A program made the translations under genes and the position numbers. Below are positions 1-64,000 of a stretch of 64,000 nt of DNA, piece after piece. The notes beneath the pieces were generated by a model. It was not told the DNA's origin. It saw only the letters and a list, made by a program, of their open reading frames with translations, and did not search any database. Origin of the DNA: an uncultured virus (IMG/VR IMGVR_UViG_3300029787_000020) (lineage: Duplodnaviria > Heunggongvirae > Uroviricota > Caudoviricetes); the IMG/VR virus record IMGVR_UViG_3300029787_000020. One strand, 5' to 3'. Numbering within the stretch: position 1 is the first letter of the stretch; the number at the start of each line of letters is the position of its first letter.

Positions 1-254
1 CTGTATTCCCTGTAGTATGCGTATGGTTAACATCCATGGGTATATGCACAATGGCATTCAACCTTAACGGTTTCAACTTCAACCAATCAGTTGTTGATGC
101 AAACGGTAAGATTGTTCCAACTTGGGGAGACGTTCTTAACAGAGCAAACCTAGGTATGGAAGTTATGCATGAGAGAAATGCACACAACTTCCCACTTGAC
201 CTTGCATCAGCAGAGTCAACAACAGTTGCTTTAACAGCACCTGCAATCGGTTAA
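1..254 (+). CDS. psbA: Photosystem II D1 protein, 3' part (runs off window start)
   Basis: Frame from nt 3 reads [29 protein letters not shown]...[17 protein letters not shown], the D1 C-terminus; [15 protein letters not shown] is the Prochlorococcus-type variant. Confidence 0.98.
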
Positions 255-296
255 TTACTTAACCCAAAACAACACAAGGGGTCGCANNNNNNNNNN

Positions 297-1319
297 GACT
301 GGTTAAAGAGAGACCGATTTGTATTCATAGGTTGGTCTGGTCTTATACTTTTACCTTGTGCTTACCTTTCTATCGGAGGTTGGTTCGTAGGAACTACTTT
401 CGTTACGAGTTGGTACACACATGGTATCGCATCCTCATATCTTGAGGGAGCAAACTTCTTAACAGCAGCAGTGTCAACACCTGGTGATGCAATGGGTCAT
501 AGTCTCATGTTCCTATGGGGGCCTGAAGCACAGGGTTCATTTGTTCGTTGGGTACAACTCGGTGGACTTTGGAACTTCGTAGCACTTCACGGTGTGTTCG
601 GACTTATAGGTTTTATGTTAAGGCAGTTTGAAATTGCAGGTCTTGTTGGGATACGTCCTTACAATGCTCTAGCATTCTCTGCAGTTATCGCAGTCTTCAC
701 TAGCATCTTTTTGATCTATCCTTTAGGTCAGCACAGTTGGTTCTTCGCACCTTCATTCGGTGTCGCAGCCATATTTCGTTATATCTTATTCATCCAAGGT
801 TTCCACAATATAACTCTTAACCCATTTCACATGATGGGTGTAGCAGGTATATTAGGAGGAGCATTACTCTGTGCCATTCACGGTGCAACAGTACAGAACA
901 CTTTGTATGAAGACACATCAATTTATACTGAGGGTAAGATCCAAAGTTCTACATTCAGAGCATTCGATCCTACACAGGAAGAAGAAACCTACAGTATGAT
1001 TACAGCAAACAGATTCTGGTCACAGATATTTGGTGTTGCTTTTTCTAACAAAAGATTTTTACACTTCCTTATGTTGTTCGTTCCTGTAATGGGAATGTGG
1101 ACATCATCAATCGGTATTGTAGGTCTTGCACTTAACCTCAGAGCATACGACTTTGTATCTCAAGAGATAAGAGCAGCAGAAGACCCAGAGTTTGAAACTT
1201 TCTATACAAAGAACATTCTTTTAAATGAAGGTATGAGAGCATGGATGTCATCTGTTGACCAGCCACATGAGAACTTCGTGTTCCCAGAGGAAGTATTACC
1301 AAGAGGTAATGCACTCTAA
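297..1319 (+). CDS. psbD: Photosystem II D2 protein (start hidden in N gap 287-296)
   Basis: In frame from 297: [15 protein letters not shown]...[17 protein letters not shown], continuing into ORF 471..1319, which ends [10 protein letters not shown]. Confidence 0.98.
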
Positions 1320-1339
1320 ATGACAAAGTCAGAACTTCA

Positions 1340-1368
1340 AAGATCCTAACTATATTAGGGTCTTTTTT
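1340..1368 (+). terminator. Intrinsic terminator after psbD
   Basis: AAGATCCTAA-ctata-TTAGGGTCTT hairpin running into a T tract. Confidence 0.75.
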
Positions 1369-1373
1369 ATGGA

Positions 1374-1727
1374 ATGGATTTTTTAGATGAAGAACTTCAG
1401 ACACAGCACTTATTTCTTATAAAAAGAATTTGTAGGATTTGTGGTGAAGAAAAAGATTTAGTGGCAGATTTTTACAGGTGTCGTAAAGATCCAAAATTAG
1501 AATCATCTTATTCATATGAATGTAAAGAATGTGCAAAAAAAAGAGTATTAGAAAATTATTATAAAAAAACATTTAAAACTTATGGTGCATGTGTTATTTG
1601 TGAAACTGTTGATGTAAAATTGAATAAGAATAGATGCAAGAGATGTGATAAAATGCTTAAGTTAGTGAATAATAATATACAAACTCTACAATCTATGATA
1701 GAATACCTACATAAAGAAAAATATTAG
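1374..1727 (+). CDS. Zinc-finger protein resembling an endonuclease VII-type homing endonuclease, apparently lacking the catalytic core
   Basis: CRIC...FY...CKEC N-terminal finger, CVIC...CKRC, and a C-terminal helix QTLQSMIEYL like EndoVII-family proteins; no DHxH motif. Confidence 0.5.
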   Translation: MDFLDEELQTQHLFLIKRICRICGEEKDLVADFYRCRKDPKLESSYSYECKECAKKRVLENYYKKTFKTYGACVICETVDVKLNKNRCKRCDKMLKLVNNNIQTLQSMIEYLHKEKY

Positions 1728-1728
1728 A

Positions 1729-2016
1729 ATGATCTCATTTTTATTTTCAATGGCAGGTTTACTAAACCTGATGTTTTATATCTTTGCTATTGGGTTTCTA
1801 ATCTCATTAGCACTAGAACAATGGTTAAAGTATAGACCTTTATCTGTTGATGCATCAATGAATGAAAGAAATCAATACATTGTGCAGAGCAATAGGAAAT
1901 ACTGTTGGAGACAAGCATGGGTGGTCAATGTGTATTGGTTTCTATGTAACGTAGGATTATACTTCATTTCAAGAAGCATGGCGACACCAACAGACACATT
2001 CTGGAACGGCATATGA
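1729..2016 (+). CDS. Hypothetical membrane protein
   Basis: Two hydrophobic segments; tightly packed with neighbours. Confidence 0.7.
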   Translation: MISFLFSMAGLLNLMFYIFAIGFLISLALEQWLKYRPLSVDASMNERNQYIVQSNRKYCWRQAWVVNVYWFLCNVGLYFISRSMATPTDTFWNGI

Positions 2017-2298
2017 TTGATAAATAATATACAAATGATTATTTTTTCTTTCATACTTTCATTATTTGCAAATCACTTACCAGTGATGTATGTTCAAGTA
2101 CCTCAGTGGGCAGATGATTGGGCAGTGTGTGCAGTAGATGTGCCTGATGCAAAATGCCATTGGTATGTCATGTCACCTGATAATACATTCGGTGAAGGTT
2201 TTGACTGGGAAGAAGCACCTTGGTTTGATGCCAACGGATTGAATGATATTGCACCAATGCAAGCAAAAACTGTTGTAGAAAAATTACAAGAACAATGA
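2017..2298 (+). CDS. Hypothetical cyanophage protein (start may be ATG 2035)
   Basis: ORF with N-terminal hydrophobic stretch and VPQWADDWAVC motif; ATGA overlap with next gene. Confidence 0.7.
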   Translation: MINNIQMIIFSFILSLFANHLPVMYVQVPQWADDWAVCAVDVPDAKCHWYVMSPDNTFGEGFDWEEAPWFDANGLNDIAPMQAKTVVEKLQEQ

Positions 2299-2783
2299 AG
2301 ACATTCAAAGAATTTATACAAGAGAGTAGTCTTTCTAGAATAAAAAGTAAATCTGATAAAGGTGGCATAGCCACAATGTCTGCATCTAGAGATGATAAGT
2401 CTGCAAAAGAAAATCGTGCAAGGGCAAAACAATTAGATAAAGATATTCGTGGTAAAGGTTTACCTGGTGCAACTAAAGTAACTGGTTCATATGTAGAGAA
2501 AGATGACAAAACTGGTAAAGAAACTAAAGTAAAAGAAAGAAGTCATGTTGTTACATCTGGAAAGATGGGTAAAAGAAAGTTTAAGAAAACAGTTAAGAAA
2601 CTAGGGAAGAAGTACGGACAAGATTCAGTATTGACACAAACGAAAAAAACTGGTACACTGGCTGCAACAAGAAAAGGTGGACTTGGCAAATCAAAAAATG
2701 TTAAATTGGGAAAATTCAAACCACAAGGTAAAAACCCAGAGGGTCAATCTCAAATCAAAGGAAAAACTTTTACATACGGATAA
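2295..2783 (+). CDS. Conserved basic cyanophage protein
   Basis: MKTFKEFIQESSLSR start typical of T4-like cyanophage proteins; KKYGQDSVL motif. Confidence 0.8.
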   Translation: MKTFKEFIQESSLSRIKSKSDKGGIATMSASRDDKSAKENRARAKQLDKDIRGKGLPGATKVTGSYVEKDDKTGKETKVKERSHVVTSGKMGKRKFKKTVKKLGKKYGQDSVLTQTKKTGTLAATRKGGLGKSKNVKLGKFKPQGKNPEGQSQIKGKTFTYG

Positions 2784-3040
2784 TGACAGCACCACTTTAT
2801 GATGATTCAAACTGGAGAGAAGAATATAAATCTTTCACCAGTAAAAAAATGGAAATTGAACTACTTGAAAATGGGCCTAAGAGTTTATCTCAATCATGGC
2901 ATCTTCAAGCACTTTATAGTAATTGGAAGAAGATGAAAGGATATGACAAGTTAGATCCAAAGGAGAATGATGGTCAATTGCAATCATCATTCTCAGAATG
3001 GGATGAAAATGCAAAAAAATATCAAGATAAAAGTGATTAA
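2783..3040 (+). CDS. Hypothetical cyanophage protein
   Basis: DDSNWREEY...LLENGPKSLSQSW; TAATG coupling on both sides. Confidence 0.75.
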   Translation: MTAPLYDDSNWREEYKSFTSKKMEIELLENGPKSLSQSWHLQALYSNWKKMKGYDKLDPKENDGQLQSSFSEWDENAKKYQDKSD

Positions 3041-3663
3041 TGAACCTTTGGAAAAATTATACTGATGCATTATGGGAAACATTTCCAGATTTTCAAAGAC
3101 AACCTATTTGGGCAGACTGGACAGGTAAAAGAGGAACAAGGTTAACTGCACAGGTATACACACATGAACATTTTATTAAATCAAGGGAAGTTGATATTTG
3201 GGATGAGAAGTCCAGTATCTACAACAATATACTTTATCCTAAAACTGGGAGTAATCTTCCCTGTTTTGGTATGGATCTTATGGGATTTAGTGAAAACAAA
3301 GTAATTATTGTTTTTGACTTTCAACATCCAGTAGAAAATTATGTGTATGAGGTAGAGAGTTTACCATACGCAGAGAAAGATTATAGATTTTTTGAGATGG
3401 GTAATCATTTTTCTAAAAACATTTATGTAAGATACTGTAGTGCAGATCAAGTAGATGATTATTTACCGATGTTCAAAACATATCTTTTGTGGTATAGGCA
3501 TATTGTAGAGGAAGCACAACCAACTGAAGGTGATATTAGTGTGTATAAAGATTTTGATGCTTATATGACTAAACTGGATCCTGTAGGTGGTTATCTTGCT
3601 GGTAAGTTTGGTAAGGAAAAATCACAATCTTTGGTGAATGATTTTTTATTTTGTTATAAATGA
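3040..3663 (+). CDS. pebS: Phycoerythrobilin synthase (ferredoxin-dependent bilin reductase)
   Basis: ILYPKTGSNLPCFGMDLM, VIIVFDFQHP, YRFFEMGNHFSKNI, DFDAYMTKLDPV and FVNDFLF-like motifs match cyanophage PebS. Confidence 0.93.
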   Translation: MNLWKNYTDALWETFPDFQRQPIWADWTGKRGTRLTAQVYTHEHFIKSREVDIWDEKSSIYNNILYPKTGSNLPCFGMDLMGFSENKVIIVFDFQHPVENYVYEVESLPYAEKDYRFFEMGNHFSKNIYVRYCSADQVDDYLPMFKTYLLWYRHIVEEAQPTEGDISVYKDFDAYMTKLDPVGGYLAGKFGKEKSQSLVNDFLFCYK

Positions 3664-3700
3664 TCAAAGGATTGCTAAATAAAAATAGTTGCAATCACAC

Positions 3701-4072
3701 ATGGAAATTTTATCTTCTCCTAAACATTATTTGTACAATTTAAAAACTACAAGTTCAGCCGAAGCAAAAAGATTATGGAGGAGAAAGATAAAAGAACGAT
3801 GGGAATATCAGTGTGCATACTGTGGAAATGAAAGTGAACTCACGATTGATCACGTGGTTCCTCGTTCAAAGGGAGGATCCGATTTTACAAAAAATGTAGT
3901 TTGCTGTTGTAATTCATGTAATCAACAAAAATCACATACTCCTTGGGAAGAATGGTATTTCTCACAGGAGTTTTTTAATGTTGATAGATATAAAAAAATA
4001 AAAGATTGGATGGAACCTGAACCATCTAAAAATTTGTTTGTCTATAAGCCAAGACGCAACAATGCGAGTTGA
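3701..4072 (+). CDS. Free-standing HNH endonuclease
   Basis: CAYCG...TIDHVVPRSKGG...NVVCCCNSCN; ATG at 3701 preferred over TTG at 3689. Confidence 0.9.
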   Translation: MEILSSPKHYLYNLKTTSSAEAKRLWRRKIKERWEYQCAYCGNESELTIDHVVPRSKGGSDFTKNVVCCCNSCNQQKSHTPWEEWYFSQEFFNVDRYKKIKDWMEPEPSKNLFVYKPRRNNAS

Positions 4073-4126
4073 ATAAATATATCAAAGCAGTATATACTGT
4101 TGTTCTGGTACATACCGAATATATAA

Positions 4127-6625
4127 ATGGCAACACCTATTAGGATTAAGAGATCTTCTGTAGAGGGTAAAAGACCGCAGGTTTCTGATTTACAAGTTGG
4201 AGAATTAGCTCTTAATACTTATGATGCAGAATTAGTAACTCTTAGGGATAGATCTGCTGCTGGTATTGGGACAGAGGTAGTAAGAATAGGTGCTGGAGCA
4301 ACAGTAACAAATATAATATATGTAACAAAAGATGGAAATGATAATAATACTGGATTAAAACTTGGAGATGCAAAAGGAACTGTTAAATCTGCGATTGGTA
4401 TTGCATCTGATGGAGATGTGGTCAAAGTAAGTGCTGGTGTTTATGTAGAAGATAATCCAATCGCTGTACCAAAACAAGTTAGTTTAGTTGGAGATAGTTT
4501 AAGAGAGGTAACAATTACTCCTCAGAATGCTGATCAGGATTTATTTTACGTTGGGCCTGGATCCATGTTACTGGAATTAACTTTTTCAGGAACGGTAAAT
4601 TCGGGAGTTTCTGCAGTTGCATTTAATCCTAATAAAATTGAGTTTGGTAATCAATCACCTTATATTAGATTTTGTACAAATAAACTTACCAATAGTATTG
4701 GCATGAAGGTTGATGGTAGTAAATCTATCGGGCCTTTTAGAAGTATGGTTACGGACTCATATACACAATACAATTCAAATGGTATAGGAGTTTCCTTGAG
4801 TAATGAGGGTTATGCTCAAATAGTATCAATGTTTACCATCAATCTTGATGTTGGTATTGCTGCTAATAGTGGTGGTCAGTGTGATGTGACAAACTCTAAC
4901 TCATCATTTGGTAATTTTGGTATGAGAGCTGATGGTGTTGGGCCTTTAAAATATACAGGAATAGTAACATCATCACAAATTGCTGGTCAAACTGACTTTG
5001 TATTGGATTTAAGTACACCAACTTTTAGTGTTTCTGATGCAACTTATGATGGGAATACTGGTCTTACAACTATCACAACATATACTCCTCATGGTCTTGC
5101 AGTTGGTATGGGTGTAACATTATCAAAACTTGGGTTCACATGTAACTATGGAGATTATACACATTTATTTGTATCGGGAATTTCAAGTGCTATTACAGTT
5201 AATACTGGTACTGCTTATACAGCAGGAGCTGGAACCACATACACTGCTTCCACAGGAGAATTAGTTATAGATGTTGGCACAGCACATGGATTGTCTGCTG
5301 CAACTAATTTATCTGCTGTTTCCCCTACGAGTTACACACCTTCAACTGGACAACTTACAGTAACAACTAATACTAATCATGGTTTAAATATTAGTGGTGA
5401 TTATGTTAAGTTCTTAGAGGGTTCTCTTACATTTGAATGTTCCAAAGATAATAGGGCAACTCAACACCCTTATCCTAGAATAAGTGATCCTTTCTATAAT
5501 AAATGGTTACCAGTAACAGCTAATAGTGCCACATCATTCACAGTTAATGTGGGTGCTTCAAGTGGAGGAGATTATACACATTATTTTGTATCCGCAACTC
5601 CTAATGGTATTAAAAAGGCAAACAACACAATTGGTATTGCAACTGGTGGAATAACATTTACTTGTTCTAAGGATGACCATGCATCATTACATCCTTATCC
5701 TAGAGTTGGTGATCCTGCACATAATGCCACTCTAGGTATTGAAGCAGTAACTACTAATAGTTTTACGGTTAATGTTGGTACTTCAACTCATGATATTACA
5801 CCATCTGGAGTGAATGGTTATATTTTTGAAGTAAATGAAGTTATTGGACTTACAACTTTCTCAACTTTTGTTGGTCCTAATAAATATCCACACAATTATG
5901 TTTCGGGTGGAAATGTTAAACTTGATATTATAAGACCATTTGATGGTCAAGCTGTATATTTTGACGGTTTATTTAAGCAAGTACAGAAAATAAATATTAC
6001 GAATGGTGGATCTGGATACACAAGTATACCAAGTGTAACTATTACTGATCCTTCTGAACCATGGGGAATAAAGGCAAGTGGTATAGCTGAACTTACAAAT
6101 GGAATTGTAACCGCTATTAATATTGCCTCTAATGGTAGAGGATTTACTTCTGGACAATCTGTAAATATTACAATTGCAGATCCACCTAGTGGAACCACTG
6201 CTACTGCAAATGTAGTAATGACAGATGATTATTATCTCATAACAAAATCTACTCCACTTTCTAGTGGTATCAGTACAATTACAGTAAATGAAGCTGTTCC
6301 TTATACAGTTGGTGTTGGTTCAACAGTTCCCTTTTTTAAACAGAGTAGAATTCTTGCATCAAGTCATTCATTTGAATACATAGGAACTGGAGTTGATCCA
6401 CTTAGATCATTACCATCAAGAGGTGCCGTTCCAATTCAAGATAATGAAGTTGATGATAGAAATGGTGGAATAACTATATTCACAAGTACTGATCAAACTG
6501 GTAATTTTAGAATTGGTGATGGTGTTGTTATTAATCAACAAGACGGAACTATTACTGGAGATTCTTATACTAAGAGTTTATTTTCAACAATGACACCATT
6601 CATACTAGCACTAGGAGGAGATTAA
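4127..6625 (+). CDS. Virion structural protein (pectin-lyase-like beta-helix plus HxYPR repeats), module A gene 1
   Basis: IRIKRSS...LQVGELALN fibre-type N-terminus; YVTKDGND, SPYIRFCT, DSYTQYN, SSHSFEYIG, TSTDQTGNFRIG motifs shared with 33700..37095; late promoter AATAAATA at 4072. Confidence 0.8.
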   Translation: MATPIRIKRSSVEGKRPQVSDLQVGELALNTYDAELVTLRDRSAAGIGTEVVRIGAGATVTNIIYVTKDGNDNNTGLKLGDAKGTVKSAIGIASDGDVVKVSAGVYVEDNPIAVPKQVSLVGDSLREVTITPQNADQDLFYVGPGSMLLELTFSGTVNSGVSAVAFNPNKIEFGNQSPYIRFCTNKLTNSIGMKVDGSKSIGPFRSMVTDSYTQYNSNGIGVSLSNEGYAQIVSMFTINLDVGIAANSGGQCDVTNSNSSFGNFGMRADGVGPLKYTGIVTSSQIAGQTDFVLDLSTPTFSVSDATYDGNTGLTTITTYTPHGLAVGMGVTLSKLGFTCNYGDYTHLFVSGISSAITVNTGTAYTAGAGTTYTASTGELVIDVGTAHGLSAATNLSAVSPTSYTPSTGQLTVTTNTNHGLNISGDYVKFLEGSLTFECSKDNRATQHPYPRISDPFYNKWLPVTANSATSFTVNVGASSGGDYTHYFVSATPNGIKKANNTIGIATGGITFTCSKDDHASLHPYPRVGDPAHNATLGIEAVTTNSFTVNVGTSTHDITPSGVNGYIFEVNEVIGLTTFSTFVGPNKYPHNYVSGGNVKLDIIRPFDGQAVYFDGLFKQVQKINITNGGSGYTSIPSVTITDPSEPWGIKASGIAELTNGIVTAINIASNGRGFTSGQSVNITIADPPSGTTATANVVMTDDYYLITKSTPLSSGISTITVNEAVPYTVGVGSTVPFFKQSRILASSHSFEYIGTGVDPLRSLPSRGAVPIQDNEVDDRNGGITIFTSTDQTGNFRIGDGVVINQQDGTITGDSYTKSLFSTMTPFILALGGD

Positions 6626-6628
6626 AAA

Positions 6629-6970
6629 ATGGCATTAGCATTAAACGTATTCAGAACAGTTACTAAAGTTGTACCCACAAGTGCAGTTGGAATTTATACA
6701 GCACCTGTTGGATATACTGGAGTAGTTCTTTTAGCACAAGCAGCAAATGTTGGAGGTTCCACTCAGACAATTTCATTTTCCCATGAACGAACAACTTCTG
6801 GAATTGCAGTAACCACTGAAATTGTAAAATCTTTACCTATTGAAGCTAGTGATACTGCAAATCTTCTTCCAGGTAAACTTGTTCTTGAAACTGATGATGT
6901 ACTGATTGTTGAAGCGAGTAATTCGACTGATATTAAATTTTTAGGAAGCATACTAGAGACACTTAGTTAA
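6629..6970 (+). CDS. Small virion structural protein, module A gene 2
   Basis: SD AGGAGG; IYTAP..LLAQAANVG..GKLVLE..SILE, paralogous to the two ends of 37097..39388. Confidence 0.8.
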   Translation: MALALNVFRTVTKVVPTSAVGIYTAPVGYTGVVLLAQAANVGGSTQTISFSHERTTSGIAVTTEIVKSLPIEASDTANLLPGKLVLETDDVLIVEASNSTDIKFLGSILETLS

Positions 6971-9900
6971 ATGGCAAAGTATATTAGTGGTAGAGTTAAA
7001 GACCTTAAGGTAGGTGTATCGGGTTACAGTGAGAGTAAGGTTACTCTTAATGTTGTAGGTACAGTAAGTGCAAATGATATTGTAATTGGAGATGGTTCTG
7101 AAACAGGAATAAGTTCCAGTTCCATAAAAGTTGGTACAGCCATTACGATGGATGCTGCTAGTGGAATAATAAGTGCAAAGTCATTTAGAGGACCAAGTGG
7201 AATTAATGCAACATTTGTTGGAGATGGTTCAGGACTAACTGGTGTTGTTGGTTCAGGTTCTGGTGTTATTGTTTATGACGGTAATGATGCAGTTGGAACT
7301 GCTGGCACAATTAACTTTGGTACTAATTTATCTGTAAGTGATATATCTGCAGGTGTTGTAACCGTAACCGCAAGTATTCCCTCTACTGATAATGCAACAA
7401 ATCTTCTTGGTGGATTTGCAAGGGCAAGTGAATTAGATGTTTCTGGTATATCTACATTTGTTGGAGTTGCCACATTTAATAATGGTTTGCATGTGATTTC
7501 TGGCATTACCACGGTAGCATCAAGTCTTGAAGTAGGATCTGCCATCACGGCTTATTCTTCTACTGGAAGCATATATGCAAATAGATATTATGGTGATGGT
7601 CAATATTTAACAGGTATACAAGCTACAGGAAATGTAAGTGCTACAAATCTTAGTGTTACTGGTGTATCTACATTCGTTGGTGTTTCTACATTTAATGATG
7701 GTTTAATTGTACACGCTGGTATTACTACATTATCTGATACTCTGGAAGTAGGAACTGGTATTACTGCTCATGCTGGTGTTATAACTGCAACTAAATTTGA
7801 TGGTAATGCTACTGGATTAACTGGTACCCCTGATATAGATGTAAGTGATATAGTTGGAACGGCATTATCAATTACAGGTATTGCTACTTTTACTGATGCT
7901 TGGATGAAACCAGCTAAATTAGAGGTAGGAACTGGAATAACAATAGGGACAAACGGACAAGCAATTTTTGCTGGTATTGTAACTGCCACATCTATAGATG
8001 TAAACACTATAGTTGGAACTTCTTTATCAGTAAGTGGAATGTCTACTTTTACTGGAATTACAACTTTTAATGATATTGTTAAAGTTGGTTCTGCCATCAC
8101 AATGTTTAGTGCAACAGGAATTGTAAGTGCAACTAAATTTATAGGTGATGGTAGTCAATTAATAAATGTTTCTGCTTCAGGAGAGGGTGTCCAGATTAGA
8201 GATAGTGGCAATCCTATTGGTGCTGCTGGAACAATTAATTTTGGATCATCTTTGAGTGTTGATCTTACTGATAGTGTTGCCACGATAACTGGTATTGGAA
8301 CACAATTTATTAAATCTGAAAGTATCAATGTAAGTGGACTTTCTACATTTGTTGGTCTTTCTACATTTAATGATGGTTTAATTGTAACTTCTGGTATTAC
8401 TACTGTTGGATTTATAACTGCAAATGATTTATCTGTTTCTGGTATTGCAACTGCCACTACATTTAAGGGTGCTTTAACTGGTGATGTAACTGGTACTGTT
8501 AATACTGCATCACAACCTAATATTACAACAGTTGGAACATTAGGTTCATTAAATGTAACTGGTAATGTTGGAATCGGAACAACTATATTCACTGATGCAG
8601 TTCAGCAATCTAATGATTCAGTATTAGCAGTGGGTATTCTAACTGCGTATGAAATTTATAGTAGTGTTTATGGTAAGTTTACTGGTAGTAGCGTTACTGC
8701 TGATAGTTTAGTTGGAACCGCATTAAGTATTAGTGGTATTGGAACAGTAGGAGATACATTAAAAGTAGGAACTGCCATCACTGCTCATGCTGGTATTATA
8801 ACTGCCACTAAATTTAATGTTTATGGTGGATCTTCATCTCAATTCTTGAAGGCAGATGGTACTCTTGATAGCACTAATTATGCTGGTAGCACTGACAGTG
8901 TTGTTGGAACCGCATTAAGTATAAGTGGTATTGGAACAGTAGCAGATACCTTCAAAGTAGGAACTGCTATCACTGCTCATGCTGGTATTGTAACTGCCTC
9001 AGCTTTTGCTGGATTTAAATATTTACAGGCACCTTTTGGTAGCACTACTACTTTCACTGTAACTGTTGCTAGTAAGGATGCAACTCACAGATATAATGGA
9101 ACAGGTAGTAGTAATGCATACTTAATTAACGGTGTTCAGGCACCCGTTCTAACTTTAACACCTGGAAGAACTTATAGATTTACAAATGATAATACTGGAA
9201 GTCATCCATTTAAATTCTATTACGAAGCAGACAGAACAACACTATACACAACAGGTGTAAACTTTCAAAACTCATATACTGAAATCACTGTAAGTGATAC
9301 GACTCCAAATGTCTTACATTATCAATGCACAGCTCATCCTTACATGGGTAATGCTGTTATTACAAATTCTAATGTTGTTGATAGTCCATATCCTGCCACA
9401 TTGCGTGATGGATTGAGTGTAACTGGAATTTCTAGTGTTGGTTCTGCCATTACAATGTATGGTGCCACTGGTATTGTTAGTGCTACTAGTTTTTATGGTT
9501 CTGGTGAAAATTTAACTGGTATTGATGCTACTGCAATTAAGTTTGGTGGAGTAGTCAAAGCACAAGCAAATAATAGTGGTGTCTACATCACTGGTATTGC
9601 AACAATATCAGATACCTTAAAGGTAGGAACTGCCATCACTGCTCATGCTGGTGTTATAACTGCCACCACATTTAAGGGTGCTTTAACTGGTAATGCTGAT
9701 ACTGCAACACTTGCAACGAATGCATCAGGATTGACAGGTATTCCAAGTATAACTGTTCAGGATATCACTGCTGAAATGGTTTCTATTGGAGGAACATTAA
9801 CATACGAAGACGTAACTAATATAGATTCGGTTGGATTAATCACTGCCAGAAAAGGAATACATGTTGTTAGTGGTGCTGGTGTTAGTATTGCTGCTGGTGG

Positions 9901-11419
9901 ATTAGAGGTAACTTCTGGTATTGCCACCATAACTGATACCTTAAAGGTAGGAACTGGTATTACTGCTCATGCTGGTGTTATAACTGCCACTAAATTTATT
10001 ATTGAAGGATCAACTGGATTTTTAAAGGCAGATGGATCTATTAATACTGGTACTTTTGCTGATGGGGCTATTTCTGATATTGTGGATGATACTACACCTC
10101 AGTTGGGTGGAGACTTAGATGGTAACAGTAAGAGTATTCACAGTATTGGTATTGCCACCATAACCGATACCTTAAAGGTAGGAACTGCCATCACTGCTCA
10201 TGCTGGTGTTATAACTGCCACTACATTTGATGGCGATCCATCAAATACAAATGCAAACTCTGCATGGTTGGTAACTGCTAAAGGTGATAGTTCTGCATAT
10301 CATTTTACAGGGCCAGGTCAAGATGGTGCAAATGATGATGATCCAGATTTATATTTGGTAAGAGGTCAGAGATATATTTTCACGCATAATGCAGGTGCTT
10401 CACATCCATTTGAAATACGATTATCTTCAGGTGGTTCAGCATATAATGATGGAGTTACAAATAATGGTGCATCATCAGGAAATATAATATTTAATGTTCA
10501 GCATGATGCACCTCCACGACTTTACTATCAATGTACAAATCACACTGGTATGGTTGGAAACATCTATATTGTAGGTGGCCCACAAGTTATATCTGGTATC
10601 ATAACTGCAACAACATTCAGTGGTTCAGGTGCATCACTCACAAGTTTACCAGCAGCAAACTTAACTGGAAATCTTCCAGCAATTAGTGGTGCTAATTTAA
10701 CTGACGTTTTAACAACCACTGGTGATGGGGCAAGTATAATTAATGGTAATATAGTTGGAACAGCATTATCAGTTAGTGGTATTTGTACTGCTGCCACATT
10801 TAAAGGCCCAAATAATGGGGGAATCGAAGCTGTATATTATGGTGATGGTAGTAATTTATCTGGTATTACTGCAGATGGTGTTGGTGCGATTGGTGGTCTT
10901 ACTGTTAAAACTGAAGGGTCTACTGTTGGAACAGCAGGAAGTATTTCTAATTTAGATTTTAGAGGTGCTGTAAATGTAATCGCCAATGAGGGTGCATCAG
11001 GAGTCGCAACAATGACTGTTGCTGGTGTTTCAACAGGTATCGGAACTTTCTCTGCATCTCCAGGTACAGCTATTAATATTGATGAAATGCAATATTATGA
11101 TTCGTCAACAACGGTTTATCCATCTATGAATTTTATGGAGTACACTGTGTATATCATGCATGATACTGGAATACAGGCACAAAAAGCACTTGTGATGTAT
11201 GATTTTGGTGCATCACCAGTCACTGGTGATCACCCTATTATACATTCAAATGAATATGCCATAATGCATTCTACCTCTTCTCCAATTGTAAGTATTGGAG
11301 CTACAATCGATCCAGCAGCTTATCCAAGTTCAAGAAAAGTTTATCTAACAGCAACTCCCACTTCTGGTGTGACTGGTTTGACTACTTTTAGAATTCTTAG
11401 AATAGGGGAAAATATGTAA
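6971..11419 (+). CDS. Long tail-fibre-like protein with internal repeats and two cupredoxin-like domains, module A gene 3
   Basis: 1482 aa G/T/S/V-rich; repeated VSGISTF, GDGSxL and DTLKVGTAITAHAGVITAT motifs. Confidence 0.85.
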   Translation: MAKYISGRVKDLKVGVSGYSESKVTLNVVGTVSANDIVIGDGSETGISSSSIKVGTAITMDAASGIISAKSFRGPSGINATFVGDGSGLTGVVGSGSGVIVYDGNDAVGTAGTINFGTNLSVSDISAGVVTVTASIPSTDNATNLLGGFARASELDVSGISTFVGVATFNNGLHVISGITTVASSLEVGSAITAYSSTGSIYANRYYGDGQYLTGIQATGNVSATNLSVTGVSTFVGVSTFNDGLIVHAGITTLSDTLEVGTGITAHAGVITATKFDGNATGLTGTPDIDVSDIVGTALSITGIATFTDAWMKPAKLEVGTGITIGTNGQAIFAGIVTATSIDVNTIVGTSLSVSGMSTFTGITTFNDIVKVGSAITMFSATGIVSATKFIGDGSQLINVSASGEGVQIRDSGNPIGAAGTINFGSSLSVDLTDSVATITGIGTQFIKSESINVSGLSTFVGLSTFNDGLIVTSGITTVGFITANDLSVSGIATATTFKGALTGDVTGTVNTASQPNITTVGTLGSLNVTGNVGIGTTIFTDAVQQSNDSVLAVGILTAYEIYSSVYGKFTGSSVTADSLVGTALSISGIGTVGDTLKVGTAITAHAGIITATKFNVYGGSSSQFLKADGTLDSTNYAGSTDSVVGTALSISGIGTVADTFKVGTAITAHAGIVTASAFAGFKYLQAPFGSTTTFTVTVASKDATHRYNGTGSSNAYLINGVQAPVLTLTPGRTYRFTNDNTGSHPFKFYYEADRTTLYTTGVNFQNSYTEITVSDTTPNVLHYQCTAHPYMGNAVITNSNVVDSPYPATLRDGLSVTGISSVGSAITMYGATGIVSATSFYGSGENLTGIDATAIKFGGVVKAQANNSGVYITGIATISDTLKVGTAITAHAGVITATTFKGALTGNADTATLATNASGLTGIPSITVQDITAEMVSIGGTLTYEDVTNIDSVGLITARKGIHVVSGAGVSIAAGGLEVTSGIATITDTLKVGTGITAHAGVITATKFIIEGSTGFLKADGSINTGTFADGAISDIVDDTTPQLGGDLDGNSKSIHSIGIATITDTLKVGTAITAHAGVITATTFDGDPSNTNANSAWLVTAKGDSSAYHFTGPGQDGANDDDPDLYLVRGQRYIFTHNAGASHPFEIRLSSGGSAYNDGVTNNGASSGNIIFNVQHDAPPRLYYQCTNHTGMVGNIYIVGGPQVISGIITATTFSGSGASLTSLPAANLTGNLPAISGANLTDVLTTTGDGASIINGNIVGTALSVSGICTAATFKGPNNGGIEAVYYGDGSNLSGITADGVGAIGGLTVKTEGSTVGTAGSISNLDFRGAVNVIANEGASGVATMTVAGVSTGIGTFSASPGTAINIDEMQYYDSSTTVYPSMNFMEYTVYIMHDTGIQAQKALVMYDFGASPVTGDHPIIHSNEYAIMHSTSSPIVSIGATIDPAAYPSSRKVYLTATPTSGVTGLTTFRILRIGENM
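7736..10228 (+). repeat. Six dispersed ~57-nt near-identical repeats (DTLKVGTAITAHAGVITAT)
   Basis: Copies start near 7736, 8753, 8945, 9611, 9935, 10166, e.g. gataccttaaaggtaggaactgccatcactgctcatgctggtgttataactgccac. Confidence 0.9.
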
Positions 11420-11420
11420 A

Positions 11421-12515
11421 ATGAAACTTGATATTACTGGACAAACATTAAAGATAACTGCAGGTATAGAAACTTCACTTAATTTTAAACCTACTTTTGC
11501 TATGGTTGATAGTAATGTAACTCCACTTCATATAGATGCTTCAAATATTTTATCCGTCAATGCAGACAATAGGATAGATGAGATGAATATGGTGGCTAAT
11601 TTAGCAGGAGTCACTACAATTTCTGGCAGTGTTGGTGTTGGTAGCACTTATCTATGCACTGGATCATCGACTGCATATAAACCAGATTGGGATTCTAATA
11701 ATGGAGGTTCTATAGAATTTGAAACTTCAAATCTTACATATACAAATAATATGAGCAATTGGGGTAAAATAGGAGTTGGTACTCCTGTGATTGGATATAA
11801 TACTTTTGATTATGGACAAAGTTACGCAGCTGAAATTTGGTGGAGGCAAACTGGTGGTAATCAGTATGGTGGTACCAATGGAAGATGGTATCAGGCATAC
11901 TATTATGGTGGTACCATTTACGGCCCTGAAACTTTATATGAATATGGTGAGTTAGGTGATTCAACCTATAGAAGAAGATATGCCCTACATATTGGGTATA
12001 ATCCAAAGCGAACTGGGAGTTCTTATTATGGTTATGATTATCCTGGATATACTCTTAATGGAGTTGCTAATTATCAGAAAAATCAATCAAATACTATAGT
12101 GGACAGATGGTACTTAGGTGCAGGACTCGGTAATGGTGCTTTAATAATTGAAAAATGGTATCATGCTCTTTGGGTCTTTGATATAGCTAATCAACTTGGA
12201 GATGGAATTAAAATATATGGATACCTTAATGGCCGCTTGTATGCGACTGAGGAACCAAGATTCCTTATAGGTAATTACAATTCAGGAGTATTACCTGATC
12301 CAATGAGTTTGGTTAATACAAATGATGATACCAATAGTATGTCTTTTGGTGGTAATCGAGATACTGCTTCGGCAGGAGCAAAGGCACCCCCATTTGGTCG
12401 TATGGGAGAGTTTAGATTATATGATAGAGCACTTACTTCAGATGAGGTTCTAGAAAATTATATGAAAACTAAAGATAGATTTGAACCTGATATAGGCCCT
12501 ATTCCAAGTTACTAA
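11421..12515 (+). CDS. LamG/ConA-like lectin-fold virion protein
   Basis: WYHALWVF, YLNG and MGEFRLYDRALTSDEVLENY C-terminal LamG signature. Confidence 0.7.
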   Translation: MKLDITGQTLKITAGIETSLNFKPTFAMVDSNVTPLHIDASNILSVNADNRIDEMNMVANLAGVTTISGSVGVGSTYLCTGSSTAYKPDWDSNNGGSIEFETSNLTYTNNMSNWGKIGVGTPVIGYNTFDYGQSYAAEIWWRQTGGNQYGGTNGRWYQAYYYGGTIYGPETLYEYGELGDSTYRRRYALHIGYNPKRTGSSYYGYDYPGYTLNGVANYQKNQSNTIVDRWYLGAGLGNGALIIEKWYHALWVFDIANQLGDGIKIYGYLNGRLYATEEPRFLIGNYNSGVLPDPMSLVNTNDDTNSMSFGGNRDTASAGAKAPPFGRMGEFRLYDRALTSDEVLENYMKTKDRFEPDIGPIPSY

Positions 12516-12537
12516 ATACTTAAAAAAAAAATAATCA

Positions 12538-13161
12538 ATGGCAACTAAAGGTTTTGGTGCAAAGGAAATAAACGTAAGTGGAGAGGTAGGAACTCCAACG
12601 ATAGAGAGTGATGGAAATTTAAATATAAACGCAGTTAATGTAGCAATTTCTACCAATGTGACTATTGGTGGAACAGTTAACTCTAATATTACTGTTGGTA
12701 CTGGTTATACTTTTCATGGAGATGGTGCTGGAATAACTGGAATGATTGGTGTCGCAACAGTAGTTTCAATTTTTTCTGGATTGATACAAGAAGACTTCAA
12801 TTTAGTAACCGATAGTTTAGATGATCAACTTGATATTAATCTTAACAATGGAATGGTTCATCTCTTTAATGATGCCAATAATGCAGTCTGTTCACCAAAT
12901 ATAATATCAAACAATGGTATCAATACTGATTTGGCTGTTGGTAAAGCAATATCGGTTATGGTTATTAGTAAACAGGATAATAGTTCATATTATGCAAATC
13001 ATGTTAAAATTGATCATGCTGATGTTGTAGAGGAATGGTTATGTGGTGTGACTCCAACTACAGGAGGTACTAGTGGTTATGATATATACACCTATAATAT
13101 TATGAAAACTGGTGATGCAGCATTTACTGTGTTTGCAAATCAAGTAAATTATACCAACTAA
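12538..13161 (+). CDS. Fibre-associated structural protein
   Basis: MATKGFGAKEIN start, FHGDGAGITG and C-terminal DIYTYNIMKT..FTVFA domain seen in cyanophage fibres. Confidence 0.7.
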   Translation: MATKGFGAKEINVSGEVGTPTIESDGNLNINAVNVAISTNVTIGGTVNSNITVGTGYTFHGDGAGITGMIGVATVVSIFSGLIQEDFNLVTDSLDDQLDINLNNGMVHLFNDANNAVCSPNIISNNGINTDLAVGKAISVMVISKQDNSSYYANHVKIDHADVVEEWLCGVTPTTGGTSGYDIYTYNIMKTGDAAFTVFANQVNYTN

Positions 13162-13166
13162 AAATT

Positions 13167-14195
13167 ATGTCACCACTGTCAGGATCTGTAGGCACAGGAG
13201 GAAATCGTACAAGTGAAGCAGTGGCATTTTTTGGAAAAATGCTTGGAGGTAATGGAAGTGCCACTGGTAGTCAATCATGGGAATATAATTACGTTACCAG
13301 CACCACTTGGACTGTTCCAGTTGGTGTTACTAGAATTAATGTTCTATGTATTGGAGGTGGAGGTGGAGGTAGTGGTTCTCGTACGTATGGTATAGATCTT
13401 TTTGCAGAAGGTAATGGAAATGGTGGAGCTGGTGGAGGTGGTGGTTCTTTAATGTATAAAACTAATTATAATGTAACTCCTGGAGACGTATTGGAAATCA
13501 CTGCTGGTAAGTTTGGGGAAGGCAGACTTGGCTCCCAAAATGGAGAAGATGGTGGAGATAGTATCGTTAAGAATGAATCACATGGTGATACCATAATATG
13601 TTCGGCAGAGGGTGGAGAAGGTGGAGGATACAGCAGTGATAGCACTTGGCCTGGTGGTACTGGTGGCTCAACATCTCAAGGTGTTGGAGACGGTGGTGGA
13701 AATGGTGGAACAGGTGGAAATGGATATACACCAACCATAGAAGATGCAGCAACAGCATGGGGCGGTGGCGGTGGTGGTGCTGGTGGATATAGTGGAAATG
13801 GTGGAAATGGTGGTCAGGGAGTTACTAGTGGGGGTTTTTATATTAGTAATAGTGCTACTGCGGGTTCTGGCGGTGGCGGTGGCGGTGGTGGAAAAGATGA
13901 ACGTTCAACAGAAGGTTACGTCATTAATTCTGGTGGTGGTGTAGGTAAAGATGGAGAGGGTTCATCCGTAGAGAGTGGTTCAGCAGGATCTAATGATAGT
14001 GCTGGTGAAGGTGGTAGTGAAGGTGCTGACGGTGGTGATGGAAGTAGTCTTTCATCAAGTTACGGTGGATTGTATGGCGGTGGCGGTGGTGCAAGAAGTA
14101 ATCATGATTCTGATGATGGTGGTGACGGTGGCGAAGGAGCAGTGATTATAATATGGGGTTGTGGTGTATCTTATCCAAAAGGTACTGCAACATAA
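13167..14195 (+). CDS. Glycine-rich adhesin-like virion protein
   Basis: TWTVPVGVTRINVLCIGGGGGG...GGEGAVIIIWG poly-Gly architecture. Confidence 0.75.
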   Translation: MSPLSGSVGTGGNRTSEAVAFFGKMLGGNGSATGSQSWEYNYVTSTTWTVPVGVTRINVLCIGGGGGGSGSRTYGIDLFAEGNGNGGAGGGGGSLMYKTNYNVTPGDVLEITAGKFGEGRLGSQNGEDGGDSIVKNESHGDTIICSAEGGEGGGYSSDSTWPGGTGGSTSQGVGDGGGNGGTGGNGYTPTIEDAATAWGGGGGGAGGYSGNGGNGGQGVTSGGFYISNSATAGSGGGGGGGGKDERSTEGYVINSGGGVGKDGEGSSVESGSAGSNDSAGEGGSEGADGGDGSSLSSSYGGLYGGGGGARSNHDSDDGGDGGEGAVIIIWGCGVSYPKGTAT

Positions 14196-14202
14196 ATTTA
14201 AG

Positions 14203-14231
14203 TTGACAATTCATAATAAATCTATTATAAT
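14203..14231 (+). promoter_or_regulatory. Perfect sigma70-type early promoter
   Basis: TTGACA (14203-14208), 17-nt spacer, TATAAT (14226-14231). Confidence 0.9.
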
Positions 14232-14237
14232 ATTCTT

Positions 14238-14339
14238 ATCTTCAATATCCTTGTAGTTTCGGGATTGAAGTTACTTCTCTGTGGTGGGAGAAGTGTGTTG
14301 GTGAAAAAACAGGGAGGATTTTTCCTCCCTTCTTTTTTT
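14238..14339 (+). ncRNA. Candidate ~100-nt small RNA
   Basis: Lies between the promoter and a terminator; hairpins CTTCAAT..ATTGAAG (14240-14270) and ACTTCTCT..GGAGAAGT (14273-14294); no ATG-initiated ORF. Confidence 0.65.
14311..14339 (+). terminator. Intrinsic terminator, possibly bidirectional
   Basis: AGGGAGGA-tttt-TCCTCCCT then TCTTTTTTT; an A-run precedes the stem. Confidence 0.85.
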
Positions 14340-14371
14340 ATAAATTACTATATCAATATTAATTAATAAAA

Positions 14372-14614
14372 ATGAATTTTGCAGTTTATTCTAAAGATGG
14401 ATGTCCATATTGTGATAAAGTAAAGGCAGTTTTAGAGTTGACAGGAAGTAAGTTTGTGGTATATAATTTAGGAGAACACTTTGATAAAAAAGAATTTTAT
14501 CAGGAATTTGGAAATGGATCAACATTTCCACAGGTAACTTGTGATTCTAAAAAATTAGGAGGTTGTGTTGAAACAATTAAATTCCTCAGAGAAAATCAAA
14601 TCATCAAAGTCTAA
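14372..14614 (+). CDS. nrdC: Glutaredoxin
   Basis: VYSKDGCPYC, TFPQV and LGGC motifs. Confidence 0.92.
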   Translation: MNFAVYSKDGCPYCDKVKAVLELTGSKFVVYNLGEHFDKKEFYQEFGNGSTFPQVTCDSKKLGGCVETIKFLRENQIIKV

Positions 14615-14786
14615 TATAAATAAAATCGACATTCCATTTAATCGTGGTGTTGACCTTATGCTTTCTGGGGGTAAAGTAAGGAGTAAAAAACTATTACATA
14701 TAATATTCAAAAAAATAATTTGTTTTTTTAATAAAGAGATAGATATTCATTTTGAATTTTCCTTATCACTAAGGAACAAAAAATAA
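14565..14786 (+). CDS. Hypothetical basic protein (start uncertain)
   Basis: NRGVDLML...EIDIHFEFSL resembles a small cyanophage ORF at this position. Confidence 0.5.
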   Translation: MLKQLNSSEKIKSSKSNINKIDIPFNRGVDLMLSGGKVRSKKLLHIIFKKIICFFNKEIDIHFEFSLSLRNKK

Positions 14787-14804
14787 CTTTAAAGGAGGTA
14801 ACAA

Positions 14805-15032
14805 ATGACCATAGAAACAATATTAGTTTTAGTGTTACCAATATCATTTTTATTATTTTGTGCAGGAGCACTCGGTGGATGGATCGCCAGAGATTATATG
14901 ATGAACTATCAGGAAATACCAAGACCTCATCCTGAAATGTTTGATGAAATGGGAAATTTAGTTCCAGATGAGGTTATAGCATTCAGATTTGAAAACAATT
15001 ATGACACAGAAAACAGCGACGAAGACTACTAA
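14805..15032 (+). CDS. Conserved small membrane protein
   Basis: SD AAGGAGGT; TM segment followed by HPEMFDEMGNLVPDEVIAFRF. Confidence 0.8.
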   Translation: MTIETILVLVLPISFLLFCAGALGGWIARDYMMNYQEIPRPHPEMFDEMGNLVPDEVIAFRFENNYDTENSDEDY

Positions 15033-15597
15033 AAAATCAAAAAGTTTTACGGTTAAATCTAATCTAGATTTACCATCTAATCCATTAGTATTTGAAGTTT
15101 TTGATTTGGTATCAAAACAAAGATCTAAAGCTAAAAAAGTGGAAGTTTTGAGAAAATATGATGATCAATCAATAAGAAGAATTCTTATATGGAATTTTGA
15201 TACATCTATACAATCAATACTTCCCGAAGGGGAAGTTCCTTATGAAGGATATGATGAACAGAATACTTATAGTGGAACACTTTCCACAAAAATTTCTGAA
15301 CAAGTTCGTGCCATGCATACTAAAGGAAATTTTTCATTAGGTGTTAGTGATGTTCAAGGTCATACTACCATTCGTAGAGAATCTAAACATTTTTATAGAT
15401 TTGTTCAAGGTGGTGATAATACATTGAATTCTATCCGTCGTGAAACAATGTTCATTAATATTTTACAAGGTCTTCATCCTTTGGAAGCTGAAATTATTAT
15501 TCTTACTAAAGATAAAAAATTATCTGATAAGTATAATATTACGAGAGAGAATGTTGAAGAAGCATATCCAAACATTATATGGAGTGATAAAAAATGA
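15001..15597 (+). CDS. Conserved T4-like cyanophage protein
   Basis: WNFD..ILPEGEVPY, RRETMFINILQGLHPLEAE motifs; ATG at 15001. Confidence 0.8.
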   Translation: MTQKTATKTTKKSKSFTVKSNLDLPSNPLVFEVFDLVSKQRSKAKKVEVLRKYDDQSIRRILIWNFDTSIQSILPEGEVPYEGYDEQNTYSGTLSTKISEQVRAMHTKGNFSLGVSDVQGHTTIRRESKHFYRFVQGGDNTLNSIRRETMFINILQGLHPLEAEIIILTKDKKLSDKYNITRENVEEAYPNIIWSDKK

Positions 15598-15797
15598 GTT
15601 TAGCAAGACCAATAGAAGAATCACTTAGAGCAGCTCAAGAACATCTAAGAGATGCTTTAGCATTTGCAGCACGTGGTGAGAAACCATACGTATCAAAACA
15701 TATTGCTGATTTTTTAGCGGATATTGATAATCTTATTGATGCTCATGAGATAATAGAAAAAATAAATGAATTTAGTAAAAAAGAGGATGAAAAATGA
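15594..15797 (+). CDS. Hypothetical cyanophage protein
   Basis: EESLRAAQEHLRDALAFAARGEKP; ATGA coupling. Confidence 0.75.
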   Translation: MSLARPIEESLRAAQEHLRDALAFAARGEKPYVSKHIADFLADIDNLIDAHEIIEKINEFSKKEDEK

Positions 15798-16141
15798 CAG
15801 TTACAAAAGAAACTAAAAGTAAACAAAAAAAATGTTTTTGGTCAAAAGAAGAGAAAGAAACATCAAAAGAAGTTTATGGAACTGAAATTCTAATTGAGAA
15901 TGGTACACTCGACGAAGTAATGACCACTGATGCACCAACAGATGCGTCTGTCGTGACATATGAAATAGGTGGCACTGTTCATCGTGACCTAACAAGAGGT
16001 TCAAGAGCAAAATTGTTTGATATGTATTACGATAAGTTTAAAATGGGTTTGAAGATCATCGATTATGGTAAAGGTGGTATCAAACCAAACCTTTGGGGTT
16101 ATCGATCACCCACATCACCCAAAAAGAAAAGAAAGTCTTAG
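15794..16141 (+). CDS. Hypothetical cyanophage protein
   Basis: DLTRGSRAKLFDMYYDKF..IDYGKGGIKPNLWG; ATGA coupling. Confidence 0.75.
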   Translation: MTVTKETKSKQKKCFWSKEEKETSKEVYGTEILIENGTLDEVMTTDAPTDASVVTYEIGGTVHRDLTRGSRAKLFDMYYDKFKMGLKIIDYGKGGIKPNLWGYRSPTSPKKKRKS

Positions 16142-16166
16142 GCCACCAAAATCAGCTTTTGATTCC

Positions 16167-16201
16167 AAAATATCCCGACAAAAAATCGGGGTATTTTTTT
16201 T
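16167..16201 (+). terminator. Intrinsic terminator insulating the riboswitch unit
   Basis: AAAATATCCCGA-caaaaaa-TCGGGGTATTTT plus T-run. Confidence 0.65.
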
Positions 16202-16214
16202 AGCCACAGGATTT

Positions 16215-16230
16215 TGTATCAGAAAATACA
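16215..16230. promoter_or_regulatory. NtcA-type box
   Basis: TGTA-tcagaaaa-TACA matches GTA-N8-TAC with flanking T/A; just upstream of a -35. Confidence 0.6.
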
Positions 16231-16237
16231 TAAGTGC

Positions 16238-16266
16238 TTGACTATATACTGTACATGTGTTATTAT
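16238..16266 (+). promoter_or_regulatory. sigma70-type promoter
   Basis: TTGACT, 17 nt, TATTAT with TGn extension; predicted start ~16273, right at the first aptamer. Confidence 0.75.
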
Positions 16267-16273
16267 TAACACA

Positions 16274-16323
16274 ATCGTTCATCCTGATACATTCAGGACG
16301 CAAGTAAGCCGACTCGGAACGGG
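16274..16323 (+). ncRNA. Glutamine-II (Downstream-peptide) riboswitch aptamer 1
   Basis: CGTTCA-TCCTGA[tacat]TCAGGA-CGCAA..CCGACT..GGAACGG; P1 CGTTC/GAACG; upstream of a DUF4278 peptide. Confidence 0.75.
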
Positions 16324-16325
16324 TT

Positions 16326-16515
16326 CGTTCATCCTCATGTATAGCATTTTAATGAAATTAGTATTACTCGGTGCTCCACTTAATTGTGCAGATGCCAATG
16401 AGTTGCTATCTTTGGTTAGACCCTTTGACCCTAACAGGTTAGAGATGGTTAGAGTAATTGTTGCACATACTGATCCAGTATGTTTTGAGGACGCAAAAGA
16501 CGACTGAAGGAACGG
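16326..16515 (+). ncRNA. Glutamine-II riboswitch aptamer 2 with a 148-nt insertion in the P2 loop
   Basis: CGTTCA-TCCTCA[148 nt]TGAGGA-CGCAA..CGACT-GAAGGAACGG; same scaffold as aptamer 1 with a compensatory G-C to C-G change in P2. Confidence 0.65.
16337..16507 (+). CDS. 56-aa ORF nested in aptamer 2
   Basis: MYSILMKLVLLGAPLNCADANELL...DPVCFEDAKDD*; ATG at the top of the P2 5' arm and TGA inside the aptamer 3' core. Confidence 0.6.
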   Translation: MYSILMKLVLLGAPLNCADANELLSLVRPFDPNRLEMVRVIVAHTDPVCFEDAKDD

Positions 16516-16575
16516 AAACACGGATCACCCTCACGGGTTAAAGGTGAAAATTCCAATTACTTTAGGAGAAAACTA

Positions 16576-16686
16576 ATGGCAAAAGTCACTTATCGTGGTG
16601 TTGTATATGACACCAACAACAAAAAAGCTCAGCAAACAAAAGAGGTCGAACTCACATATCGTGGTATCGCTCACACATCTAAGTAA
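16576..16686 (+). CDS. DUF4278-family small peptide (36 aa)
   Basis: SD AGGAG; MAKVTYRGVVYDTNNKKAQQTKEVELTYRGIAHTSK with two TYRG motifs; below the ORF-track size cutoff. Confidence 0.85.
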   Translation: MAKVTYRGVVYDTNNKKAQQTKEVELTYRGIAHTSK

Positions 16687-16778
16687 TGTTAGTTACCGCA
16701 GAAATTTTAGCAGCATCTGCTATATTTCTAACTATCATTTACGCTGAAGCTAGATTCTTGTATGGATACAAGTTCTAA
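16686..16778 (+). CDS. 30-aa hydrophobic micropeptide
   Basis: TAATG coupling to DUF4278; MLVTAEILAASAIFLTIIYAEARFLYGYKF; ends just before a terminator. Confidence 0.6.
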   Translation: MLVTAEILAASAIFLTIIYAEARFLYGYKF

Positions 16779-16783
16779 ATTGT

Positions 16784-16811
16784 AAGGAGGGGTTGTTACC
16801 CTCCTTTTTTT
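16784..16811 (+). terminator. Intrinsic terminator
   Basis: AAGGAGGG-gttgtta-CCCTCCTT plus T-run; TGnTATAAT promoter element follows immediately. Confidence 0.85.
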
Positions 16812-16841
16812 GTGTTATAATATATAAAATAAAAATTTTTT

Positions 16842-17012
16842 ATGGATAAAGATAAATTAAAGTTGATTGTCCGTAACTTAGAATTATTAGTTGATTCTTT
16901 AAAGGCAGAGGTGTATTCTGATGTTGATGCTTATAAAAGTTCAAAAACATATGATTCCTCTATATCGAGTTATGATGAGGTTTATGATGACGACGACGGG
17001 TATCCAGACTAA
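16842..17012 (+). CDS. Conserved small cyanophage protein (56 aa)
   Basis: MDKDKLKLIVRNLELLVDSLKAEVYSD...YDDDDGYPD. Confidence 0.75.
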   Translation: MDKDKLKLIVRNLELLVDSLKAEVYSDVDAYKSSKTYDSSISSYDEVYDDDDGYPD

Positions 17013-17167
17013 TGAGATCTAAAGAACTAGTAAAAAACTTAAAAAAAGCTCTTAAACAAGATTATTTGTATAATGGAGAAGAATTGATTTTTATGAAAAA
17101 ACAACTTAGAATGTTGGAAGAAGGTCTTTTAAAAGCACGTAATAAACCTGAAGGATTTGGTAAATGA
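17012..17167 (+). CDS. Small hypothetical protein (51 aa)
   Basis: MRSKELVKNLKKALKQDYLYNGEELIFMKKQL...GFGK; coupled at both ends. Confidence 0.7.
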   Translation: MRSKELVKNLKKALKQDYLYNGEELIFMKKQLRMLEEGLLKARNKPEGFGK

Positions 17168-17796
17168 ACGTAAAACTTGTTAGTATTACTCCTGATGCGG
17201 AGCAACTTATGGCATATATTGCCAGAGTATCTAATCCATCTAATCAGGATAATGAAAAGTATTCAGGACTATTAAAGTATTGTATCAAGCATAATCATTG
17301 GAGTGTCTTTGAGCAGTCTACTATGACACTTGAGATTGAGACTACTCGTGCTATTGCTGCACAGATACTAAGACATAGATCTTTTACATTTCAAGAGTTT
17401 TCTCAAAGGTATGCTGCCAGTACTGCATTGGGTAAGATTGATTTACCAGAACTACGTAAACAGGATGCAAAAAATCGTCAAAATTCTACTGATGATCTTG
17501 ATGATTTTGTAAAACAAAAAATGCAAATGCAAATGAAAACCCTGTTTGATTCTGCAACCGCATTATATAATCAAATGTTAGAGGAGGGAGTTGCAAAAGA
17601 GTGTGCTAGAATGGTATTACCACTCTGTACTCCTACGAGGATCTACATGACGGGTTCATGCCGTTCTTGGATACATTATATCAATTTGCGTTCTGCACAC
17701 GGTACACAGAAGGAGCACATGGTAATTGCAGAGGGATGCCGAAAGGTGTTTACCGAACAATTTCCTGCAGTATCAGAAGCCCTTGAATGGGTCTAA
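17164..17796 (+). CDS. thyX: Flavin-dependent thymidylate synthase
   Basis: HWSVFE, QILRHRSFTFQEFSQRY (RHRx7S), ECARMVLP. Confidence 0.96.
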   Translation: MNVKLVSITPDAEQLMAYIARVSNPSNQDNEKYSGLLKYCIKHNHWSVFEQSTMTLEIETTRAIAAQILRHRSFTFQEFSQRYAASTALGKIDLPELRKQDAKNRQNSTDDLDDFVKQKMQMQMKTLFDSATALYNQMLEEGVAKECARMVLPLCTPTRIYMTGSCRSWIHYINLRSAHGTQKEHMVIAEGCRKVFTEQFPAVSEALEWV

Positions 17797-17820
17797 ATAA
17801 ATTTACAATGTATTATAGTT

Positions 17821-18072
17821 ATGGCAACATATCCTGTGGTTCACAAAGAAACTGGTGAACAAAAAGAAGTTAGATTAAGTATTCATGAATGGGCTAAATG
17901 GTGTGAAGATAATTCAGATTGGAAAAGAGATTGGAGTGATCCTTCAACCATGCCTGGCGTGGGAGAAGTTGGAGACTGGAGAGATACATTACGAAAAACC
18001 AAACCTGGTTGGAACGATGTTCTAAGAAAAGCACAGAAAGCACCTGGATCTGTAGTGAAACCTCTTTCATAA
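17821..18072 (+). CDS. Conserved T4-like cyanophage protein
   Basis: MATYPVVHKETGEQKE...GWNDVL..APGS. Confidence 0.8.
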   Translation: MATYPVVHKETGEQKEVRLSIHEWAKWCEDNSDWKRDWSDPSTMPGVGEVGDWRDTLRKTKPGWNDVLRKAQKAPGSVVKPLS

Positions 18073-18073
18073 T

Positions 18074-18832
18074 ATGGCAAGAAGAAAAAGAGCTAATGGT
18101 GACCAACCTATTGGAGTTGGATTGACCACTAAACAGATGAAGAGAAAAAAACCTTTGAGTTCTGATTATTTGGTTAATATAGAATCTCTTAATGATAATC
18201 AACAAAGATTATTTAATTCATATAAAAATGGTAAACATTTGGTTGCCTATGGTTGTGCTGGAACTGGTAAAACATTTATTTCATTGTATAATGCTATAAA
18301 GGATGTTTTAAGTGAGAATACACCTTATGAACACATTTATTTGGTTCGTTCTCTAGTTGCCACCAGAGAAATTGGTTTTTTACCTGGTGATCATGAAGAT
18401 AAGGCAGATATATATCAAATTCCTTACAAGAATATGGTAAAGTATATGTTTCAAATGCCGTCTGATGCAGACTTTGAAATGTTATATGGTAACCTTAAGT
18501 CTCAGGAAACAATAAAATTTTGGAGTACATCATTTCTTCGTGGAACTACATTAGACAACTCTATTGTAATAGTGGATGAATTTCAAAACTTAAATTTTCA
18601 TGAACTTGATAGTATTATTACCAGAGTTGGTGAAAATACCAGAATTATTTTTTGTGGAGATGCAAGTCAGTCTGATTTAGTTAAAACTAATGATCGTAAT
18701 GGTATTGTTGATTTTATGAACATCTTGCGAAAAATGCCATCTTTTGATACAATAGAATTTGGTATTGATGATATTATTAGGTCAGGCCTTGTAAAAGAAT
18801 ATCTTATGGCAAAAGTTGAAGCAGGTATTTAA
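18074..18832 (+). CDS. phoH: PhoH-family ATPase
   Basis: GCAGTGKT, EIGFLPG, FLRGTTLD, IVDEFQN, ITRVGE, GDASQSD. Confidence 0.96.
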   Translation: MARRKRANGDQPIGVGLTTKQMKRKKPLSSDYLVNIESLNDNQQRLFNSYKNGKHLVAYGCAGTGKTFISLYNAIKDVLSENTPYEHIYLVRSLVATREIGFLPGDHEDKADIYQIPYKNMVKYMFQMPSDADFEMLYGNLKSQETIKFWSTSFLRGTTLDNSIVIVDEFQNLNFHELDSIITRVGENTRIIFCGDASQSDLVKTNDRNGIVDFMNILRKMPSFDTIEFGIDDIIRSGLVKEYLMAKVEAGI

Positions 18833-19515
18833 TGTTTAATCATGTTGATTTAAATCTTGAACCTCTCAAGAGAGAGACTATAGATGGTGTTCGTTATTAT
18901 TCTATTCCAGACGAAGAGGAATTAGTTAAATTAGTTTCTATTACTTCTGTTACTAGTCATTTTAATAAAGAGATCTTTATTAATTGGAGAAAGAAGGTAG
19001 GTAATGAGACTGCAGATAAAATCACAAAAGCGGCTACAACCCGTGGAACTGATATGCATACTCTTACAGAACATTATCTAAAAAATGATGAAGAACTTCC
19101 TACTGTTCCACCCATTTCAGATTTCTTATTTAAGATTGCCAAACCAAAGTTAAACTTAATTGATAATATACATGCTTTGGAAGGTGCCCTATATAGTAAA
19201 GAATTGGGTATTGCTGGAACTGTTGATTGTATTGCAGAATATAATGGGGAGTTGTCGATAATAGATTTTAAAACATCTAAAAAACCTAAACCAAGAAATT
19301 GGATTGAACATTATTTTGTTCAAGCAATGGCATATGGATGTATGCTATACGAAATGAAAGATATTTCGATAAAAAAACTTGTAATCATTATGGCTTGTGA
19401 AAATGGAGAATGTGTCGTCTACGAAGAAACCAATAAAGCAAAATATATTAAACTCCTCGGAGAATATATTAGAAAGTTTGTTGGAGATAAATTGGAGCTC
19501 TATGGAACCAAATAA
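18832..19515 (+). CDS. PD-(D/E)XK exonuclease
   Basis: RGTDMH, AGTVDCIAEY, IIDFKTS, YFVQ..AY. Confidence 0.9.
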   Translation: MFNHVDLNLEPLKRETIDGVRYYSIPDEEELVKLVSITSVTSHFNKEIFINWRKKVGNETADKITKAATTRGTDMHTLTEHYLKNDEELPTVPPISDFLFKIAKPKLNLIDNIHALEGALYSKELGIAGTVDCIAEYNGELSIIDFKTSKKPKPRNWIEHYFVQAMAYGCMLYEMKDISIKKLVIIMACENGECVVYEETNKAKYIKLLGEYIRKFVGDKLELYGTK

Positions 19516-19762
19516 AGAATTAGAAAAGGAAATAGAAAAGAAATTTCTAACACCATCAAAATTTGCCATGGAAATTGAAACTATTGTGGCAAATGAAGAT
19601 ATGAATTATATTGATGCTATTTGTCATTATTGTGAAATTAATAAACTTGAGATAGAATCTGTTACAAAATTAGTTTCTAAACCTCTCAAAGAGAAATTGA
19701 AATGGGATGCTCAACAACTTAATTTTATGAAAAAAACGTCTAGAGCTAAATTACCATTATGA
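19502..19762 (+). CDS. gp33: Late transcription coactivator gp33
   Basis: FAMEIE..MNYIDAI..SKPLKEKL..A..LNF; T4-core position before gp59. Confidence 0.85.
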   Translation: MEPNKELEKEIEKKFLTPSKFAMEIETIVANEDMNYIDAICHYCEINKLEIESVTKLVSKPLKEKLKWDAQQLNFMKKTSRAKLPL

Positions 19763-19923
19763 TTTTTTATTTACCGTCACCAGCATATGTACCTCCAACT
19801 CAAGCAACATTTATTGAGACTAGAGTATTAGTTGTAAAGCATACTACTGGTAGTGAATTAAAATCTGAGATGGTTAATCCAGAGATTCCTAATCCTTTTT
19901 ATTATAGAAATTTTTTTGAATGA
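19759..19923 (+). CDS. Small hypothetical protein (54 aa)
   Basis: MIFYLPSPAYVPPTQ...FYYRNFFE; ATGA overlaps at both ends. Confidence 0.55.
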   Translation: MIFYLPSPAYVPPTQATFIETRVLVVKHTTGSELKSEMVNPEIPNPFYYRNFFE

Positions 19924-20546
19924 AAACTATATCATATGAAAATCCTTTTCCACATTTAATTGTTAATGATTTTTATGATAAAAATGAACTAACTTTAATA
20001 TGGGAGGAACTTAATTTTTTTACTAAACCAGATAAACTTCTCAAAGCTAAAAATTATGGTGGAATTGAAGATAGAACAAATGCTCGTGCCGTGGTATTGG
20101 ATGAGGTATTTCTAACTCATCGTCAAATGTCTAATATTCTAACTGTCAATAGAAAATTATTTAAAATTGGCATATTAAAAGAATTTGGTAAAATTCATGA
20201 TTGTTGTTCTATTGCCGAAGATTGTAATTGGGATATAACTAAATTGAGATACTATCATAATGGTGAATATTATGAACCACATACTGATAGATCTATGCAA
20301 TTTTTAGGATTTTCTTATTTCTACAAAGAACCTAAAAAATTTAGTGGTGGTGAACTAGTATTTCCTAAGTATAATTATCAATTGACATGTGAAAATAATT
20401 CAATTATAATAATGCCTGGTTGGGTTGAACATAGTGTGAATGAGGTAAAAATTGAAAATTCTGATTATTATGATGGTTGGGGTAGGTATGCCATTACAAG
20501 TTTTTTTGGCACTAATGACAAAAAAATCAATAAACAATATAAATGA
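19920..20546 (+). CDS. 2OG-Fe(II) oxygenase
   Basis: YYEPHTD (HxD), FSGGEL.F, H.V.EV, GRYAI. Confidence 0.88.
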   Translation: MKTISYENPFPHLIVNDFYDKNELTLIWEELNFFTKPDKLLKAKNYGGIEDRTNARAVVLDEVFLTHRQMSNILTVNRKLFKIGILKEFGKIHDCCSIAEDCNWDITKLRYYHNGEYYEPHTDRSMQFLGFSYFYKEPKKFSGGELVFPKYNYQLTCENNSIIIMPGWVEHSVNEVKIENSDYYDGWGRYAITSFFGTNDKKINKQYK

Positions 20547-21139
20547 AAGTGACACCATTTGAGACGTATCAAACTTATCTTTCTATGAAAAGTCATTTTA
20601 CCAATCCTAAGTATGACTTTATAAAATATAGAGGTAAATCAAGAGCCACTATATCATCCTTCAATAAGAGAAAGGATAAGTATTGGTTTGAAAAAACTTC
20701 TAGAAAATATTCTGATGAAGAAGTGTTAAATTTTCTTTTAGCAAATTTTGTAAACACTAACACACCCCAAAACTTATGGATCGGAGAGATAATCAACAGT
20801 GGAGAAAGAACCTACGCAGAATGGATGAGACGGAAACAGAGTATGACTTATATTTTCAAGGAGCAAACAGAAAAACTTCTCTCAGAGAACGACTTATCGA
20901 AAGTGTTCAATTGCTCGAAGGGACATCCCCCATTATTAAAAAAATATCTAGGTGGAGAAATTTCGCTAGAAACACTTATAATACTGGAAAAAGTTTTTTC
21001 TTTCGTAAAAAACTTTGATAAAAATTTAAAGGATCCAGTATGGGAAACCGTAAGTTTAAAAATTAAAAAATATATACCTTTCCTAAATATTAATGTATTC
21101 CAATATAAAAAAATTTTACGAGACTTAATAAATGAGTGA
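20543..21139 (+). CDS. gp59: Helicase loader gp59
   Basis: YLSMKSHF..YDFIKY..FNKRKDKYWFEK, ISLET. Confidence 0.9.
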   Translation: MKVTPFETYQTYLSMKSHFTNPKYDFIKYRGKSRATISSFNKRKDKYWFEKTSRKYSDEEVLNFLLANFVNTNTPQNLWIGEIINSGERTYAEWMRRKQSMTYIFKEQTEKLLSENDLSKVFNCSKGHPPLLKKYLGGEISLETLIILEKVFSFVKNFDKNLKDPVWETVSLKIKKYIPFLNINVFQYKKILRDLINE

Positions 21140-21464
21140 TTTCTTTAATTCTGAAATAGTTCAAGATGAATTGAACGAAATTAATGATCTCCAAAAAGAA
21201 ATTTATGGAGATGCTTTTAATTTTCCATTATTATCTCGTGAAAGTAGATTGAAACACATTGATCGATTGAAAAATTTATTAGAAAGGCAGAAAGTTATGT
21301 ATACTAGATTATCTCTTTCAGAAGATCCACAAGCTCTTGAACTAAAATCTCAAATAGAGGAATCAGTTACTATGTTGGGTTTTCCTACAGGAACTAGTAT
21401 GAGTGTATTGTTTGACGATATGAGTCAGACAATCGAAACACTTGAATCTGCTGTTGACTTATAG
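21132..21464 (+). CDS. DUF1825-like protein
   Basis: FFNSEIVQDE..RQKVMYTRLSLSEDPQA. Confidence 0.7.
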   Translation: MSDFFNSEIVQDELNEINDLQKEIYGDAFNFPLLSRESRLKHIDRLKNLLERQKVMYTRLSLSEDPQALELKSQIEESVTMLGFPTGTSMSVLFDDMSQTIETLESAVDL

Positions 21465-21482
21465 TATATTTTTTGTTATAAT
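21454..21482 (+). promoter_or_regulatory. sigma70-type promoter for gp32
   Basis: TTGACT, 17 nt, TATAAT with TGn. Confidence 0.8.
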
Positions 21483-21521
21483 TTAAACATCCAATTAATC
21501 CAATTAATCCGAGGTAATCTA

Positions 21522-22412
21522 ATGTCGTTTGCTAATCTTAAAAAGCAATCAAAACTAGGCTCTCTTACACAAAAACTTGTGAAAGAAGTCGAAAAAATGA
21601 ATAATAACGGTACATCAGGTGATGACCGTCTATGGAAATTAGAATGTGATAAATCAGGTAATGGTTATGCTGTTATCCGTTTCCTACCTGCTCCAGATAA
21701 GGAAGATCTACCATTTGTAAAACTATACTCCCATGCCTTTCAGGGGCCTGGTGGTTGGTATATTGAGAACTCTCTAACCACTCTTGGTCAGAAAGATCCA
21801 GTGTCTGAATATAACACTCAACTCTGGAACAATGGCACAGATGCGGGTAAAGATGCTGCTCGTAGACAGAAGCGTAAACTTACTTATATTAGTAACATCT
21901 ATGTTGTGAAGGATCCTGCTAATCCTGAAAATGAAGGTAAAGTATTTCTATACAAGTATGGGAAGAAAATCTTTGACAAACTAACTGCAGCAATGCAACC
22001 TGAGTTTGAGGATGAAGAAGCAATTGATCCATTTGATTTCTGGCAAGGTGCCAACTTCAAGTTGAAAGCAAAGAATGTTGCTGGTTATAGAAACTATGAT
22101 TCTTCTGAGTTCACTGCCGTCACTCCATTATTGGATGATGATGATGCACTAGAGGGACTTTGGAAAAAAGAAAGTTCTCTTCAAGAGTTTGTTGCAGCAG
22201 ATCAGTTCAAATCTTATGAAGATTTGAAGAAGCGTCTTGGTTATGTTCTTGGTAATAAGACTACAGTTCGTGAAGATGTAGAAACTGTTGATGAAGATGA
22301 TGATCGTGGTTCAGCAGAACAATTAGTTACTGCTGCCGTAGCTTCAAAACCTTCTCCCGTAGAAGATGATGAAGATGATGCACTATCATACTTTGCTAAA
22401 TTAGCAGAATAA
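21522..22412 (+). CDS. gp32: Single-stranded DNA-binding protein gp32
   Basis: DDRLWK..DKSGNGYAVIRFLP, WYIENS, GANFKLK, NYDSSEF, acidic tail. Confidence 0.96.
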   Translation: MSFANLKKQSKLGSLTQKLVKEVEKMNNNGTSGDDRLWKLECDKSGNGYAVIRFLPAPDKEDLPFVKLYSHAFQGPGGWYIENSLTTLGQKDPVSEYNTQLWNNGTDAGKDAARRQKRKLTYISNIYVVKDPANPENEGKVFLYKYGKKIFDKLTAAMQPEFEDEEAIDPFDFWQGANFKLKAKNVAGYRNYDSSEFTAVTPLLDDDDALEGLWKKESSLQEFVAADQFKSYEDLKKRLGYVLGNKTTVREDVETVDEDDDRGSAEQLVTAAVASKPSPVEDDEDDALSYFAKLAE

Positions 22413-22426
22413 TGTTAATTGATTTT

Positions 22427-22452
22427 AAGACCCCTTTACAGGGGTCTTTTTT
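22427..22452. terminator. Terminator between convergent gp32 and gp53
   Basis: AAGACCCCT-ttac-AGGGGTCTT plus T-run. Confidence 0.85.
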
Positions 22453-23114
22453 TATTCCATTGTAACTCTGGTGTTCTCAGTTCTTATTAACTTATCATTT
22501 ATACGTTCAGAAGATTGTTGATATACCATAATGTCTCTCATATCATTTAGGAATTGTTGTAAATATTGAGATCTAAGAACAAATATACTTCTTTTTCTAT
22601 TATTTTTAAGAACTTCATATTCATAATTACTAACACCACTAATAGTATTTGAAGATGTTGGTGTTATATACGTGCCATTTTCACTATATGTAACAGAAAA
22701 ATTACTATCAACAACTTGACCAGAAGGAAGAATTAATCTACCTATAGAATCTTTAATTTCTTTAGTTTCATAGTGATGATTGCTGTTTATATTAGCAAGA
22801 CCATATTTACTTTCAACAAAATCATATATCTCTCTATCAGATAAAGGCCATTCGTCTCTTACATTAATGATACCAGCAGTTAATAATACAACCCAATCTA
22901 GTTGATCATCCCCATATATTTCTTCGGCAACCGTATCAGGTCGGGCACCTTCCATTATTTCATACTTATTAAAGAGAGTAAAAACATTCTGCAAATCATC
23001 ACGTAATTTATTTCTTCTGAATAAATTTTTAACTTTTACGTAACTTTGAGAAGAAATACTATTTGATAGAAAATTTTGATATTCTAAATCTGGTAGTTCT
23101 CTGAAATATCCCAT
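22452..23114 (-). CDS. gp53: Baseplate wedge subunit gp53
   Basis: YFRELPDLEY, RPDTVAEEIYGD, DWVVLL, HHYET, NYEYE. Confidence 0.9.
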   Translation of the reverse strand: MGYFRELPDLEYQNFLSNSISSQSYVKVKNLFRRNKLRDDLQNVFTLFNKYEIMEGARPDTVAEEIYGDDQLDWVVLLTAGIINVRDEWPLSDREIYDFVESKYGLANINSNHHYETKEIKDSIGRLILPSGQVVDSNFSVTYSENGTYITPTSSNTISGVSNYEYEVLKNNRKRSIFVLRSQYLQQFLNDMRDIMVYQQSSERINDKLIRTENTRVTME

Positions 23115-23115
23115 T

Positions 23116-24249
23116 TTAGTAACCTACTCCGTCTGATTCATCACCATATGCTTCATAATCTTCATTATAAACTGGTGTTAATTCTCTAAATGCCAATGTC
23201 ATATTCATTGAAATTGGAGAACCATCATTATATGTTGCCCAAGTTCCATCACCAGTATAATTCATTTGCACATTTGTTAAAGCACAAAGTTTAATTCTAT
23301 TTAAATAATTTCTTGCCTTTCCTTCATATTGAATCTCAAAAATATTTGGAGTTTTTAAGAAAGTACCTCCAGATCCTTTCGGGGCCATATTTCTTTTAAA
23401 TGCCTTTATTATAGTTCTAACAGTTTCTGCTTCTTTTTGAAATCTTGGTGTAAATTTAAATTGAAAACCAAAGTTTCTTAAAGCTGGCCCTTTAAATAGT
23501 AACTCCATATTTGGATTTATAACTGATCCATTAGATCTTGCTAATATTTGGTCTAGAGATAAATTACCACCAATACTATTCATTGCTTGTGTGGCAAAAT
23601 AATTTTTAATTAAATTTTTATTATTTGCTACGCTACCAACAAGGTCATTAATTGTTCCTCCTGCCCTTTCCATTTGGCCTGACATAACTTCTGTCCCAAA
23701 TTTCATTCCTCCTTCTTGCAAGAAGTTCATATTTCCCTCACCATATGCTGTTTGGTTCGAGTCCACAAGATTGGCAGGAATAGGAAGTAAAATTTGACCC
23801 AATAAATCAGATTTCAAATTATCTTGATTTCTTGTAACAATACCTTCTCCTCTTTTATATTTGAATGCAGAAAATTTAATAAAGTCTTGACCACTTTCTA
23901 TGGTGCTATATGGATATCTTAAATCATTAAATTTTTCTGGTTTACCTTGTTTACCTGGTCTTCTTACCACCTCTTTCGGCCGACTTTTATATTCTTTTAC
24001 TTTTTCCTTTTCTTTTTTAGGATTTTCTGTTTTTTGAGGTGTAGTTACACTTGTACTACTAACCCCTTTAGTAGTATTTTGTTTACCACTACCTCTTGTA
24101 TTTTTTTGTTGAGGACCACTAAAGTTTCCACCTTCTCTTCCTCTATCTTTTACACCACCACCTCTTGTATTATTTTGTTGAGCACCACTGTAGTTTCCAC
24201 CTTCTCTTCCTCTATCTTTTGCTCCACCGCCTCTTACTCCTCTTGCCAT
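23116..24249 (-). CDS. gp48: Baseplate tail-tube cap gp48 with RGG-rich N-terminal extension
   Basis: LRYP, NPNMELLFKGPALRNFGFQFKFTPR, CALTNVQMNYT, L.F.EL.P. Confidence 0.85.
   Translation of the reverse strand: MARGVRGGGAKDRGREGGNYSGAQQNNTRGGGVKDRGREGGNFSGPQQKNTRGSGKQNTTKGVSSTSVTTPQKTENPKKEKEKVKEYKSRPKEVVRRPGKQGKPEKFNDLRYPYSTIESGQDFIKFSAFKYKRGEGIVTRNQDNLKSDLLGQILLPIPANLVDSNQTAYGEGNMNFLQEGGMKFGTEVMSGQMERAGGTINDLVGSVANNKNLIKNYFATQAMNSIGGNLSLDQILARSNGSVINPNMELLFKGPALRNFGFQFKFTPRFQKEAETVRTIIKAFKRNMAPKGSGGTFLKTPNIFEIQYEGKARNYLNRIKLCALTNVQMNYTGDGTWATYNDGSPISMNMTLAFRELTPVYNEDYEAYGDESDGVGY
24092..24233 (-). repeat. 69-nt (23-aa) tandem duplication in the gp48 N-terminus
   Basis: RGGGAKDRGREGGNYSGAQQNNT / RGGGVKDRGREGGNFSGPQQKNT. 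Confidence 0.9.
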
Positions 24250-24269
24250 ATCGACCTAATTGATTGTTA

Positions 24270-24650
24270 CTAACTATTTAGACCTATTTTTCCAAAAGGT
24301 ATTTCTCTGGCATCCGCAATCTCATCAGGATAGATTTCATACAGTTGGCCGACTATCTCATTCCAAGTATATTGTCTCATTTGACCCCAATGATAATTTA
24401 AACCTTTAAAACCCCATTGAAATATATCAGTGACCGCAACTAATGGATGTGCATCATATTGAATAATTGGTGTTTTTGGTGCATATACAAATGTATAATA
24501 CTTTCCTACATCTGGTACGGGTGTTACCGTTTTATTAAGAGCTTCCATCATTTCCAACATCAAATCATCAGGATCTTCTGTCCCTCTGATACCATTAACC
24601 ACAGAACGTATTCTGTTATGTTTGTCTTCTGTTGGATAACTATATGTCAT
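24270..24650 (-). CDS. gp2: DNA end protector gp2-like
   Basis: GKYYTFVYAPKT..YDAHPLV..GFKGLNYH; lies between gp4 and gp48. Confidence 0.75.
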   Translation of the reverse strand: MTYSYPTEDKHNRIRSVVNGIRGTEDPDDLMLEMMEALNKTVTPVPDVGKYYTFVYAPKTPIIQYDAHPLVAVTDIFQWGFKGLNYHWGQMRQYTWNEIVGQLYEIYPDEIADAREIPFGKIGLNS

Positions 24651-25087
24651 CTGGTAATACCTAGTTCGTCTTCGGTTAATATTTTAAATTCCAATCCTCT
24701 ATCAAGACAATAATTTTTTGCTGCCTTCCACTTTGCCTGATTTTTTACATATTCACGAACTTCGTAAATATAACCTTTTGTTTTCTTTTTTTGTGGTTTG
24801 GGTTCGATACATTGTTTTTTGGGTTTTACTTCAATAATATATTTTTTAATCTTTCCTGTATTTTCTTTAACTTTAATATAAAAGTCTGGAAAATATCTAT
24901 GAATTTTATTATCTAATGGAGAACGATATGGTAAAAAGACTTCTTCACTTCCCCATTCTAAAATATTTTGATTACTATCACAATATTTCATAAATTTTAA
25001 TTCCCATAATGAACGATAGATGATGTTTCTAAAGTTACCTTTATATTTTAGGGGATTGTTTGGTTGATAACGACCCTTATAAGACAT
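24647..25087 (-). CDS. gp4: Head completion protein gp4
   Basis: YKGRYQPNNPLKYKG, YRSLWE, HRYFPDF, IEVKP, NQAKWKAA. Confidence 0.93.
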   Translation of the reverse strand: MSYKGRYQPNNPLKYKGNFRNIIYRSLWELKFMKYCDSNQNILEWGSEEVFLPYRSPLDNKIHRYFPDFYIKVKENTGKIKKYIIEVKPKKQCIEPKPQKKKTKGYIYEVREYVKNQAKWKAAKNYCLDRGLEFKILTEDELGITR

Positions 25088-25120
25088 CTAAATAGAAATA
25101 ATAATATAAGTATATTTAGA
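25087..25120. promoter_or_regulatory. Pair of face-to-face late-promoter boxes (CTAAATA on each strand)
   Basis: TCTAAATA at 25087-25094 and its inverse TATTTAGA at 25113-25120 in the short divergent gap. Confidence 0.55.
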
Positions 25121-25750
25121 GTGTCAGGACTTATTTCAAATTATAAAATGACAGCACTTACTAAAATGGATATTAGTAAGGTATCTTTGAATAATCAATA
25201 TCAAGTTAATATTTCAGGAATAACTGCAGATTTAAAAGGATATTTGGGTAGATATTATAATATTCCAAATAACTATGCATCTGGTGGTGATATTGGTATA
25301 ATGTGTGCAGAAGCCACACTTCCAACTAGTTCGTTTGCTACATCAGAAGTTAAAGATAATTTTCATGGAGTAAATCAACAATTTGCTCATACAAGAATTT
25401 ACATTGATAGTGATTTTTCTTTTTACATTGATGATAATTATAATGTTTTGAAATTTTTTGAAGGATGGATGGACTATATTTCAGGTGATGATAATAGTGA
25501 GTTTAGAAGAGATGATGATTTAAATTATTACAGGAGATTTAATTATCCTATGAATACTGATAGAAAAATTGGATATAAATGTGGAAGTTTAACAATATCT
25601 AAGTTTGAAAAAAATCTTGGTAAATCTATCAAATATAGTTTTATAAATGCATTTCCTAAAGCAATGATATCAATACCTGTTCAATATGGTGGTGCAGATC
25701 TTTTAAAAGTAAATGTTCAATTTGCTTATGATCGTTATAATCTTATCTAA
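25121..25750 (+). CDS. Tail-tube-like / baseplate tube initiator protein (gp19/gp54 family)
   Basis: MCAEATLP, FYIDDNYNVLKFFEGWMDYI, Y.FINAFP, V.F.Y; GTG start at 25121 assumed. Confidence 0.7.
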   Translation: MSGLISNYKMTALTKMDISKVSLNNQYQVNISGITADLKGYLGRYYNIPNNYASGGDIGIMCAEATLPTSSFATSEVKDNFHGVNQQFAHTRIYIDSDFSFYIDDNYNVLKFFEGWMDYISGDDNSEFRRDDDLNYYRRFNYPMNTDRKIGYKCGSLTISKFEKNLGKSIKYSFINAFPKAMISIPVQYGGADLLKVNVQFAYDRYNLI

Positions 25751-25759
25751 ATAAACTGC

Positions 25760-25767
25760 TATAAATA
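25760..25767 (+). promoter_or_regulatory. T4-type late promoter
   Basis: TATAAATA 24 nt upstream of gp26. Confidence 0.75.
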
Positions 25768-25791
25768 AACTTACTGAAGTGTGAAAACATT

Positions 25792-26514
25792 ATGCCATTA
25801 CCGAAAATTTCTACACCAACATATGAGTTGGTATTACCATCTACTAATAAAAAAGTTAAATATAGACCATTTTTAGTTAAAGAAGAAAAAATCTTAATTA
25901 TGGCATTGGAATCTGAAGATCAAAAACAGATTACCAATGCAATAAAAACAGTTTTAGCTGACTGTATTTTAACTAGAGGTATTAAGGTCGATAAGATGGC
26001 AACATTTGATATTGAATATTTGTTTTTAAATGTTCGTGGAAAATCTGTTGGTGAAACTGTAGAAGTTAATGTAACATGTCCAGATGATGGGAAAACTACA
26101 GTTGAAATGGAGATTGATATTGATTCAATAAAAATTCAAAAGGATCCTAATCATACTAATATCATTAAATTAGATAATGATTTATCCATTCAGATGAATT
26201 ATCCATCATTAAATCAATTTATCGAAACTAATTTTGATCTTAGTGATACTAAAAATCAAGTGGATCAATCTTTATATGTAATTATGTCTTGTATTAATCA
26301 AGTATATAATAGTGAAGAATCTTGGTCTGCTGCTGAATGTACAAAAAAAGAATTGAAAGATTTTGTTGAATCAATGAACTCTAAACAATTTAAAGAAGTT
26401 GAAACTTTTTTTGAAACAATGCCTAAATTATCCCATAAAGTCAAAGTAACAAATCCAGAGACTAAAGTTGAAAGTGATGTGGTAATTGAGGGATTAGCAT
26501 CTTTTTTCAGTTAG
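25792..26514 (+). CDS. gp26: Baseplate hub assembly protein gp26
   Basis: MPLPKISTPTYEL, YRPFLVKEEKIL, FDIEYLFL..RGKSVGE, FFETMPKL, EGLASFF. Confidence 0.92.
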   Translation: MPLPKISTPTYELVLPSTNKKVKYRPFLVKEEKILIMALESEDQKQITNAIKTVLADCILTRGIKVDKMATFDIEYLFLNVRGKSVGETVEVNVTCPDDGKTTVEMEIDIDSIKIQKDPNHTNIIKLDNDLSIQMNYPSLNQFIETNFDLSDTKNQVDQSLYVIMSCINQVYNSEESWSAAECTKKELKDFVESMNSKQFKEVETFFETMPKLSHKVKVTNPETKVESDVVIEGLASFFS

Positions 26515-26702
26515 CTCTGGCACATGAGAGTTTGGAAAATTATTATCGTACTAATTTTGCCCTCATACAGCACCATAAATATAGCTTAACAGAGCTTGAA
26601 AACATGATACCGTGGGAGAGAGAAATATATGTTTCACTTCTCCAACAATACATCGAAGAAGAAAATTTAAAACAACAGCAAAGTGGCAGCAATTACTCCT
26701 GA
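26511..26702 (+). CDS. gp51: gp51-like baseplate hub assembly segment with no N-terminal ATG (in -1 frame of gp26)
   Basis: LAHESLENYYRTNFALIQHHKYSLTELENMIPWEREIYV; only CTG/TTG near the start; missed by the ORF track. Confidence 0.8.
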   Translation, partial: LALAHESLENYYRTNFALIQHHKYSLTELENMIPWEREIYVSLLQQYIEEENLKQQQSGSNYS

Positions 26703-28065
26703 GATAGTACCATCAAACATTAAATTAAATGTAACCAACGTAAAAAGTATTTTTAACGGTGGCGGTAAGGGAGGTGCTATAACTCGTCGTAGATCAGGAG
26801 ATATTATTCCTAAAGGTGGTGCCATTGTCTCCAAAGGTCGTGCTCTTAATACTGAAAAATTATTTGAATTAAATGATTATGATCCTTTAGAAAAAAGGGT
26901 TGCTGCGAATGAAAAGAAAATAACGATACTCAAAAGAATTATTAAAACCCAACAAAATCCATTTGGTGGTGGCCCTTTGGAAGAAATTAATTCTATTCTT
27001 CAAGATATTGGTAATGCACTATCATTAGATTTTGGGAATAGAATAACACAAAAAAATAATGAAATAGATGCTTTAAGAGAAGGAGCAGAAACTAAAAAAA
27101 GAGGTGGAATAGAGGCAGGATTAGAAACAGTCAATAAAATAACTAGTAAAGTAGGAACAGCATTTAGTGCTGTTACTGCTCCTGCAAGAAATATTCTTGA
27201 TAAAGTTATAGGATTTTTTACTACCTTAGCAACAGGATTTTTAGCGGATAAGGCATTAACATGGTTGTCAGAAAATAAAGATAAAGTAACAGGATTTTTT
27301 GGATTTTTACAAGATCATGGAAAGAAAATTTTAATTGGTCTTGGAGTTCTTGTTGGTGGTGTTATTGCCGTTAAACTTGTTAAAAAAGTTAGGCAAGTTA
27401 TTAGATTTCTTAAAACTAGTTTAGTCATTGTTAAGAATGCTCTTAGAATAGCAAGAATGTTGCTAAGATTTGGCCCTAAAGCATTAGGAAAAGTTGGTAA
27501 AGTTCTTAATACTAGTACTAAAATTGCTCCTAAAGTAACTCAAAAAACAACTCAAAAAATTGCTACAAAAGTAGCAAAAAAAGGTGGATTTAAAGCTTTG
27601 GGTATGTTCCCAATTATTGGAAATGTGATTGATTTGGGAATGGCTGTTTATCGTGCTTCTAAAGGTGACTTTACTGGTGCTGCACTTTCATTGGGTAGTG
27701 CTATTCCTGGCCCTATTGGTTATACTATTGCTGCAGCAGATATTGCAAGAGATGTAATATCTCCTTCTGAAGACAGACCTAAAGGCACACTGGGAACAGT
27801 TGCCGATACTTATAGTGATTTGGTCAATACCACTACCAATATGGATTTTTCTGGAAATGTTAAATCACAAAATCTTCAACAATCTACAAGAAATAATGTA
27901 ACAATAATGGATACTATAAAAGTTTCTGATATGGTTAATAATCAGGGTACTGCTAATCCAAATATGGGTGGTGATAGTGAAAATTCCATACCTTTTGTTG
28001 GGGCAGAGGATGTTTCAAATTCTTATATACCTCTTACAAAAGATCTTTTGGGGGTATATGACTAA
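26683..28065 (+). CDS. Helical tail protein, putative tape-measure/hub (gp29-like)
   Basis: Amphipathic helices, PIIG..IDLGMAVYR..GD.TGA.L motif; follows gp51. Confidence 0.55.
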   Translation: MAAITPEIVPSNIKLNVTNVKSIFNGGGKGGAITRRRSGDIIPKGGAIVSKGRALNTEKLFELNDYDPLEKRVAANEKKITILKRIIKTQQNPFGGGPLEEINSILQDIGNALSLDFGNRITQKNNEIDALREGAETKKRGGIEAGLETVNKITSKVGTAFSAVTAPARNILDKVIGFFTTLATGFLADKALTWLSENKDKVTGFFGFLQDHGKKILIGLGVLVGGVIAVKLVKKVRQVIRFLKTSLVIVKNALRIARMLLRFGPKALGKVGKVLNTSTKIAPKVTQKTTQKIATKVAKKGGFKALGMFPIIGNVIDLGMAVYRASKGDFTGAALSLGSAIPGPIGYTIAAADIARDVISPSEDRPKGTLGTVADTYSDLVNTTTNMDFSGNVKSQNLQQSTRNNVTIMDTIKVSDMVNNQGTANPNMGGDSENSIPFVGAEDVSNSYIPLTKDLLGVYD

Positions 28066-29072
28066 TGGCCATCACATCTGCAAAACTAAAAATTACTGCT
28101 GTTAATATTAGAAGTGTGTTGAATAAAAATACCAAAACATTAGAAAAATTAAATTCTAAAAAAACAACTTTATCACGCAAATTAAGATTAAAAGCAGAGA
28201 GAGATGCAGCTGAAACAAATATAGAAAAGAAACCAAAAAAAGGCCCATTAAAAAGTATTCTATCCAATATATCAACTACTGTTATGAGTATAAAAGATAA
28301 AATATTAAATTTCTTTGGTTATCTTTTAATGGGAATGTTGGTTAAAAATCTACCCATAGTCATAGAAAAATTAAAATCTGCTTATGAATTTGTAAAACCT
28401 TTGATTGAAACTGCTTGGAAAGTTATAAGTTTTATTGGTAAATCTTTGTTTAAATTTGGTGGATGGATATCTGGATTATTTAATCGTAAAAAAGCAGAGG
28501 AAAACACCGATCTTTTATATGATAATTCTACTGTTTTGGAAGAAGAAATAGATACTATCAATATTGATAATTCAGAAGATAATATTCAGGAATCGACAAC
28601 AGAATTAAAACCAAAACCTCTTTCCACAGATGAAATTCGTGCTGCTAATCCAGAAGTTGTATCAGGTACTCGTATAAATGAAATTGGTGCACTGGGAGGA
28701 GGAAAACCTTCCAGTGGAGACTTATCCATGTTTAAGGATAAATCAAAACCCCAATCAGAGACTACACCAAAAATGAATATAAATTCACAGATTGGTGATA
28801 TAGTAAATGATAATAAAATTAATAAGATTATTCATAAGACAAATATGTCGTCATCTATTTTTAATAATGAGACTTCAAAAAAAGTGGTATCAAAAATTGA
28901 AAATAAAAATTCTAAAAATTTAGTAGGAAACCTTGATGATAAAACTAATACTGTAATAATTCCCATCGAAGTTGAAAAAATAATTCCAACAAATAAATCT
29001 AATGGGGGATCTAATACCATAAATTCAGTTGAACCATTAGCATCTGTTGGATCAGATATGAGGATGCCATAA
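28065..29072 (+). CDS. Second helical tail protein, paralogous to the preceding gene
   Basis: KLKITAVNIRSVL and DKILNFFGYLLMGML resemble KLNVTNVKSIF and DKVIGFFTTLATGFL. Confidence 0.55.
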   Translation: MAITSAKLKITAVNIRSVLNKNTKTLEKLNSKKTTLSRKLRLKAERDAAETNIEKKPKKGPLKSILSNISTTVMSIKDKILNFFGYLLMGMLVKNLPIVIEKLKSAYEFVKPLIETAWKVISFIGKSLFKFGGWISGLFNRKKAEENTDLLYDNSTVLEEEIDTINIDNSEDNIQESTTELKPKPLSTDEIRAANPEVVSGTRINEIGALGGGKPSSGDLSMFKDKSKPQSETTPKMNINSQIGDIVNDNKINKIIHKTNMSSSIFNNETSKKVVSKIENKNSKNLVGNLDDKTNTVIIPIEVEKIIPTNKSNGGSNTINSVEPLASVGSDMRMP

Positions 29073-30469
29073 TGTCAGTACAATCATCAAAATATAGTAT
29101 ATTTAAAATCATATCTGCTGATGGTAAAAATGAGGTGGATTTTGCACAGGGTCAATTTAGAATTGCTAATTTTTACTATTATGAAAATGTATTATCACCA
29201 TTTATAACAGGAATAGTTACAATTGTAAGTACAAGTGCAGTTACTCAATCTAAGGATGATACGCAGGAGAGAGTTGGATCTTTACATACTTCACTTCCAT
29301 TGGAAGTAGGTTGTGAACTCTTGATAAAAATTGAAGATCCTATAGGAGAGGGATTGGATTTTTCATCTAAAAAAGATCCATTTAAAAGATTGTATGTTAA
29401 TGAAGTTCAAATTATAGATAAAAAATCAACTTCTGAAATTATTCAAATAAGATTTATATCTAGAATAGGATTATTAAATAATACAAAAAGACTTACTAAA
29501 CATTACACAGGTAAAATTACAAATTCTATAGAAAAAATTCTTAAAAATGAATTTAAATTAGATACGGATAGAATTAATATTGATGATTGTAGTAATCCAT
29601 ACTCCTTTGCTGGAATGACAAAAAGGCCTTTTGATTTAATTCTTATGCTTGCAAAACAATCAGTACCAGAAAATACTTCAAATCCTGGTTATTTTGCTTA
29701 TGAAACAAAAAGTGGTTTCAATTATGTTTCTGTTGATTCAATTATTAATAATGATCCATATGACAAAACATATCATTATGATGGTAAAGTTCAATCAACA
29801 TCACAAACTAGGGATGAAAGTAATGATTATAAGATAGCATCTTTACAAGTAATAAAGGATCAGAATTTAATGTCTCAAATTAGATCTGGTGTATATGCAA
29901 ATAAAACTATATTTTTCAATCCCCAAACTTACAAGTTTACAGAAATTGATGTTACTGTTGATGATGGAAGATTATATAAAGATCCAAAATTTTCTACGCT
30001 AGGAAAAAAACCAGAAATTCCTAAAATATTATCTGAAAATTTTGAACAAGGAAATAAATTTCATAGAGTGCAAACTGCAGTATTAAATATCGGAGGTGAA
30101 TCTGAAAGTATTAATCCTAATAATAGTCCTGAGTTATACTATGCTGCTGGAACCACTAGATATAATATGCTTTTTTCACAAAAACACTCTATAACAATTC
30201 CTTGCAATACTGATCTGGAAGCAGGTAATACTTTACGTCTTGAAATTGAAGATATCACTGATAAAAAAGAACAAGGGCCAGATCAAAAACAAAGTGGTGT
30301 TTATATTATTTCATCTTTATGCCATTATTTTGAATCAGAAAAATCTGTAACTTCGTTAACTTTAGTACGTGATTCCTATGGATTGCATGCTTCTAAAAAT
30401 TCATCTAAATCTAATGCATCAACTAAATTTAGTAATAAAAGTAGAACTAGACGTGGAGGTAGAAGATAA
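29072..30469 (+). CDS. Baseplate hub protein (gp27-like)
   Basis: YYENVLSPFITG, GYFAYETKSGFNY, SGVYIISSLCH, LTLVRDSYG; precedes gp5. Confidence 0.7.
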   Translation: MSVQSSKYSIFKIISADGKNEVDFAQGQFRIANFYYYENVLSPFITGIVTIVSTSAVTQSKDDTQERVGSLHTSLPLEVGCELLIKIEDPIGEGLDFSSKKDPFKRLYVNEVQIIDKKSTSEIIQIRFISRIGLLNNTKRLTKHYTGKITNSIEKILKNEFKLDTDRINIDDCSNPYSFAGMTKRPFDLILMLAKQSVPENTSNPGYFAYETKSGFNYVSVDSIINNDPYDKTYHYDGKVQSTSQTRDESNDYKIASLQVIKDQNLMSQIRSGVYANKTIFFNPQTYKFTEIDVTVDDGRLYKDPKFSTLGKKPEIPKILSENFEQGNKFHRVQTAVLNIGGESESINPNNSPELYYAAGTTRYNMLFSQKHSITIPCNTDLEAGNTLRLEIEDITDKKEQGPDQKQSGVYIISSLCHYFESEKSVTSLTLVRDSYGLHASKNSSKSNASTKFSNKSRTRRGGRR

Positions 30470-33129
30470 TGTTGTATAATTCTGTATCAGATCATGACTT
30501 TTATGGACTTGCAACTCATGAATGGATTGGTATTATTTTACCTTATGAATCTCAAAAAAATCAAATTGATGGTAATTCTGGTTTCGGATATAGATTTAGA
30601 GTCGCAATCATGGGATATCATCCTTTAGATAGTTCAATAAAAGATGAAGAAATAGTTTTTGCTCTGGTTGCTCTTGGTGTCTCTGATGGAAGTGGTGCAG
30701 CAGGTAGAAAAAAAGATCCAGCACTATCTCAAGGTGATGTTGTTCTTGGTAAATTTTTAGATGGTGATCGAAAACAAAATCCTATAATATTGAATGTTTT
30801 AGGTAGATCTTCGGGTATTAGATATGGTAAAGGTAGATTTGATTCAAAAACTGGATTTGTTGGATCAACTAAGAAAGGTAATTTACTTAATGCTATTGCT
30901 AATCAAAATGAAGAAACAAATGAAAATATTGGGTTAAATTCTCCTAGAGCTGTATCATCATCAAATAATAAAAGACAACCACCCATAGAACAGATGGCTC
31001 AACAGGGATTAAATCCTAATGTACTACCATCGAATGTTAAATTAGCAACACCACCACCAAAAAATTTAGATCAAACAACTATTAACACTGTTAAAAATTT
31101 AATAGAAGCAAATCCTCCCTCGGAAAAAATACAAAATGCTATAAAAGGATATAAAAATACATATCCAGAAGTTTTTAATGATGTTTCACCAATAGATAAT
31201 GATTTACTTTCTTCAGAAGAACAAATAAAAAGATTTAATTTAATTAAAACTCATAGAACAGTACCAGTGCCTGATAGTATTACCACTGGATTTCATATTG
31301 TTTCCCCAAATGCATGTAAAGATAGCACATTTGATCAAATGGAATCTAATTTGAAGAATTTTTTTAGTAAAATTAATGCTCCTGGAAGTTCATCACTAAA
31401 CTTACCTAATGAGATTAAACAAATGTCTAAGGTAATGAGTCGTGGTATGAATGGTTATGTTAATAAAATAACTGGTTCTTTAAATGATAAAATGGCAGGA
31501 TTGATGAGTTCTGGATTTGATGGAATAGCAACATCTTATCAAACACAAGCAGATTTGGGATTGATACCTTATAGTAAAGCTATTGAGTTAATTAAAGCAG
31601 AGCAAGAGGGTCTTCTGCCTTCTATTAGTTCATTATTAGATGGAGTCAATTGTGTAGGCCCAAAAATAATGAATGCCTTGACTGATACTTTAAGTGATTT
31701 ACTCACATCAGCAATGAAAAATGTAACTAATGTCCCTGCATGTGCTGTGGAACAAATGATGGGTGCTGTTACTCATGAAATCGCAAATACCATAGATGAT
31801 GCCATAACTCCACTTTTAACACCTCTTACAGGAAAGTTTGGAATAGACTTTGATATACAGGAATTTGTGCTTGGTGGTGTAGATGTTTTTAAAAGAGTAG
31901 ATGCTTTCCTTAGTTGTGATGACAAACAAAATTGTTCTTCCACTGATAAAACCATAATTGGTAAAGGTAACCAAATGGTTAAGGGAGTCGGTGATCTTAA
32001 ATCAAATTTTAAAAATGTTTTTGATGGTAATAGTTTAAATACTCTTTCTAATGCATCAAATAAAATTAAAACTCCTTTTGAAGAAAAATATGGTTCTTGG
32101 GATATTTTTGGAGGTTCTTCGTCAAATACAACATCTTTAAGTTCTTGTAATACTGGAAATCCTTTTAAATGTGGAGCTCCAACTGTTGATATATTTGGTG
32201 GTGAAGGTGTGGGTGCAGCTGGTAAAATTATTTTTGGAAAATTTATTAATAGATTAGATACTGAAGATATATTTGCTGCAGTAAAAAGAACTGCAAGTAT
32301 TGTTGGTGTTGAAATAACTGATCCTGGAAGTGGATACACGGAAGATCCAATAGTAAAGTTTAATGATAATTGTAATCAGGGGTTTGGAGCATATGCTAGA
32401 GCACACATAGATTCTAATCCACAATCTCCTACATATGGACAACTCTCTAGTATAACAATACTCACTTCTGGTGAAAATTATCCCGTAGAAGATGATGAGA
32501 CACCTTTATTCATAAGTAAAGTTATTATTGAAAATCAAGGTGAAGGATATAACGAAAATGATACTTTAGAAAATTTTAATTTGAACATAATTGATGGTAG
32601 AATTGTAGGAGGTAAAATGATTAATGATATTCCTTATGACGATTTACCTAATCTAAATATTAATAGTGATACTGGAGTTGGTGCTATCTTAAGACCAATA
32701 ATGTCTAAAACAAGACCTCAAGGTGAAGTTGTTCAAGTTATAGATTGTATTAGTGGTAAGAGAGAGTTAGTCGGTTATGTAAATGGTGTTTCATATTATG
32801 GCCCATTTCATTTCCATCCAACAACTGGTGTAAAGATGGTTGGTGTCGTACACACAACCTTACCTCATGAAATAATCTATGATACTCCAGAACAAAGTTT
32901 TGGAACAGCAGTTAGTGTTGCGTCTACAATGACAGTATCTTCATCCCCACAGACAAATGTTTCCAGCACCACAACCCAGACTACTACAAGTAGCACTACT
33001 CAAACTAACACAACTAACAACACAAGTCAGCAAACGACTGGACAGAGTAACACTTCTGTTTCTGATAACACTTCTAGTGATAGCGGGTCTTCGGGATCAG
33101 GTGGGAGTGGATACGGAGGAGGATACTAA
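30469..33129 (+). CDS. gp5: Baseplate hub/spike protein with gp5 N-terminal OB fold
   Basis: WIG..GYRFRVAIMGYHP..GDVVLGKFLDGDRKQNPIILNVL; no lysozyme domain seen; S/T/G-rich tail. Confidence 0.75.
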   Translation: MLYNSVSDHDFYGLATHEWIGIILPYESQKNQIDGNSGFGYRFRVAIMGYHPLDSSIKDEEIVFALVALGVSDGSGAAGRKKDPALSQGDVVLGKFLDGDRKQNPIILNVLGRSSGIRYGKGRFDSKTGFVGSTKKGNLLNAIANQNEETNENIGLNSPRAVSSSNNKRQPPIEQMAQQGLNPNVLPSNVKLATPPPKNLDQTTINTVKNLIEANPPSEKIQNAIKGYKNTYPEVFNDVSPIDNDLLSSEEQIKRFNLIKTHRTVPVPDSITTGFHIVSPNACKDSTFDQMESNLKNFFSKINAPGSSSLNLPNEIKQMSKVMSRGMNGYVNKITGSLNDKMAGLMSSGFDGIATSYQTQADLGLIPYSKAIELIKAEQEGLLPSISSLLDGVNCVGPKIMNALTDTLSDLLTSAMKNVTNVPACAVEQMMGAVTHEIANTIDDAITPLLTPLTGKFGIDFDIQEFVLGGVDVFKRVDAFLSCDDKQNCSSTDKTIIGKGNQMVKGVGDLKSNFKNVFDGNSLNTLSNASNKIKTPFEEKYGSWDIFGGSSSNTTSLSSCNTGNPFKCGAPTVDIFGGEGVGAAGKIIFGKFINRLDTEDIFAAVKRTASIVGVEITDPGSGYTEDPIVKFNDNCNQGFGAYARAHIDSNPQSPTYGQLSSITILTSGENYPVEDDETPLFISKVIIENQGEGYNENDTLENFNLNIIDGRIVGGKMINDIPYDDLPNLNINSDTGVGAILRPIMSKTRPQGEVVQVIDCISGKRELVGYVNGVSYYGPFHFHPTTGVKMVGVVHTTLPHEIIYDTPEQSFGTAVSVASTMTVSSSPQTNVSSTTTQTTTSSTTQTNTTNNTSQQTTGQSNTSVSDNTSSDSGSSGSGGSGYGGGY

Positions 33130-33163
33130 TGTCTAATCAACTTAGAGATTATGTGAGTTAATT

Positions 33164-33697
33164 ATGAATGAAGACGCTAGAAGACAGGAAGTAATTGGCC
33201 AAAAGTTATATTTGGAGACCGATAATCCCAATAATAGTGATTTTGGCCCAGAGGCTTTTGCTATTAAAGGTACTAATGACGACGGATGTAGATTTGTATT
33301 AGCTCACCATGAGTCTAATACCACTAGAATAGAATCTGAAGGAGATATATTACTTAATGCTGGAGTAAAAAGTAAAAATTTTGGAACAAGTTTAAATGTA
33401 ATATCACATGGAGGAGATATTCAAGTAAACTCTACCATGGCTGGAATTGGTATTAAGGCAAGTGATGAACTTATATTAGAAGCAGATAAAATTATACTTA
33501 AAGCAAATAAAATTCAGATAGGTGATCAATTTTCTCATGGAACTAAAGAAATTACATTAAATGCAACCAGAATACAAGTTGATGGTAAAAAAGGCAATTT
33601 ACCAAATCATTTAAAATTGAGTTGGGGTTCCGCAATTTCTTTTGGGCCTGGTGGTTTTGTTGGTCAATCAGTCGCAGATAAATTTTTTAGTAGATAA
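33164..33697 (+). CDS. Putative spike beta-helix protein (gp5 C-terminal-like)
   Basis: Short beta-repeats GDILLNA, GDIQVNS, LILEADKIILKA; follows gp5. Confidence 0.5.
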   Translation: MNEDARRQEVIGQKLYLETDNPNNSDFGPEAFAIKGTNDDGCRFVLAHHESNTTRIESEGDILLNAGVKSKNFGTSLNVISHGGDIQVNSTMAGIGIKASDELILEADKIILKANKIQIGDQFSHGTKEITLNATRIQVDGKKGNLPNHLKLSWGSAISFGPGGFVGQSVADKFFSR

Positions 33698-33699
33698 TA

Positions 33700-36600
33700 A
33701 TGGCTAACGTTAACGCTGACTTTAATCAATCAGGTAATTCCGTATTTGAGAACGTTTATATTACGGGATCACTGGATTATGATTTTAGTAATGATGATTT
33801 AACTATTAGAAAATTAGATGTATATGAGTCATTTTTTGAAAATATATTAATAAAGGATCTTACTGTTTCAGCAGGTTCTTCTTTTTCTGGCATAGCAACT
33901 TTTAGTGATGAAGTACATATAGAAGATTGGATTTATCACAACAATGATTTTACTGAAGGTGAAGAAACAATAAATCCTAAAACTGGTAGAAAGGTATTAG
34001 ATACTAAATTTGGTTTTCCTTTTGAAAATACCTTTGCTATAAACACCAATAATGTAGAAAGATTAATTATAAATCCTGAAGGATTTGTTGGCATTGCAAC
34101 TACAAATCCAACACAAAGATTTCAGATAAATTCTGGTGCTTATTCCCTTGTGGTTACAGGTCTTGGTACATTGGGTGTTGGAACTGAAAGTCCTGGTGAT
34201 TTTGGTATTAATAATGCAGAATATGGTCAATTAAAAGCAGATTTTGATGGAAGTATAAGAATAGCTAGAAATATTTACGATTCATCAGGTTCTGCAGGTC
34301 AAAACAATTATTGGATGAGACGAGATGAAAATGGAATAAGATGGGTACCACTTACACCAGAGTTTAAAGAAGGTATTTTTATTCAAGATGAAGGAGTAGA
34401 TATTCCATCCGCAGGTGCTGCACAATCATTCACAACAATAAACTTTAAACAAAAAAATAGTTTAGGTTTGGGAGTTGATACACTTATTCCTACAGCAGGT
34501 GATACTACTACAGCATCAGGTAGTGGTCTAGCAACGGTTACTACTTTTGATTTATGGGGTCATACTGATTCTACTAATACATCTTCAATCTACAGGATGA
34601 CTAAGGTTGGTATTAAAAATAGTAGTCCATCAACTGATTTAGATGTAACGGGAACTGTTCATTTTAGTGACACACTTGATGTTGATGGTGGAGTAACTTT
34701 CAATTCAACTTTAGATGTTGATGGTGCTACAACTTTAAACAGTACACTTGATGTTGATGGTAATACAACCTTAAATTTGGGATTAGATGTTGATGGTGCT
34801 ACAACTTTAAACAGTACACTTGATGTTGATGGTAATACAACCTTAAATTCAGGATTAGATGTTGATGGTGCTACAACTTTAAACAGTACACTTGATGTTG
34901 ATGGACTAGTAACATTTAATGATGTAACTGATGCATCAAGTACCACTTCAGCTTCAGTTCAGATTGATGGTGGTGTTGGTATTGTAAAAAATCTAAGAAT
35001 AGGTGGTGATTTATTTTTACCTGATGATAAAAAAGCACTTTTTGGTGGTGATGAGGATTTAGAAATATTCCATCAATCTTCAGATAATACTTCAAGAATA
35101 TTAAGTGATAATAAAAATTTATTAATATATACCACTGGTTCAGCCAATGTAAGTATTTTATCTAACAGTAAAAATGCTGTTGTAGCTAGTCCTAATTCAG
35201 ATGTTGCATTATATTTTGATAATGTACTTAAGTTCAGAACTACAGGGATTGGGGCTTCTGTTGTAGGAAGTTTGGAAATAAAAGATGATTTAGAAGTTCT
35301 AGGTGTTTCTACAGTTGTGGGAATTGCCACATTTAAAGATGATGTAGGAATTGCCAAGACTTTATTTTTAAAGTCTTTCTTAAGAGATAGTAATAACAAT
35401 ACTGGTGTAGGTATTGCTAAAACAGATTATCGTTTGGCATCTGTTGGTTCTGGTGTATCATGGAGACCATCTGGTGTTGAAACTGAAAATGCTATTTGGG
35501 TTTCGGTTGATGGTATTGATACTAATAGTGGATTACTTGAAGGTGATGCAAAAAGGACAATTGGTGCAGCTGCAGCAATAGCACAAGAAGGGGATACTAT
35601 TATTATTCGTTCTGGTACTTATGTTGAGAATAATCCAATTGGATTAAGAACTGATGTCTCAGTTTCTGGCGAAGACTTAAGACTCGTAACCATAGTTCCT
35701 CAAAATAGGAATAAAGATGTTTTTCATGTTAGAAGAGGTTGTCTAATACAAAATGTCAACTTTTCAGGCTTAGTTAATGATGGTCAGAGTGGAGTTTCAT
35801 ATGATCATTCTAATTGTGGTGCTGTTGCATTTCCCCCAACAGAATCAGGAATTGCTGGTGGGGTAGACTTTCAGGCGGTAACTGGATACACAGATTTTGG
35901 TCCTGCAAATGAAGGTGTTGCTGGTAGATGGAGATCTCCATATATTCGTAACTGTACTAATTTTATGACAGGCAGTATAGGTATGAAAATAAATGGTGAT
36001 TATGCTAAAGCTAATTTCACAGGAACAAATAACTTAGGTCAAGATTTAAAATCAATGGTTTGTGATTCATTCACTCAATATAATGAAGCAGGTATTGGTG
36101 TTTCTCTTACTAATAATGCATATGCTCAATTAGTTTCTATATTTACAATTGCAACTGAAGTTGGTATTGCTGCTAATAGTGGTGGTCAATGTGATTTAAC
36201 AAACTCTAATTCATCATTCGGTACTTTTGGTTTGGTTGCTGATGGTTTTGGTCGTGTAGAATTTTCAGGATTTACATTAGAGGATATTCCTGCAGAATTA
36301 GATGTGGTGATTGTAAATGGTGTTGTTGATGATGAAAATAATTTTAGAAAACCATTTGATGGTCAGGGTGTTTATTTCCACATTAATTTAGTTGATTTTG
36401 ATGATACAACTGTTTCTGGTATAGTTACACAACCTCTTCAATTAGTTAGAGGTATTACTGTTACTAATGGGGGAGTAAATGGAGAATATAGTGCAGGAGC
36501 ACCTCCTATTGTTACTGTCAATACTCCATTAGGGCCAGAGGCAATTCTTCCTGAATTTTCTCCAAATGTGAGTGCTGCAGGAACAATTACTTCAATTGAT

Positions 36601-37095
36601 GTTATTAATAGTGGTAGAAATTTTCTTCCAAATCAAGCAATAAATGTTACTATTTCTGGTGGTGGTTCTGCAACAGCAATCGCTGATATGGATCCAATAT
36701 TATTTACTGTTGACAGTTCGACTGAACCAGATCCTACAACTGGATTATGTGATGTAACATTTAATGAATTTATACCTTACCCAGTTTTTGGAGGAACAAA
36801 AGTTGAATTTGTAAGAATTAGTAGAATTATCACTAGTTCTCATTCCTTTGAGTATGTCGGTGCTGGTACAGACATAAATAGAGCAAACCCCTTCCAAGGA
36901 GGAGTACCTATTCCTGAAAATGAAATTGTTGCAATTAATGGTGGTCAAGTGCCTTTCACAAGTACGGATCAAAAAGGTAACTTCCGTATTGGTGATGGTC
37001 TAACAATTGATCAGACTACATCAACAATTCGAGGAAGAGATTTTAACAGAGCACTTCAGGCACAAATAACACCTTTAATATTAGCATTGAGATAA
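33700..37095 (+). CDS. Virion structural protein, module B gene 1 (paralog of 4127..6625)
   Basis: VSGEDLR, SPYIRNCTN, CDSFTQYN, SSHSFEYVG, TSTDQKGNFRIG, TPLILAL. Confidence 0.8.
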   Translation: MANVNADFNQSGNSVFENVYITGSLDYDFSNDDLTIRKLDVYESFFENILIKDLTVSAGSSFSGIATFSDEVHIEDWIYHNNDFTEGEETINPKTGRKVLDTKFGFPFENTFAINTNNVERLIINPEGFVGIATTNPTQRFQINSGAYSLVVTGLGTLGVGTESPGDFGINNAEYGQLKADFDGSIRIARNIYDSSGSAGQNNYWMRRDENGIRWVPLTPEFKEGIFIQDEGVDIPSAGAAQSFTTINFKQKNSLGLGVDTLIPTAGDTTTASGSGLATVTTFDLWGHTDSTNTSSIYRMTKVGIKNSSPSTDLDVTGTVHFSDTLDVDGGVTFNSTLDVDGATTLNSTLDVDGNTTLNLGLDVDGATTLNSTLDVDGNTTLNSGLDVDGATTLNSTLDVDGLVTFNDVTDASSTTSASVQIDGGVGIVKNLRIGGDLFLPDDKKALFGGDEDLEIFHQSSDNTSRILSDNKNLLIYTTGSANVSILSNSKNAVVASPNSDVALYFDNVLKFRTTGIGASVVGSLEIKDDLEVLGVSTVVGIATFKDDVGIAKTLFLKSFLRDSNNNTGVGIAKTDYRLASVGSGVSWRPSGVETENAIWVSVDGIDTNSGLLEGDAKRTIGAAAAIAQEGDTIIIRSGTYVENNPIGLRTDVSVSGEDLRLVTIVPQNRNKDVFHVRRGCLIQNVNFSGLVNDGQSGVSYDHSNCGAVAFPPTESGIAGGVDFQAVTGYTDFGPANEGVAGRWRSPYIRNCTNFMTGSIGMKINGDYAKANFTGTNNLGQDLKSMVCDSFTQYNEAGIGVSLTNNAYAQLVSIFTIATEVGIAANSGGQCDLTNSNSSFGTFGLVADGFGRVEFSGFTLEDIPAELDVVIVNGVVDDENNFRKPFDGQGVYFHINLVDFDDTTVSGIVTQPLQLVRGITVTNGGVNGEYSAGAPPIVTVNTPLGPEAILPEFSPNVSAAGTITSIDVINSGRNFLPNQAINVTISGGGSATAIADMDPILFTVDSSTEPDPTTGLCDVTFNEFIPYPVFGGTKVEFVRISRIITSSHSFEYVGAGTDINRANPFQGGVPIPENEIVAINGGQVPFTSTDQKGNFRIGDGLTIDQTTSTIRGRDFNRALQAQITPLILALR
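34672..34923 (+). repeat. Seven 36-nt tandem repeats (LDVDGxTTLNS)
   Basis: 12-aa period with a 72-nt higher-order alternation. Confidence 0.92.
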
Positions 37096-37096
37096 T

Positions 37097-39388
37097 ATGG
37101 CAATAGCACCAGTCAATAAATTTATATCACTTGCTGTTCCTGTTTCACCAGGAGAGCAAAAATTGTATGAGGTTCCTACAGGAACTTCTGCGTTGGTGCT
37201 ATATGCTCAAGTTGCTAATGTTGGAATTGGTCAATCATTCCCCACTGTAACATTTTTTCAAAGAAGAAAATCAAGAAGCACGGGTAATACTAGAGATATT
37301 AGAGTTTTAAGAGATGTAGAAATTCCACCTAATGATGCTTTAATTGTGATTGATGGTAGATTGGTGTTAGAAAAAACACCATTAGTTGTTGATAGTTTAT
37401 ATATTACAGGAACTCAATCTGGACTGGCAACAGTTACTAATGTATTATATGAAGAACCAACTGGAATTACAACAATTTCTACAATGGGCCCTCATGGATT
37501 TTCTGTGGGCGATCAAATAACAATTGGAGGAATTGCATTTGAATGTAAAAGTGATAGAGCTTATGGTCTTACCACCACTATTTTTCCAGATCCTAATAAA
37601 TCTTATATTGTAGAGAATGTTATTAATACACTAGAGTTCTCTACTAATGTTGGTGGTGCTAATGAAATAAATCATTTTTATAGACCTGCGGTTTATACTT
37701 TTGTTCGTGCTGAAAAAGATGCTATTACATTAGTTGGTACATCACAAAAATATAAACCATCTGGTGCAGATTATAATCCTGTTACTGGTATTGTTACATT
37801 TACAGCTGATTGCACTAACATAGTTCAACCAGATGGTTCTGATGGTGGGCCATTTACACCAACTGGTGCACTATATGATGGAAATGTTGGTATCATGACG
37901 ATCACTTTAAGTGGGCACAAATATGCCACAGGAGACTTGGTTAAATTTGATGATCATTCTTTATCATTTACATGTAGCATGGACGGTAATAATAAAGTAA
38001 AAAGATATCCACGATCATCAGATCCAATAAGAGCTACATGGGTATCGGTTGGAAATACTACAAATACTACATTTGAAATTAATGTTGGCAAATCACCAAT
38101 ATTTTATAGTAATCCAACTGATGTCATATATGATCCTCTAGTTGGATTTTCAACATTTATCATTGGATCAGATGCTGATAAATTTGAAGGCCCTACAAGT
38201 AATACCATAGTAGATGCATTATACACTCCAACATCAACTGCAGGTATTCTTACGTGCACAATTCCTGCTCATGGATTTTCTACTGGAGATTTAATTAAGA
38301 TTGATGATAATTCTTTAACATTTACTTATCCTTCTGGTGGTGGCACTGTAGAAAGAAAGTTTCCAACTCCATCAGATCCTATTAGTGGTATATTTACAGG
38401 AATTACCCGTATTGATGATAATACGTTTAAGGTAGATGTTATTGGTCAAGGTGCGATTTCAAATACATCTATACATACTTTTGTAAAATCTACATCTGGT
38501 GGTCTTAAAAAGGTAAAGGAACATGTAAAATTAGCAAATCAATCTCTTCAATTTACATGTTCAAAAGATAATCATGTAGGAGTTCATACATATCCAAGAC
38601 CTGATGGTTATGGCGGTGCTACTGGTAATGATCCAACATATGATACTGCAGTTCCAATTACTGCAGTTTCTGAGACTACAATCACTTTGGGTGTTGGTAC
38701 TGCAAAAGATACAACATCAGGAATTCATACTTTTGTACCTCAAACAGGTTTAACAATTACCGATGCAATTTATGATCCAGTTGTTGGTATTATGACTGTA
38801 ACAATTCCTGATCATGGATTATATAATGGAGATGCCATTAAAATTGCAGATAATTCTTTAACATTTAGTTGTGATTATTGTGGTGAAATAGGAATTAAAT
38901 CAGAAAAAACATATCCAAGAATAACAGATTTTGCTAGTGATACATGGTTAGGAATTGGTAATACAACAACAAATACGTTTGAAGTTCAAGTTTTAAGTAA
39001 AATTCCCTCTACTAATACAAATAAACACACTTTTGTAGGGGCAGCTGATAGTTCCGTTACAAGGGCTGTGATTAAAGGTGGTGGTGCATACACACATACA
39101 TTACAATCGGCAACAGCTGGTATGAGAAGATCAACTGATAAAATTACCATAGTACAAAATTCTTTGGTGTTTACATGTACTCAAGATTTGAATCAAACAG
39201 AACATACATATCCAAGAGCTACTGATCCTTTATATGATGGAACATTGAGTGGAAGTGGAACCACGGCAATTACCAGAGCTGATTATAATACATTTTCAGC
39301 ATATGTTGGAGTATCATCATCTGGTGGATTGGTTGCACCACTTCAAATGGAATTTATTGCAAGTATTCTAGAGAATAGTAATGCCTAA
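37097..39388 (+). CDS. Virion structural protein with HxYPR repeat domains, module B gene 2
   Basis: Ends match 6629..6970; middle repeats YxPxxG..HG..SLTFTC..YPR..DP..HTFV. Confidence 0.8.
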   Translation: MAIAPVNKFISLAVPVSPGEQKLYEVPTGTSALVLYAQVANVGIGQSFPTVTFFQRRKSRSTGNTRDIRVLRDVEIPPNDALIVIDGRLVLEKTPLVVDSLYITGTQSGLATVTNVLYEEPTGITTISTMGPHGFSVGDQITIGGIAFECKSDRAYGLTTTIFPDPNKSYIVENVINTLEFSTNVGGANEINHFYRPAVYTFVRAEKDAITLVGTSQKYKPSGADYNPVTGIVTFTADCTNIVQPDGSDGGPFTPTGALYDGNVGIMTITLSGHKYATGDLVKFDDHSLSFTCSMDGNNKVKRYPRSSDPIRATWVSVGNTTNTTFEINVGKSPIFYSNPTDVIYDPLVGFSTFIIGSDADKFEGPTSNTIVDALYTPTSTAGILTCTIPAHGFSTGDLIKIDDNSLTFTYPSGGGTVERKFPTPSDPISGIFTGITRIDDNTFKVDVIGQGAISNTSIHTFVKSTSGGLKKVKEHVKLANQSLQFTCSKDNHVGVHTYPRPDGYGGATGNDPTYDTAVPITAVSETTITLGVGTAKDTTSGIHTFVPQTGLTITDAIYDPVVGIMTVTIPDHGLYNGDAIKIADNSLTFSCDYCGEIGIKSEKTYPRITDFASDTWLGIGNTTTNTFEVQVLSKIPSTNTNKHTFVGAADSSVTRAVIKGGGAYTHTLQSATAGMRRSTDKITIVQNSLVFTCTQDLNQTEHTYPRATDPLYDGTLSGSGTTAITRADYNTFSAYVGVSSSGGLVAPLQMEFIASILENSNA

Positions 39389-42300
39389 GTATATTAGTGG
39401 TAAAGTAAAGGTTAGTCCTCAAGATAAGTTATCTCCTTACAGAAATAGATATCTTGAATTGGGTGACGCAGAACCTAATTTTGGTAATCCTGCAACTTTA
39501 GGAATTATTAATGGTGGAAGTAGTGCTGGTATTCCAGCTGGAACAAGGTATCAATCCATAACCGTTCATGGAGATACCACTGGAAATAGATATTGGATTC
39601 CCGTAGGTGGAGGAGTAATACCAGGTTCCATTAGTGTATTTGAAGAAGGAGTAATTGTAGGTACTGCTAATAGTATTAGCCAACTTAATTTTGTAGGGAA
39701 TATTATAACCGCAATCGCAGAGGAGGCTATTGGTGGTAATCCTGGTAATATTGCCACAGTATCAATTAGACCTACTACTCGTGATAAAGAAATATTATTT
39801 TCCAAAGATCCCATAGGAAATGGAAATACTGATTTTTCAGGATCATCTGATTTTACATTCAATTATAACACTGGTATTGTTAGTGTAACCACTGGAATTC
39901 ATATAGCTCCAATAGTAGGAACAGGTGCTACTTTTAATGTTGGTGCTGGTGGAAGTGTATTTCATGTAGTTAGTGCTGGAAATACTTCACTGATTGGAAT
40001 TGGAACCGCAAATCCAGTACAAAATTTGGATGTTAAAGGTAATATAAAATTAGATGGTGATTTGCATTTAGTTGATGCAGGTACTATTATTGATTATACT
40101 GGTAATGTTGGTGCAGAAGCAAATATTCTCACTAAAGGCACAAATGGTGTTGAATGGTTAAGACCAAATCAAATTGTAGCTGGTGCTGCTGGAACAGTGA
40201 CTGTTCTTCAATACCATAAAGCAGGTGGAATTTTAGGGGGAGCTTCAAATTATAATTCTGGAACTGGTGCGATGAGCATTGCAGTTGTATGGGATCCCAC
40301 TAACAACCGTTTAGGTATTGGTAGCACTCAACCATCAAGTCTATTGGATGTTGAAGGTAATTCTATATTTACAGGCATTACCAGTTTTGTTGGGTTAACA
40401 ACTGTAACCGAGGGTGGATTAGGTGCAAATAGTTTAACTGTATCTGGTCTTTCCACATTTAACGATGTTATAGATGCTAATAATGGTATAAATGCATCAA
40501 CTGCAAAGATTGAAGATTTAACAGCAGATCGTGTTGTCTTTACTTCAACAGGTGGAGAACTTCAAACTAGTAACAATATATCATATAATACTACAGATGG
40601 ATTGAATGTAACTGGATTAATAACTGCTACAAATTTAGCTGCTTCGGGTGTTGGTACTATTGCAAATATTGAAATTGGAGGATCTAATAATAATGAAATA
40701 AAAACATTAAGTGCTGGTTTAATTTTATCATCTGCTAGTGCTTTGGTTCGTATTGATGATAAAGTAGAGGTAAATGATAGCACAGATTCCACCAATAGTT
40801 TAGATGGAGCATTAATTAGTGATGGTGGATTAGGTGTTGCTAAAAATGCAAATATTGGTAAAAATGTAAATGTTGGTGGTGCATTATCAGTCACGGGTAC
40901 ATCAGTTGGTGTTGCAGTTACTCTTGCTGCTGCTGGTGGAATAACAACCGTTGGTGGAGATTTATATGTTGGTGGAGATTTATTTGTTGTAGATGATATA
41001 TTTTTAGATGAGGGTAGATTTAACACACTTATTGTAGAACAAAACTCTACATTTGAAGGAAATATAGATGCTCAAGCTAATGTTGGTGTTGGTAGTATTA
41101 TTGTATCTGGTGTCTCTACATTCACTGGTAACATTGAAGCTAAGTCTAATTTAGATGTAGATGGTACAACAGATTTAGATCTTCTGAATGTTTCTGAAAC
41201 TGCTACATTCGATGGAAATATAGATGCAAATCAAAATTTAGATGTAGATGGTACAACAGATTTAGATGTTCTTAATGTTGCCGAGACTGCTACATTCTCT
41301 TCCAACATAGATGTAGATGGTACAACAGATTTAGATCTTCTGAATGTTTCTGAAACTGCCACATTCGATGATAAGGTATCAATCGGTGGTACGGTTGGAT
41401 TTGGAAAAAGTGTATTTCTTCCTGATAATAAAAGAGTACTTTTTGGTAGTGATGATGATTTAGAAATATTTTTTGATGGTACACACTCAAAAATAGATCA
41501 TCTACCAACAGGTGGGAGTTTATTTTTAGCTGGAGATTCACTTGTACTATCTAATAGTGGCATGGAGCAATATTATCTTCAAGCTGCTGAAAATGGTTCA
41601 GTTTTACTTAACTATTCAGGAAATACAAAATTTAAAACATCTGGAGTCGGTGTTACTGTTTATAATCAATTAGATACCACTTATATTGATGCGGTTGGTG
41701 TTATTACAGCACGTGATCACATAAAATTTGCTAACTCAGGTGATGGAATTATATTTGGAACTGAAGGAAGTAGTGATAGACCTTCTATAATTGGTAATTA
41801 TACGTCACAAACTGATAATCACATAGTGTTTAACACTACTGGTACCGAAAAACTTCGCATCACAAAGGATGGTGACGTTGGTATCGGAACTAATAATCCT
41901 ACTGGAGCAAATGCACTTACGAATAATAATGCTACATTAGCAGTTGGAAGTCTTAAAGCTAATAATTTAGAGGGAACTTATACTGTTCCTGGAGAAACGG
42001 GACAAGTTTTCTTCAATAATTCTGATGTTTTAACTGCTGCGAGTACTTTATATTGGGATGAATCGAACGATAGGTTTGGTGTCGGAACTGATAATCCACA
42101 GAAAAGATTAGAAGTTTTTGATGGAGATATTTACTTAAATTCTACAGACAAAAAAATATATTTAACTAGTGATTATGATCAATACATTACTGCCAATGCT
42201 GCTTCTAATTACATGGTGTTTGCAGCAGGAAATAAAGAAAGACTTCGCATCACATCAAATGGCCAAGTTGCTATTGGAACTGATCAGATTGAACCAAGTT

Positions 42301-45167
42301 CCACTCCTGAAAATTTTGAGATTAAACTTTCCGTTCTTGGGGATATAGTAGCAAAAGCATTTGATGGATCAGGAAATGTTACAACAGATTACACAATTAT
42401 ACATGGTGGAACAATTGAATTAAATCGTGCAGCAAATGATGCTTTTATTGATTTTAAGACAACCACAGGCGAAGATCATGATTGTCGTATTGGAACTAAC
42501 GATAATGGTTTAATATTTATCACTGGAGGTGACGGTTCAGCAGGAGAAAAACTTCGCATTAACTCAAGTGGACAAGTATCCGTTGGATCTGAACCCTCTT
42601 CAGGAATAGGAACTCTTAATGTAAAACCTAGTAGTGATGATGAATATTTAAAAGTTAGAGATGCTGGTGATTTTGATGCTACTTTAAATGGAATTGCAAT
42701 TGACTGTCGTAATAGTGCAAATAATGCATCAAAAGATATTCTTGTTAGATCAGAAAGATTAAGTTTATGGCTAGGTTCTGGTAGCGGTTCAGAAAAACTT
42801 CTCATCGACTCAGATGGAAATTTAATACCAGGAAGTAATTCTCAAAATATAGGTTCAGCTACCACCTCATGGGGTACTATCTATGGTAATGTTATTGGTA
42901 ATATACAAGGTGTTGCTGATGATGTAAAAACCACAAAGAAAGATGATCTAAGTTCGGGTTATTTAACTTTTGTTGATAGTAATAATGAGTCTGCGACTGG
43001 TGAAGACATTTATACCTCTACTAATTTTGAAATTGATTCTTCAACGGGAACATTAAAATTACCTAAGACTGATGGTGGTATTAAATTTGGGCCAGGAACT
43101 GCTACAAATGATGATGCACATATTGAATGGAAAGGTGGTGCTAATGCTGGTTATTTAAGAATTTCCACATCCAATGATAATGGAACAGAATATATTCAGT
43201 TTGGAGATTATGCTAGTGAAGATAAAAGTGGTACATTTACCGAATGGTTAAAAATACGAAGGGATGGTGCAGATCTTACTGGGCAATTATATGTATCTGG
43301 TATATCAACTATTAACAATAGTCTTGATGTAAATGGTATTGCTAGATTTAATGATACAACTGATGCTACTGATTCAACCACTGGTGGATCAGTTACAATA
43401 GATGGTGGTGCTGCTATTGCCAAGAGTTTATTTGTTGGTGCTAATTTAGATGTTACTGGAACTTTAGTTGTAGATGGAAATGTAACATTAGGTAATGATG
43501 CTACTAGTGATACCGTAACATTTAATGCTGATATAGCAAGTCATCTATATCCTAGTGCTCATGAAACACATAATATAGGTTCAGCTACCACCTCATGGAA
43601 TAATGTATATGCAAAAGAATATTATGGAATATTTAAGGGAGACATTGCTAATACTGTAGCTACATTGTCTCTTGATGCCAGTGTTACTGATGTTTTCGAT
43701 ATAAGTTCAAATAGTCTTTCTGCTGATGATCCTAATGCTGATAAACTTGTAATATGGGATGATACTGATGGTAAATTAACTCATGCAGGTCTTGGAACTG
43801 GATTATATTATAGTGGTACAAATCTTGATAGCACCACCTATGATTTTGAATTAGTAGATCATGGATCCAATAGTGGAGGTGGAACTGGTAATGATGCAAT
43901 ATTAAGATTAAATCCATCCACTGGAACTGATGATGATATAAGATTGATTGCTGGTTCCAATATTACACTTTCTCAGGATACAGGAACTCTTACTGTATCT
44001 TCCACGGATACCACAACTAATAACTTATATAAACTTGAGTGTGCTCAAACAGGTGATCCTGCTTCTGATACCACAACTACTCTTAATAATAACCCCAAAC
44101 TTTCACTTCAATCAAATGGTGGTTCTGGAAGTACTTATAGTGAAGTAGATTCTATTCAAATAAATGGTGGAAATTTCTGCACCGTAACTAGAAGTGGTGA
44201 TGGTTCATTAACTATTGATGCTGATGACCAAACTGGAACAACTTATCAGTTAAAAGCTACAAAAGATTCTGATGGTGGAGCTACTGGAACTACTGCTGAT
44301 CCATATCTATTTTTAGATGCCTCATCTGGAACTGATGATTCTGTTCGATTAGTAGGTTCAGGCACTGTTGATGTAGATTGGGATGATGAAGGTCAAATCA
44401 CTATAAAAGGAACTGATACCAATGTTGATACAGTTACTAATGCATTTAAAACATTTAGTACTCCAGATGGAGAGAGTGTAGTATCAAACTCTACAACTGG
44501 TACACTGACTTTTAAGCAGAGTGGTGGTATGACGATCACTTCAGATCCTACCACGAATGAGATTACATTTAGTTCTACAAATACCAATACCGAATATAAT
44601 TATACTGCTGTTGATGATAGTGGTGCAGTAAAACTAAGATTATCAACTACAGATGGTATTAGTAATCAAGATATTGAAATTGCAGGAACTACAGATCAAA
44701 TTGAGGTAACTCAAAACACTAGTGGTAAAATTACACTATCAATGGCTGCTGGTTACTCTTCTGGAAAAGATTTATCATCTTCATCAAAAAGATTTGATGT
44801 TTTGGCATGGACTGATTCTCTGGCAAATGGTGGACATACTTATGTTGGAGATGAACTATATTTCTTCAATAGTAATAAAGAAAGTGCCGATGCAACAATA
44901 AGTTTTTCTGGTGGAACAAATTTTGTTTTCGATCACAATATTCTACCAACTGGTACAATTGATCTAGGATCAACGACAGCAAGATGGAACAACATTTATG
45001 TAAATGACCTTCAACTTTCAAATAAATCTAAAAAAGATACAGGTGGTAATGATGTGGATGGAACTTGGGGTGACTGGACTTTGCAAGAGGGTGAGGATAA
45101 TGTTTATATGATAAATAATCGAACTGGTAAAAAGTATGCCATGATGCTTAAAGAGGTGGAACATTAA
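39381..45167 (+). CDS. Long tail-fibre protein (1928 aa), module B gene 3
   Basis: MPKYISG start; GIGT, EKLRI and NLDVDG repeats; C-terminal WNNIY..GTWGDWTLQEGE..NNRTGKKY domain. Confidence 0.85.
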   Translation: MPKYISGKVKVSPQDKLSPYRNRYLELGDAEPNFGNPATLGIINGGSSAGIPAGTRYQSITVHGDTTGNRYWIPVGGGVIPGSISVFEEGVIVGTANSISQLNFVGNIITAIAEEAIGGNPGNIATVSIRPTTRDKEILFSKDPIGNGNTDFSGSSDFTFNYNTGIVSVTTGIHIAPIVGTGATFNVGAGGSVFHVVSAGNTSLIGIGTANPVQNLDVKGNIKLDGDLHLVDAGTIIDYTGNVGAEANILTKGTNGVEWLRPNQIVAGAAGTVTVLQYHKAGGILGGASNYNSGTGAMSIAVVWDPTNNRLGIGSTQPSSLLDVEGNSIFTGITSFVGLTTVTEGGLGANSLTVSGLSTFNDVIDANNGINASTAKIEDLTADRVVFTSTGGELQTSNNISYNTTDGLNVTGLITATNLAASGVGTIANIEIGGSNNNEIKTLSAGLILSSASALVRIDDKVEVNDSTDSTNSLDGALISDGGLGVAKNANIGKNVNVGGALSVTGTSVGVAVTLAAAGGITTVGGDLYVGGDLFVVDDIFLDEGRFNTLIVEQNSTFEGNIDAQANVGVGSIIVSGVSTFTGNIEAKSNLDVDGTTDLDLLNVSETATFDGNIDANQNLDVDGTTDLDVLNVAETATFSSNIDVDGTTDLDLLNVSETATFDDKVSIGGTVGFGKSVFLPDNKRVLFGSDDDLEIFFDGTHSKIDHLPTGGSLFLAGDSLVLSNSGMEQYYLQAAENGSVLLNYSGNTKFKTSGVGVTVYNQLDTTYIDAVGVITARDHIKFANSGDGIIFGTEGSSDRPSIIGNYTSQTDNHIVFNTTGTEKLRITKDGDVGIGTNNPTGANALTNNNATLAVGSLKANNLEGTYTVPGETGQVFFNNSDVLTAASTLYWDESNDRFGVGTDNPQKRLEVFDGDIYLNSTDKKIYLTSDYDQYITANAASNYMVFAAGNKERLRITSNGQVAIGTDQIEPSSTPENFEIKLSVLGDIVAKAFDGSGNVTTDYTIIHGGTIELNRAANDAFIDFKTTTGEDHDCRIGTNDNGLIFITGGDGSAGEKLRINSSGQVSVGSEPSSGIGTLNVKPSSDDEYLKVRDAGDFDATLNGIAIDCRNSANNASKDILVRSERLSLWLGSGSGSEKLLIDSDGNLIPGSNSQNIGSATTSWGTIYGNVIGNIQGVADDVKTTKKDDLSSGYLTFVDSNNESATGEDIYTSTNFEIDSSTGTLKLPKTDGGIKFGPGTATNDDAHIEWKGGANAGYLRISTSNDNGTEYIQFGDYASEDKSGTFTEWLKIRRDGADLTGQLYVSGISTINNSLDVNGIARFNDTTDATDSTTGGSVTIDGGAAIAKSLFVGANLDVTGTLVVDGNVTLGNDATSDTVTFNADIASHLYPSAHETHNIGSATTSWNNVYAKEYYGIFKGDIANTVATLSLDASVTDVFDISSNSLSADDPNADKLVIWDDTDGKLTHAGLGTGLYYSGTNLDSTTYDFELVDHGSNSGGGTGNDAILRLNPSTGTDDDIRLIAGSNITLSQDTGTLTVSSTDTTTNNLYKLECAQTGDPASDTTTTLNNNPKLSLQSNGGSGSTYSEVDSIQINGGNFCTVTRSGDGSLTIDADDQTGTTYQLKATKDSDGGATGTTADPYLFLDASSGTDDSVRLVGSGTVDVDWDDEGQITIKGTDTNVDTVTNAFKTFSTPDGESVVSNSTTGTLTFKQSGGMTITSDPTTNEITFSSTNTNTEYNYTAVDDSGAVKLRLSTTDGISNQDIEIAGTTDQIEVTQNTSGKITLSMAAGYSSGKDLSSSSKRFDVLAWTDSLANGGHTYVGDELYFFNSNKESADATISFSGGTNFVFDHNILPTGTIDLGSTTARWNNIYVNDLQLSNKSKKDTGGNDVDGTWGDWTLQEGEDNVYMINNRTGKKYAMMLKEVEH
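41148..41370 (+). repeat. Three near-identical NLDVDGTTDLDxLNVxETATF repeats
   Basis: atagatgtagatggtacaacagatttagat-like copies near 41148, 41235 and 41304. Confidence 0.85.
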
Positions 45168-47929
45168 TGCCTATTAATTATGGTGATGTAGTTTCATATA
45201 ATGCGGTAACTGGTTGGAATTCCGCAGGTGATGGTACTAATTGGCAAGTAAATCCAGCAAGAATATTACAAATAAGAACCGCCACAGGAAGTGTGTCTAA
45301 TGAATCTAGCAGTGATTATGTTAATGTGACATCTGTCCAGATGAAACGCACAAAACCAGATAGTATATTTTATGCTCAAATTGCGGGTAGAGCGTCAAGT
45401 GGTACTGTATTAGCATACGGTGGTTTCGTATATACTTTTGAAGAAGACCGTACAACTACACTTACCATTACGGATAGTACAACAGGACAAACATACACAT
45501 ACACGTATGTAGGTTTCGATAGTTCTATTAATAAATTTGCTGAATGGTCTAATGTTAATACAACAACATCTGGTGTAACAGCAACCTCTAGGAAAATAGT
45601 ATGGAATGATACGGAAGTTTATAGTAATGCATCTAGGGTAGTTCCACCTAACTCAGTTTATACTGAATTTTCTACTGGTGATGAATTTACAGGCAATGAT
45701 GGATATCAATATAAGATAGGGGATCTTGAATATTCAAGTACGTCAACCATTAATGGTGTTACTGTAGGTACTAAGAGATATGAAATTGCAAGACGTTATC
45801 TCTCTGCTAGTGCTGCTAATACTGGAGAACCAGAAGTTAGAATCAGGATGATGAGACTCGATGGGACATACCAAAGAACATTAGGTGGATCTTGGACTGT
45901 TGATGAAGAGTTTAATTTACCTACCCAAAACTCTGCATTACCTAGAGGTGAAGCAACCTTTGAACTATCTGCTTTTTATCAACCAACAAAAACATATTAT
46001 CCTCATGAAAGCACTGTTTTCATTTCCCTTGAGGCTAAAAATGATAATAGTGGAGGAATCGTCAATATTGGGCAAAACTGTGAGTATTTTAATGTGGCAA
46101 GTCTAAGAGTTTATGAAATTGATAATGGTACATCAACTTTTATAATGAAACCAGATGATGCAGCATTTACAGACACAGAAGGTATAACAGGTACTACTGG
46201 AGACCCTTTTTCTTCAAGTTATGTAAGAACAACAGGTTATGGAATACCGAACCATTGGTGGATAAATCGAGATACCATGTATTCACCAGGCGTTAGATGT
46301 TTAATACCCAATCACAATGTTGCTGGTGAATGGATTGCATTTGGTGAGGGATTTCAAATGACTGACGGGATTGATACCTCTGATGCAAATACTGGATGGT
46401 CTCATATGTATACAACTCGTTCCAGAATTGCTGCAATGATTACAGATGATAATGGTGTTACTTGGCAAGAAATGGATGATTCTACATACTCTTCTAGTAC
46501 TGATTATTTTCCACCAATAGTTTTTGATTGGGCTACTAATGGAAACACTGATCCTGATGATGCATTGTGGTTGATAGGTGGATATGAACGACAGAGGGAA
46601 CCATCTGCTGGTTCACTAGAGCTTGATGGTGATATATGCTTATATCGTAATAGTGTAAGTGCATTCGGTAATGAGTTTGATGATTGGGATCTAAAATTTG
46701 TTGAGAGAGATACTGCTGCTAGAGTTATAGGAGGTTCTACAGTTGTACCATCTAATTCTGGATACCAATTTATAACATCAGTATGCTATAGCAATGGATA
46801 TTTTGTCATAGCTAATAACCTTGGACGTACAAATAGAGCTACAGAAGCAAATGTAAAAACTGGAGCTGGTCTCATAGCATTTGATGGATGGGTTAATTGT
46901 TGGGGTGTCTCAGACACTGCAGCAGGTGCTAACCAAATTAATTGTTTAACCTCAAATGATGGTGGTAGTAAAATTATGGCAGGTGGTGATAATAAAATTT
47001 TGTTCTCAGATAATTCTGGACAAACTTGGAGTGATTCATTTGCTATTATGCAAGGGTACTCTCCAGGTGATTTTAGTCCAGCAACTATACCACATATAAG
47101 TGGCACGGCCAGTCCAGATTACTTGAAGGCAGTTCATAATATAACATATGTGGCGGGTGAAGTATATGTTGGAAGTGTAAAAAAGGGGCCAGGAGTTTGG
47201 ATAGCCTGTGGTTTTAAATCTCCAGATTATGATGCGTTACATGCAAATAAAACACCATTATATGCATATTGTGATGAAACAGAGGACAGAGTGAATGGTC
47301 TCCCCGTTTGGCATGAAATTGACGTTGCAAATGATACTAATTTACCCACAGGTTCTCAATATAATGTAAGGGAGAGAATTGTTTCCACAGGAAATGGTAC
47401 TTTAATGACTTGGGCAGGTGCTGGCCCTGGCCTTTCTGGTCCTAAATCAGATATGGGGGGAACATCATCTAGTCAATTATACAGTCAACAAGCTGATTCA
47501 TATCGGTTTGGAAGTCTAGATGGAGATGGTAGCAATACCAAAAGTGGACAGACAGGTACTAATAACAGTATTGGAGGAGTACGGGCTAAACTCAATACCA
47601 ATGGATATCCAGATTCTTCATATGGAAGTCCAGATGCTAATGGTGTTAACTGGGACTCATCAAAAGCGTCATTTTGGGTAAGTTATGGGTCACTTACAGA
47701 TTGGATACAAGTATCTTCTGGAACTCCATTTATTGGTGCTTCATATTCAGGCACTGCTAATGCACCAACTGATGTGGGTGATAGTGGGCCTGGAAATACT
47801 TCAGCACCTAATGTTTTTCAAATGAAGGCAGATGGTTGGTCAAATGGACGTTATATGGTCGGATCAGTTGGGGGAGAGGTTTATAACAAGGCTGGTGGTA
47901 GAATAGCTTTCATTGACATTCCAGAGTGA
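45167..47929 (+). CDS. Fibre-associated protein with Asp-box/beta-propeller-like region
   Basis: TDDNGVTW and SDNSGQTW Asp-box motifs; TAATG-coupled to the fibre gene. Confidence 0.65.
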   Translation: MPINYGDVVSYNAVTGWNSAGDGTNWQVNPARILQIRTATGSVSNESSSDYVNVTSVQMKRTKPDSIFYAQIAGRASSGTVLAYGGFVYTFEEDRTTTLTITDSTTGQTYTYTYVGFDSSINKFAEWSNVNTTTSGVTATSRKIVWNDTEVYSNASRVVPPNSVYTEFSTGDEFTGNDGYQYKIGDLEYSSTSTINGVTVGTKRYEIARRYLSASAANTGEPEVRIRMMRLDGTYQRTLGGSWTVDEEFNLPTQNSALPRGEATFELSAFYQPTKTYYPHESTVFISLEAKNDNSGGIVNIGQNCEYFNVASLRVYEIDNGTSTFIMKPDDAAFTDTEGITGTTGDPFSSSYVRTTGYGIPNHWWINRDTMYSPGVRCLIPNHNVAGEWIAFGEGFQMTDGIDTSDANTGWSHMYTTRSRIAAMITDDNGVTWQEMDDSTYSSSTDYFPPIVFDWATNGNTDPDDALWLIGGYERQREPSAGSLELDGDICLYRNSVSAFGNEFDDWDLKFVERDTAARVIGGSTVVPSNSGYQFITSVCYSNGYFVIANNLGRTNRATEANVKTGAGLIAFDGWVNCWGVSDTAAGANQINCLTSNDGGSKIMAGGDNKILFSDNSGQTWSDSFAIMQGYSPGDFSPATIPHISGTASPDYLKAVHNITYVAGEVYVGSVKKGPGVWIACGFKSPDYDALHANKTPLYAYCDETEDRVNGLPVWHEIDVANDTNLPTGSQYNVRERIVSTGNGTLMTWAGAGPGLSGPKSDMGGTSSSQLYSQQADSYRFGSLDGDGSNTKSGQTGTNNSIGGVRAKLNTNGYPDSSYGSPDANGVNWDSSKASFWVSYGSLTDWIQVSSGTPFIGASYSGTANAPTDVGDSGPGNTSAPNVFQMKADGWSNGRYMVGSVGGEVYNKAGGRIAFIDIPE

Positions 47930-47956
47930 TAAATATATTTACATTTATGTTATAGT

Positions 47957-48535
47957 ATGAGTGTTAATTTTTCCGATCCATCTCCGAATAATCCAAGTCT
48001 TCCTGATATAGGTACCGAACAAAAGGCACCTCAAGTATTTCATGCAATAGGTCAAAATTTGGGGGATGATTTTCAATACGCAGGCCCAAATTATAATTGG
48101 AAATGGGTAACTGGTGTTACAATGACTGCCGTTAGACCTAATAGTACTTATCATATAACACTATCTACGTATGCAGTTGCAAATGGAAGTAATAATGGAC
48201 AAGGAACTCCATATGTCAGAATACGAAGAGGAAATACTAATACTTATGTTACCGATGGTGGTTCTAATGGAATGTCTGGAAGAACATCTGTGAATACAAA
48301 TTTTAATAGAAATGTTCATGATGGTAGTTTATTAAACTACATCTTTAAAGATCAACCAGGATTAAGAACAGGAGATACGGTTACATATTCACTTCAAGTA
48401 AAATGTAATGGAGCAGATGGATATGCACTTTTTGGTTATTCAACGGAAGGATTTGGATATGATGGAGCATCTCTGGTTGTAAAAGAAATAGGGCCAGAGA
48501 TAGGATCAACAGTTGCTAATGCAATCGGTAGATAA
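47957..48535 (+). CDS. Fibre-associated hypothetical protein
   Basis: Late box GATAAATA at 47928; TVTYSLQ...SLVVKEI beta-sandwich-like pattern. Confidence 0.65.
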   Translation: MSVNFSDPSPNNPSLPDIGTEQKAPQVFHAIGQNLGDDFQYAGPNYNWKWVTGVTMTAVRPNSTYHITLSTYAVANGSNNGQGTPYVRIRRGNTNTYVTDGGSNGMSGRTSVNTNFNRNVHDGSLLNYIFKDQPGLRTGDTVTYSLQVKCNGADGYALFGYSTEGFGYDGASLVVKEIGPEIGSTVANAIGR

Positions 48536-48538
48536 CTT

Positions 48539-49408
48539 ATGAGTGTATATTTTTCCAGAGGGCCTAAACAAGAAAATGCTGGCCCTATCATACAGGTTCA
48601 TAGTGAGAGATCAGCTGGTGTTAGTGCAATTAATTATCAGGGTAAAAAAGCAAGTCCTAATAATTGGAAAGATATTACTACTCTTACGGTCAATAAAAAA
48701 TCAAATAATAGTATCATGCATCTTTCAATAAAAGGTTCTTGTCAAGCAAATAGTAGTGCTGCATCTCAAACAGTTCAGGTAACTGTCAGTAGGGATTCTG
48801 ATTTTACTTCAATTGTAAGTTTTGGTGGTAATAGTTATCAATTATCCAGCAATGGTTCGGCAAATTTTAATAATACATTTAATGGTGGCACTGAATATCA
48901 AGTAAGTTTTAATGCACCAACTGTTCGTGCTGTAAATATTACAAATAATGGTAAAACATTAGCAATAGATGATAATAATGATCCTTATGATAGTGATTTT
49001 AATGATTTAACAGTGACTGTTAATAAAGGACGTTTTGTTGCTGCTGAAGGTGTAATAGATAATATTGACCCTGATGTAAGCACTATTCACTATATACTAG
49101 ACATAGAAAGAGGTGGTGCAGGAATTAGAGTATCTAGAGATTCTGGTAGTGGTAATCCTGATGATGCAACCACAGTCATAGATTTGGGGGCAGCTACACC
49201 ATTTGCGTACCCTGCTAACTCTGTTTCCTTTAGTCATTTTTTTATGGATCAGGGTGTGTCATCTGGTACTTCTAGATATAGGTTACAATTACAATGTAAT
49301 AGATCATCTAATGCACCTAACAACAATGTTCAAATAAATGCTGATGCACAAGCGTCTCTAGAGGTAATAGAGGCTGGTGATGTAATTACTTCAAGCACAA
49401 ATCCTTAA
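48539..49408 (+). CDS. Fibre-associated hypothetical protein
   Basis: IIQVH..WKDI..SRYRLQ..SLEVIE pattern similar to the two preceding genes; DDNNDPYDSDFNDLTV acidic loop. Confidence 0.65.
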   Translation: MSVYFSRGPKQENAGPIIQVHSERSAGVSAINYQGKKASPNNWKDITTLTVNKKSNNSIMHLSIKGSCQANSSAASQTVQVTVSRDSDFTSIVSFGGNSYQLSSNGSANFNNTFNGGTEYQVSFNAPTVRAVNITNNGKTLAIDDNNDPYDSDFNDLTVTVNKGRFVAAEGVIDNIDPDVSTIHYILDIERGGAGIRVSRDSGSGNPDDATTVIDLGAATPFAYPANSVSFSHFFMDQGVSSGTSRYRLQLQCNRSSNAPNNNVQINADAQASLEVIEAGDVITSSTNP

Positions 49409-49438
49409 ACTGAAATACAATTAATTTATTAATTTATT

Positions 49439-50089
49439 ATGGAAAAAATTAAAACACAAACTAAAACACAAAAGTTCGATGAAAATAATATTTCTGAAAA
49501 AATTATTGATCATATAGGAATTTATGAAAATGCCTTTACCTCAGATGAATGTGATGAAATAATAAAAAGATTTGATAAAGCAGAAGGTGCATCTTACACA
49601 TTTAATGGTAGAGATCAATTTAGTCAGGGAAAACATGGAAGACATGATCATCAAATTTTTCTTGAGCACATAAATACACAATTTGCAGTGGATGTGATGA
49701 AAACCGTTACTCAAAGAACCTTTAACAAATATGTTATTCATTATCCAGAATTAGATCATGGTGATCCTTTAGGTTTATTCACATCAAAAATACAAAAAAC
49801 TGAAGTTGGGGGTGGTTATCATATTTGGCACTCTGAATCAAATTCATTTGATTGTAGAGATAGAGTTGTAGTTTGGATGTTATATTTAAATGATATTCCT
49901 ATAGAAAATGGAGGTGCCACAGAGTTTATCTACCAAAAATTATCCATACAACCAAAAAAAGGAACAATTGTTTTATGGCCAGCAACTTATACTCATACTC
50001 ATAGAGGTGGATTTTTAACGGGTGATACTCCAAAATATATTGCAACTGGATGGTATGTAAGAATGGCTCATGCAGATACAAATTTATAA
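49439..50089 (+). CDS. 2OG-Fe(II) oxygenase (prolyl-4-hydroxylase-like)
   Basis: GGGYHIWHSE, MLYLND, GGATEF, WPATYTHTHRG, KYIATGW. Confidence 0.9.
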   Translation: MEKIKTQTKTQKFDENNISEKIIDHIGIYENAFTSDECDEIIKRFDKAEGASYTFNGRDQFSQGKHGRHDHQIFLEHINTQFAVDVMKTVTQRTFNKYVIHYPELDHGDPLGLFTSKIQKTEVGGGYHIWHSESNSFDCRDRVVVWMLYLNDIPIENGGATEFIYQKLSIQPKKGTIVLWPATYTHTHRGGFLTGDTPKYIATGWYVRMAHADTNL

Positions 50090-50100
50090 TTTGACCGATG

Positions 50101-50108
50101 TATAAATA
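50101..50108 (+). promoter_or_regulatory. T4-type late promoter
   Basis: TATAAATA. Confidence 0.7.
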
Positions 50109-50130
50109 TCGAGTGAATATGGAGTAAATT

Positions 50131-50244
50131 TTGGAAAAGGAAATAAAGACACTAGAAAAATTACATGATGATAATCATAAAGAATATGAAGAAGAAGATG
50201 AATTTATTATATTACATACAAGAGGTGGAAGTGCGGAGAGTTGA
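50131..50244 (+). CDS. Possible 37-aa acidic micro-ORF
   Basis: GGAG then TTG start; (M)EKEIKTLEKLHDDNHKEYEEEDEFIILHTRGGSAES. Confidence 0.4.
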   Translation: MEKEIKTLEKLHDDNHKEYEEEDEFIILHTRGGSAES

Positions 50245-50297
50245 TATTTTTAGCTAACTAAATAAGATATAGTAATAATTTTAGTAGTCATAATCCC

Positions 50298-53200
50298 ATG
50301 CCTCTGAATAAATTAGATAATTTCATAAAAAACACTGAGGGTCGTATTCTTTATGTGAGCCCGAGTGATTTAGATTCCTCTGATAGTATTGATAATCAGG
50401 GTAATTCTCTCGCTAGACCATTTAAAACCTTGCAAAGAGCTTTAATTGAGTCTGCGAGATTTTCTTATATTAAAGGAAGAAGTAATGATAGTGTAGAAAA
50501 AACCACTGTTCTTTTAATGCCTGGTGAGCATACCATAGATAATAGGCCTGGATTTCAATGTTTTGATTCTTCTGGAGTTGCTAAAGTTAAATCTCCTGGA
50601 GGTGTTGAGAGTAATGCAAACATTACACTAGATTTAAACTTAAATACTAATTTTGATTTAACACAAGAAGATAATATACTTTATAAATTTAATAGTACTA
50701 ATGGTGGTGTAATTGTTCCACGAGGAACTTCAGTTGTTGGTTTAGATTTAAGAAAGACAAAAATAAGACCATTATATGTTCCAAATCCTACTGATATTAA
50801 TGTACCCACATCATCTATTTTCAGAATAACTGGTACTTGTTACTTTTGGCAATTCTCCATATTTGATGGAAATGAAAACTCTCTAGTATATACAAACAAT
50901 ACAGATTTTGGTGATACTAAAAAATCGATACCAACATTTTCACATAATAAATTAACTGTATTTGAATATGCTGATGGTGTTAATAATGTAAGTACCTATG
51001 GTATTACAGATCTTGATATGTATTATGCTAAATTGTCTAATGCATATAATACTGCCTCCACTAGAGAAATAGAGCAATCAGAAAAATACCCACAAGATGC
51101 CCTTGCATTTGAAAAACAAAGACCAGAATATGAAATTGTTGGTGCATTTGCAGCAGATCCATTAGAACTTACCTCAATAGAAGCTGGTTCTGGTGGTGTG
51201 GTTACATCAGTTGTAACCGTAAGAACTAAAATAGCACATGGTTTTCAAGTTGGAACACCTATTAAAATTAGAGGAGTTATCCCAACAAACTATAATATAT
51301 CGGCAATAGTCACATCTATTAATTTAAGTAATGATAAAGAATTTACTTATTCTTTACAAAGTTTTCCTTTAGATTTAAAAGTAGGAAATGTTGCTTCAGC
51401 AACAGCAACTATTGAAACTGATACTGTATTTGGTGCATCTCCATATATCTTTAATATTTCAATGAGATCCGTTTATGGATTAAATGGTTTACATGCGGAT
51501 GGAGACAAGGCAACAGGATTTCGTTCGATGGTTGTTGCTCAATTCACTGGTGTATCTCTACAAAAAGATGATCGTGCCTTCGTAGAATATGATAGTTCAA
51601 CTAGAAGTTATAATAAAATAGCGGTAGGTTCTGCTGTTTATGGTTCAGATTTATCTAGTGGATCATCTGCAACTGCCACAGGACAGGTATATCATTTAAA
51701 TTCTGGGGCAATATATCGAGATGGATGGGAAACATGTCATATTAAAATGTCAAATGATGCAGTTTTACAGATAGTTTCTGTATTTGCAATTGGATATGCT
51801 AAACATTTTGCTGCAGAAAGTGGTGCAGACGCATCAATTACAAACTCAAACTCAAACTTTGGTCAATTAGCACTCATATCAGATGGATTTAAGAGGGAAG
51901 CATTTGCAAAAGATGATAAAGGATTTATTACCTCTGTAATACCACCAAGAGCTATAGATACAGAAGAAGAAGAACTTGATTGGGTATCAATTGCTGCCAC
52001 TAATGATGTTGCTTCTACTAGTACTAAATTATATTTACATGGATATAAATCAAAAGATGTTGAACCTTTAGTTATCACTCAGGGTTATAGAGTTGGTGCA
52101 AAAGTAAATGATAAAATTTATTTACCCAACAATACTAATACACCATATGAAGCATCAATTGTAATGGAAGATGGTAGTAGTTCATTTAAATCATATACTG
52201 TTACTGATGAACCTGATGAAAATTCAAATTCTTTCTTTATAGCATCTAATAATTTAGTAACTGGAGAAAAAGTAATTATTGTTAGTGATGATGGTGATTT
52301 GCCAGAAAATCTTGAAACTAATAAAGTTTATTACATTATAAAAGAGGGAGCTACTAGAGTTAAATTGGCATCTTCAGAGGCAAATGCTAATAATTCATCA
52401 GAAATTTCTGTTTCTTTTGGAACTAATCTTAAAATTATTACAAGAGTTTCTGATAAGTCGGCTGGAGAGGTAGGACATCCCGTCCAATATGATGATGCTA
52501 ATAATAATTGGTTTATCAATGTTGCATCATCTGGTAATACTATTACAAGTAATCTTACTACATCCGAAAGTGAAATTACATTTATAAAAAGAACAGAGGA
52601 TACTAGAGGTTTAGATGAAAAACTTTATAAGTTAAGAATTGTTATTCCTAAAGAAACCGTAAATGGAAAACCTCCTGAGAATGGTTTTATAATTCAAGAA
52701 TCAAGTTCAACAGGTTTTGAACTTGATAGTGATGCCACTAAGAATGATACATTAACAACTAAAAACTATAGATTTGATAGAAATCCAAGATTTATTAGTA
52801 CATGTTCTTACTCCAATCCAACTATAACTGTTGTATCAGAAATACCACATGGTTTAAATACTGATGATCTTGTTATTGTTAAAAATGTAACAGATACCAC
52901 CAATACCACTGGTGCGATAAATGCTGGATATAATGGAACATTTAAGGTAACTGGTGTTACCGATGATATGACATTTACATATGGTAAAACTGATGTAAAT
53001 GGAATTGAACGCTCTCCTAGTGCATTCCTCACTAATGATGATAGAACAACTAGATCTACATCTTCACCCAGATTTGAAAAAAATGATCTACAAACAAATT
53101 ATTATATCTATAGAAAAGAAGTAATTTCAGACTACGAACAAGATATTACGGATGGAATATATCATGTATATGCATTGTCAGCAGATAAAAAACTTCCTAT

Positions 53201-55661
53201 AGAATTTGATAATTTAGAATATAGTCAAAATGTAGTTAATCTTTATCCTCAATTAGATAGAGATAATGTAAATGATAATCCACAATCTACAAAATCTTTT
53301 GCTGCGAGATCTCCTCTTGGTAAAGTTGATACTGATGATTTGAAAAAGAGTTTAACCAGAGAGAGTTTGGATGATTATACTAAATCTTCTAATATTGGTA
53401 AACTTGTATCAACCAATGGAACTGGTGCAGATCCAACAATTACATTTAGTAGGAGACATGGTTTATCTGGTATAGCAACTGGATCTATAAATGATGCTAG
53501 TAGTGGGGCAAATGGTAGTTCGGCAGGAGTAATAAACAATGTAAAATTACTCACAACTAATCCTTTAGAATCATCTGGTGGAGTATGGCAAGGTGCTACT
53601 GGAGACGCAACATTTAATGCCTCTGGTGAATTAACAAACTTTAAAATTGTTTCTAAAGGTTCTGCTCATACCAATGATCAATTATTATATCTTGATAATA
53701 GTGTAGTTGGTGCTGGTGGTGGTGGTGCACAATTTAGGGTTGGTATTTCTGATGGCGTAGGTACGGTTCTTCAATTTACTGGTATTGGAACAGCTTCTGA
53801 TAGTTATCACAGAGTAACAAGCGTATCTAGTGATACTCAAGTTGTAATTGCAAAAACGGCATCAGATCCTGATATTCTTTCAGGACAATATGCAATAGAA
53901 ATAGGCCCAGTAATTTCTGTCTCATCTGCATCACAAAATGGTGCTGACACCACATTTAATACTACGGAAGCACATGGTTTAGTTGTTGGTAATAAGTTTA
54001 GAATACTGACTGTTGATAACGTAAACGTAGGAGATTTTGTTGTAAAATCAGTTGTTGATGTTGATACCTTCACAGCAACAACAACTTATGTTGCTTCTGC
54101 ATTATTAGTTTCTAGTACAGCACCGAAATATATTCTAAAACATGGATATTCTTCTAATGCTGGTAGTTCTGATGCATCTGATGAAAATCTTGGTTCAAGA
54201 TCTCTAACATTCTATGATAATGAATATGCATATGTTGATAGTAGTACAAAAGTTGAAGTTGGAGATTCTACTGTTAAAATTGATCTTCCTGGATCTTTAA
54301 CTAATATTGAAGATAGATTTTCATATGGTTCTTATATTGAAATTGATGATGAAATAATGCGAGTTGCATCACCAACAGTGACTAACGATAAAATTACTGT
54401 TATTAGAGGTGCACTAGCAACAGGTATTTCATCTCATGATGCTAGTTCATTAATTAGAAGAATTAAACCACTACCTGTTGAATTCCGTAGACAATCTATT
54501 TTACGTGCATCTGGTCATACATTTGAATATCTTGGATATGGGCCTGGTAACTATTCAACAGCACTACCACAAGTACAAGACAGAACTCTTACGGCAAATG
54601 AGGAATATTTAGCACAATCACAAGAAAAAGCTGCTGGTGCTGTTGTTTATACTGGTATGAACAGCAAGGGTGATTTTTATATTGGAAATACTAAAAAATC
54701 TGCTTTAACTGGTGAAGAAATTAACTTTGATATTCCTGTTCCAACAATTACAGGAGAAAATCCTTCCAACTTAAGTGTGGTATTTGATGAAGTAACCATT
54801 AAAGAACGTATAGTAGTAGAAGGTGGAGATTCTGGTCAGGTTCTCTCTCAATTTGATGGGCCAGTAACTTTTAACAATTCTATTAAAGTTATTGATCTTT
54901 TAGTTGGTAATAAGATAAAACTTGCAAAAGATACAGCATCTATAAGTTTTACAACAGGTTCTTTAGTAATTGAAGGTGGTGTTGGTATTGCCAAATCTGT
55001 ATTTGTTGGCCAAGGTTTACATGCAAGTTCATTAAATGTTACTGGTGATATTAGTGGTGCTGATGTTACTTGTTCTGATATTAATGCTGTGGGTGTCGTT
55101 ACTGCTACTGGTGGTACATTTGGTAATATTGGAATAGGTACAGATGATAATCAAACTGTTACAACATCAAGTGGTAAACTTATACTAGATGCTGCTACAA
55201 ATGAAGTTGAAATTAATGCCGACCTTGACCACAATGGAGATTTAGATACATCTGGTTCAGGAACATTTGGTAGCACAGGAACATTTGGTGGTAATTTATC
55301 TGTAACAGGTACAGGTACATTTACAGGTGATATAACAGCATTAACTTCTGATATTAGACTTAAGGATGATATTTCACCTATAACAGAGGCTCTTGAAAAA
55401 GTTAAATCAATTAGTGGATTTACTTATAAGCATAATGAACTCGCTAAGACCGCATGTAATCTTGATACTGGAGATCAAAGATTTGCTGGTGTATCTGCTC
55501 AAGAAATACAAGCAATTCTTCCAGAAGCAGTTAAACCTGCTCCAAGTAATAATGAATATCTAACTGTTCAGTACGAGAAATTAGTACCGTTATTAATTGA
55601 ATCAGTTAAAGAATTGTCTGCTAAGGTAGATAATCTTGAACAAAAACTATCAGATAAATAA
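50298..55661 (+). CDS. Large virion structural/fibre protein with C-terminal intramolecular chaperone (S74-type)
   Basis: MPLNKLDNFIKNTEGRILYV, SPYIFNIS, SMVVAQFTG, ASGHTFEYLGYGPGNY; C-terminal SDIRLKDDI..GVSAQEI..LPEAV..V.YEKLVPLLIE. Confidence 0.85.
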   Translation: MPLNKLDNFIKNTEGRILYVSPSDLDSSDSIDNQGNSLARPFKTLQRALIESARFSYIKGRSNDSVEKTTVLLMPGEHTIDNRPGFQCFDSSGVAKVKSPGGVESNANITLDLNLNTNFDLTQEDNILYKFNSTNGGVIVPRGTSVVGLDLRKTKIRPLYVPNPTDINVPTSSIFRITGTCYFWQFSIFDGNENSLVYTNNTDFGDTKKSIPTFSHNKLTVFEYADGVNNVSTYGITDLDMYYAKLSNAYNTASTREIEQSEKYPQDALAFEKQRPEYEIVGAFAADPLELTSIEAGSGGVVTSVVTVRTKIAHGFQVGTPIKIRGVIPTNYNISAIVTSINLSNDKEFTYSLQSFPLDLKVGNVASATATIETDTVFGASPYIFNISMRSVYGLNGLHADGDKATGFRSMVVAQFTGVSLQKDDRAFVEYDSSTRSYNKIAVGSAVYGSDLSSGSSATATGQVYHLNSGAIYRDGWETCHIKMSNDAVLQIVSVFAIGYAKHFAAESGADASITNSNSNFGQLALISDGFKREAFAKDDKGFITSVIPPRAIDTEEEELDWVSIAATNDVASTSTKLYLHGYKSKDVEPLVITQGYRVGAKVNDKIYLPNNTNTPYEASIVMEDGSSSFKSYTVTDEPDENSNSFFIASNNLVTGEKVIIVSDDGDLPENLETNKVYYIIKEGATRVKLASSEANANNSSEISVSFGTNLKIITRVSDKSAGEVGHPVQYDDANNNWFINVASSGNTITSNLTTSESEITFIKRTEDTRGLDEKLYKLRIVIPKETVNGKPPENGFIIQESSSTGFELDSDATKNDTLTTKNYRFDRNPRFISTCSYSNPTITVVSEIPHGLNTDDLVIVKNVTDTTNTTGAINAGYNGTFKVTGVTDDMTFTYGKTDVNGIERSPSAFLTNDDRTTRSTSSPRFEKNDLQTNYYIYRKEVISDYEQDITDGIYHVYALSADKKLPIEFDNLEYSQNVVNLYPQLDRDNVNDNPQSTKSFAARSPLGKVDTDDLKKSLTRESLDDYTKSSNIGKLVSTNGTGADPTITFSRRHGLSGIATGSINDASSGANGSSAGVINNVKLLTTNPLESSGGVWQGATGDATFNASGELTNFKIVSKGSAHTNDQLLYLDNSVVGAGGGGAQFRVGISDGVGTVLQFTGIGTASDSYHRVTSVSSDTQVVIAKTASDPDILSGQYAIEIGPVISVSSASQNGADTTFNTTEAHGLVVGNKFRILTVDNVNVGDFVVKSVVDVDTFTATTTYVASALLVSSTAPKYILKHGYSSNAGSSDASDENLGSRSLTFYDNEYAYVDSSTKVEVGDSTVKIDLPGSLTNIEDRFSYGSYIEIDDEIMRVASPTVTNDKITVIRGALATGISSHDASSLIRRIKPLPVEFRRQSILRASGHTFEYLGYGPGNYSTALPQVQDRTLTANEEYLAQSQEKAAGAVVYTGMNSKGDFYIGNTKKSALTGEEINFDIPVPTITGENPSNLSVVFDEVTIKERIVVEGGDSGQVLSQFDGPVTFNNSIKVIDLLVGNKIKLAKDTASISFTTGSLVIEGGVGIAKSVFVGQGLHASSLNVTGDISGADVTCSDINAVGVVTATGGTFGNIGIGTDDNQTVTTSSGKLILDAATNEVEINADLDHNGDLDTSGSGTFGSTGTFGGNLSVTGTGTFTGDITALTSDIRLKDDISPITEALEKVKSISGFTYKHNELAKTACNLDTGDQRFAGVSAQEIQAILPEAVKPAPSNNEYLTVQYEKLVPLLIESVKELSAKVDNLEQKLSDK

Positions 55662-55679
55662 TTAAAAATGTAGCTATCA

Positions 55680-57689
55680 ATGGCAAATTATAATAAGTCA
55701 TTCAATTTTAGGAATGGAGTACAAGTTGATAATAATAATTTTGTTGTAAATGCAAACGGGCTAGTTGGAATAGGAACCTCAATTCCATCTACTTTTTTAG
55801 ATGTTCATGGTAATTCTGAACTTCGAGGAGATGTTACTGTAAGTGGAGAGATTAATGCAAGTGGATTAGTAACATCCACACAATTATATGTAAATGGACA
55901 ATCAGAGCTTGAAGGACAATTAGATGTTACTGGTATTACTACTTTTGGAAGTAGTGTATCTGTAGGTAGTTCCATTACTATAGGAACTGGTGTAACAATT
56001 GAGGGGTCAAATGGACAGGCAACATTTATTGGAGTTGTTACCGCATCTAAGTTTGTGGGTGATGGTGGTTCATTATCTAATATAATAGGATTTTCAACCC
56101 AAGCATGGATACTTGATCGGGCAATAAATGCCATAGATCCTTTAAGTGGACTTGCAACAGTTACGAGTATTGGAATAGGCACAACACAGGCAAATGCTTT
56201 ATATGATTTAGTAATTGGGCAAGATCCTAATGATTCAAAAGAAGGAATCTCTTTTGATGGTTCAACTGGTAATATTAGATCTAGTGGTATTATAACTGCT
56301 ACTACCTTTAGTGGGCCTTTAACTGGTGCTGTTACTGGGAGTGTTACTGGAAATGTTACTGGGGATGTCACTGGTAATATAAGTGGAGTAGCTGGAACTT
56401 TCTTATATTCAGATACTACAAATTTAGAAGTAACTGGTCTTTCTACATTTACTGGTGCTATAGACGCAAATGGAAATTTAGATGTTGATGGTTATACTGA
56501 ATTAGATGATCTTAATGTCTCTGGTATTTCTACATTTATTGGACTACTTAATGCCAAGGGTGATGTATCACTCGGAGATATATCAACTGACACAATATTA
56601 GTTGGTGCAAGATTTAATTCACATCTTATTCCTAAAACTGATGATAGTAGGGATTTAGGTTCTTCTGCATTACAGTGGAAAGATTTATATTTATCGGGAG
56701 TATCAAGCAGTGCTACTTTAAGAGTTAATCAGGGTTTTGCTGAAATCATTAATACTACTGGTGTTTCAACCGTAAGTATTGGTCAATCTGTAGGAGTTGG
56801 TAATAGTAGTGCTGGTTTAAGATTTGGAAATCCATCTAAGAACTTTGATATTATTAACTATGATAATGGTAATGTTAATACATTTATTGATTTAAATGAA
56901 GTCGGACTTAGCACTGGTAATTTTAGATGGATTCATAAAAATAGTAATGTAAGAATGACTCTTACATATGATGGAAATTTGGGTATTGGAGAACCGTCTC
57001 CCGAACATAAGCTTCATGTTGCAGGTATATCTACATTTGAAGGTGCTGCACATTTTGAATCTGGTGTGACTGTTGATGGAACACTCACAGCACAGAATTT
57101 TAGTCCTAGTCAAATAACAAATGCAACTATAATCAATAATAGTGGTATATCAACATACTATAATCTTAATGCTACAAATTTCATAGGAATTAATTCTTCA
57201 ATTCCAATATCAGGATTTGATGCTCAGGATGCAACAGGTTATCTTAACGCTGTTGGAATTAATACCATATCATTATATGGTAATACATTAGCAGTTGATG
57301 GAAATGCTGCATTTACAGGTACTTTGGGTATTGGAACCACTGCTCTTTCAAATATAGGATACGGTGCTTTGGGAGCATTTCAAGTTCATGGTGGAGATGT
57401 CTTAATTAATAATGGAAGTTTATTATTAAATAATGATACTAGTTCGGGTTCAAGTATTGGTATAGGAACCACAACTCCACTTTGTGCGGTTGATTTTTCC
57501 CAAGCAGGTGCGGGAATTGGTACAAATGCTTACATGTTACCACCAAAAATTACTACTCCTCAAAGAGATGGAACTGGTGGAAATGTTGGATTATCAACTG
57601 TTTCTGGAGCATTAATTTATAACACTACTACTAGTAAATTGCAAGTATATAATGGAACTGCATGGGAAACTATTACTTCTAGCACTTAG
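55680..57689 (+). CDS. Tail-fibre-like structural protein
   Basis: KSFNFRNGVQVD..GLVGIGT; C-terminal LPPKIT..GALIYNTTTSKLQVYNGTAW; late box at 55653. Confidence 0.8.
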   Translation: MANYNKSFNFRNGVQVDNNNFVVNANGLVGIGTSIPSTFLDVHGNSELRGDVTVSGEINASGLVTSTQLYVNGQSELEGQLDVTGITTFGSSVSVGSSITIGTGVTIEGSNGQATFIGVVTASKFVGDGGSLSNIIGFSTQAWILDRAINAIDPLSGLATVTSIGIGTTQANALYDLVIGQDPNDSKEGISFDGSTGNIRSSGIITATTFSGPLTGAVTGSVTGNVTGDVTGNISGVAGTFLYSDTTNLEVTGLSTFTGAIDANGNLDVDGYTELDDLNVSGISTFIGLLNAKGDVSLGDISTDTILVGARFNSHLIPKTDDSRDLGSSALQWKDLYLSGVSSSATLRVNQGFAEIINTTGVSTVSIGQSVGVGNSSAGLRFGNPSKNFDIINYDNGNVNTFIDLNEVGLSTGNFRWIHKNSNVRMTLTYDGNLGIGEPSPEHKLHVAGISTFEGAAHFESGVTVDGTLTAQNFSPSQITNATIINNSGISTYYNLNATNFIGINSSIPISGFDAQDATGYLNAVGINTISLYGNTLAVDGNAAFTGTLGIGTTALSNIGYGALGAFQVHGGDVLINNGSLLLNNDTSSGSSIGIGTTTPLCAVDFSQAGAGIGTNAYMLPPKITTPQRDGTGGNVGLSTVSGALIYNTTTSKLQVYNGTAWETITSST

Positions 57690-57691
57690 AG

Positions 57692-59026
57692 ATGGCACAT
57701 TCCGTAACCAAATCAGGCCCTTATTTTGAGGGTAGTGGACAAATTAACTTTAGTGATTTAAGAAGTACTTTTAGAGGTGCTTCATCTGCTTCAATAAGTG
57801 CATCTGATTTATTAAGAAAAACTGAGAATACTATAGAATCTCCAGTCGTGCCTGATTGCACAGAAAATGCTGCGGTGGCAGAATCTGAAAACTGGAAAGT
57901 CTCTCAGATGAGGGGAACTATTAAAGATTATAAGATTACTCAAACAAGCAGTAATAGTCAATTAGATGGAACCAGTATAGAATGGAATGGAAATCTTACA
58001 AAAAATATCAGAAAAGTATATAATATACAGGGTACTATTTCATCAACTTCAATTAATAACAAGGCTTTAACATTTGAACTAGATAATATAATTAATTTAA
58101 ATATTAATATTAGTTCGACTGCGAATATATTTGGTGCTGGTGGTTTAGGTGGGCCGTATGTACAATCTGGTTCAACATTTTTAAATGGTTCTGATGGTGG
58201 TGATGCCATTCAATTTAATTCAAGTGGTGGTAAAAATAATAAAATAATTCTCTCAAATACTAATTCATTAACTGTTGCTGGTGGCGGTGGTGGCGGTGGA
58301 AATGGTGGAAATGGTGCAGATGGAGCTACTGGCCCTTGTTGGAAACCAAGAATTAATGCTGTTAGTGGTAGTTATACTGGTAATAAAGGCCCACAAGGTC
58401 AAATAGTAGATGATTATAGTCCTGGCCCTTGGGGTGAGTGGTACACCTATAAAATAGGTGGTAGTTGTCAATGTGAATACTATTCTGCGTGTCCTGATCC
58501 TTCAACTGATGGTACAAGAAATGCACCTATAACAATCAGGGGAACCACATATAATACTAGAGGTCGTAATTCTTCTGGTGGTTCTTCAACAACAGGAACA
58601 GTTGGATCTGGTACATTTTCAAGTAATCGTGCAGGAGGTGGATGTAACTGTTGGGGTTGGGGATTTGTATGTCATAACACATGTATAGATGGTGCTTATT
58701 GTGCAGTCGAAGATCCCATTGAAACAAGAGGTGGAAAAGGTGGATCTGGTGGTGCTGGTGCTAATGGTCAAGGATTTAATCAATCAAAACAAAATGGTAG
58801 CAATGGAACTGCTGGTGAAGCAAAAAATTGCCCCACTATTGGAAGTGCTGGTGGAGATGGTGGAAAAGGTGGAAATGGTGGAAGTTTTGGAGAGCCAGGC
58901 CAAAATGGTGGTGGTATTAATTTTTATAGTGGTGGAAATGCTGGTAGGGCAATACGTGGAACTGGATATACCGTAGAAGGAGTAAATGCTGATAATTTAA
59001 AAGGAGGTTATCTCCCAGATGTTTAG
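57692..59026 (+). CDS. Gly/Cys-rich adhesin-like tip protein
   Basis: INFSDLR..F N-terminus, poly-Gly segments flanking a Cys/Trp-rich core. Confidence 0.7.
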   Translation: MAHSVTKSGPYFEGSGQINFSDLRSTFRGASSASISASDLLRKTENTIESPVVPDCTENAAVAESENWKVSQMRGTIKDYKITQTSSNSQLDGTSIEWNGNLTKNIRKVYNIQGTISSTSINNKALTFELDNIINLNINISSTANIFGAGGLGGPYVQSGSTFLNGSDGGDAIQFNSSGGKNNKIILSNTNSLTVAGGGGGGGNGGNGADGATGPCWKPRINAVSGSYTGNKGPQGQIVDDYSPGPWGEWYTYKIGGSCQCEYYSACPDPSTDGTRNAPITIRGTTYNTRGRNSSGGSSTTGTVGSGTFSSNRAGGGCNCWGWGFVCHNTCIDGAYCAVEDPIETRGGKGGSGGAGANGQGFNQSKQNGSNGTAGEAKNCPTIGSAGGDGGKGGNGGSFGEPGQNGGGINFYSGGNAGRAIRGTGYTVEGVNADNLKGGYLPDV

Positions 59027-59053
59027 ATAAATAAATTGACTTGAGTATGTAAC

Positions 59054-59452
59054 ATGTCTGACTATCCTTCTTTACAAAAACAAGGTAAAAATTTATTAAA
59101 AACTGTATCAGATCTTTTAAATAAATCTAAAAAACCTTTCGTATCTGATGAAATATCTAAAGAGAGAATGGAAATATGTACGAGATGTATATATTATGAC
59201 ATATCTCAAATTCGTTGTAAAAAATGTGGTTGTTTTCTTAAACCAAAAACTAAATTTGCAGTGAATGGTTGTCCTATTGGTGCATGGCCAATTCTTGATG
59301 AAGAATGGGTTAAATATAATCAACCATCAATCTCAATCAAAATTTTTGGTTCTTACATATATTTTTACATCCCACATAGGTTATCAAAATTTCTTGTCAA
59401 AATTAAAAAACTTATAGATACCTTTGTAAGGTTTGTACGGAAGGCTCTATAA
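59054..59452 (+). CDS. Cys-rich protein (possible chaperone of the preceding gene)
   Basis: RMEICTRC..RCKKCGCFL..K....CPIGAW. Confidence 0.7.
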   Translation: MSDYPSLQKQGKNLLKTVSDLLNKSKKPFVSDEISKERMEICTRCIYYDISQIRCKKCGCFLKPKTKFAVNGCPIGAWPILDEEWVKYNQPSISIKIFGSYIYFYIPHRLSKFLVKIKKLIDTFVRFVRKAL

Positions 59453-59464
59453 TTTTCTAAAGGA

Positions 59465-59519
59465 ACCAGTGACGGAACTGTCACAAGACCCCCTCAAGGG
59501 GGTATTTTTATGCTATAAT
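59465..59519 (+). promoter_or_regulatory. Extended -10 early promoter preceded by two stem-loops
   Basis: GTGAC..GTCAC (59469-59484), ACCCCC..GGGGGT (59488-59503), TG-C-TATAAT (59511-59519). Confidence 0.6.
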
Positions 59520-59545
59520 ATATTCATAACGAACAAAGAGCATAC

Positions 59546-60717
59546 ATGCAGTTACGTCCACATCAGAATAAGGCATTGGAAGCAATGGCAAGACATTCTA
59601 AGGGTCAAATCATTGTACCCACTGGTGGTGGCAAAACTCTTATTGCCATTAAGGATGCTATAAGAAGACTTAATGGTCTTACTGATCCAACTCTTGTTGT
59701 AGTTGCTCCACGCATCCTATTAGCAGAGCAATTATCATCTGAGTTCTTGGAAGAGATTGAGAATGTATCTGTNNNNNNNNNNGTGGTGAAACACATCATT
59801 ATAGTACAACTAAGAGTGATAAAATTCAAAAGTGGGTAAGAAATACACAGGGAAGTAAATTAATCTTTACAACATATCATTCACTTCATAGATTAGTAGA
59901 AGCAGATGTTGTTGTAGACACAGTATATTTTGATGAAGCACACAACGCAGTGCAAAAGAATTTCATAGAGTCAGTTGATTACTTCTCACTACCATTTAAT
60001 TCTTTACGTTGCTACTTCTTTACTGCAACACCTAAGCACAGTAGAACACCTTTCAAGATAGGTATGAATGATAGTGATATATTCGGTAATGTTATCTGTA
60101 ATGTACCAGCACCTAAGTTGGTAGAACAAGGTCACATCCTACCACCAAAAGTAAAAGTATATAAGAGTGAGATAAGACAGAAAGATGAGATAACATTTGA
60201 TGTAGAATGTAATCAGATCATGGATAATATTGATGACCATGAGACTAAGAAGATCCTCGTGTGTGCTAAGTCTACCAAGCAGATCCAAGGATTAGTATCA
60301 TATGATAAGTTCCGTGACGAATTAGCATGGAGAGGTTATAATTGCATGTATATTACATCCAAAACTGGTGCAGTCATTGATGGTGAGAAAGTAACCAGAG
60401 ATGAGTTCTTTAATGTATTAAGTGCATGGGGTAAAGATCCTGATAAGAAATTTGTTGTATTACATCACAGTATCTTAGCAGAGGGTATCAACGTAAAGGG
60501 TCTTGAAGCGGTCTTGTTCTTAAGATCTATGGATTACATTGGAATATCACAAACTATTGGCAGAGTGATCCGTAAGGGTTGCGAAAATAAGAAATATGGG
60601 TTAGTATGTATACCAGTATATTCAAAGGTGGGCATCTCTACTGCACGAAAAGTACAGGCAGTTGTTGATACTGTATTTGAGAGAGGAGAACCAGCAATTT
60701 CTATAATAACAAAATGA
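59546..60717 (+). CDS. SF2 DEAH helicase (type III Res-like), one gene interrupted by an N gap
   Basis: LRPHQ, PTGGGKT before the gap; TTYHS, FDEAH, FTATP, LAEGINV, QTIGRVIR after it in one frame. Confidence 0.88.
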
Positions 60718-61160
60718 CTTCTTCCGTAGTTTTAGTCACAGGTGGATTTGATCCAATACATAGTGGCCATATTTCATTATTAAATTCAGCAAAACAAATA
60801 GCACCAATGAGTGCCTTGGCAGTTGGTGTTAATTCAGATGATTGGTTGACAAGAAAGAAGGGTAAACCTTTTATGCCATCTAGTGAAAGAATTGATATTG
60901 TCAGAGCATTGAAAGTGGTTGATAATGTTATTGAATTTAATGATAGCGATGGAAGTGCAAATCATGCCATTGAACAATGTTTACAAATATATGATAAGGT
61001 AATCTTTGCTAATGGTGGAGATAGACACAATGAAAATGTACCAGAGTATGATAAGTTTAGTGAAGATGAAAGAGTGGTATTTAGATGGGCTGTCGGTGGA
61101 CTTGGTAAAAAGAATAGTAGTTCATGGATATTAAAAGAGTGGGATGAAAGAAATAGATGA
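60714..61160 (+). CDS. Cytidylyltransferase (RfaE/TagD-like)
   Basis: TGGFDPIHSGH (HxGH), GVNSDDWLTRKKG, FANGGDR, KKNSSS. Confidence 0.9.
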   Translation: MTSSVVLVTGGFDPIHSGHISLLNSAKQIAPMSALAVGVNSDDWLTRKKGKPFMPSSERIDIVRALKVVDNVIEFNDSDGSANHAIEQCLQIYDKVIFANGGDRHNENVPEYDKFSEDERVVFRWAVGGLGKKNSSSWILKEWDERNR

Positions 61161-62095
61161 AAGACACTATTTTATATGGTGACTGTCGTAAGACACTATC
61201 AGCATTTCTACCACAGAGTGCAAGAATGTGTGTGACATCTCCACCCTATTACGGACTTAGAGATTATGGTGGAGAGGAGCAACAAATAGGACAGGAACAA
61301 ACACCCGAAGAGTTTGTAGATCAACTTGTGTCTGTATTCAGAGAGGTACGAAATGTATTAACTGATGATGGGACTTGTTGGGTAAACATAGGGGATAGTT
61401 ATTATAATTATAGACCTGGTAAAGGTCAATCATATCCAAAACAATCGGTATCTAAAACAAAACAAGATCTACCAGATAAATGTAACAAACGTGGGAACAA
61501 ATTACAGGGATTAAAAGAGAAAGATTTAATTGGTATTCCTTGGTTATTTGCTTTTGCTATGCGAAAAGACGGATGGTATTTAAGACAAGATATTATATGG
61601 CATAAACCAAATCCAATGCCAGAAAGTGTAAAAGATAGATGTACCAAGTCACATGAGTATATCTTTCTGTTCAGTAAAAATAAAAGGTATCATTATGATA
61701 ATGAAGCAATCAAGGAGCCAGCAAAGGATTGGGGAACCAGAGATAGAACTAATGGTAAGTATCATAATGAGGGAACAGGACTGCAACCACATTCAGGCCT
61801 GACTAAGAGTTATGCCAAGAAGAATAAGAGAAGTGTATGGTCTGTAACCAAGAAACCATACAAGGGAGCTCATTTTGCTGTATTCCCACCCGAATTGATT
61901 GAGCCATGTATATTGGCTGGTAGTAATAAGGGTGATACTATATTAGATCCATTCATGGGGTCAGGAACCACTGCTATGGTGGCAAAGAAGTTAGATAGAT
62001 ATTACTTAGGTTGCGAACTACATGACAACTATGGTGATCTAATAGAGCAAAGAGTATTACCATATGAGAACAGGTTAGAAAAGTTTTTTTCATGA
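61157..62095 (+). CDS. N4-cytosine/N6-adenine DNA methyltransferase (beta class)
   Basis: TSPPYY before DPFMGSGTT; IIWHKPNPMPES, HFAVFP. Confidence 0.93.
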   Translation: MKDTILYGDCRKTLSAFLPQSARMCVTSPPYYGLRDYGGEEQQIGQEQTPEEFVDQLVSVFREVRNVLTDDGTCWVNIGDSYYNYRPGKGQSYPKQSVSKTKQDLPDKCNKRGNKLQGLKEKDLIGIPWLFAFAMRKDGWYLRQDIIWHKPNPMPESVKDRCTKSHEYIFLFSKNKRYHYDNEAIKEPAKDWGTRDRTNGKYHNEGTGLQPHSGLTKSYAKKNKRSVWSVTKKPYKGAHFAVFPPELIEPCILAGSNKGDTILDPFMGSGTTAMVAKKLDRYYLGCELHDNYGDLIEQRVLPYENRLEKFFS

Positions 62096-63237
62096 AAAAA
62101 ATACAAAAAATAGCAATTGTAGGAGCTGGTAATGCTGCGTGTCTGACTGCTTTACATTACCATCTTTATGGTAGAATTATAAACATTGATACTATTGATG
62201 AAATTGAAATATATCATGATCCTAATGTTCCAATAGAAAAAGTAGGTCTAGGTTCTCAATTAAATGTAACTGATATTATTTTTGATGTATTAAATTTAAA
62301 TTGGTATGATAATCCTATTGATGCAACATTTAAAACTGGTATATTATATGAGGGGTGGGGTAAAAAACAAGATAAAATATTTCATCCTTTTTCTGGAAAA
62401 GGAAATGCAATACATTATATTCCACATAAATTATCTAAATGTGTATTAGAATCAGGTCATTTTAATGTTATAGAAAAAAGTATAAGTGATCCTGAGAAAG
62501 AGATAGATGCTAATTATATAATAGATTGTAGAGGTAGACATAATAGAGATAAGAGTAATTATGATACTCTTATCAATCCATTAAATGCTGTTCTTTTATC
62601 AAGTAAAGATAGTAAAGATCCCGATCTACATTACACAAGAACTGTTACCACACCGAATGGATGGACATTTGTGATTCCCAATAAGGATAGTGTTTCTTAT
62701 GGATACTTGTACAATAATACAATAACATCAGACAAAGAAGCAAAAGAAGATTTTTTAGAAAGATTTAATTTATCTGAAATTCATGATACATTAACTTTTG
62801 AAAATTATATGGCTAAAAATGTATTTGTAGGTAATAGAACTATTTTAAATGGAAATGCTTGTGGTTTTATGGAACCAATGGAAGCAAATTCCACAGCTTT
62901 TTTCCTTAATGTAGCAGAATATGCTTGGGATTGTATATTTGGAATTACACCTCCAAGTAAATCTAATTATTTGATTAAAAAAATGATGAGAGAAATAGAA
63001 ACTTTTATACTCTGGCATTATCAATATGGTTCTAAGTATGATACAGCATTTTGGGAGTATGCTAAATCACTTCCATTTTATCCTGATGAAAGATTTAGAG
63101 AATTAGTAAAAAATCCTGCCGATAGAGATAAAGTTCAAATGGAAATGCAGACAAAAGATAATTTTATTCTGGAAGAATACGCATATGGACAATGGGCAAC
63201 TCCCAGTATAAAAGTTTGGAAGGATGCTATGGAATGA
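62092..63237 (+). CDS. Flavin-dependent tryptophan-halogenase-like protein
   Basis: IAIVGAGNA, IIDCRG, GWTFVIP (WxWxIP variant), GYLY, GNACGFMEPMEA, FWEY. Confidence 0.75.
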   Translation: MKKIQKIAIVGAGNAACLTALHYHLYGRIINIDTIDEIEIYHDPNVPIEKVGLGSQLNVTDIIFDVLNLNWYDNPIDATFKTGILYEGWGKKQDKIFHPFSGKGNAIHYIPHKLSKCVLESGHFNVIEKSISDPEKEIDANYIIDCRGRHNRDKSNYDTLINPLNAVLLSSKDSKDPDLHYTRTVTTPNGWTFVIPNKDSVSYGYLYNNTITSDKEAKEDFLERFNLSEIHDTLTFENYMAKNVFVGNRTILNGNACGFMEPMEANSTAFFLNVAEYAWDCIFGITPPSKSNYLIKKMMREIETFILWHYQYGSKYDTAFWEYAKSLPFYPDERFRELVKNPADRDKVQMEMQTKDNFILEEYAYGQWATPSIKVWKDAME

Positions 63238-63716
63238 AAACAGTAGAAAGACATAATTATGATGGTAATAATATTATAAAAACAAGGAAACTTGTTTTTG
63301 AACCTTATGATTTTAGTGAACAAAATATGTGTTTGGTAATCGGATTGATACAACAAAATCTTAAACCTGAGTTACTCAAACGTAAGAAATTAAAGTATAA
63401 GGATAATCCTACTCAGTATTATGGACACTGTTATCATGCTACACAGGCACTATATTATCTGATGAATACAGATAAGTTAGTTCCTATGAGTGGTGAAGAT
63501 TATAGAGGAGAAAAACATTGGTGGTTGGAATATAATGGTAACACCTATGATTGCACTGCGGAGCAATATTGGACAGTTGGTGAACTGCCACCTTATGAGA
63601 GTGGAAAGAAATCAAAGTGGTATGGATGGAAACAACGACCACAACAAATTTCATTGGACTTGATGGTCAAAGTATTGGGAAAGAGATTGGCTCTTGACAA
63701 AACAACTAACCCATGA
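63234..63716 (+). CDS. Conserved hypothetical protein (papain/transglutaminase-like C-H-D pattern)
   Basis: YGHCYHATQALY..HWWL..YD.TAEQY; ATG at 63234 overlaps the upstream stop. Confidence 0.7.
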   Translation: MKTVERHNYDGNNIIKTRKLVFEPYDFSEQNMCLVIGLIQQNLKPELLKRKKLKYKDNPTQYYGHCYHATQALYYLMNTDKLVPMSGEDYRGEKHWWLEYNGNTYDCTAEQYWTVGELPPYESGKKSKWYGWKQRPQQISLDLMVKVLGKRLALDKTTNP

Positions 63717-63722
63717 TAATAT
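63694..63722 (+). promoter_or_regulatory. sigma70-type promoter
   Basis: TTGACA, 17 nt, TAATAT with TGn. Confidence 0.65.
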
Positions 63723-63799
63723 AACGAATATTGGAGGCGAATTGCTAAACAGCAGACAGCTTCCGTTTACAATATGCTAAACAGCAAGGAGAAAAATAT

Positions 63800-64000
63800 A
63801 TGTCTGTTACGAGACAGAGGGGTTTTGGCCCTGATCAGGTGGTTGACCGTGACCGATATAAAGGTAGGTGGACTAACGAAGAGTGTGAACGTCACACTAA
63901 ACGAGGAAGATTTCTAGGATTTAGATTTCTTGATCTAGCAAAATATGGTGGAGACTATCTCCATGAGGAATTATTAAATATTGCTATAAGAGCTGAAGGT
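63800..64000 (+). CDS. Hypothetical protein, 5' part (runs off window)
   Basis: SD AAGGAG; MSVTRQRGFGPDQVVDRD... open to the end of the window. Confidence 0.65.
   Translation, partial: MSVTRQRGFGPDQVVDRDRYKGRWTNEECERHTKRGRFLGFRFLDLAKYGGDYLHEELLNIAIRAEG

Follow-up and report, generated by a model that had tools for sequence, protein, structure and literature searches.

A candidate small RNA gene with a consensus promoter and its own terminator precedes the glutaredoxin gene in a subset of T4-like cyanomyoviruses

The window, by which we mean the whole stretch of 64,000 nucleotides (nt) analyzed here, belongs to a T4-like cyanomyovirus of a marine low-GC clade; its G+C content is low (~30 to 39%), and no tRNA genes were found along its length. 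Tail-fiber/baseplate-like genes extend up to position 14195, and a glutaredoxin gene begins at position 14372, followed by small conserved phage open reading frames (ORFs), ThyX, PhoH, and an exonuclease. The intergenic gap between them (14196 to 14371) holds the RNA module described here, which sits where the late structural genes meet the early gene cluster. An initial annotation of this DNA, made from the letters alone, had placed a glutaredoxin gene after the RNA, and a match to PF00462 agrees with that assignment. The features of the locus are listed below.

13167-14195, plus strand: glycine-rich gene 5' of the RNA (PF21722, phrog_4474), with many GGTGGT codons
14203-14231, plus strand: sigma-70-type promoter TTGACA-17-TATAAT (-35 at 14203-14208, -10 at 14226-14231; score 12/12)
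14238-14271, plus strand: hairpin P1, whose lower stem is topped by the upper stem UCC/GGA, with UUGUAnCUUU as the conserved loop
14272-14295, plus strand: hairpin P2, with a pyrimidine-rich 5' arm, a purine-rich 3' arm, and the 6-nt loop GUGGUG at 14281-14286
14296-14310, plus strand: linker, mostly unpaired in folds, with UUGGUG at 14298-14303, of which GGUG is invariant in the family
14311-14339, plus strand: intrinsic terminator (stem-loop 14311-14330, U-tract 14331-14339)
14339-14345, plus strand: TATAAAT, a T4-type late-promoter word that lies 26 nt before the glutaredoxin ATG and belongs to the downstream gene
14372-14614, plus strand: glutaredoxin (nrdC-like) gene (PF00462, E = 5.7e-13; phrog_22), the constant 3' neighbor of the RNA

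The promoter had been described as an exact TTGACA-17-TATAAT element, and its score of 12/12 leaves that description intact. Perfect TTGACA/TATAAT sites number three in the 64-kb window against 0.13 expected, a count that none of 100 shuffles reached. The predicted transcription start is A14238, and P1 of the window begins with an A. The other two perfect sites lie at 14438 to 14467 and at 20382 to 20410 on the plus strand. The former also scores 12/12 and is located within the glutaredoxin coding sequence, from where it could, judging by its sequence, drive genes past glutaredoxin; related glutaredoxin genes carry TTGACA-17-TATACT or TATAAT at the matching place.

Downstream of the predicted start, positions 14238 to 14339 fold into two hairpins and a terminator hairpin with a free energy of -35.2 kcal/mol. 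Shuffles of the same segment gave -22.6 ± 2.8 kcal/mol (z = -4.5), and none of 200 folded as well, which bears out the earlier claim that ~100 nt fold into two hairpins ending in a strong terminator. Folded alone, P2 reached -11.0 kcal/mol (z = -4.6) and the terminator -14.6 kcal/mol (z = -3.7), while P1 gave only z = -2.0. P1 and P2 are adjacent, 0 to 2 nt apart. The linker that follows them reads GGUGAAAAAAC in the clade of the window, where the UUGGUG motif is continued by GAAAAAAC. The terminator stem-loop comprises 8 pairs (5 of them G-C) and a 4-nt loop and is followed by TCTTTTTTT; together with the A-run that precedes it, the element also reads as a minus-strand terminator. It ends 32 nt before the glutaredoxin gene and lies 116 nt past the stop of the late-type gene upstream, where it is the sole terminator. 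Because it closes the late operon before it as well, its conservation is in part unrelated to the RNA. As the initial annotation stated, the segment has no ATG. The accompanying statement that it is G-richer than its flanks holds for one side: the G content of the RNA is 25%, against 17 to 18% downstream and 27 to 33% in the glycine-rich gene upstream.

To find relatives of this element, we used the glutaredoxin protein as an anchor, retrieved 80 related IMG/VR loci, and read their upstream regions. A covariance model (R1) was built on nine homologues; it scored the window at 112.8 bits and 15 of the 80 anchored loci at 84 to 114 bits. Two further motif scans of IMG/VR were independent of the glutaredoxin gene. 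The first returned 14 model matches among the 120 matches listed, and the tighter one at least 114 true loci among the 120 matches listed. When 76 sources were searched with the model, 71 matched (E ≤ 1e-6, 76 to 114 bits), and the five without a match were previously suspected false positives. Promoter and neighbor counts given below were taken over the loci of the tighter scan (at least 114 true loci, 110 of them with enough upstream DNA). The glutaredoxin start directly follows the RNA in 109 of 112 listed relatives, and another ORF lies between the two in the remaining 3. This extra ORF, which begins MS(L/I)VASKSKRRLIYGFG(I/V)NDADY, is found in L237, L267, and L254 (= L055) between the terminator/late-promoter word and the glutaredoxin gene, and it may be a mobile nuclease-type gene.

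Among 50,697 phage records, the only cultured carrier is Synechococcus phage S-SRM01, whose host is Synechococcus sp. KCZYC6 and in which the RNA, at record positions 10942 to 11105, occupies an unannotated gap before the glutaredoxin gene and the gene order is the same as in the window. BLAST of the 176-nt region against these records gave only short chance matches; with relatives as queries, it recovered S-SRM01 alone, plus a terminator-only match in ACG-2014f. A model search upstream of glutaredoxin in AG-345-L05, S-SKS1, AG-345-F15, ACG-2014d, P-TIM68, and P-SSM2 found no match. A strict motif scan of 185,579 prokaryote species, with one genome each, returned two matches, in a Polyangiaceae metagenome-assembled genome and in Microbacterium, both of which failed the model; no host or prophage copy was seen in this strict-pattern scan. 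By sequence and model score, then, the window RNA belongs to a family that is kept in a subset of T4-like cyanomyoviruses.

The promoter is kept across this family. TTGACN-17-TAnAnT stands before the RNA in all 110 listed relatives whose upstream DNA is long enough; the spacer is 17 bp in every case, and the element is perfect in 89 of them. The first base of P1 falls 6 nt past the -10 hexamer, that is, at the predicted +1, in 109 of the 110, which puts a helix at the very start of the predicted transcript. A further arrangement was seen in 25 of the 110 listed relatives (among them L210, L214, L221, L227, L232, L258, L259, and L272), in which TGTCAA-N3-5-TTGACA forms a palindrome with the -35 hexamer as one of its halves. 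Before the palindrome lies a conserved block (..ACAAACCTAGTCTAC..) that can be read as a leftward TTGACA-17-TAGACT promoter, which would place two promoters back to back in divergent orientation; this arrangement is absent from the window.

Structure is conserved as well. In an alignment of 71 distinct sequences, 91.7% of cells were paired versus 82.4% when shuffled, percentages that are inflated because the alignment was fitted to the model structure. Twenty of 27 base pairs have changed on both sides. The covariation score was 0.402 versus 0.222 for shuffled alignments, none of 500 shuffles reached the observed value, and the score fell to 0.10 to 0.18 when partners were slid by 1 to 3 columns; 18 sequences showed the same trend. 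The changes are spread over all hairpins: on the same fitted alignment, helices 1 and 2 of P1 are 94.8% and 88.0% paired, with 6 of 11 pairs changed on both sides, helix 3 of P2 is 97% paired, with 7 of 8 pairs changed, and helix 4 of the terminator likewise has 7 of 8 pairs changed. RNAalifold recovered the same helices from a plain MAFFT alignment, and single-sequence folds of four divergent members gave the same architecture. While the stems vary, the GUGGUG loop of P2 and the GGUG of the linker are identical in 71 of 71 sequences. Lack of structural conservation among related phages had been named beforehand as the observation that would count against an RNA gene; instead, the search for homologues upstream of nrdC in cyanophages yielded a family with compensating changes, and this comparative evidence supports the view of the module as a self-contained, promoter-to-terminator, non-coding, and structurally conserved unit.

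In a mutual-information scan, Watson-Crick covariation was confined to P1, P2, and the terminator, and thus there was no sign of a pseudoknot or an alternative antiterminator. Pairing between a P2 arm and a terminator arm, examined by eye, was inconsistent between clades. On the mutual-information result, we rejected a riboswitch or attenuator with a conserved terminator-competing pairing or a multi-helix pocket. In the L203-type clade (e.g., L203:160-259), a mini-hairpin of 6 bp whose loop contains GUGG can form from the linker, GUGUUGGUGGUAACAC, and the GGUG motif would therefore be shown in two loops there.

Rfam 15 (4,227 models, including Yfr1, the Yfr2 family, PhotoRC, wcaG, manA, and glnA) found only a glutamine riboswitch in the whole window. 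Between 14100 and 14450, 16 weak matches appeared at E ≤ 10, mostly on the terminator, the best at 20.9 bits against a threshold of 56. The comparison with Rfam had been proposed earlier, and it assigned the RNA segment to no described family. Our full-text searches of the literature on cyanophages and small RNAs found no description of the RNA. The cyanophage RNAs that we find named in PMC9964418 and PMC12197685 are CfrI, PhotoRC-II, wcaG, manA, glnA, and abiF, which for T4-like cyanophages amounts to CfrI and a handful of cis elements; the window RNA does not appear in this list. The predicted RNA would be a new family among phage-encoded small RNAs.

The glutaredoxin gene has promoters other than the one that precedes the RNA. 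In 66 of 114 listed relatives, the linker itself is an extended -10 promoter, TGnTAnAAT (GGUGGUAUAAU), which the other 48 do not have; the clade of the window has lost the inner TGGTATAAT promoter from its linker. Judging from the spacing, transcripts from this inner promoter would begin within the terminator's 5' arm; they could not form the hairpin and would thus escape termination. Such nesting is economical in its use of promoter and terminator, as a promoter placed in the linker would start within the very stem that it has to pass. After the terminator, TATAAAT is present in 108 of 112 listed relatives, mostly 20 to 26 nt before the ATG. The same word served as the T4 late-promoter query for cyanophages in Sullivan et al. 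2010 (PMC3037559).

Where the RNA is missing, a plain or extended -10 element lies directly before the glutaredoxin gene, and some loci are natural loss alleles. L035, L038, and L040 are decayed alleles that retain the inner -10, TATAAAT, and an intact glutaredoxin gene but no longer have the outer promoter or the GUGGUG loop; the upstream ORF enters the remnant of P1, and in L035 the stop codon of that ORF lies inside the remnant. L033 has only a -10 element, the terminator, and TATAAAT, and the RNA is absent. Taken together, these sequences show the RNA module to be an accessory unit placed on a pre-existing promoter/terminator scaffold, and, as the glutaredoxin gene has its own promoters, it behaves as an add-on (a "moron"). 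The module is under purifying selection where present, yet losable.

The element has an intrinsic terminator of its own directly after the structured part, a promoter of its own that relatives keep, and a non-coding structure preserved by compensatory changes, as an sRNA gene would. On these sequence features, we consider that 14203 to 14339 probably encodes a free-standing, early, and stable phage sRNA that shows two GGUG motifs and acts in trans. Upon DNA entry, the consensus promoter would be used by host RNA polymerase carrying the primary sigma factor, as the type of promoter suggests. The transcript, of ~100 nt, would form P1 first and then P2 and be released at the strong intrinsic terminator. 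With P1 at its 5' end and the terminator helix at its 3' end, both ends of the RNA would be held in helices, a build seen in stable bacterial sRNAs. The exposed GUGGUG of the P2 loop and GGUG of the linker are the most likely acting motifs; they may pair in trans with an RNA containing CACC(A) or titrate an RNA-binding factor, in the manner of the repeated short loop motifs of sponge RNAs.

Within the phage genome, duplex energies between the exposed loop/linker and the start regions of the window (n = 63) were in no case better than with random 60-mers, the best duplex (-13.1 kcal/mol) lying at the 5% level of the background. CACCAC and CCACCA occur 15 and 16 times on the coding strand versus 72 and 116 times on the other strand. 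The coding strand is rich in the GGUGG words that the RNA shows and poor in their complements, and the upstream gene at 13167 to 14195, full of GGTGGT codons, contributes to this richness. Four public sequencing runs that contain the stretch have contigs covering parts of the region at low depth, with no transcript start or end visible; two of these are labeled RNA-Seq of metagenomic source and may be DNA. In run X2, whose nature is uncertain, one 102-nt contig (depth 2.8) spans 14231 to 14302 and folds back onto 14260 to 14231.

A more specific form of the trans-acting reading, which we hold to be doubtful, is a putative early decoy, a bulk RNA whose two GGUG motifs would soak up a host factor within minutes of infection. 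Candidates for that factor are a G/U-binding, RRM-type cyanobacterial RNA-binding protein and the CACCA-3' ends of uncharged tRNAs. If true, this would be the first case of a lytic cyanophage using an RNA sponge to take over its host.

Action in cis, the main rival reading, is a possibility that we regard as unlikely. The segment would then be a leader in which nascent hairpins, with or without a factor at GGUG, make polymerase read through the terminator into glutaredoxin and the early cluster, as HK022 put RNAs or lambda nut sites do; as a simple attenuator, it would set the amount of early transcription entering the cluster. In put and nut, two neighboring hairpins (or a hairpin and a single-stranded box) are likewise transcribed right behind an early promoter and ahead of the terminator guarding the early genes. 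The likeness to the window RNA is one of layout, with no known sequence relation, and consists in the order of early promoter, two adjacent hairpins, conserved single-stranded box, terminator, and genes. The attachment of the RNA to one position, with the glutaredoxin start next in 109/112 listed relatives, also agrees with a leader, as does the observation that wherever the inner promoter is missing (48/114 listed), the outer one is the sole sigma-70-type promoter before the glutaredoxin gene. Loss of the inner promoter in the clade of the window fits a cis role equally, since early expression of glutaredoxin there would need terminator read-through. Unlike put and nut, however, most listed members of the family have promoters that bypass the terminator, and many related phages do without the module. 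The bypassing promoter in 66/114 and the late-type promoter after the terminator in 108/112 listed relatives make the glutaredoxin gene independent of read-through; phages without the module appear to express the same cluster from a plain -10; and the 12/12 promoter at 14438 to 14467 can serve genes beyond glutaredoxin. Nor does the family show a conserved antiterminator pairing, covariation outside the three hairpins, or similarity to Rfam cis-regulatory families.

It is also improbable that the segment has no function at the RNA level, with a terminator that ends the late tail-fiber operon, a promoter that restarts early transcription, and hairpins that stabilize or insulate. The terminator is well placed for such a role as the sole one behind the upstream late-type stop (116 nt), L033 presents the scaffold of -10 and terminator without P1 and P2, and hairpins at transcript ends are generally known to protect RNA. 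A promoter situated before the terminator cannot, however, restart transcription of the downstream genes. Moreover, invariance of the GUGGUG loop and GGUG (n = 71) amid varying stems is unexpected for mere stabilizers, and the outer promoter is at or near consensus in 110/110 listed relatives.

The initial annotation had further proposed that the RNA may be a sponge or mimic for host Yfr1/Yfr2-type RNAs, on the ground that GTGGGAGAAGT at 14284 to 14294 matches the reverse complement of ACUCCUCACAC at 9 of 11 positions. The match is real, and PMC2190773 confirms ACUCCUCACAC as the Yfr1 motif. Relatives also lend it some substance, as 58 of 71 have a 7-10/11 match in the same alignment column, with a mean best match of 8.0 versus 7.0 in shuffles; in addition, Yfr2 acts on Yfr1 via a near-complementary motif (PMC6778093). 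Even so, it is very improbable that the RNA sponges or mimics the host sRNAs Yfr1, Yfr10, or Yfr2 through GUGGGAGAAGU. Most of the match (8 of 11 bases) falls in the 3' arm of P2, which is 97% paired (on the fitted alignment) and covaries with its partner, so that these bases are neither accessible nor conserved as a seed. A score of at least 9 was reached by 103 of 3,550 shuffles, the similarity is largely an effect of two purine runs, and no Yfr family of Rfam matched at E ≤ 10. Yfr2, as described in PMC6778093, carries its anti-Yfr1 motif at a free 5' end, unlike the phage RNA. We therefore rejected a Yfr2-type antagonist of Yfr1/Yfr10, which needs an accessible and conserved motif complementary to ACUCCUCACAC.

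A small protein, such as the product of the 33-codon TTG frame that is open in the window at 14265 to 14366, has next to no probability, as that frame passes through the terminator, 18 of 71 relatives share with the window a segment devoid of ATG, the longest ATG frame falls, because of indels, in three phases relative to GUGGUG (29, 14, and 10 sequences), substitutions in the stems are compensatory, and no reading frame is conserved among the 71 sequences. A Chi-like reading of GTTGGTGG, a G-quadruplex, an origin-primer RNA, and pairing with the 16S 3' end were likewise rejected, on sequence only, as not conserved across clades or at odds with the released-terminator design.

The trans-acting sRNA that we favor has partial counterparts among known RNAs. 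Like Yfr1 and the phage sRNAs reviewed in PMC12197685, it is predicted to combine a promoter of its own with a hairpin at the 5' end, a conserved motif left exposed, and a hairpin terminator, and it shares with the latter their phage origin; Yfr1 consists of two stem-loops around an unpaired conserved motif (PMC2190773). Neither sequence nor model similarity links the window RNA to them, and the predicted RNA has two short repeated motifs in place of one long seed. Among T4-type lytic phages, another likeness is offered by RNAs C and D of phage T4, which are small, stable, non-coding RNAs of unknown function. They are processed from the transcript of a tRNA gene cluster, whereas the window RNA would be transcribed from a promoter of its own and end at its own terminator, beside the glutaredoxin gene. 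To our knowledge, very few regulatory RNAs of lytic phages have been described. T4-like cyanophages rank with the commonest viruses of seas and lakes, and here a compact, strongly conserved RNA gene with a near-perfect host-type promoter is found in well over 100 phage contigs that range from low-GC marine lineages to freshwater ones. With knock-out alleles in nature and a cultured phage-host pair, the use of an sRNA by cyanophages in host take-over can be tested directly.

Two other elements were observed farther along the window. The glutamine riboswitch (glnA RNA, RF01739) lies at 16274 to 16325 on the plus strand, with a score of 35.1 bits that is barely above the gathering score of 35; a promoter-like site (16238 to 16266) precedes it, and a 36-codon DUF4278 ORF (16576 to 16686) follows. 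At 16784 to 16821, also on the plus strand, a TG-extended -10 promoter, TTGTTA-17-TATAAT, shares part of its sequence with a terminator hairpin (AAGGAGGG...CCCTCCTT). The RNA model matches this site weakly (18 bits) and in its terminator part only, and the site is a further example of a promoter and a terminator packed together.

Follow-up and report, generated by a model that had tools for sequence, protein, structure and literature searches.

A glutamine riboswitch aptamer apparently split by a protein-coding gene in T4-like cyanophages

A glutamine riboswitch aptamer that appears to be divided into two halves by a small protein-coding gene was found in a stretch of viral DNA of 64,000 nucleotides (hereafter the window; uncultured virus of the Caudoviricetes, IMG/VR record IMGVR_UViG_3300029787_000020). 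It is the second of two tandem copies, and comparison with related loci supports the view that this copy is a true aptamer interrupted by a real protein-coding gene under selection. On balance we lean, with some hesitation, towards a fuller reading: aptamer 2 is split around a real nested gene, its folding and the translation of that gene exclude each other, and glutamine would set opposite outputs.

The transcription unit and the class of the aptamers

By its sequence signals, the locus is a short transcription unit extending from a promoter-like site near 16238 to a terminator near 16800, in which two tandem glutamine riboswitch aptamers are followed by the gene for a DUF4278 (IF17-like) peptide; all features given here lie on the plus strand. 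The sigma-70-like promoter match (16238..16266; TTGACT, 17 nt, TATTAT, with TG preceding the second hexamer; 10/12 matches) is located 8 nt 5' of aptamer 1, and it is a consensus match only, the region holding 8 such sites versus 6.8 expected. Aptamer 1 (16274..16325) is compact, with P1 CGUUC/GAACG and P2 UCCUG/CAGGA closing a 5-nt loop. Aptamer 2 spans 16326-16515, and 148 nt (16338-16485) separate its P2 arms. Its 5' half (16326..16337) comprises P1 CGUUC (16326-16330), an A and the P2 arm UCCUCA (16332-16337), while its 3' half (16486..16515) comprises the P2 arm UGAGGA (16486-16491), the junction and core CGCAAAAGACGACUGAAG and the P1 strand GAACG (16510-16514). The nested gene (16337..16507; 56 codons plus TGA), recognised by ORF scan, PHROGs and selection, belongs to phrog_504, and its in-frame TGA (16505-16507) falls inside the aptamer core CGCAAAAGACGACTGAAGGAACG (16492-16514). 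The sequence-only reading had described two back-to-back copies of the scaffold, an ATG at 16337, a 56-codon ORF and a TGA in the core, and all these coordinates were confirmed.

Downstream, a Shine-Dalgarno sequence AGGAG (16564-16568) precedes the 36-aa DUF4278 gene (16576-16686), which was identified with Pfam (PF14105, 30.9 bits versus a cut-off of 25.3, E 3.6e-7) and PHROGs (phrog_5049, E 1.5e-15). A DUF4278 peptide of the same type stands 3' of aptamer 2 in 156/164 loci, and in 131 of these 156 the distance from the aptamer end to its AUG is 30-39 nt. When parts of the aptamer were compared by eye with the Shine-Dalgarno region in search of the DUF4278 expression platform, 4-bp matches only were obtained. 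The DUF4278 stop codon is overlapped (TAATG) by a hydrophobic ORF of 30 codons from the ORF list (16686..16778), which is possibly the last gene of the unit and has no match in Pfam or PHROGs. An intrinsic-terminator-like hairpin of 8-9 pairs followed by a T run (16784..16812) closes the unit; 5 terminator-like sites occur in the region versus 0.8 expected. RNA-library contigs cover the region in 4/4 marine runs from four studies, although such contigs cannot prove transcription; two of them cross 16296-16515 unbroken, and some runs have no contig cover at 16230-16292 and 16524-16544.

Over the whole window, aptamer 1 matches RF01739 (glnA RNA, glutamine-I) with 35.1 bits (threshold 35; E 7.6e-4), and its score on RF01704 (Downstream-peptide, glutamine-II) is 32.7 bits, below the threshold of 33. 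Copy 2 as it stands gives no Rfam match even at E <= 10, because the model cannot bridge the 148-nt insert. Other weak Rfam matches (Rev39 5' UTR, Yfr10, freshwater-2 etc.) were disregarded as lying far below threshold. As a proxy for copy 2 with its loop deleted, we scored on the Rfam models 20 natural compact relatives bearing the copy-2 halves (S-PM2, P-TIM68 and 18 IMG/VR loci out of 28 compact ones). All 20 match RF01739 at 29.8-39.4 bits, ten of them at 35 or above and ten below threshold; on RF01704 they reach 25.5-33.2 bits, and one of the 20 attains 33. A compact relative whose halves are one base off copy 2 (L142) scores 39.4 bits on RF01739. The pseudoknot and 3' P2 helix of glutamine-II were looked for here, and none was identified.

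By these scores, the copies are nearer the glnA/glutamine-I model than the Downstream-peptide/glutamine-II one, and the identification of both as glutamine-riboswitch aptamers upstream of a DUF4278 peptide is supported. The earlier assignment of the scaffold to a glutamine riboswitch is thus retained, whereas its placement in glutamine-II is not, given the scores of aptamer 1 and of the compact relatives. With glutamine-I the copies share P1 CGUUC/GAACG, a 5-bp P2, the conserved junction and the GAAGGAACG segment, as well as a tandem position 5' of a DUF4278 (IF17-like) gene, in its leader; aptamers of this class are located in leaders of nitrogen-related genes, typically DUF4278 ones. They differ from it in a P2 loop of 138-207 nt filled by a selected protein-coding gene, with the start codon in the P2 5' arm and the stop codon in the aptamer core. 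With glutamine-II the copies have the binding-site sequence and the DUF4278 gene type in common, but copy 1 and most compact relatives score below threshold on its model. Tandem copies are already described for the glnA motif in the covered part of PMC2864571. According to the covered parts of PMC6212724 and PMC6698751, glutamine riboswitches 5' of DUF4278 genes are ON switches in which glutamine stabilises the P1/PK helix, and the riboswitch of the glutamine-II class functions as an ON switch in a reporter.

Pairing of the two halves and selection on the nested gene

In the 64-kb window there are two occurrences of the 3'-half pattern versus 0.04 expected (100 shuffles) and three of the 5' half CGTTCAYCY versus 0.47 expected, two of the latter lying exactly at the aptamers. 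In an alignment of 64 sequences, the P1 strands CGUUC/GAACG are invariant at 5/5 pair positions; since these pairs never vary, they give no argument for or against P1 pairing. The P2 helices in the same set are 100% and 99.5% paired, three of the six pairs change on both sides, and the covariation score is unmatched in 500 shuffles. Sliding the partners by 1-3 columns reduces pairing from 94.8% to 33-43%.

Across 45 distinct arm pairs from split loci, each of the P2 pairs 1-5 is formed in 96-100%, positions 3-5 show 3-4 pair types, and none of 2000 shuffles reached the observed pairing. Compact forms show the same P2 pairing pattern as split ones, the helix closing a loop of 4-10 nt in the former versus 138-207 nt in the latter. 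RNAalifold, unaided, predicts both long-range helices, P1 and P2. These comparisons show that the long-range P2 is preserved by compensatory changes, although the number of independent P2 events is small, because many of the compensatory cells are inherited among related sequences. The sequence-only reading had seen a compensatory P2 swap between the two copies, and covariation across the homologues of copy 2 bears this out.

The partners are also specific: native halves pair at P2 positions 4 and 5 in 37/37 cases. A circularly permuted aptamer (5' half 2 with 3' half 1), in which these positions pair in only 19 and 8 of 37, and an outer pairing (5' half 1 with 3' half 2), in which they pair in only 8 and 6 of 37, were rejected.

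Thermodynamic folding of the window RNA is unexceptional and does not discriminate (z = -1.24; 12/100 shuffles fold as well). With single-sequence folding, the long-range P2 appears in the centroid only, and the minimum-energy fold contains an alternative hairpin formed by the 3' strand of aptamer 1 with the 5' strand of aptamer 2. A local hairpin CATACTG/CAGTATG inside the nested gene (16466-16472 with 16476-16482), beside the P2 3' arm, had been pointed out earlier as a 7-bp stem. It is present, but its conservation is partial: it is 84.6% paired, the outer 4-5 pairs are kept, including one covarying pair (UA 35, CG 15, UG 14), RNAalifold retains 5 outer pairs, and the inner two pairs are unpaired in 27-29 of the 64 sequences.

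The nested gene (ORF2) is the ATG-started part of an open frame at 16214..16507. It matches phrog_504 with E 5.7e-5 for the window protein (residues 6-55), 4.7e-13 for P-HM2 and 5.6e-16 for P-SSM4. The ORF is intact in 84/84 related loci, at 55-58 aa, with 65 distinct DNA sequences versus 42 distinct proteins, a median dN/dS of 0.27 versus 0.74 and 1.70 in the shifted frames, and a codon-position entropy of 31.6 / 16.8 / 44.4. In a second sample it is intact in 49/49 split loci, in one of them with an earlier stop, located within the P2 arm. Comparison of these homologues shows purifying selection on the nested gene; their alignment, named earlier as a check on P2 covariation and ORF conservation, yields both.

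The encoded protein has a hydrophobic N-terminus and two invariant Cys, and its last six residues are encoded by the aptamer 3' half. At the C-terminus, D, A and D show little or no variation, and apart from the two Cys, the invariant positions coincide exactly with those that the aptamer core fixes. Its AlphaFold2 model is helical (pLDDT 77.5). Neither a Pfam family above cut-off nor a PDB fold match at E <= 0.001 was found, and in the Atlas the protein falls into unnamed clusters only. The short hydrophobic N-terminus followed by Cys somewhat resembles a lipobox in its sequence.

A second nested family and the spread of the arrangement

The arrangement extends beyond the single locus from which the sequence-only reading started, and in many relatives aptamer 1 is also split, namely by a second gene family, phrog_6471 (ORF1), the AUG of which is paired within P2. 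Aptamer 2 is split in 49 of the 77 cyanophage contigs sampled, and the compact and split forms of the two aptamers occur in all four combinations (19, 9, 33 and 16 of the 77 tandem loci); many relatives have both aptamers split. ORF1 is intact in 63/63 loci, with a dN/dS of 0.14 versus 1.6 and 1.7 in the shifted frames. As far as these genomes are compared, the split arrangement is shown to be old and widespread in the T4-like cyanophages.

Both nested families are placed alike, with the AUG in the P2 5' arm and the stop codon inside the core or shortly before it. Where aptamer 1 is split, the AUG and the next bases pair with the last codons of the gene, for example as AUGAUA/UAUCAU, AUGG/CCAU or AUGCC/GGCAU. 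For ORF2, the ATG lies 9-12 nt from the start of CGTTCA in most loci and 17-18 nt from it, outside the stem, in 7/84; in the window, with its 6-bp P2, only the A of the nested AUG is paired. Comparison of phrog_504 with phrog_6471 by hhalign gave a homology probability of 6% (E 0.006), with Cys aligned to Cys, and we treat the two families, with reserve, as unrelated.

A scan for the split-aptamer pattern over 185,579 prokaryote genomes gave at least 120 matches. None of the 80 loci among the matches listed has both a P2 of >= 5 bp and a fitting ORF; the sole cyanobacterial locus among them (L247) has neither. We regard the matches listed as chance matches in GC-rich genomes, which say nothing on the use of this design by hosts.

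Folding against translation, and what the arrangement may mean

Nucleotides from about -11 to +1 of the nested gene, where the ribosome binds, are at the same time the 5' half of aptamer 2, and the stop codon of the gene stands 3 nt ahead of the P1 3' strand. With this geometry, a translating or terminating ribosome would have to unfold aptamer 2 and, conversely, the folded aptamer, which takes up the ribosome-binding region, would have to occlude initiation on the nested gene. The earlier suggestion that the two events exclude each other accords with these positions. We suppose that glutamine, by stabilising P1, would lock the mRNA closed and shut off the nested gene, and that aptamer 2 in its closed state would switch on the DUF4278 gene downstream, which is the known direction for the class. 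When glutamine is scarce or ribosome traffic heavy, aptamer 2 would stay open and the nested gene would be made. One sensor could in this way give opposite outputs for two genes. Since the 5' half remains free during transcription until its partner is made 150-200 nt later, at least the first round of initiation would escape this control.

Protein genes, such as homing endonuclease ORFs, occupy peripheral loops of group I and group II introns. These resemble our case in having an ORF in the loop of a structured RNA, a helix that closes over the ORF and a competition of translation with folding. They differ in that a metabolite sensor of 50 nt, rather than a ribozyme, is the host RNA in our case, that the ORF ends overlap the conserved core, and that, within the reach of our searches, the nested genes have nothing to do with mobility. 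Some translational OFF riboswitches carry the ribosome-binding site inside the aptamer, and a B12 riboswitch in M. tuberculosis is coupled to a translated uORF (covered part of PMC11260477). In such systems, as far as the covered source material describes them, the ligand-bound fold likewise sequesters the start region and ribosomes interact with RNA structure; their ORF, however, is located 3' of a contiguous aptamer, whereas here it lies between the halves and a second gene follows downstream. No gene-within-aptamer design had been known to the sequence-only reading, and our literature searches, with Ames and Breaker 2011 and Ren et al. 2015 outside their coverage, found no description of one; nor was a mention of a gene-filled P2 loop found in the covered parts of PMC2864571, PMC6212724 and PMC6698751.

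Among other explanations, it is possible, though in our opinion rather unlikely, that the nested gene is a passenger. The P2 loop, which does not bind the ligand, would then tolerate inserts and have captured small genes in the manner of group I intron loops with their homing-endonuclease genes, the aptamer would fold on ribosome-free RNA and regulate DUF4278 only, and the overlaps with the start and stop codons would reflect phage genome compaction. The occurrence of all four compact and split combinations agrees with this, because inserts must have been gained or lost without loss of the unit. So do the DUF4278 gene and Shine-Dalgarno context, which are the same in split and compact forms, the 7/84 loci with the ATG outside the stem, and the account of the stem-loop as a regular helix outside the conserved binding site in the covered part of PMC6698751. 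Yet two families without demonstrable similarity by hhalign are placed identically, and neither of them has its own Shine-Dalgarno sequence. In split aptamer 1, covariation links the bases that follow the AUG to the last codons, a constraint on coding for which a mere passenger would have no need. Moreover, folding and translation would remain physically exclusive even if the gene were only carried along.

We consider it improbable that the act of translation alone is what matters, so that ribosome supply or capacity, acting through the nested gene, would decide the folding of aptamer 2 and the ORF would serve as a cis-acting gate for DUF4278, like a leader peptide or the translated uORF of a riboswitch expression platform, its protein being secondary. 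The position of the stop codon is favourable to this idea, since every terminating ribosome would cover the P1 3' strand, and the short distance to the DUF4278 AUG found in most loci would permit coupling; interplay of a translated uORF with a riboswitch has its precedent in the covered part of PMC11260477. However, purifying selection along the whole interior of both nested proteins, together with the two invariant Cys, is unexpected if translation alone mattered, and the window protein has no run of glutamine codons with which to sense the ligand by stalling.

Finally, it is scarcely credible that the insertion destroyed aptamer 2, the halves being kept as C-terminus coding and as an intergenic hairpin (3' half 1 with 5' half 2) and aptamer 1 alone sensing glutamine, for although copy 2 lacks an Rfam match, the minimum-energy fold favours the hairpin between neighbouring halves and the C-terminal D, A and D are conserved, the non-coding 5' half is invariant in 64/64 sequences, the distant P2 arms covary while alternative partners are poor at positions 4-5, the invariant protein positions besides Cys are just those set by the core, and the relatives with both aptamers split would be left with no sensor.

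Returning to the exclusion of folding and translation with glutamine as arbiter, we tentatively propose a stronger version, to which we give less than even weight. The locus would be an ORF-spanning riboswitch, in which one glutamine aptamer enclosing an entire gene acts as a ribosome-gated latch whose outputs are reciprocal: in the folded state with glutamine, the nested gene would be off and the IF17-like gene on, and after melting by ribosomes or at low glutamine, the reverse. Two unrelated families would have been recruited independently, which would make the arrangement a selected architecture for cyanophage control of host nitrogen metabolism, and not an insertion accident.

Riboswitch aptamers are treated as compact, contiguous and non-coding sensors, and covariance-model searches assume this. 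Here, in a large proportion of marine T4-like cyanophages, a validated sensor class is kept in halves 140-200 nt apart by a gene, and a standard Rfam search misses every such split copy. This suggests that other riboswitch classes are worth re-searching with models in which a loop may be as large as a gene. Should the fold form in vivo, it would represent a natural case of ribosome traffic and metabolite sensing contending on the same nucleotides, a single aptamer could steer two genes oppositely, and the phage–host pairs P-HM2/MED4, P-SSM2/NATL1A and S-SSM5/WH8102 would become test systems for the reading of host nitrogen status by the phage. phrog_504 and phrog_6471 are probably nitrogen-status-linked phage genes.

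Two glutamine aptamers in one small unit

The stretch between two terminator-like hairpins (about 16174-16200 and 16784-16812) reads as one small unit. A sigma-70-like promoter match (16238-16266) is followed by two back-to-back copies of one RNA scaffold (aptamers 1 and 2), a strong Shine-Dalgarno AGGAG (16564-16568), a 36-codon DUF4278 peptide gene (16576-16686; it scores 30.9 bits in Pfam, where the cut-off is 25.3, and matches phrog_5049 at E 1.5e-15) and a 30-codon hydrophobic ORF (16686-16778), which overlaps the DUF4278 stop (TAATG) and is without family match. A similar start at this last place is also present in P-HM2 and P-SSM4. The upstream hairpin (CCCGA...UCGGG) precedes a T run on the + strand and was called terminator-like on the - strand by the scan; it may be a bidirectional terminator closing the upstream gene 15794-16141 (phrog_485). 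The spacer that separates the DUF4278 start from aptamer 2 (window 16516-16563) takes 60 nt; in 131 of 156 relatives it takes 30-39 nt. Its extra sequence in the window is able to fold a small hairpin (UCACC...GGUGA).

Aptamer 1 (16274-16325) reached the gathering score of the Rfam glnA model RF01739 (35.1 against 35) and narrowly missed the threshold of the glutamine-II model RF01704 (32.7 against 33). Of the sequence-only reading, the glutamine riboswitch is retained, though Rfam puts it nearer to the glnA model than to glutamine-II: by membership, the element is a glnA-type glutamine riboswitch in an already-known tandem arrangement and gene context. In aptamer 2, the P1 5' strand CGTTC (16326-16330) and the P2 5' arm TCCTCA (16332-16337) are parted by a 148-nt loop from the P2 3' arm TGAGGA (16486-16491) and the core with GAACG, which ends at 16514. 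As that reading had it, the A of an ATG at 16337 also belongs to the P2 stem, and the 56-codon frame stops within the aptamer core; its TGA (16505-16507) is 3 nt ahead of the P1 3' strand. In the 64 kb, the 3'-half pattern is present twice against 0.04 expected, the 5'-half pattern lies at both aptamers, and Rfam gave no report for aptamer 2 even at E <= 10.

Many relatives carry the aptamer 2 halves around a 12-18-nt loop in place of the gene. Twenty of them (18 of the 28 compact IMG/VR loci, S-PM2 and P-TIM68) served as natural stand-ins for the proposed covariance-model check without the loop: all 20 match RF01739 at this position (29.8-39.4 bits), 10 of them at 35 bits or more. One (L142, 39.4 bits) matches the window halves except for one base, which lies in the small P3 loop. 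On two IMG/VR contigs a manA RNA (L142, 1-103, - strand; RF01745, 77 bits, cut by the locus end) and a tRNA (L117, 80-151) lie within about 230 nt of glutamine aptamers.

The nested gene

The nested protein of the window matches the phrog_504 family (E 5.7e-5; relatives down to 5.6e-16), and annotated homologues occupy the corresponding place in P-HM2, P-SSM4, P-SSM3, S-SSM5 and P-RSM6. In P-SSM2 (AY939844.2, locus L084, about 670-840), a 48-codon homologue with no annotated CDS lies inside the split second aptamer, and the next annotated CDS begins at locus position 869.

When IMG/VR was searched with an alignment of four proteins, 99 relatives emerged from 160 candidate stretches; 80 of these were kept and, with three phage loci and the window, form a first set of 84 sequences. 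The nested frame is intact in every one (55-58 codons), its length differences being whole codons, and the 65 distinct DNA sequences encode only 42 distinct proteins. Variability at codon positions 1, 2 and 3 is 31.6, 16.8 and 44.4, and the median pairwise dN/dS, computed on interior codons with the aptamer-overlapping ends excluded, is 0.27 in the nested frame vs 0.74 and 1.70 in the two shifted frames. By these data the ORF nested in aptamer 2 is a real, conserved gene. Across 51 more broadly aligned proteins, 20-88% identical to that of the window, only two Cys, one Ala and one Asp are invariant and another Asp is nearly so; the Ala and Asp residues are encoded by the aptamer core.

The AlphaFold2 model of the nested protein is helical at moderate confidence (pLDDT 77.5), with no PDB fold match at E <= 0.001. 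Residues 10-24 hold a short hydrophobic stretch ending in a conserved L/I-x-T/S/N-C motif, and the other invariant Cys is found 5-7 residues before the C-terminus; this may point to a disulfide or metal site, or to a signal of lipobox type.

All four marine runs (four studies) yielded RNA-library contigs that cover the aptamer stretch. Two of these contigs (355 and 347 nt) continuously span the 3' half of aptamer 1, the nested gene and the whole of aptamer 2; both are preceded by sequence that is unlike the window and reads like the end of a relative's aptamer 1 gene. Such contigs, blind to strand, ends and level and from libraries in which DNA can occur, hint that the stretch is transcribed. 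Three of the four runs also yielded forms skipping 154-156 nt with 6-10 other letters instead, which are compact relatives from the same waters.

Long-range pairing and modular spread

The two halves of aptamer 2 flank the nested gene in all 84 sequences. Pairs were counted in 64 distinct aligned sequences (L003, the same as L002 over the region, was omitted): P1 has five pairs that never vary, and P2 six (100% and 99.5% paired). Double-sided changes occur at three of these P2 pairs, most clearly at one with UA 31, CG 30 and UG 2; such cell counts lie well above the number of independent compensatory events because related sequences share inherited changes. No shuffle in 500 scored as high in covariation or in percentage paired, and pairing fell from 94.8% to 33-43% when the 3' partners were displaced by 1-3 columns. 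RNAalifold, with the alignment as sole input, returned the long-range P1 and P2 de novo.

A second, more diverse set came from an IMG/VR scan for the 3'-half pattern, which matched at least 120 stretches; 80 loci were sampled, and at least four contigs are common to both sets. Pooling gave 45 distinct P2 arm pairs from split copies, with pairs 1-5 paired in 96-100%. Position 3 is CG, UA or UG, position 4 CG, UA, UG or AU, and position 5 AU, UA, CG or UG; none of 2000 partner shuffles equalled the observed pairing at positions 4-8. Compact copies have the same 5-bp P2 pattern. By these comparisons the RNA structure of the split aptamer has been maintained. The partner assignment is specific: with swapped partners (5' half 2 with 3' half 1, or 5' half 1 with 3' half 2) pairing is poor at positions 4 and 5.

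Folded to minimum energy, the window RNA favours a hairpin that joins neighbouring halves of aptamers 1 and 2, and the long-range P2 appears only in the centroid fold. At 16310-16335, a gap of 2-3 nt parts aptamer 1's P1 3' strand from aptamer 2's P1 5' strand, and the two strands can form this same 5-bp hairpin (GAACG, GGUU loop, CGUUC); the junction is present in all 77 tandem loci and could couple the two aptamers negatively.

Aptamer 1 is also split in P-HM2, P-SSM4, P-SSM3 and most IMG/VR relatives, by a gene of 66-68 codons from another family, phrog_6471 (E about 1e-30). Across the first set it is split in 63 sequences, compact as in the window in 16 and past the sequence end in 5. The phrog_6471 gene is intact in 63/63 (median dN/dS 0.14 vs 1.6 and 1.7 in shifted frames); its AUG and next bases pair with its last codons into a P2 of 8-13 bp, the partners co-change across lineages (AUGAUA/UAUCAU, AUGG/CCAU, AUGCC/GGCAU), and the stop is a UAA within CGCAAGUAAG or a UAG directly 5' of the 3' arm. 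The two nested families have no demonstrable relation (hhalign probability 6%); both have a hydrophobic N-terminus and two Cys about 32-36 residues apart.

Of the 80 loci of the second set, 49 have a split aptamer 2 and 28 a compact one, with 3 not assignable; the ORF is present in all 49, ending earlier in one, inside the 3' arm. All 77 assignable loci have tandem aptamers, combined (aptamer 1/aptamer 2) as compact/compact in 19, split/compact in 9, compact/split in 33 and not-compact/split in 16. Of 164 loci with sufficient sequence, 156 have a DUF4278-type gene 3' of aptamer 2, and most of the other 8 have a close variant of its N-terminal motif outside the pattern used. Across these loci the arrangement is both general and modular.

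Possible mechanism and significance

Passages of two papers (PMC6212724, PMC6698751) describe glutamine as binding within the P1/PK helix and stabilising it, the stem-loop (P2 in glutamine-I) as an ordinary helix away from the binding site, and the switch upstream of DUF4278 genes as turning reporter expression on with glutamine. The 30S-holding region of the nested gene (roughly -11 to +1) is exactly the P1 5' strand and P2 5' arm, and a separate Shine-Dalgarno is absent. With the 5' half as initiation region and the terminating ribosome placed over the P1 3' strand by the stop, translation and folding should be mutually exclusive.

We lean, by a modest degree, towards the view that this exclusion is used. 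A putative glutamine-locked fold would block re-initiation on the nested gene and would itself represent the state in which the DUF4278 gene is on; where glutamine is low or ribosome traffic dense, the aptamer would stay open. Since synthesis reaches the partner 150-200 nt after the 5' half, the first ribosome can always load, so that control of the nested gene would be limited to later rounds of initiation. That the selected frame is a tolerated passenger, accommodated by the aptamer, is considerably less probable. A ribosome gate, where the act of translation counts more than the constrained protein product, is rather improbable. Beside the covarying P2, a dead aptamer deserves very little credence.

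No ORF within a riboswitch aptamer is described in the parts searched of Weinberg 2010, Klähn 2018, Huang 2019, one cyanophage genome paper and one marine structural-variant study (Ames and Breaker 2011 and Ren 2015 fell outside this scope); passages of the latter two searched sources mention glutamine riboswitches. The tandem arrangement and gene context are the same as in the glnA-type riboswitch, whereas here a selected gene lies between the aptamer halves. The nearest analogies are the ORFs that sit in group I intron loops and the translated uORFs in riboswitch expression platforms. The split design goes against the usual working premise of contiguous, non-coding aptamers; split aptamers escape standard searches, and the design is common enough in cultured phage-host pairs for direct testing.
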